A stretch of DNA of 64,000 bases from Octopus vulgaris (taxonomy: Eukaryota), in assembly GCA_951406725.2 (NCBI GenBank), contig OX597824.1, positions 90,458,001-90,522,000 on the forward strand, given 5' to 3'. How positions within the stretch are numbered: position 1 is the first letter of the stretch; every line of letters begins with the position of its first letter. This document shows positions 1 through 64,000 of this stretch, one piece after another. A program made the position numbers and the translations under genes. A model generated the notes under the pieces. The model was given only the letters and a program-made list of their open reading frames with translations. It was not told the DNA's origin and did no database searches.

Positions 1-41589: not shown

Positions 41590-43030
41590 ATAATCATAGT
41601 AAGTAAGAATGATATGTATGGATCCCTAATTTAAGAAGCATTTTGACTAATTAACATATCCTCCTCTATTGAAAATGGAAGAACATCTTTAAATGAAAAA
41701 AATGTTGATTCTCCATTGCATGGCATCGGAATCCTTCCTCCATTACTGATGCTGACTTCTGTCAACACATAATGCATGTCATGTCGCTTTCGTTCATTCG
41801 AATAAAATTAATTTTTAAAGCAGTAATTTTTCTCTTAAAGGTGACTTGTCCTTCACAAACTTCACAAAAATGGATTAAAACTATAACAAAGGGCAACTTG
41901 CCCCTTGGACAAAAATGTCACATAAATGAAACTGGCTATTAGAAACCAACGACAAATTGAAGCGTTTACGTACCACGTGGCAGCTTTGGCCTGTTGGCAA
42001 AACCGCGGCTTACAAAACAAGATTGGATTGAAAGTATAATAGTGAGCATCAAAACCCCTTATTCGTATTTTTGGAATTAACAAAGTTTTATATGATGATC
42101 AAATATGTAAATACTTAACGCTGGATATTCAAATTCTCGTACTGCCTCTAAACGACACATACGCCATGACATTTTTAATCTATCAATACGTCTACACCAA
42201 AGAGCAGAGGTATTAGTACATGACGCCACATTATCCAGACGGCTGCAGTGTGTATTCTGTTCTGTATCGGAGTCTGACTGTTCGTCACCAGAGGACACAA
42301 TCAACATGGTATCATCCTCGTCATCACTGAACTCGTCAATGGGCAGTGATGCTGGTCTCTCCTCTGTCAGACTGGCAGGCAGTTGCTCGCCTTGGAACCA
42401 GATGATCGTGTATTCGTTATCGATCAGTTCCCATCCGTACTCTGGAATGTGTTGACTAGCGGAAGACGAATATCCGGCGTTTTCGTACTCTGATGATCTA
42501 AATGCGAACGAATATGAGTAAACAATTGGATAAAGCGTTACAAAAACGTGACAAACTCTGTCAAAACACGTTTTGGGTCCAAGACACGTTTGTATGTTGC
42601 ATTCATCACGTAGATTGAAAACAGTGTTTCTGCATGTTTCTTCTTAATTAGTGTATAGTGATTAGTAGAAAATGCTTCTTAAATGAGAAATCCATACCTA
42701 AAATGGTTCTTAAGTGACATGAATAGATTCAGTTGGGTTTAGTGAACATTTCTGCGAAGTAATTGACGCTGGAGCATAAAGTCTACCCGTTTTTTTTTCT
42801 TAAGTTTTCATTTAAATATCACTTGTGTCTAAGGAGTAATAGTCAATGTAAATCATTACTGATGCTTAAAGTCTAATTAAATTAATTATTTACACAAGTT
42901 GATTGTCTCATAATTAGTTAATCCATACCTAAGCATTCTTAAGAATCACGTTTCACGGTATTAGGACCATTTGTACACATATGGTGCCCTGCTAGTATTT
43001 TGGACCTTCAAGTCTAATTAAATCAGGACT
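41590..43030 (-). mobile_element. Putative DNA transposon remnant (Academ-like)
   Basis: Inverted match ATTTAAGAAGCATTTT (~41630) / AAAATGCTTCTTAAAT (~42669); minus-strand PEYGWELIDNEYTIIWFQGEQLP plus acidic tail at ~42445-42250 recalls the Academ C-terminal GW..W motif (from memory). Confidence 0.4.
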
Positions 43031-43329
43031 GGCTCCTGCTTTATAAAGGTAAGCAAAAATCTATTGGTCAAAATTCTCGAAATTTCAGCGTTCCTGGAGA
43101 AAATTTAGATACCGGAAATACAACAAATAAATATGGTGGAAAGCGACAAAGAAGAGAATAATTCAGGTTAAAACTATAAAATAAAGTAAGATGAGAGTAC
43201 ATCAAAGCTTATAAAAATAAAGACATAAAGAAGAGTATCATGATTTACTAAAATGTTGTTTCTAATTAGATTGGCTTCTATACCGGAAGTTAATTTCACG
43301 TCGTAACCGACGGAGTACCACGATATGTA

Positions 43330-43375
<46 letters not shown>

Positions 43376-43391
43376 CTCATATTACACATAT

Positions 43392-43550
43392 TACGGGCTT
43401 CTTTTCAGTTTCCATTTACCAAATCCAATCACAAATTTTTGGGCGACCCGAGGCTATAGTAGAAGACACTTGCCCAAGCTGCCACGCAGTGGAACTGAAC
43501 CCGGAACCATGTGGTTGGGAAGCAAGCTTCTTACCACACACCCACTACTT
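43392..43550 (-). mobile_element. SINE family A, 5' half
   Basis: Homology to 6402-6826. Confidence 0.85.
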
Positions 43551-43879
43551 CGTATATATATGTACACACACAACCCCCCTCCACACACACACACACACCA
43601 CACATACACGCATAAAGATAGACAGATAGATATTTGTGTATATGTTTAGTTGTGCATTAATGTAAGGTTTTTTGTGTGAGACCTGCTCACGTATTACGTA
43701 CATATATTAAGAGATATAGGCATACATCGATAAAATGCCTGTCTATGCGGTTTCACACGCTCTCACACAAACATCATCTTCCTTCACGCATACAAAGTTG
43801 CAAACATACATATACACATGCATGCGTACAGACGTAGGTACGTACAGACGCTTCATCAATTACGCATGCGTACGTTCAT

Positions 43880-44343
43880 GCATACATATAAGCATACATA
43901 CCTAAATTGATACATACGTTCACGTATACATACACACATACATACGTACATACATACATACATGCATACATACATACATGCATACATACATACATACATA
44001 CATTAACACATGCATACATATATATACATACATGCATACATACATGTACGCATATATACAAACATGTACATACATATACACATACATACATACAAACATC
44101 ACATACATACATACATATACACATGCATACATATATATACATACATTCATACATATACACATACAGACGTACATACATACATACATGCATGCATGCATAC
44201 ATACATACATACATACATACATACATACATTCATACATACATGTACACATACATACATACACACACATACATGCATTCATACATACTTACATCCAAACAT
44301 GCACACACATACATAATACACACATTGATACAAACATGCATAA

Positions 44344-44374
<31 letters not shown>

Positions 44375-44446
44375 CATACATACACACATACATAATACAT
44401 GCATACATACATGCATTCATACATGCATACATACGTACATACATAT

Positions 44447-44498
<52 letters not shown>

Positions 44499-45015
44499 AT
44501 ATATGCATGTACATACATATGTTCATACATACATACACACACACATATTACGTACATACGTATGGATGCTCCATCAATATCCTAGTGAGACACTCACAGA
44601 TGTCTCTCTTTTGCGCGCGCGCGCACACACATACATACACACACATGCACACATATATGTATACTCACATACACACATACATACTCACATATATACACAT
44701 ATATACACAAATGCAGATTATTCATTGCCTTCACCCACCTCGGCCTCACCAACCACTTACCCATTTAACCACCCATAAGCACACACACACACACACACAC
44801 ACAGGCATATGCAAGACACACATACGGATACACATGTAATCACGCATACTGATGCGACATCTTCGTACACACGTAAACGCGTAAGGAAAAATACACATGC
44901 ACACACACATATACACACACACACACGTTTCTTACAGCAGCTTCGAATAGCTTTATCTCGAAATCATTATCCCCACCCCCACTCACTCCACTGTCTCACT
45001 ATCTATCTGTCTGTT

Positions 45016-45080
<65 letters not shown>

Positions 45081-45085
45081 GTCTG

Positions 45086-45132
<47 letters not shown>

Positions 45133-45133
45133 G

Positions 45134-45188
<55 letters not shown>

Positions 45189-45200
45189 GTCTGTCTGTCG

Positions 45201-45272
<72 letters not shown>

Positions 45273-45318
45273 CTTTCTCCCCCCTCTATCTATCCATCTC
45301 TCTCTCTCTCTCTTCTCC

Positions 45319-45355
<37 letters not shown>
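43880..45355. repeat. (TACA)n, (TA)n, (CA)n and (TCTA)n arrays
   Basis: Direct reading. Confidence 0.92.
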
Positions 45356-45356
<1 letters not shown>

Positions 45357-46499
45357 GACAGTCTGCTTACGTCTCTCGTGTCACTCTTTCTCGTCAATCC
45401 CCTCCTCTCTCTCCCTCTTCCTTCGCCCACACTCGCAGCCACACCCTCACTCATCTGTCACCCGTTCACTCCAGATATCTCCCACCTCTCAGCCTCACCT
45501 TTCTCCATCAGCTCTCACCTCACCACTCCAACAAGTTCGATTTCCGCCATTTTGTGTGGCGTTCGTAATTAGAACTGGGAAGTTTCATCAGTTGCCAGTA
45601 TTTTTATCAATTTAGCCAAAACCGTCCGTCCCACAGAGCGCCATAATATATAGATGGAGTAGAGTGGAAATGAGTAGAGGGGGCGAAGTGGGTTGATGAC
45701 GATGGTGGTGGTGGTGGTGGTTGTGGCGGTGGTGGTAGCGGTGGTGATGCTGCGAATGTAATGGCGGACGGAGCATGAGGTAAAAAGAAAATGGTGGTGG
45801 CGTTGCGATCGATGGCGGCCGCGCGGTGACGGTGTAAAGGTATTGGAATAGATTGGGTAGCGCTAAGGGTGTGTGTGTGTGTGTGGTGTTCAAAGTGAGG
45901 CTGGGGGTCGGGGTTGGGGTTGGGGGGTCGATGGGTGGGAGCAGGCGTGGTGGTGGTGGTGGCGGCGCCGTCGCATGTTGTTTCCGAGTTCTTTTTCTTC
46001 TCTCTTTTATTTTAAACGATCTTCGACTTATCACCTTTCTTGTCTCTTTCTTGTGCAGCAATTACGGAACCTCATCAGCTCGGCTTTTCCTTCTCTGTGG
46101 AATCATCTCATCCCTCCACCCACCCACCCATCCTTTCCATCTCCTCCTATCTCATCCACGACCACCTCTCCCCCCCCTCCACCGCCTCCGCCGCCCCCGC
46201 CGCCCCCGCCTTCTTTTCCTCGTCTTTATTCTCGTCATTGCCACAGCCCCGACGCCGCTTCCACGACATATTTTATCGCCTCTTCCTCCTCCCTCGCCTC
46301 CTCTCCCTCCTCATCATCCATCACTTTTATTTATTCATTCATTCATTCATTTATTGTTTTTTTTTTTGTTGTTGTTGTTGATGTTGTTGTTGCCCCCCCT
46401 CCATCACCCTACACCTTCCCCCACCTCATCACACAACCGAACGCCACGGTCTGTGCAAATTAGCTCGAAACTCACTCGTAGCAATCAACTGCTCATCAG

Positions 46500-46642
46500 C
46501 ACCGACCGCATCATCATAGCCATCATCAGTATCATCATCATCATCATCATCACCATCGACACTATCACCTCCACTATTATGATGATCGTAATCATGAGGC
46601 TCATCATCATCATCATCATCATTGTTGTTATCATGGTGGCGG

Positions 46643-46681
<39 letters not shown>

Positions 46682-46944
46682 CGATGATACTGATGATGAT
46701 AATGATGACGATGATGATGACGATGATGATGATGTTGACGATGGTGATGATGATGATGATGACGCTGATCGGCACCGTCGTCGTTGTTGCCAATTCACCA
46801 AATCAGCGGTTTTTCGTCACACATGTCAATCCAGGCAACCGCCATCATCACCAAAAGCAGAAAATCATAGCTATCATTGTCATCATCATCATCATCGTCA
46901 TCATCATCATCATCATCGTCATCATCATCATCATCGTCATCATC

Positions 46945-47022
<78 letters not shown>

Positions 47023-47062
47023 GTCATCATCATCATCATCACCATCATCCTCATCATCATCC

Positions 47063-47096
<34 letters not shown>

Positions 47097-47220
47097 TATA
47101 ATAATCATCATCATTATCATAATCATCATCATCATAATCATAAACATTATCATCATCATCATCATCACCATGATGATGATGCTGATGCTGATGATGATGA
47201 TGATCATCATCATCATCAAA
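46500..47220. repeat. Alternating (CAT)n and (GAT)n blocks
   Basis: Direct reading; complementary triplet blocks alternate. Confidence 0.93.
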
Positions 47221-47321
47221 GTCATCGGATACCAAAACTGATAACATCACCAGTATAACCATCACGATGTAATGGAAGTAGTGGCACTCATGACTTAACC
47301 TAAGCTTGTTTATGTTATATA

Positions 47322-47360
<39 letters not shown>

Positions 47361-47364
47361 GTAT

Positions 47365-47395
<31 letters not shown>

Positions 47396-47417
47396 CATAA
47401 ACGCACGCACACACACA

Positions 47418-47454
<37 letters not shown>

Positions 47455-47820
47455 GGTCATTCCAAGTATAGAGTTTATACACAGTGTTATTGAATCAAGT
47501 GTTTTACTTAAAGTGACCTAAAAATAGGGAGTGTATTTGTAGGGTCAAATCGAAAGCAGGAAGAGAGGAATAAAGAAAGAGAAAAAGAAGAGAAAAAGAG
47601 AGAAAAGTGAAAATAAGGAGAAGAAAGTAAGAAGAAAAATACTATTGGATTTTGCTCATAAGGTATTGGAATCTTATATGTATACCATTCTGCCTAAATA
47701 ATGGATCTACAAATACAACATCCCTACACATCTCACATCTGTTTCTTTTTCTTTCCTCCACCTCAGTCTCTATTTTATATCTTATCTAAATTAACTATTG
47801 CTTAACCATCCTCTCACACC

Positions 47821-47868
47821 GTCTCCGATGAAAGGATATAATAAATATCCTGGAAACAGCTGTAAGAC
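47821..47868 (+). ncRNA. Type-I hammerhead ribozyme motif (U4C core variant) within a ~300-bp repeat at ~47640-47940
   Basis: GTCT-CCGATGA-A-AGGATAT-AATAA-ATATCCT-G-GAAA-CAGCTG-TA-AGAC: 4-bp stem I, 7-bp stem II, perfect palindromic helix III ACAGCTGT, GUA site. Confidence 0.72.
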
Positions 47869-48057
47869 CTTCTATCTATAAATGTTCTAAAATCTACATA
47901 GTCTTGGTTTATTTTATCTCATTACGAAAAAATTTATACATATATATATATATATATATAAAATTTAAAATTTAATAAGGGTAGAAATTGATATCAATCA
48001 ATTAAAACCAGTGGCCCAGCATATTAAAAAAATCCGAAGATTAAAATATTTTTACAT

Positions 48058-48181
48058 ACAAAATTTAAAGGACTGACCACTAAAACTGGACGGTCAACAT
48101 GCTAGATATAGACGTCAAATCGCTATTTTCCACAAAATAGCATGTTGACCGTCCACTTTTAGTGGTCAGTCCTTTAAATTT

Positions 48182-48184
<3 letters not shown>
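48058..48184. repeat. 47-bp inverted repeat (1 mismatch), 33-nt spacer
   Basis: ACAAAATTTAAAGGACTGACCACTAAAACTGGACGGTCAACATGCTA and its reverse complement at 48138-48184. Confidence 0.93.
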
Positions 48185-48232
<48 letters not shown>

Positions 48233-48609
48233 CATATATGTATAATACATACATACAATTTTTATTAACAACTACAATTGTTTCGATACATCTAGCATCG
48301 ATCCCTCACGGGTGGGATACTTATTAACTGGTTCATGAATATCCCACGGTGCAGATATGTCTCTTGAAAAAAATACTAAATATAACCGTTAACGGATATG
48401 GATGTATAAACGCCCTCGCCTAGGTTGTATGGCGCATGTGCACTCGCTCATACCAACATCCACGAAGATGTAAGCATGCGCGCAGGTGTGGTTTGGTACA
48501 CATACGTTCACATAGCGAATGAAATAGCTACTTGGTATTTATAAGAATGGGGGGAGGTTAGAGCTAAATTTTATTTATCCATACCTTAAGGTAAATTATG
48601 TGTATATTT

Positions 48610-48824
48610 ATGCGCGCGTCTTTGAGTTTGTGTTTCTCCCTCCACCATAATTTTACAGCCGATGTTGGTGTGTTTGCGTCTCCGTAACTTAGCGGTTCGG
48701 CCAAAGACAACGATCGAATTAGTAGTAGGTTTACAAAAAAATAAGTCCTGGAGTCGATTTGTTCGACTAAAAAAACCCCTTAAGGCGGTGCTCTAGCATG
48801 GCCGCAGCCAAATGACTGAAACAA
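48610..48824 (+). mobile_element. SINE family A 3' half, tail interrupted by a CR1 insertion
   Basis: Ends GACTGAAACAA and resumes as GTGAAAGAAGGAAAGAATG at 49159. Confidence 0.85.
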
Positions 48825-49158
48825 CATCATAAGCGGAAAGTGTAACCTCTCGAAAGAGCTGTTCTTCACTCCTGCTCCAGAGCGTAGGCTGCGGGGTCAT
48901 TCCGAAAAGCTCTATTAACGACGATTTCATCTCAATCGAAGGAGAGGGGCTTTCTCCGTCCGGGTTGCGGATCCGTGGAATAAGCTGCCGGACGAGATAG
49001 TGAAGATGCCGACGACCGCTCGGTTCAAAGTCTCTCTTGACCAGAAATGGCCTGAACTCTTTGCATGAACACCACCCTGTACATAACTCCATGTCACCCT
49101 ACATGGCCTTGCTTTTTGCTTTTTGAGCCAAAAAATTAACTTAACTTAACTAAACTAA
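48825..49158 (+). mobile_element. 5'-truncated CR1 LINE (ORF2 end, 3' UTR, (TTAAC)n-like tail)
   Basis: RLRGHSEKL...AFSVRVADPWNKLPDEIV...FKVSLDQKW, a canonical CR1 C-terminus. Confidence 0.88.
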
Positions 49159-49766
49159 GTGAAAGAAGGAAAGAATGAAAGAAAATATATAATAGAACCA
49201 GTATTGGAATAGAAAACCAAGCAGATACCAAATTAGTCGTTAGTGACATGTGTTCATTATCAACGAAATAGCGATATACTCCAAGTATGACAAAATGTCG
49301 CGTTTTTAGTATCGATAGGAATATAACAATTATTGTCAGGAACGGAATGTGTAAAGTAAATACTAAATATTTCTATTGTCAGGAATGGAATATAATATAA
49401 AGAATCAAATAAGTATTACCATTCCCAGGAGCGAAATTTAGGAAATATCAAATAGATATTATAGTAAGTAGGAAAATATATAAAGTAAATATTGATATTG
49501 TTTGTAGTGAAAATACGTAATATATCAACTAGATATCATAATCGGAGGGAAACTTTATAAAGTATGAAGTGGATATTACAACTGGCTGAACTGGAATATA
49601 GAAAATGTCAACAAAAGAGTCTTATTGTCAGTGGTAATACACACACACATATGTACATATATATACACACACACACATACACACACACACATATATATAT
49701 ATATATCCATGACAAATCGTTAGCTCCTACACGCTTTTTTTTCTCTCCTTGTTTCTTTTCTGGGTA

Positions 49767-49804
49767 TCTTTCTGTCGAAGAGCGTAGGCTCGAAACGTAA
49801 AAGA
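49767..49804 (+). ncRNA. Minimal type-I hammerhead motif (A6U core substitution) within a repeat at ~49710-49900
   Basis: TCTTT-CTGTCGA-A-GAGC-GTAG-GCTC-GAAA-CG-TA-AAAGA: perfect stems I and II, ACGT palindrome, GUA site. Confidence 0.68.
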
Positions 49805-50112
49805 CTTGTTCTATTTCTATTCCTGAGCGCCATACTAATACATTTGTTTGTTTGTTCTCCACCTGCCTTCGTCTTTTGTTTATTTTCGTAAACCTTCCCG
49901 TTATATATATATATAAATATATATACGGTGTATGCGGCAGAAAATACGAGAATTTTTATCAATAACTACAATTGCTTCGACACATCTAGCATCGATACCT
50001 CACGGCTGGTGACGACGTGTGTGTATGTGCATGTGTAGCTGTGTGGATGATGGTGTGGATGCTGGGAAGTGGTGAGTGCTAGCGCGTGCGTGGTGGTATG
50101 ATGTGATGTGGT

Positions 50113-50592
50113 TTCAGTACCTTTTATTAAACATTCCTAGAGATCCTACAATCACTGGTACTGTTGTCGCCTTGAGATGCCACATTTTTTCAATTTCTAT
50201 TAGCAGGTCTTTATATTTACTAATTTTGTCAAATTCTTTCGTCGCTATATTGTGATCGCAAGGGATACTCATGTCAATTAATAAACACACCTTTTTTGTC
50301 TGATCTTTTATAAAAATATCCGGTTTATTAGCTTTTATAGTTTTGTCGGTATGTACGGGGAAGTCCCATAGTATCGACACATTTTCTCCCTCAGCCACAG
50401 CTTCAGGATGGTGTTTATACTATTTGTCAGCCGTTTTGATTTTATAATACCGACATATTGTCCAGTGTAAATACTGGCCGACTCTGTCATGTCTTGCTTT
50501 ATATTCTACAGGTGCTAAGACTCTACACCCTGAGATTAGGTGGTCTATAGTTTCAATCTCATCGTTACAGAATCGGCATTTTGGGTCAGCTC

Positions 50593-50593
<1 letters not shown>
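50113..50593 (-). mobile_element. R4/Dong-clade LINE fragment, restriction-like endonuclease region
   Basis: CRFCNDEIETIDHLISGC, RHD, LWDFPVHTD, NKPDI, KISKYKDL, PVIVGSLG; 5' junction directly on (TAA)n. Confidence 0.88.
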
Positions 50594-51372
<779 letters not shown>

Positions 51373-51843
51373 ATGTAAGTATATGTGTGTGTGTGCATGT
51401 GTGTACGCGTGTGTGTATGTGTGTGTGTGTAAGTATGTATAGATATGTTTTCGTTCGTTTTCAAATAAAAGACCATCAAAATATTACATAAAGTATAAAC
51501 ACAATTTTATCATTTATCATTACTACTACTACTACTACTACTATTATTATTATTATTGTTGTTGTTGTTGTTGTTTTCGTTGTTGTTTGTGTTGTTGTTA
51601 TCAGGAAAGGTATATTAAAGAATTTCAATAGAATATCAAGATTTTCAGGAGTGAAATATCGAGTATTTCAACAGAATATAATATGGGAATGGAACTGTAA
51701 AGAATAGCAAAAAAATTGTCGGGAATGACATATTGCATGGAATATTGGTAAGAATGAGAAAAAGAAATCGATGAAATTTCACGAAAATATAAAATCATTA
51801 TCATTGTTATGAGAGACATATATACTTACATATGTGTGCGTGT

Positions 51844-51898
<55 letters not shown>

Positions 51899-51901
<3 letters not shown>

Positions 51902-52344
51902 TGACGTATTTTTGCCATTTCAATATAGCTAACCCCTAAGGGTGGATGCTACTGTAGCTTTTAGCCCCAGGAGGACACACTCCTCCAGCTGGCCATAGAC
52001 ACACTTTCTGTGTCCTGTCAGTATTTGCAAAGGGAAGTCATCCTTCCCGTCTTCAACTTATGATACACACGGACTCGAGTTTCGAGGTATTGACCTCTCG
52101 TCAGCGTGTGACAATCATAGTTGTCGGCGAGAATTAGATTTCCTTCACAAATACTTATACTTTTTCCAGCGTTCACTGTCGCTGATATTGAAAAAGTGAA
52201 ATCAAACAATGATAAATATCAAAGTGAGTTATATACAGTAGCGGTAACACATCGTGACGTATTTTTGCCATTTCAATATGGCTAACCCCTAAGGGTGGAT
52301 GCTACTGTAGTTTTTCGCCCCAGGAGGACACACTCCTCCAGCTG
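51899..52344 (-). mobile_element. Retrozyme-like non-autonomous retroelement: 353-bp monomer, about 1.26 tandem copies
   Basis: ~93-bp direct repeats starting TCGTGACGTATTTTTGCC at 51899 and 52252 (3 substitutions), no ORF, central canonical hammerhead, microsatellite flanks. Confidence 0.82.
52066..52110 (-). ncRNA. Canonical type-I hammerhead ribozyme
   Basis: CACACG-CTGACGA-GAGGT-CAAT-ACCTC-GAAA-CTCGAG-TC-CGTGTG: all core nucleotides, perfect 6-bp stem I, 5-bp stem II, palindromic helix III, GUC triplet. Confidence 0.92.
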
Positions 52345-52629
52345 TGTGTATGTACGTATGTATGAATGTATGCATGTATGTATGTCTGTATGTAAGTCAT
52401 AATATATCTTATATAAAATCCATTCTGTGTGTGTGTGTGCGTGTCTTCTCGGATCTCGAGCATCCTCCATCCGATTGCGCTCGAATTTGATATGTTGATA
52501 CCGATGGTATCAGGGCGTGTATAAGTCTTGAAAAAAATTGCAAAAATTGATTCCAAGTGAGAATGCGATCGATAAAGCCGTGAGAAATCGCTTTTCTTTG
52601 GAATAGAATAAAAGTCTATCTTTATTTCT

Positions 52630-52792
52630 TCTTTTGCTGGATTTGGTGTACTTATGTCCCCGTAACTTAGTGCTTCGAAAAAAGCGACTGATAAAATAAG
52701 TACCAGGCTTTAAAAAAGTATGTACTGGAATCGATTCTTCAAGGTGGTGCACCAGCATGGCCGCAATGAAAAAAACAGAAACAAGTAAAAGA
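52630..52792 (+). mobile_element. SINE family A, old 3' half
   Basis: GTCCCCGTAACTTAG...CCAGCATGGCCGCA...GAAACAAGTAAAAGA. Confidence 0.75.
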
Positions 52793-53368
52793 TTTACGGA
52801 GAAAGACATCGCCGGCTCTTTGGTTGCAAAGATCGTTTGGCACCAACCCAGCTTCGGATTTGATCCCACTGCTCGGCAACACGAAGCACTGCATTCCACT
52901 GCTGCTTCATAACAACCCTATCAATTAGTCCAGTCTGGTATTTATTTTATTAATCACTAGTTATCGATTATCTATGACAATATGCCATGTTTCTACGTAA
53001 AGGGTCGCAGTATGACGCGCTGATCTACACCAGTAGAGTCAAACGCACTCTCACTCATACATGCGCATATATTCTCCATGGGTCGTGTGCAGTTTGCTAA
53101 GGCAGATTTTTTGCGGCCGGATGCTTTTTCTGTCACCAAAACACAGATGATTTGTTTTACGAGACTGAAGAATATATTTAAATGGTCATGGCAAAAGTAT
53201 TATACATACATACATAAGATTTTTTCCCTCTGATAAAATGACCGTCATCATAATTGTCATTTCCAGTGAAGGGAACTTGGATCATACATACATACATACA
53301 CACACACATACATACACACATACATTCATTCATACATACATACATACATTCATACATACATACATACA

Positions 53369-53399
<31 letters not shown>

Positions 53400-54603
53400 C
53401 CATACATACATACATACATACATAAAAAAATACCTTGTTGTTGATTTGGAAATTCCAGTGAAGGAGACTTGGATCTAGGTTAGAAACCGGTTCTTTCTCT
53501 ATTGCTAGAAAATCTTGAAATAAGACTGAACAATGACATACATACATACATACATACATACATACATAAGTACACACGTACATACATACATACATACATA
53601 CATACACACAAACATACATACATAAATACATACATACATACATACATACATACATACATACATACATACATACATACATACATACATCCATACATGCACA
53701 CACCTACATACATGCATATACATACATACATATACATACATACATATACATACATACATGCACACATATATATGAGAACGCACATTATCCATGTTTAGAA
53801 TCGTCGCATCTTTTAATGTCGGCTGTTAACTCTTTGAATTGGATTGAGTTTCAATGAGCTTCATTCCAGGAAATATCATCCATTCCTCCTCTTCCTCGAC
53901 CTCCATGTCACTGCAATTAGGGCCAAATATGGTAAAAAGAACACAGAGAAAAAATTCTTTCGTTTTTCCTGCTTCTCTACGAAGACGACTTTTGCGAATG
54001 CGAGGTAGCAATCGTTTGACCTATTCGGCAGAAGCGGTCTGACACATATATAAACCTGTCAGTGAAATGCTGATTTCCTGAACAGTTTTACTTGGGTTAA
54101 TTGTGTCACTAATGGATTCAATTTGCCAAAATTCAATTCGGCCAATTTTGTTCTTTCTGTCTTTGAGAGAAAATAAACAACAGTTTCATTATGTAGCCGC
54201 AACCTTGCCAAATTCTTAGTTATCACTTTCACCTTCAGCATCTCGAAGGTGAAGCTGACAATTGTGAAAGATTAATCCTCTTCACATTGCCCAAACAACT
54301 GCAAATATCTCCTCCTCCTCCTCCTCCTCCTCCTCCTCCTCCTCCTCCTCCTCCTCCTCCTCCACAACCTCCTCCTCCTCATTAATGAACATATGTACAT
54401 GTTGAGCCAACAAGATTGTCACTGACGCGGTCGTTTGGCCGGTAAGAAATAGCAGCCAAGTCATTCTGAAATCATTCGTATACTACCGTCATAAAGAAAG
54501 AAAACACCCGAATTAAATGAATCAGTGTGTAGCATGCGTTTGAATAAACATAACCGGAGTGTTCACGGTTGGAATGGCTTTGAAGAAAGCTCTGGATTGG
54601 ATA

Positions 54604-54939
54604 TCAATATACTGGCACTCCATCAATATACTGGCACTCCAGTTTATCCGACTAGGGTCCAGTTGATCCGACGACTAGGGTTCCAGCCTGCTGGTGAAAT
54701 TAACGTGCAAGTGGCTGAGTATTCCACAGACACTTACCCTTAATGTAGTCCTCAGAGAGAGTTAGCGTGACACAGAATATGACAATCATTTGATTCACAA
54801 GTCCTTTTTTTCACAACTGAGTGGACTGGAGCAACATGAAACGAAGTGTCTTTGCTCAAAAACACAAAGCGATGCCGGGAATCGAACCCATGACCCTACG
54901 ATCGTGAGCTGAATACCCTAACCACTAAGCCACGCACCT
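54604..54939 (-). mobile_element. SINE family D (tRNA-derived, CORE/V-like domain)
   Basis: GTGGCTTAGTGGTTAGGG...GGGTTCGATTCCC head, TTGAGCAAAGACACTT...GCTCCAGTCCACTCAG body; fragments at ~57005-57085 and ~60255-60378. Confidence 0.82.
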
Positions 54940-55124
54940 TTACCTTAACAACAATATCATCAACAACAAAACAAAATCGCATAAACAATACATTGCTAGT
55001 AATCGATCCATCGATGACGTATATTCTCCTACCTCAAAGTGAAGTGGGTTTGTTTGTTTTTTTTTCGGAATTTTAGGATTTAGTGAAATCGGAACAGCTG
55101 AATTATTTAACAGTTTTTCAGAAT

Positions 55125-55420
55125 GAATATCTTCGGACAAAGTTGACTTGGAGTAAAAATTTTTCCAACATAACATGATGAATGTTACTGTAATTTAGCC
55201 CCAGGAGACATCGTCCCCAGCTAGCTGTACGATACGATCAGTGTCCTTATATTTTCGAACAAGGGAATCTATGCGGGGAAAAAATAAGAACACAGATCGT
55301 GTTGTGTAGCCAGCTGGAGACGATGTCTCCTGGGGTTAAATTACATTCGTCCTAAACCAGGACCAGCATTGACATGTTATGTTGGCAAATAACTCCAAAG
55401 TACTGTTGCTGAATATCTCT
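55125..55420. repeat. Foldback of two diverged inverted fragments related to the 51899-52344 element
   Basis: TGTAATTTAGCCCCAGGAGACATCGTCCCCAGCT (55189) is inverted ending at 55345; shares TTTAGCCCCAGGAG...CCAGCT with ~51960. Confidence 0.75.
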
Positions 55421-55621
55421 CGTTGTGAGATTTAAAAATAGTAATTTTCAAAGTTGTCTTGTATAGATTAGGTTATGGCACTTGTCCATCTGCACCGGAA
55501 GTGACCTGAATGTTATTACATCACATCACTCCGACGATGTTTATCCTGTCCTCAGCGCAAATGTAGGGCTGCGTCCAATCACCCATTGTTCTGAATATTT
55601 TCTTCGTGATATATGAATATA

Positions 55622-56010
55622 CAGGCATAGCTGTGTGCTAAAAGGTTTACTTCCTAATCAAAAGGTACCTTGGGCAAGTTTCTTCAACTATAGCCTCGGA
55701 TCGACTAAAACCATTTGAGTGGATGAGGTAGACAGAAACTGAAAGAATCCTGTCCTATGCATACATACACGCATACATTCATACAGCCATCCATCCATAC
55801 ATATATGTGTATGTGTGTTTCTATCTGCGTTTGTCCTCATCACCGCTTGACAACCGGTGTTGGTGTGTTTACATTCACGTAACATAGCGGATCGGCAAAA
55901 AAGCATTTCGGTAAAAATAATATGTAGTTGGGGTTGAGACATTCAACTAAAATTCCCTGAGGCAGTGTCCCAGGATGGCTGCAGTCTACTGACTGAAACG
56001 AGTAAAAGAT
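55622..56010 (+). mobile_element. SINE family A, old copy
   Basis: Diverged homology across head, core and tail. Confidence 0.8.
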
Positions 56011-56487
56011 AAAAGATATTTTAACTTCAGAATGGGACGATTGGGCGTTGCTAATTGGATGCTGACAATTTGGCACGGATGGCAGGACATTCTGCCTACT
56101 TTGATGACAGTACTTTTTAGCACTGTAGGCGAACAGACACTCACACAGACACCCACGCACAAAGACACACACCCAGTCACATCTTTCAAGGCTACGCTTC
56201 GGAATTACCTTGAAGCTGCGGAGCAAGGACAGTGAGAAAAGAAAGGCAAATTATAACATATATCTTCACATATACACACGTGTACGTATGAGTACACCTA
56301 TATATATATGTATATATATATATATATATATACATTTATATATATATATATACATATATATGTATGTATGTATATATATATATGTATATATATGTATATA
56401 TATGTATATGTATATATGTATATATACACACACATATATATATATATATTAGCACACACATATATGTATATAGATATGTATATATGC

Positions 56488-56533
<46 letters not shown>

Positions 56534-56538
56534 GTATA

Positions 56539-56596
<58 letters not shown>

Positions 56597-57733
56597 ATTT
56601 GTGTTTAGACATGCAGACACATGCGCGCGCACACACGCTCTCTCTCTCTCCCCTCTCTCTCTCTCTCACACACACACATATGATATTACATTGCTTGCGA
56701 TTATTAGTTTCATGTTTTACCGATTTTCAAGAAATCAAACCAATAAATGAAACAATTCTTTCTCAACAGACAGTATAAATTACAAGAATCGTTGAATAAG
56801 CATATTGACAATTTACAACTCTTTGATGTATTCGAAACGTTGTTATGCAAGGCTATTGGCCGTTCGCTCGCATACCTTTTTGATATTACAGTTTCGAGTT
56901 TTAGGAATCGTAGGGCCGGCTACTGAGTTTCCATAACGTATAAGTGATCGAAATCACAATATTCTTCCCGAACGTGACTCGAGCCCCTTGCAGGGATATT
57001 TATTTACAGCTCATTGAACTAGAGCAATGTGAAATGAAGTGTTTTGCTCAAGAATACAACGTACCATCCGGTTCGGGAATTAAATCCAAGTTCTTGGTAA
57101 CTCGCCTTCTTACTTTTGTTTTCACATCAACTGAAGAATATTTTAAAGTAATTTTCTTTTTGTCTAATGCTATATTATTCGCCTAAACAAATTTTAGTTG
57201 TTAGGTATTCAAAATATCTTACATATTTTGATTAATGACAAAAAGATTATATCATTCCAGAAAGCTTGCTTAAATTGAAAACTTCTTGAATCAGTAAATT
57301 AATTTTCTCTGAAAGTGAAAGGTCAAGATGGTTGTTACAAGGTTTGGCAACTTTTAATATGCTCTAACCAAATTTGTGATCTTTATCATTGACATTTACG
57401 AAAACCACATGTGTAATGATAAACGTACGTCTTAAGATGTTCCTGATTTCTGAGAGAATGTGGGTGTTAATATAATCGTACAAATGTATTTTCAGTTAAC
57501 CCAATATAATCTATAGATACTGAATTATTACCGGCAACTACTTATGTTCAATAAACTATGTAATTAGATAAGAGAAAAGTACTAGATGTAGAAAATCCTT
57601 TCAGAATTTTACTACTGGTGTGTGCTATTCGTATTGCAAAATTATTCATATATGCTCCCACAACATAGCGGTTTAGCAAAAGAGATTGATACACTTAAAA
57701 AATAAGTACTTCGGTTCATTTGTTCGATTAAAC

Positions 57734-58011
57734 CAGTGGCTCCTTGACTTTTTCGGGCTGCCGCCCCTTTGACACCCAGACCACATTCATACCGCCCCAA
57801 CCCCAACTAACCACCACAAATACAGACCTCTTTCTGAAGCAAATTCAAAGTAATTGTATTTCACAAATAAAACTTAACCTAAAGAAACCCATTGTTTTGT
57901 TGTTTTTACGTGAATCGCTTCCCCCATTATCACCTCACTTTTCTTCAGCGCCTCCTTGGAACTTTCCACCGCCCTCAGTGGGGCAATATCACCCACTATG
58001 GGAATGACTAG
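57734..58011. mobile_element. Possible decayed hAT (Charlie-like) MITE
   Basis: Degenerate ends CAGTGGCTCC... / ...TGGGAATGACTAG. Confidence 0.35.
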
Positions 58012-58139
58012 ACTTAACGGTTCAAGGCGTTTGTCTCAGTATGATGCTAGTCACTGTGCGAGTGACTAAGTCACAGTTATCTGCATAAAAGAGGTCACGA
58101 ATAATAGACTGGAACACCACAGATTAAAGAGGCGGTCAG

Positions 58140-58325
58140 AAGATTAATACTTGACATATATTTCCTTGGCAAAAGCATGAGTAAAAGCAGCAGCAAAGTA
58201 CAAAGAAAAGAGAGTTGGGGCAAGGATGTCACCCTGCTTGACACTATTCCCTACAGGAATGGGTCCCGCCATGCCACCACCAATATTGACCCAAGCCTCC
58301 ATGGCATCATGAAATGATTTAATTA
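58140..58325 (-). mobile_element. RTE-clade LINE reverse transcriptase fragment
   Basis: IIKSFHDAM...SVKQGDILAPTLFSLYF. Confidence 0.8.
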
Positions 58326-58327
58326 TA

Positions 58328-59165
58328 TTGGGTTGGCAACTAATTAAAATTTTTTTAAAAGGTTTAATAAAAAATAACAACTAATTAATCAATAATGTAT
58401 TCACCCTTGTTGTTTACAACTTCCTCCCAACGTTCAACAAGCTTTTCAATGCTTCGTTGGCGGAAATCCCCCGATTTTAACTCGAAAAGTTGATCCAACC
58501 AAGCTCTCAATTCTGCATCAGTATTGAACGAAACTCCGCGCATAGCATTTGAAAGAGATCCGTTGATGCCAAATCAGGAGGGTACGGCGGGTGTGGCAGC
58601 ACTTCCCAGCCATGCGTTTGGATGGCTTCCTTGGTTATATTGGCGGTGTGAGGGCGGGCGTTGTCGTGCAACAGAAGAACTCCATGCTGACGATTCGGTC
58701 TTTTCTCTTGAATAGCCGTGTTGAGTCGTTCCATCTGTTGAACATAGAGTTCTGCGTTGACCGTTTGGTTCCGTTCAAGCAATTCGTAATGGATAATACC
58801 TTCCCAGTCCCATCATACGCACAACATCGTTTTACGCGGATGATCTTGTTTCACGCGCGGTGTCGCTTGTTTACCGGGGCTAAGCCATTCCTTACGCTGC
58901 TTCATATTGATGTACAGGTACCATTTTTCGTCGCCAGTAACGATTCCATAAAGAAATCGTTGCTTTTTTCCATGAGTTGAGCGGTGACGAGCAAGCAAAC
59001 CAGCGAAGATTGTGGCGCGTTGATTTTTGTTGTCGTCACTTAAAGCATGCGGAATCCATGCTCCATACTTCTGAACTTTTCCCATGGAGTGAAGATGCTT
59101 CTCTATGGCAGTGTGAGAGCATTCCATTTTCTCTGCCAGTTCCTTTGTCGTTTGACGAGAATTTT
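58328..59165 (-). mobile_element. Mariner transposon remnant, 5'-truncated, one TIR
   Basis: WIPHAL, IVTGDEKW, HPRKTMLCV, LLHDNARPHTA, PHPPYPPDLASTD; TA followed by TIR-like TTGGGTTGGCAACTAA. Confidence 0.93.
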
Positions 59166-59344
59166 GGTAGTTACGTGATCAAACAATGATTAACTCCAAT
59201 TAGATCCAAACATGTCTAAACTTGGAACCACAGCTAAAATGATAAGTTTACTTCTCTGTATTAATCTTAATCTTCTGCATTTTTATACATGTTTCAACGA
59301 TTGGACTATGGCCATACTGGGGTACTACCATGGGGGATTTAGTC

Positions 59345-59875
59345 CAGTGGTTCCCAACTGAGCTCCATATGGCTCCCATGGGTCTATATAAGAATGTTCT
59401 TTTTTTGGTGTGGCCGGGGTTGGGGTTGGGGTGGGAGGAGGTTTCCACGCAACACAATAATAAATTAGGGATCAACAACAGTAATTTGAGGGACCACGAA
59501 AACCTTTTTGCTTTAGATGTATGTATGGGTCTGTATTGCAAGAAACAGCTGGGTTTCTTTCTCTAATATTTTACATTGTTCAACCTACACAAATTAATGT
59601 GGGAAAAACAAAATAGAAATTTTGAAAGAAGTTTCTATTAAACTAGTTTTAAACATCGAATGGTGATGGGGGTCTACCAGAATAAAATAGTAATCAAAGG
59701 GGTCCATAGATAAAAAGCGGTTGTGAACGGTTTCGATGTATGTATAGGTCTGTATTGCAAGAAACAGCTGGGTTTCTTTCTCCAAGATTTTACATAATTC
59801 AACTACACAAATTAATGTAGGAAAAACAAAATAGGAATTAGTATCCATAAAACTAATTTTAAAACACCAAATGGC
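59345..59875. mobile_element. hAT (Charlie-like) MITE with adjacent ~140-bp duplication of its interior
   Basis: CAGTGGTTCCCAAC left end, GGTTGTGAAC degenerate right end; GATGTATGTAT(G/A)GGTCTGTATTGCAAGAAACAGCTGGG at 59516 and 59735. Confidence 0.65.
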
Positions 59876-59887
59876 TACTTACCCGAT

Positions 59888-60375
59888 GTGTGAGTGGATC
59901 TGGTAGATGGAAACTGAAAGAAGCCCGTCTCATATATTCTTGTACTCTTTTACTTGTTTCAGTCATTTGACTGCGGCCATGCTGGAGCAGCGCCGTTAGT
60001 CGAACCAATCGAACCCATGACTTATTCTTTGTAAGTCTAGTAATTCAAGGCTGTCTATAAGTAAAAAAAGTGGTCGAGTACTCCTGGTTTAGGCAAACAA
60101 GCCGATTGCAGTACTTATTTCCTTTAAAGTATGGTACATATTCTATCGATATCTTTTGTGTCGAACCGCTAGATTACGGGCATGTATACAGTGGTCAAGA
60201 AACGGGGTAATGATGTGTGAAATGAACATAAACTGGGTACATTGTTGGTTACAACGACGGATGTTCCAGTTAATTCGATGAACGGAACAACTGGCGCGTG
60301 AAATTAACGTGCAAAAGGCCGAGCACTTCGCAGGCACGTGTGCCCTTAGCGTAGATCTGAGGGAGATTCAGTGAG

Positions 60376-60429
<54 letters not shown>

Positions 60430-60431
60430 TC

Positions 60432-60514
<83 letters not shown>

Positions 60515-60690
60515 TATACACACATTATGATGGTCTTCAAAATACTTTCTGCTTACCAATTCCCTCACGAATCCACATTGGTCAATCTGGGGTCTATAAT
60601 AGCAGACACTTGCCTAAGGTACCATACAGTAGGATTGAACCTGACACCACGGGGTTGAAACGTGACCCTCTTAGCTAAATAGCTATGACT
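59888..60690 (-). mobile_element. Fragmented SINE family A (minus) with nested pieces, abutting a plus-strand SINE-A fragment
   Basis: 3' part 59937-60180, 5' part 60545-60690, plus-strand fragment 59888-59930. Confidence 0.7.
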
Positions 60691-60859
60691 GTTTATTACT
60701 TATTACTTTTGTTTTTGTTGATTTTAGTTTCTGAGTTCTCTCCCTTGCTCATATTTGTAAAAATTTTCATTCAAGATAATGAACCTTTTCCTGTCATCGC
60801 GGGCCAGAATTCCAATTGATTTGAGATATTCTACGCGCGTTTCCTCACGCTACACACGC

Positions 60860-61790
<931 letters not shown>

Positions 61791-62477
61791 TACTCACATT
61801 TAATTATAAATGCGTATAAACTAAATCTATAAGAATATTGTCTTGGTAGTAGTAGTAGTGGTAGTAGTAGTAGTAGTAGTAGTAGTAGTAAAAATTCGGC
61901 CGGTCAGATGATGTCAGACGTGAGGCTGCTGACTCTAGCGTTCGACGATTACCAACGTTCAGTGAGAAATCGGCCCACGATATGGATTCGCCGTTCTCAG
62001 CCTTGCACTCGATTCGAAAGAACAACAGCATCGGCGAATCCAACTGTATCATCACCAGCATCATTAGCAGCGGTAGTAGCAGCAGCAGCAACTGCAGCAG
62101 TGTCATCCTAGTCGATAATACAGGTAGGTCATCGCTTATATATATGTACATATATATATATATATATATAGATATATATAGAGAGACATATATAGATATA
62201 CATGTATAGATTAGTTTAACAGCAATGCACAAGCGTATGCATGTATGTAGATGGGTGTATACAGACACAATAAACACACGCATGGTGTACCACAAGAGTA
62301 CGTGGGTAGTGTTTGGCAAGGGGACACGTCCGCATTCGCTCAACATTACTCACGTATTTGCATATGGTGAACAAAATAATAAATAAACAAATAATAATGA
62401 GAATAATAATAATAGTAATAACAATTATGATGATAATATCAATTGTTTTGGTGCGTGACTATTGGACCACACCGTAC

Positions 62478-62736
62478 GTATGTATGTATACATGTCTATG
62501 TATGTATGTATGTATGTATGGATGGATGGATGTATGTATGTATGTATGTATGTATGTATGTATGTATGTATGTATGTATGTATGTATGTATGCATATATG
62601 TATGTATGCATGTATGTATGTATGAATGTATGTTTGTATGTATGTATGTATGTATGTATGTATGTATCTATGTATGTATGTATGTATGTATGTATGTATG
62701 TATGTATGTATGTATGTATGTATGTATGTATGTATG

Positions 62737-62770
<34 letters not shown>

Positions 62771-63145
62771 TGTATGTATGTATCTATGCATATATGTATG
62801 CATATATGTATGTATGTATGTATGCATGTATGTATGTATGTATGTATGTATGTAGGTAGGTATGTATGTATGTGTGTATGTATGTATGTATGTGTGTATG
62901 TGTCTATATATGTATGTATACATGTCTATGTATGTATGTTTGTATGTATATATGTATGTATATTCGTATGTTTGTATACATGCATACAAACATATCTATA
63001 AATACACACATACGTACATACATACATATGTATATATGTATATATGTATATATTTATATATTATATATATGTATATATATATACATACATATATGTGTGT
63101 GTGTGTGGGGGGGTATATAGATTGATAGGTATGCACACATACACA

Positions 63146-63197
<52 letters not shown>

Positions 63198-63230
63198 CTC
63201 TCTCTCTCTCTCTCCCTCTTTCTCACACAC
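62478..63230. repeat. (TATG)n, (TA)n, (CA)n arrays
   Basis: Direct reading. Confidence 0.93.
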
Positions 63231-63596
63231 ACATAGAAATAGAGAAATTCACATGCAGGTGCGCCGAGACGGCAACTGACTCACACTCAAGCTCCCAGAC
63301 GTTCACATTTGCCTGACAAGTTACACATACCACACAAGCACACGCCCTCGCTCGAGCCGTGCACTCACCCACGTCGATCACGTGCACACGCGTGCAGCCG
63401 GATTCACACACCTGACTCCAATCTGATGCACACACCGCCACAAAGAGTCATAAGTGACCGTAGAGCAGATACACGCAGCCATGCGCACACAGCACACACA
63501 CCGAATACAAGTATAGCGAAGAACACACGTTCACACACACACAGCTCCTCATCCATATATTTACATGTGTGTGTGTGTATGTGTGTGTTTACAAAG

Positions 63597-63995
63597 GCGT
63601 GGACGTGGTCTTGTGGTAAGAAGCTTGCTTCCCAACCATATGGACCCGGGTTCAGTCCCGCTGCGTGGTACTTTCGTCAAGTGTCTTCTATAGCCTCGGT
63701 CGGATCGAGGCCATAGCAGAGGATACTTGACCGACGTGTGCGTGAATATAGTGGATGGAAACTGAAAGAAGCCCGTCGTATATATTCTTGTATTCGTTTA
63801 CTTGTTTCAGTAGTTTGAATGTGGCCATACTGGAGCACCGCCTTTAGTCGAATCAGTTGACCCCTGGACTTATTCTTTGTAAGCCTTCAACTTATTCTAT
63901 TGGTCAATTTTGCCAAACCGCTAAGTTACCGGGAAGTAAACAAACCAACATCGGTTGTCAAGCGATGGTGGGCGGACAACACAGACACAAATACA
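63597..63995. mobile_element. SINE family A 5' half (+) joined to an inverted 3' half (-)
   Basis: GGCGTGGACGTGG...GAAAGAAGCCCGTCGTATATA then TTCTTGTATTCGTTTACTTGTTTCAGT... Confidence 0.82.
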
Positions 63996-64000
63996 TACAT

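Follow-up and report, generated by a model that had tools for sequence, protein, structure and literature searches.

Metazoan non-LTR retrozymes, described from coral, mussel (~350-390 bp) and axolotl (331/353 nt), are ORF-less head-to-tail units of a few hundred bases (150-450 bp by definition) with one type I hammerhead each, a GC content under 50%, no LTR, PBS or PPT and target duplications of more than 4 bp, and the amphibian forms have a short palindromic helix III (PMC7229834). The octopus family described below shares all of these traits; the definition of metazoan non-LTR retrozymes also includes linear and circular monomer RNA, whereas the octopus family is described here from genomic DNA. 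With the plant LTR retrozymes, as summarised in PMC7229834, it has in common non-autonomy, a hammerhead and a proposed circular intermediate, but none of their other traits applies to it, namely a type III motif, LTRs, PBS/PPT (their absence judged here from end structure), 4-bp duplications and a Gypsy helper. Mobilisation of animal retrozymes by Penelope-like elements (PLEs) and a circular template for more-than-unit copies have both been proposed as hypotheses (PMC7229834, PMC4209133). A study of vertebrate retrozymes, according to which the mobilisation mechanism 'remains to be elucidated', treats them as non-autonomous PLE derivatives and so comes to the same conclusion of PLE dependence as we do (10.64898/2026.07.22.740005). 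PLEs themselves have a tandem and inverted structure with a tail often on one end only (PMC8557442); two internal reverse transcription start sites flank this tail, both target strands are cut and extended, targets are AT-rich and a protein dimer is predicted (PMC11167929).

The element studied here lies in a window of 64,000 nucleotides of the Octopus vulgaris genome (contig OX597824.1, positions 90,458,001 to 90,522,000), where a preliminary description had reported a retrozyme-like tandem unit with a hammerhead. We numbered the unit q1-q353 on the hammerhead (minus) strand, with q1 at 52252, which places the hammerhead at q143-187 and the predicted cut at q181/182; the insertion then reads q262-353, q1-353 and (TA)n (Table 1). 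The sequence-level observations of that description could all be reproduced. From 52110 to 52066 the minus strand reads CACACG, CTGACGA, GAGGT, CAAT, ACCTC, GAAA, CTCGAG, TC and CGTGTG, the GUC triplet at 52074-52072 puts the predicted cleavage where it had been placed, the direct repeat (51898-51991 and 52251-52344) has a spacing of 353 bp and 3 substitutions, and the flanks are the two simple repeats that had been named.

Table 1. Coordinates of the element and its flanks in the window
Feature	Position	Strand	Remarks
Whole insertion	51900..52344	-	445 nt, 1.26 units, single arm, 5'-truncated; locus L001
Full 353-nt unit	51900..52252	-	q1-q353 on hammerhead strand; 3' end 51900/51901 = 'short' fixed end of the family
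Partial upstream unit	52253..52344	-	q262-353; variable 5' truncation point at 52344
Type I hammerhead	52066..52110	-	Stem I (6 bp); CUGACGA core; stem II (5 bp), closed by a CAAU loop; GAAA; helix III, short; GUC
Predicted self-cleavage bond	52071..52072	-	After C 52072; q181/q182; from the hammerhead consensus
Self-complementary ACUCGAGU	52073..52080	-	Monomer: 2 bp and 4-nt loop; double hammerhead: 8-bp helix
Long hairpin extending stem I	52021..52156	-	Hammerhead at tip; compensatory changes across subfamilies in inner part
'Tail' segment q1-48	52205..52252	-	Between the two fixed 3' ends; internal in the window copy
(TA)n target array	51849..51899		At the fixed 3' end; (TA)25
(TG)/(TATG)n	52345..52390		5' junction

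The features of a type I hammerhead are present both in the sequence and in the Rfam alignment, with the core CUGANGA, GAAA, UH and three stems, open at stem I. Rfam Hammerhead_1 (RF00163) covers the tabulated motif with its whole model (32.2 bits, E 4.2e-6), a score just below the gathering score of 34, and a scan of the window at that threshold accordingly did not report it. Matches to a loose hammerhead pattern (17 vs 5.8 +/- 4.4) are by themselves no significant excess in the window, so the call is based on the paired stems, the Rfam match and the family. The 353-nt unit folds at z = -5.8, with 0 of 100 shuffles equally stable, and no stop-to-stop frame of >=150 aa overlaps the element, in agreement with its earlier description as ORF-less. 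Given this fold and the 439 exact cores in the genome (see below), the hammerhead-bearing unit is not a chance motif. Separately, a TATA-like stretch ~45 nt upstream of the hammerhead (52152-52159, minus strand; q94-101) is kept in all four subfamilies and may be an internal promoter.

The genome assembly, which is microsatellite-rich and comprises 2.8 Gb, contains 439 matches to the exact 33-nt core, compared with 0 for the reversed control, and 912 matches to a relaxed core that keeps the palindrome; some of the latter belong to a hammerhead family unrelated to this one. With the 445-nt element as query there were 3242 first-look candidates, the best 40 of which were scored and found to be 98-99% identical over the full length. 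These genome-wide matches provide the dispersed copies expected of a retrozyme, and the family as a whole bears out the claim of tandem units that each contain one type I hammerhead. The window copy had been called young, and it differs from the family majority by ~1%. Three older subfamilies, about 89%, 80-85% and 70-75% identical, likewise consist of ORF-less tandem units of ~350 nt with the same ends. In its testable genomic features, then, the window element is a metazoan non-LTR retrozyme.

Across 20 copies of the four subfamilies 91.9% of cells pair, against at most 56.9% in slid controls, and 5 of the 13 hammerhead pairs are changed on both sides, a number above 499-500 of 500 shuffles, which ignore the relatedness of copies, and above all slid controls. 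The stem that extends stem I adds four further compensatory pairs (columns 38-41), and a G-C first pair of stem II is found in the young subfamily only; the next subfamily has U-A there, and in the two oldest the position is mostly not paired. This pattern suggests that the RNA fold is under selection and that the older subfamilies have kept it by compensatory changes. We did not count as evidence the lower substitution rate of the core (4/2064 vs 252/46621), since most loci were picked for an exact core, and the small number of 5' ends within the hammerhead suffers from the same bias.

Insertion structure was assessed in a sample of 58 loci, which are the distinct C1-C3 sites with an exact core among the 100 of 439 matches listed (59 sites minus one duplicate), and in 32 further loci from similarity-ranked searches, biased to long copies ending at q353, which bring the young loci to 90. 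Left out of the counts were overlapping loci of one site and two duplicates, L147 (the mirror duplicate of L142) and L029 (of L028); these pairs of the same structure, 1 Mb apart on C1 and 6.3 kb apart on C9, respectively, are probably segmental duplications or assembly duplicates. In the 58-locus sample, among the matches listed, 80 of 87 outer 3' ends cluster at two positions separated by ~45 nt, a 'short' end at q352/353 and a 'tail' end at q42-53 of the next unit, and (TA)n directly follows nearly all of these fixed ends. The 87 arm 5' ends, in contrast, are scattered from q1 to q335. Random circular permutation, for which the preliminary description had proposed to compare the copies, is thus not what the family displays, the 3' end being fixed at two sites and the 5' end alone varying. 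The predicted cleavage site is read through in 113 segments, while 1 arm stops nearby. As a separate observation, of the copies L186 and L184 one lacks q116-183 and the other starts at q183, adjoining the predicted cut; such ends may be rare copies of cleaved RNA.

Half of the sampled loci (29/58, among the matches listed) have two arms, head to head with their 3' ends outward, and 25 of these 29 combine one short with one tail end, the remaining 4 having one irregular end. Over all 90 young loci the same pairing occurs in 42 of 48 two-arm loci, or in 43 if the structure of the cut locus L005 is taken from L006/L007, and no locus has two tails. Single-arm young loci end short in 34 cases, in a tail in 4 and otherwise in 4. 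Among nine two-orientation loci of the 80-85% subfamily, a sample chosen for the tail, 5 followed the rule, 2 had two tails and 2 were unclear. Either arm can be the longer one, for which reason we rejected fold-back self-priming as the source of the inverted arms. The junctions between arms mostly lie within -8 to +8 nt, and of 11 loci checked for a flank other than TA, 3 had target-site duplications of 12-14 bp. At least two tandem hammerheads are present in 22 of the 58 loci (among the matches listed), in arrays of up to 6 head-to-tail units, and wherever an arm exceeds one unit, the sequence runs on into the unit before it, up to 6 times, and never into coding sequence.

A fixed 3' end with an optional tail, variable 5' truncation, tandem and inverted arms and an AT-rich or microsatellite target together form the signature of Penelope-like mobilisation. 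The same partial-tandem and inverted, 5'-truncated structure with an optional tail at one end is found in Neptune-type endonuclease-positive PLEs, as are two internal reverse transcription start sites, AT-rich or microsatellite targets and a dimer-type hammerhead near the 3' end; unlike these elements, the octopus unit has no ORF, repeats every 353 nt and has a tail of ~45-48 nt instead of 30-40 (PMC8557442, PMC4209133, PMC11167929). The 3' ends fixed at two sites, the inverted arms and the (TA)n targeting also set the octopus family apart from the retrozymes in the passages of PMC7229834 compared here, where none of them appears, the words 'inverted' and 'microsatellite' occurring 0 times in the main text. 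We consider it highly probable that a Penelope-type machinery mobilises this non-autonomous unit, and on balance we favour a monomer, either circular or copied over and over, as its main template. The reading as a whole, which we hold to be likely, is that the locus in the window belongs to a tandem element of 353 nt, a non-LTR retrozyme with a hammerhead and no ORF, and that this 5'-truncated copy was likely inserted into (TA)n by a Penelope-like RT-endonuclease that was probably copying a circular RNA monomer.

The evidence on the template comes from polymorphisms within and between loci. At six common polymorphic sites, units of the same locus are discordant in 21 of 1401 comparisons and units of opposite arms in 6 of 614, compared with 37027 of 135133 (27%) for different loci. 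Ten haplotypes do not vary within their respective loci, and 5 of 79 loci are mosaic at the common sites. Of 230 rare variants in 88 loci, 192 occur in one unit, 30 in all covering units and 8 in a subset of them; at sites covered by at least three units the respective numbers are 98, 8 and 8. We searched for three locus-fixed variants genome-wide. All 6 matches of 127A are at L173, where they make up all six units, four in one arm and two in the other; 203G has 7 matches, 5 in the L022 array and 2 on other haplotypes; and 135G has 6, with 3 at L243 in both arms and 3 in single copies, 2 of which have the same haplotype. No source array for any of the three exists anywhere in this assembly, which is what repeated copying of one monomer predicts. 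The earlier suggestion of a slightly more than unit-length copy from a circular or multimeric template is supported by this haplotype pattern and by variant 127A. A 353-nt back-joint is also present in contigs of two large sequencing runs of unknown kind; tandem DNA gives the same joint, so it says nothing about circles.

These data can also be read with an uncleaved linear multimeric transcript as the template, the element and the Penelope-type helper being the same, the hammerhead a passenger or acting later, and circles not an intermediate. Eight rare variants are shared by a subset of units, 7 of them spanning both arms, L173 varies at q161 (161G) in the same order in both arms, and L240 mixes common haplotypes, all of which agrees with a multimer, as does the anole PLE, for which unprocessed RNA was the dominant substrate (PMC11167929). 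Such a source, however, must be no shorter than the daughter array and carry the same variant in every unit, and it is this source that the assembly lacks for 127A, 203G and 135G; moreover, the ten haplotypes are uniform within loci, and truncating copying alone would not be expected to regenerate arrays of 5-6 units. We therefore consider a linear multimer an unlikely main template. Given the subset variants and the mosaic loci, some arrays either were copied from non-identical units or were altered later, and departures from a pure single-circle model could reflect multimeric templates, circle switching, conversion or assembly polishing. Possible alternatives to a circle are a source absent from this assembly, which represents one haplotype, and a cleaved linear monomer on which the enzyme jumps repeatedly.

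Arrays could, instead, have been amplified or homogenised in place from single inserted units, by unequal crossover or gene conversion as in minisatellites. Inverted arms can convert each other, which would speak for such a process, and single-arm arrays such as L022 are compatible with it. It is also the route proposed for vertebrate retrozymes (10.64898/2026.07.22.740005). The private variants argue against it, since 9 of 21 rare locus-fixed variants are common to oppositely oriented arms, as is 127A, and of the 8 subset variants just 1 is limited to a single arm. Strong conversion, too, is hard to reconcile with the 192 of 230 variants that remain in a single unit, and amplification in place is, in our judgement, distinctly improbable. 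A side observation concerns the type of change: A>G on the RNA strand accounts for 7 of 30 locus-fixed and 13 of 192 unit-private variants in the 88 young loci (Fisher p = 0.009; some events are non-independent). This weakly hints at template change at the RNA level, by RT error or A-to-I editing; the ratio of A>G to T>C among locus-fixed variants, 7:4, is not significant.

The genome contains many families with RT and GIY-YIG domains and a cysteine motif before the nuclease, which by the description in PMC8557442 appear to be of Neptune type. In family A a frame of 781 aa is open in 16 fetched copies and one of 771 aa in a 17th (L061-L077, e.g. C16:20834500-20842500), and all 17 3' ends have a hammerhead-like motif whose core starts with UUGAUAA instead of CUGANGA, some with a ~40-nt tail; by age and target this family is a candidate helper. 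The ORF-bearing families A and C likewise each have two 3' ends, separated by about 40-45 nt and followed by (TA)n, in agreement with the PLE tails described in PMC11167929 and PMC8557442. Beside these, a C-rich, divergent PLE family (L180:4260-6000, minus strand; 27-30% to families A/B) has a variant hammerhead core near its 3' end and shares the (TA)n array of its insertion with a retrozyme copy.

The 353-nt family might, finally, be merely the 5'-truncated 3' end (pseudo-LTR) of an ordinary autonomous Penelope-like element. The tail, the inverted arm, the (TA)n target and the palindromic hammerhead are all PLE features (PMC8557442, PMC4209133), and at L188 a retrozyme copy sits 260 nt behind a PLE ORF. 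There, however, it is joined to an old family C copy, and 24 other family C copies continue with an unrelated end of their own. A 3' end of this kind is also at odds with long arms that always enter the previous unit, up to 6 units and never coding sequence, and with three older subfamilies that are ORF-less ~350-nt units as well. No RT and GIY-YIG ORF lies within the 353-nt unit, which is thus not an autonomous Penelope-like element, and no ORF-bearing element sharing its end turned up in 66 fetched GIY-YIG loci, in family C or in searches with older subfamilies and related cores. The GIY-YIG family search scored the best 150 of 6136 candidates, and the helper search also took in 40 fetched stretches, 36 of them around GIY-YIG matches. 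L078, L071, L180, L182, L188, L279 and L302 were considered as ORF-bearing parents and rejected as neighbours or nested insertions. For the 353-nt family a pseudo-LTR origin is already largely refuted, and we give it very little weight. An LTR-type retrozyme, a solo LTR or a chance hammerhead look-alike has a negligible probability, nothing beyond the short terminal direct repeat pointing that way, against ends that are not TG...CA (the LTR-type ends named earlier as counter-evidence are missing from the genomic copies), a variable 5' end, duplications of 12-14 bp instead of 4 bp, a type I motif and 439 exact cores with covarying relatives.

The link to PLEs differs in kind from that in vertebrate retrozymes, where it is based on co-occurrence and pLTR homology, with local array growth suggested (10.64898/2026.07.22.740005). 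In the octopus it is the insertion signature; the unit does not match the terminal sequences of the ORF-bearing families that were sampled in the same genome, no homologous pLTR was found in the 66 fetched GIY-YIG loci (150 of 6136 candidates scored) or in family C, and the haplotypes favour array formation during reverse transcription.

Folding models bear on how monomers would be released. In monomer, circle and window element alike, the CUGA core is base-paired to the helix III palindrome in the predicted ground state, and the active single hammerhead fold is calculated to lie 5.9 kcal/mol above it. Helix III had been thought more stable as a dimer and, in keeping with this, a double hammerhead in the modelled dimer is 6.9 kcal/mol better than two single ones, yet 4.9 kcal/mol above the ground state. 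Release of a monomer from a tandem transcript needs two ribozymes. With its single hammerhead, the window copy would consequently not release a 353-nt monomer, and the ~353-nt circle that had been predicted from this locus would be expected instead from sister loci with at least two tandem hammerheads (22/58). The predicted energetics fit cleavage in multimers combined with stable monomers, as for palindromic type I motifs (PMC4209133). In vitro, 1 of 9 frog retrozyme dimers cleaved (10.64898/2026.07.22.740005), and for the anole PLE cleavage was unnecessary for insertion (PMC11167929).

Together, these observations are consistent with the following course of events. At sister loci the genomic pattern observed is one of arrays with as many as 6 head-to-tail units, each with one hammerhead. 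By analogy with known retrozymes, transcripts of these loci would cleave themselves, most readily in the double-hammerhead form, and the resulting 353-nt monomers would be closed by a host ligase. Judging from the genomic pattern, a Neptune-type protein would nick both strands of AT-rich DNA, the nicks being staggered by about 12-13 nt, and reverse transcription would start inside the RNA, at q352/353 or at q44-49 of the next unit. Each nicked strand would prime at a different site and the enzyme would round the template for 0.2-6 units, after which the two cDNAs would join head to head at short microhomologies; where a single arm is completed, it would usually be the short-end arm, as in the window copy. 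The latter, with one hammerhead, would be a dead end. A bolder version, to which we give somewhat less than even chances, is that the small circular RNA is the real template, that a Penelope-type protein dimer primes from both nicked strands, each at its own fixed site, the two being separated by 45 nt on one and the same 353-nt circle, which the dimer then travels round, and that the lineage has been independent, living as an RNA parasite over four or more waves without a resident parent. A dimer rolling round a circle would explain tandem arrays, inverted arms and the one-sided tail in one step.

The class of element is already known, and what is added here is genomic evidence on helper and template. 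We found no publication on this family, on the pairing of arm ends or on within-array haplotypes, in a literature coverage that was partial, and supplements may list such elements. A young family thus bears the marks of both earlier hypotheses in its genomic DNA: its protein-free unit has the Penelope tail and inverted arms, a short end is paired with a tail end almost without exception, and each locus has one haplotype across both arms. On a practical level, it provides a 353-nt substrate with mapped start sites, together with candidate intact helper proteins from the same genome, for use in the existing in vitro PLE assay.

Some further features were noted in passing. A separate hammerhead family (L266-L271, e.g. 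C1:158505308) has the same CUCGAG palindrome and a shorter stem II but no match to the 353-nt unit; two of its copies sit just behind CCAAT- and TATA-like motifs. Elsewhere in the window, a weak tRNA-like match (26569-26643, plus strand) belongs to an ordinary repeat, as do six copies of a SINE-like motif at 6189-6214, 6488-6513, 12907-12932, 16110-16135, 22642-22667 and 63866-63891.
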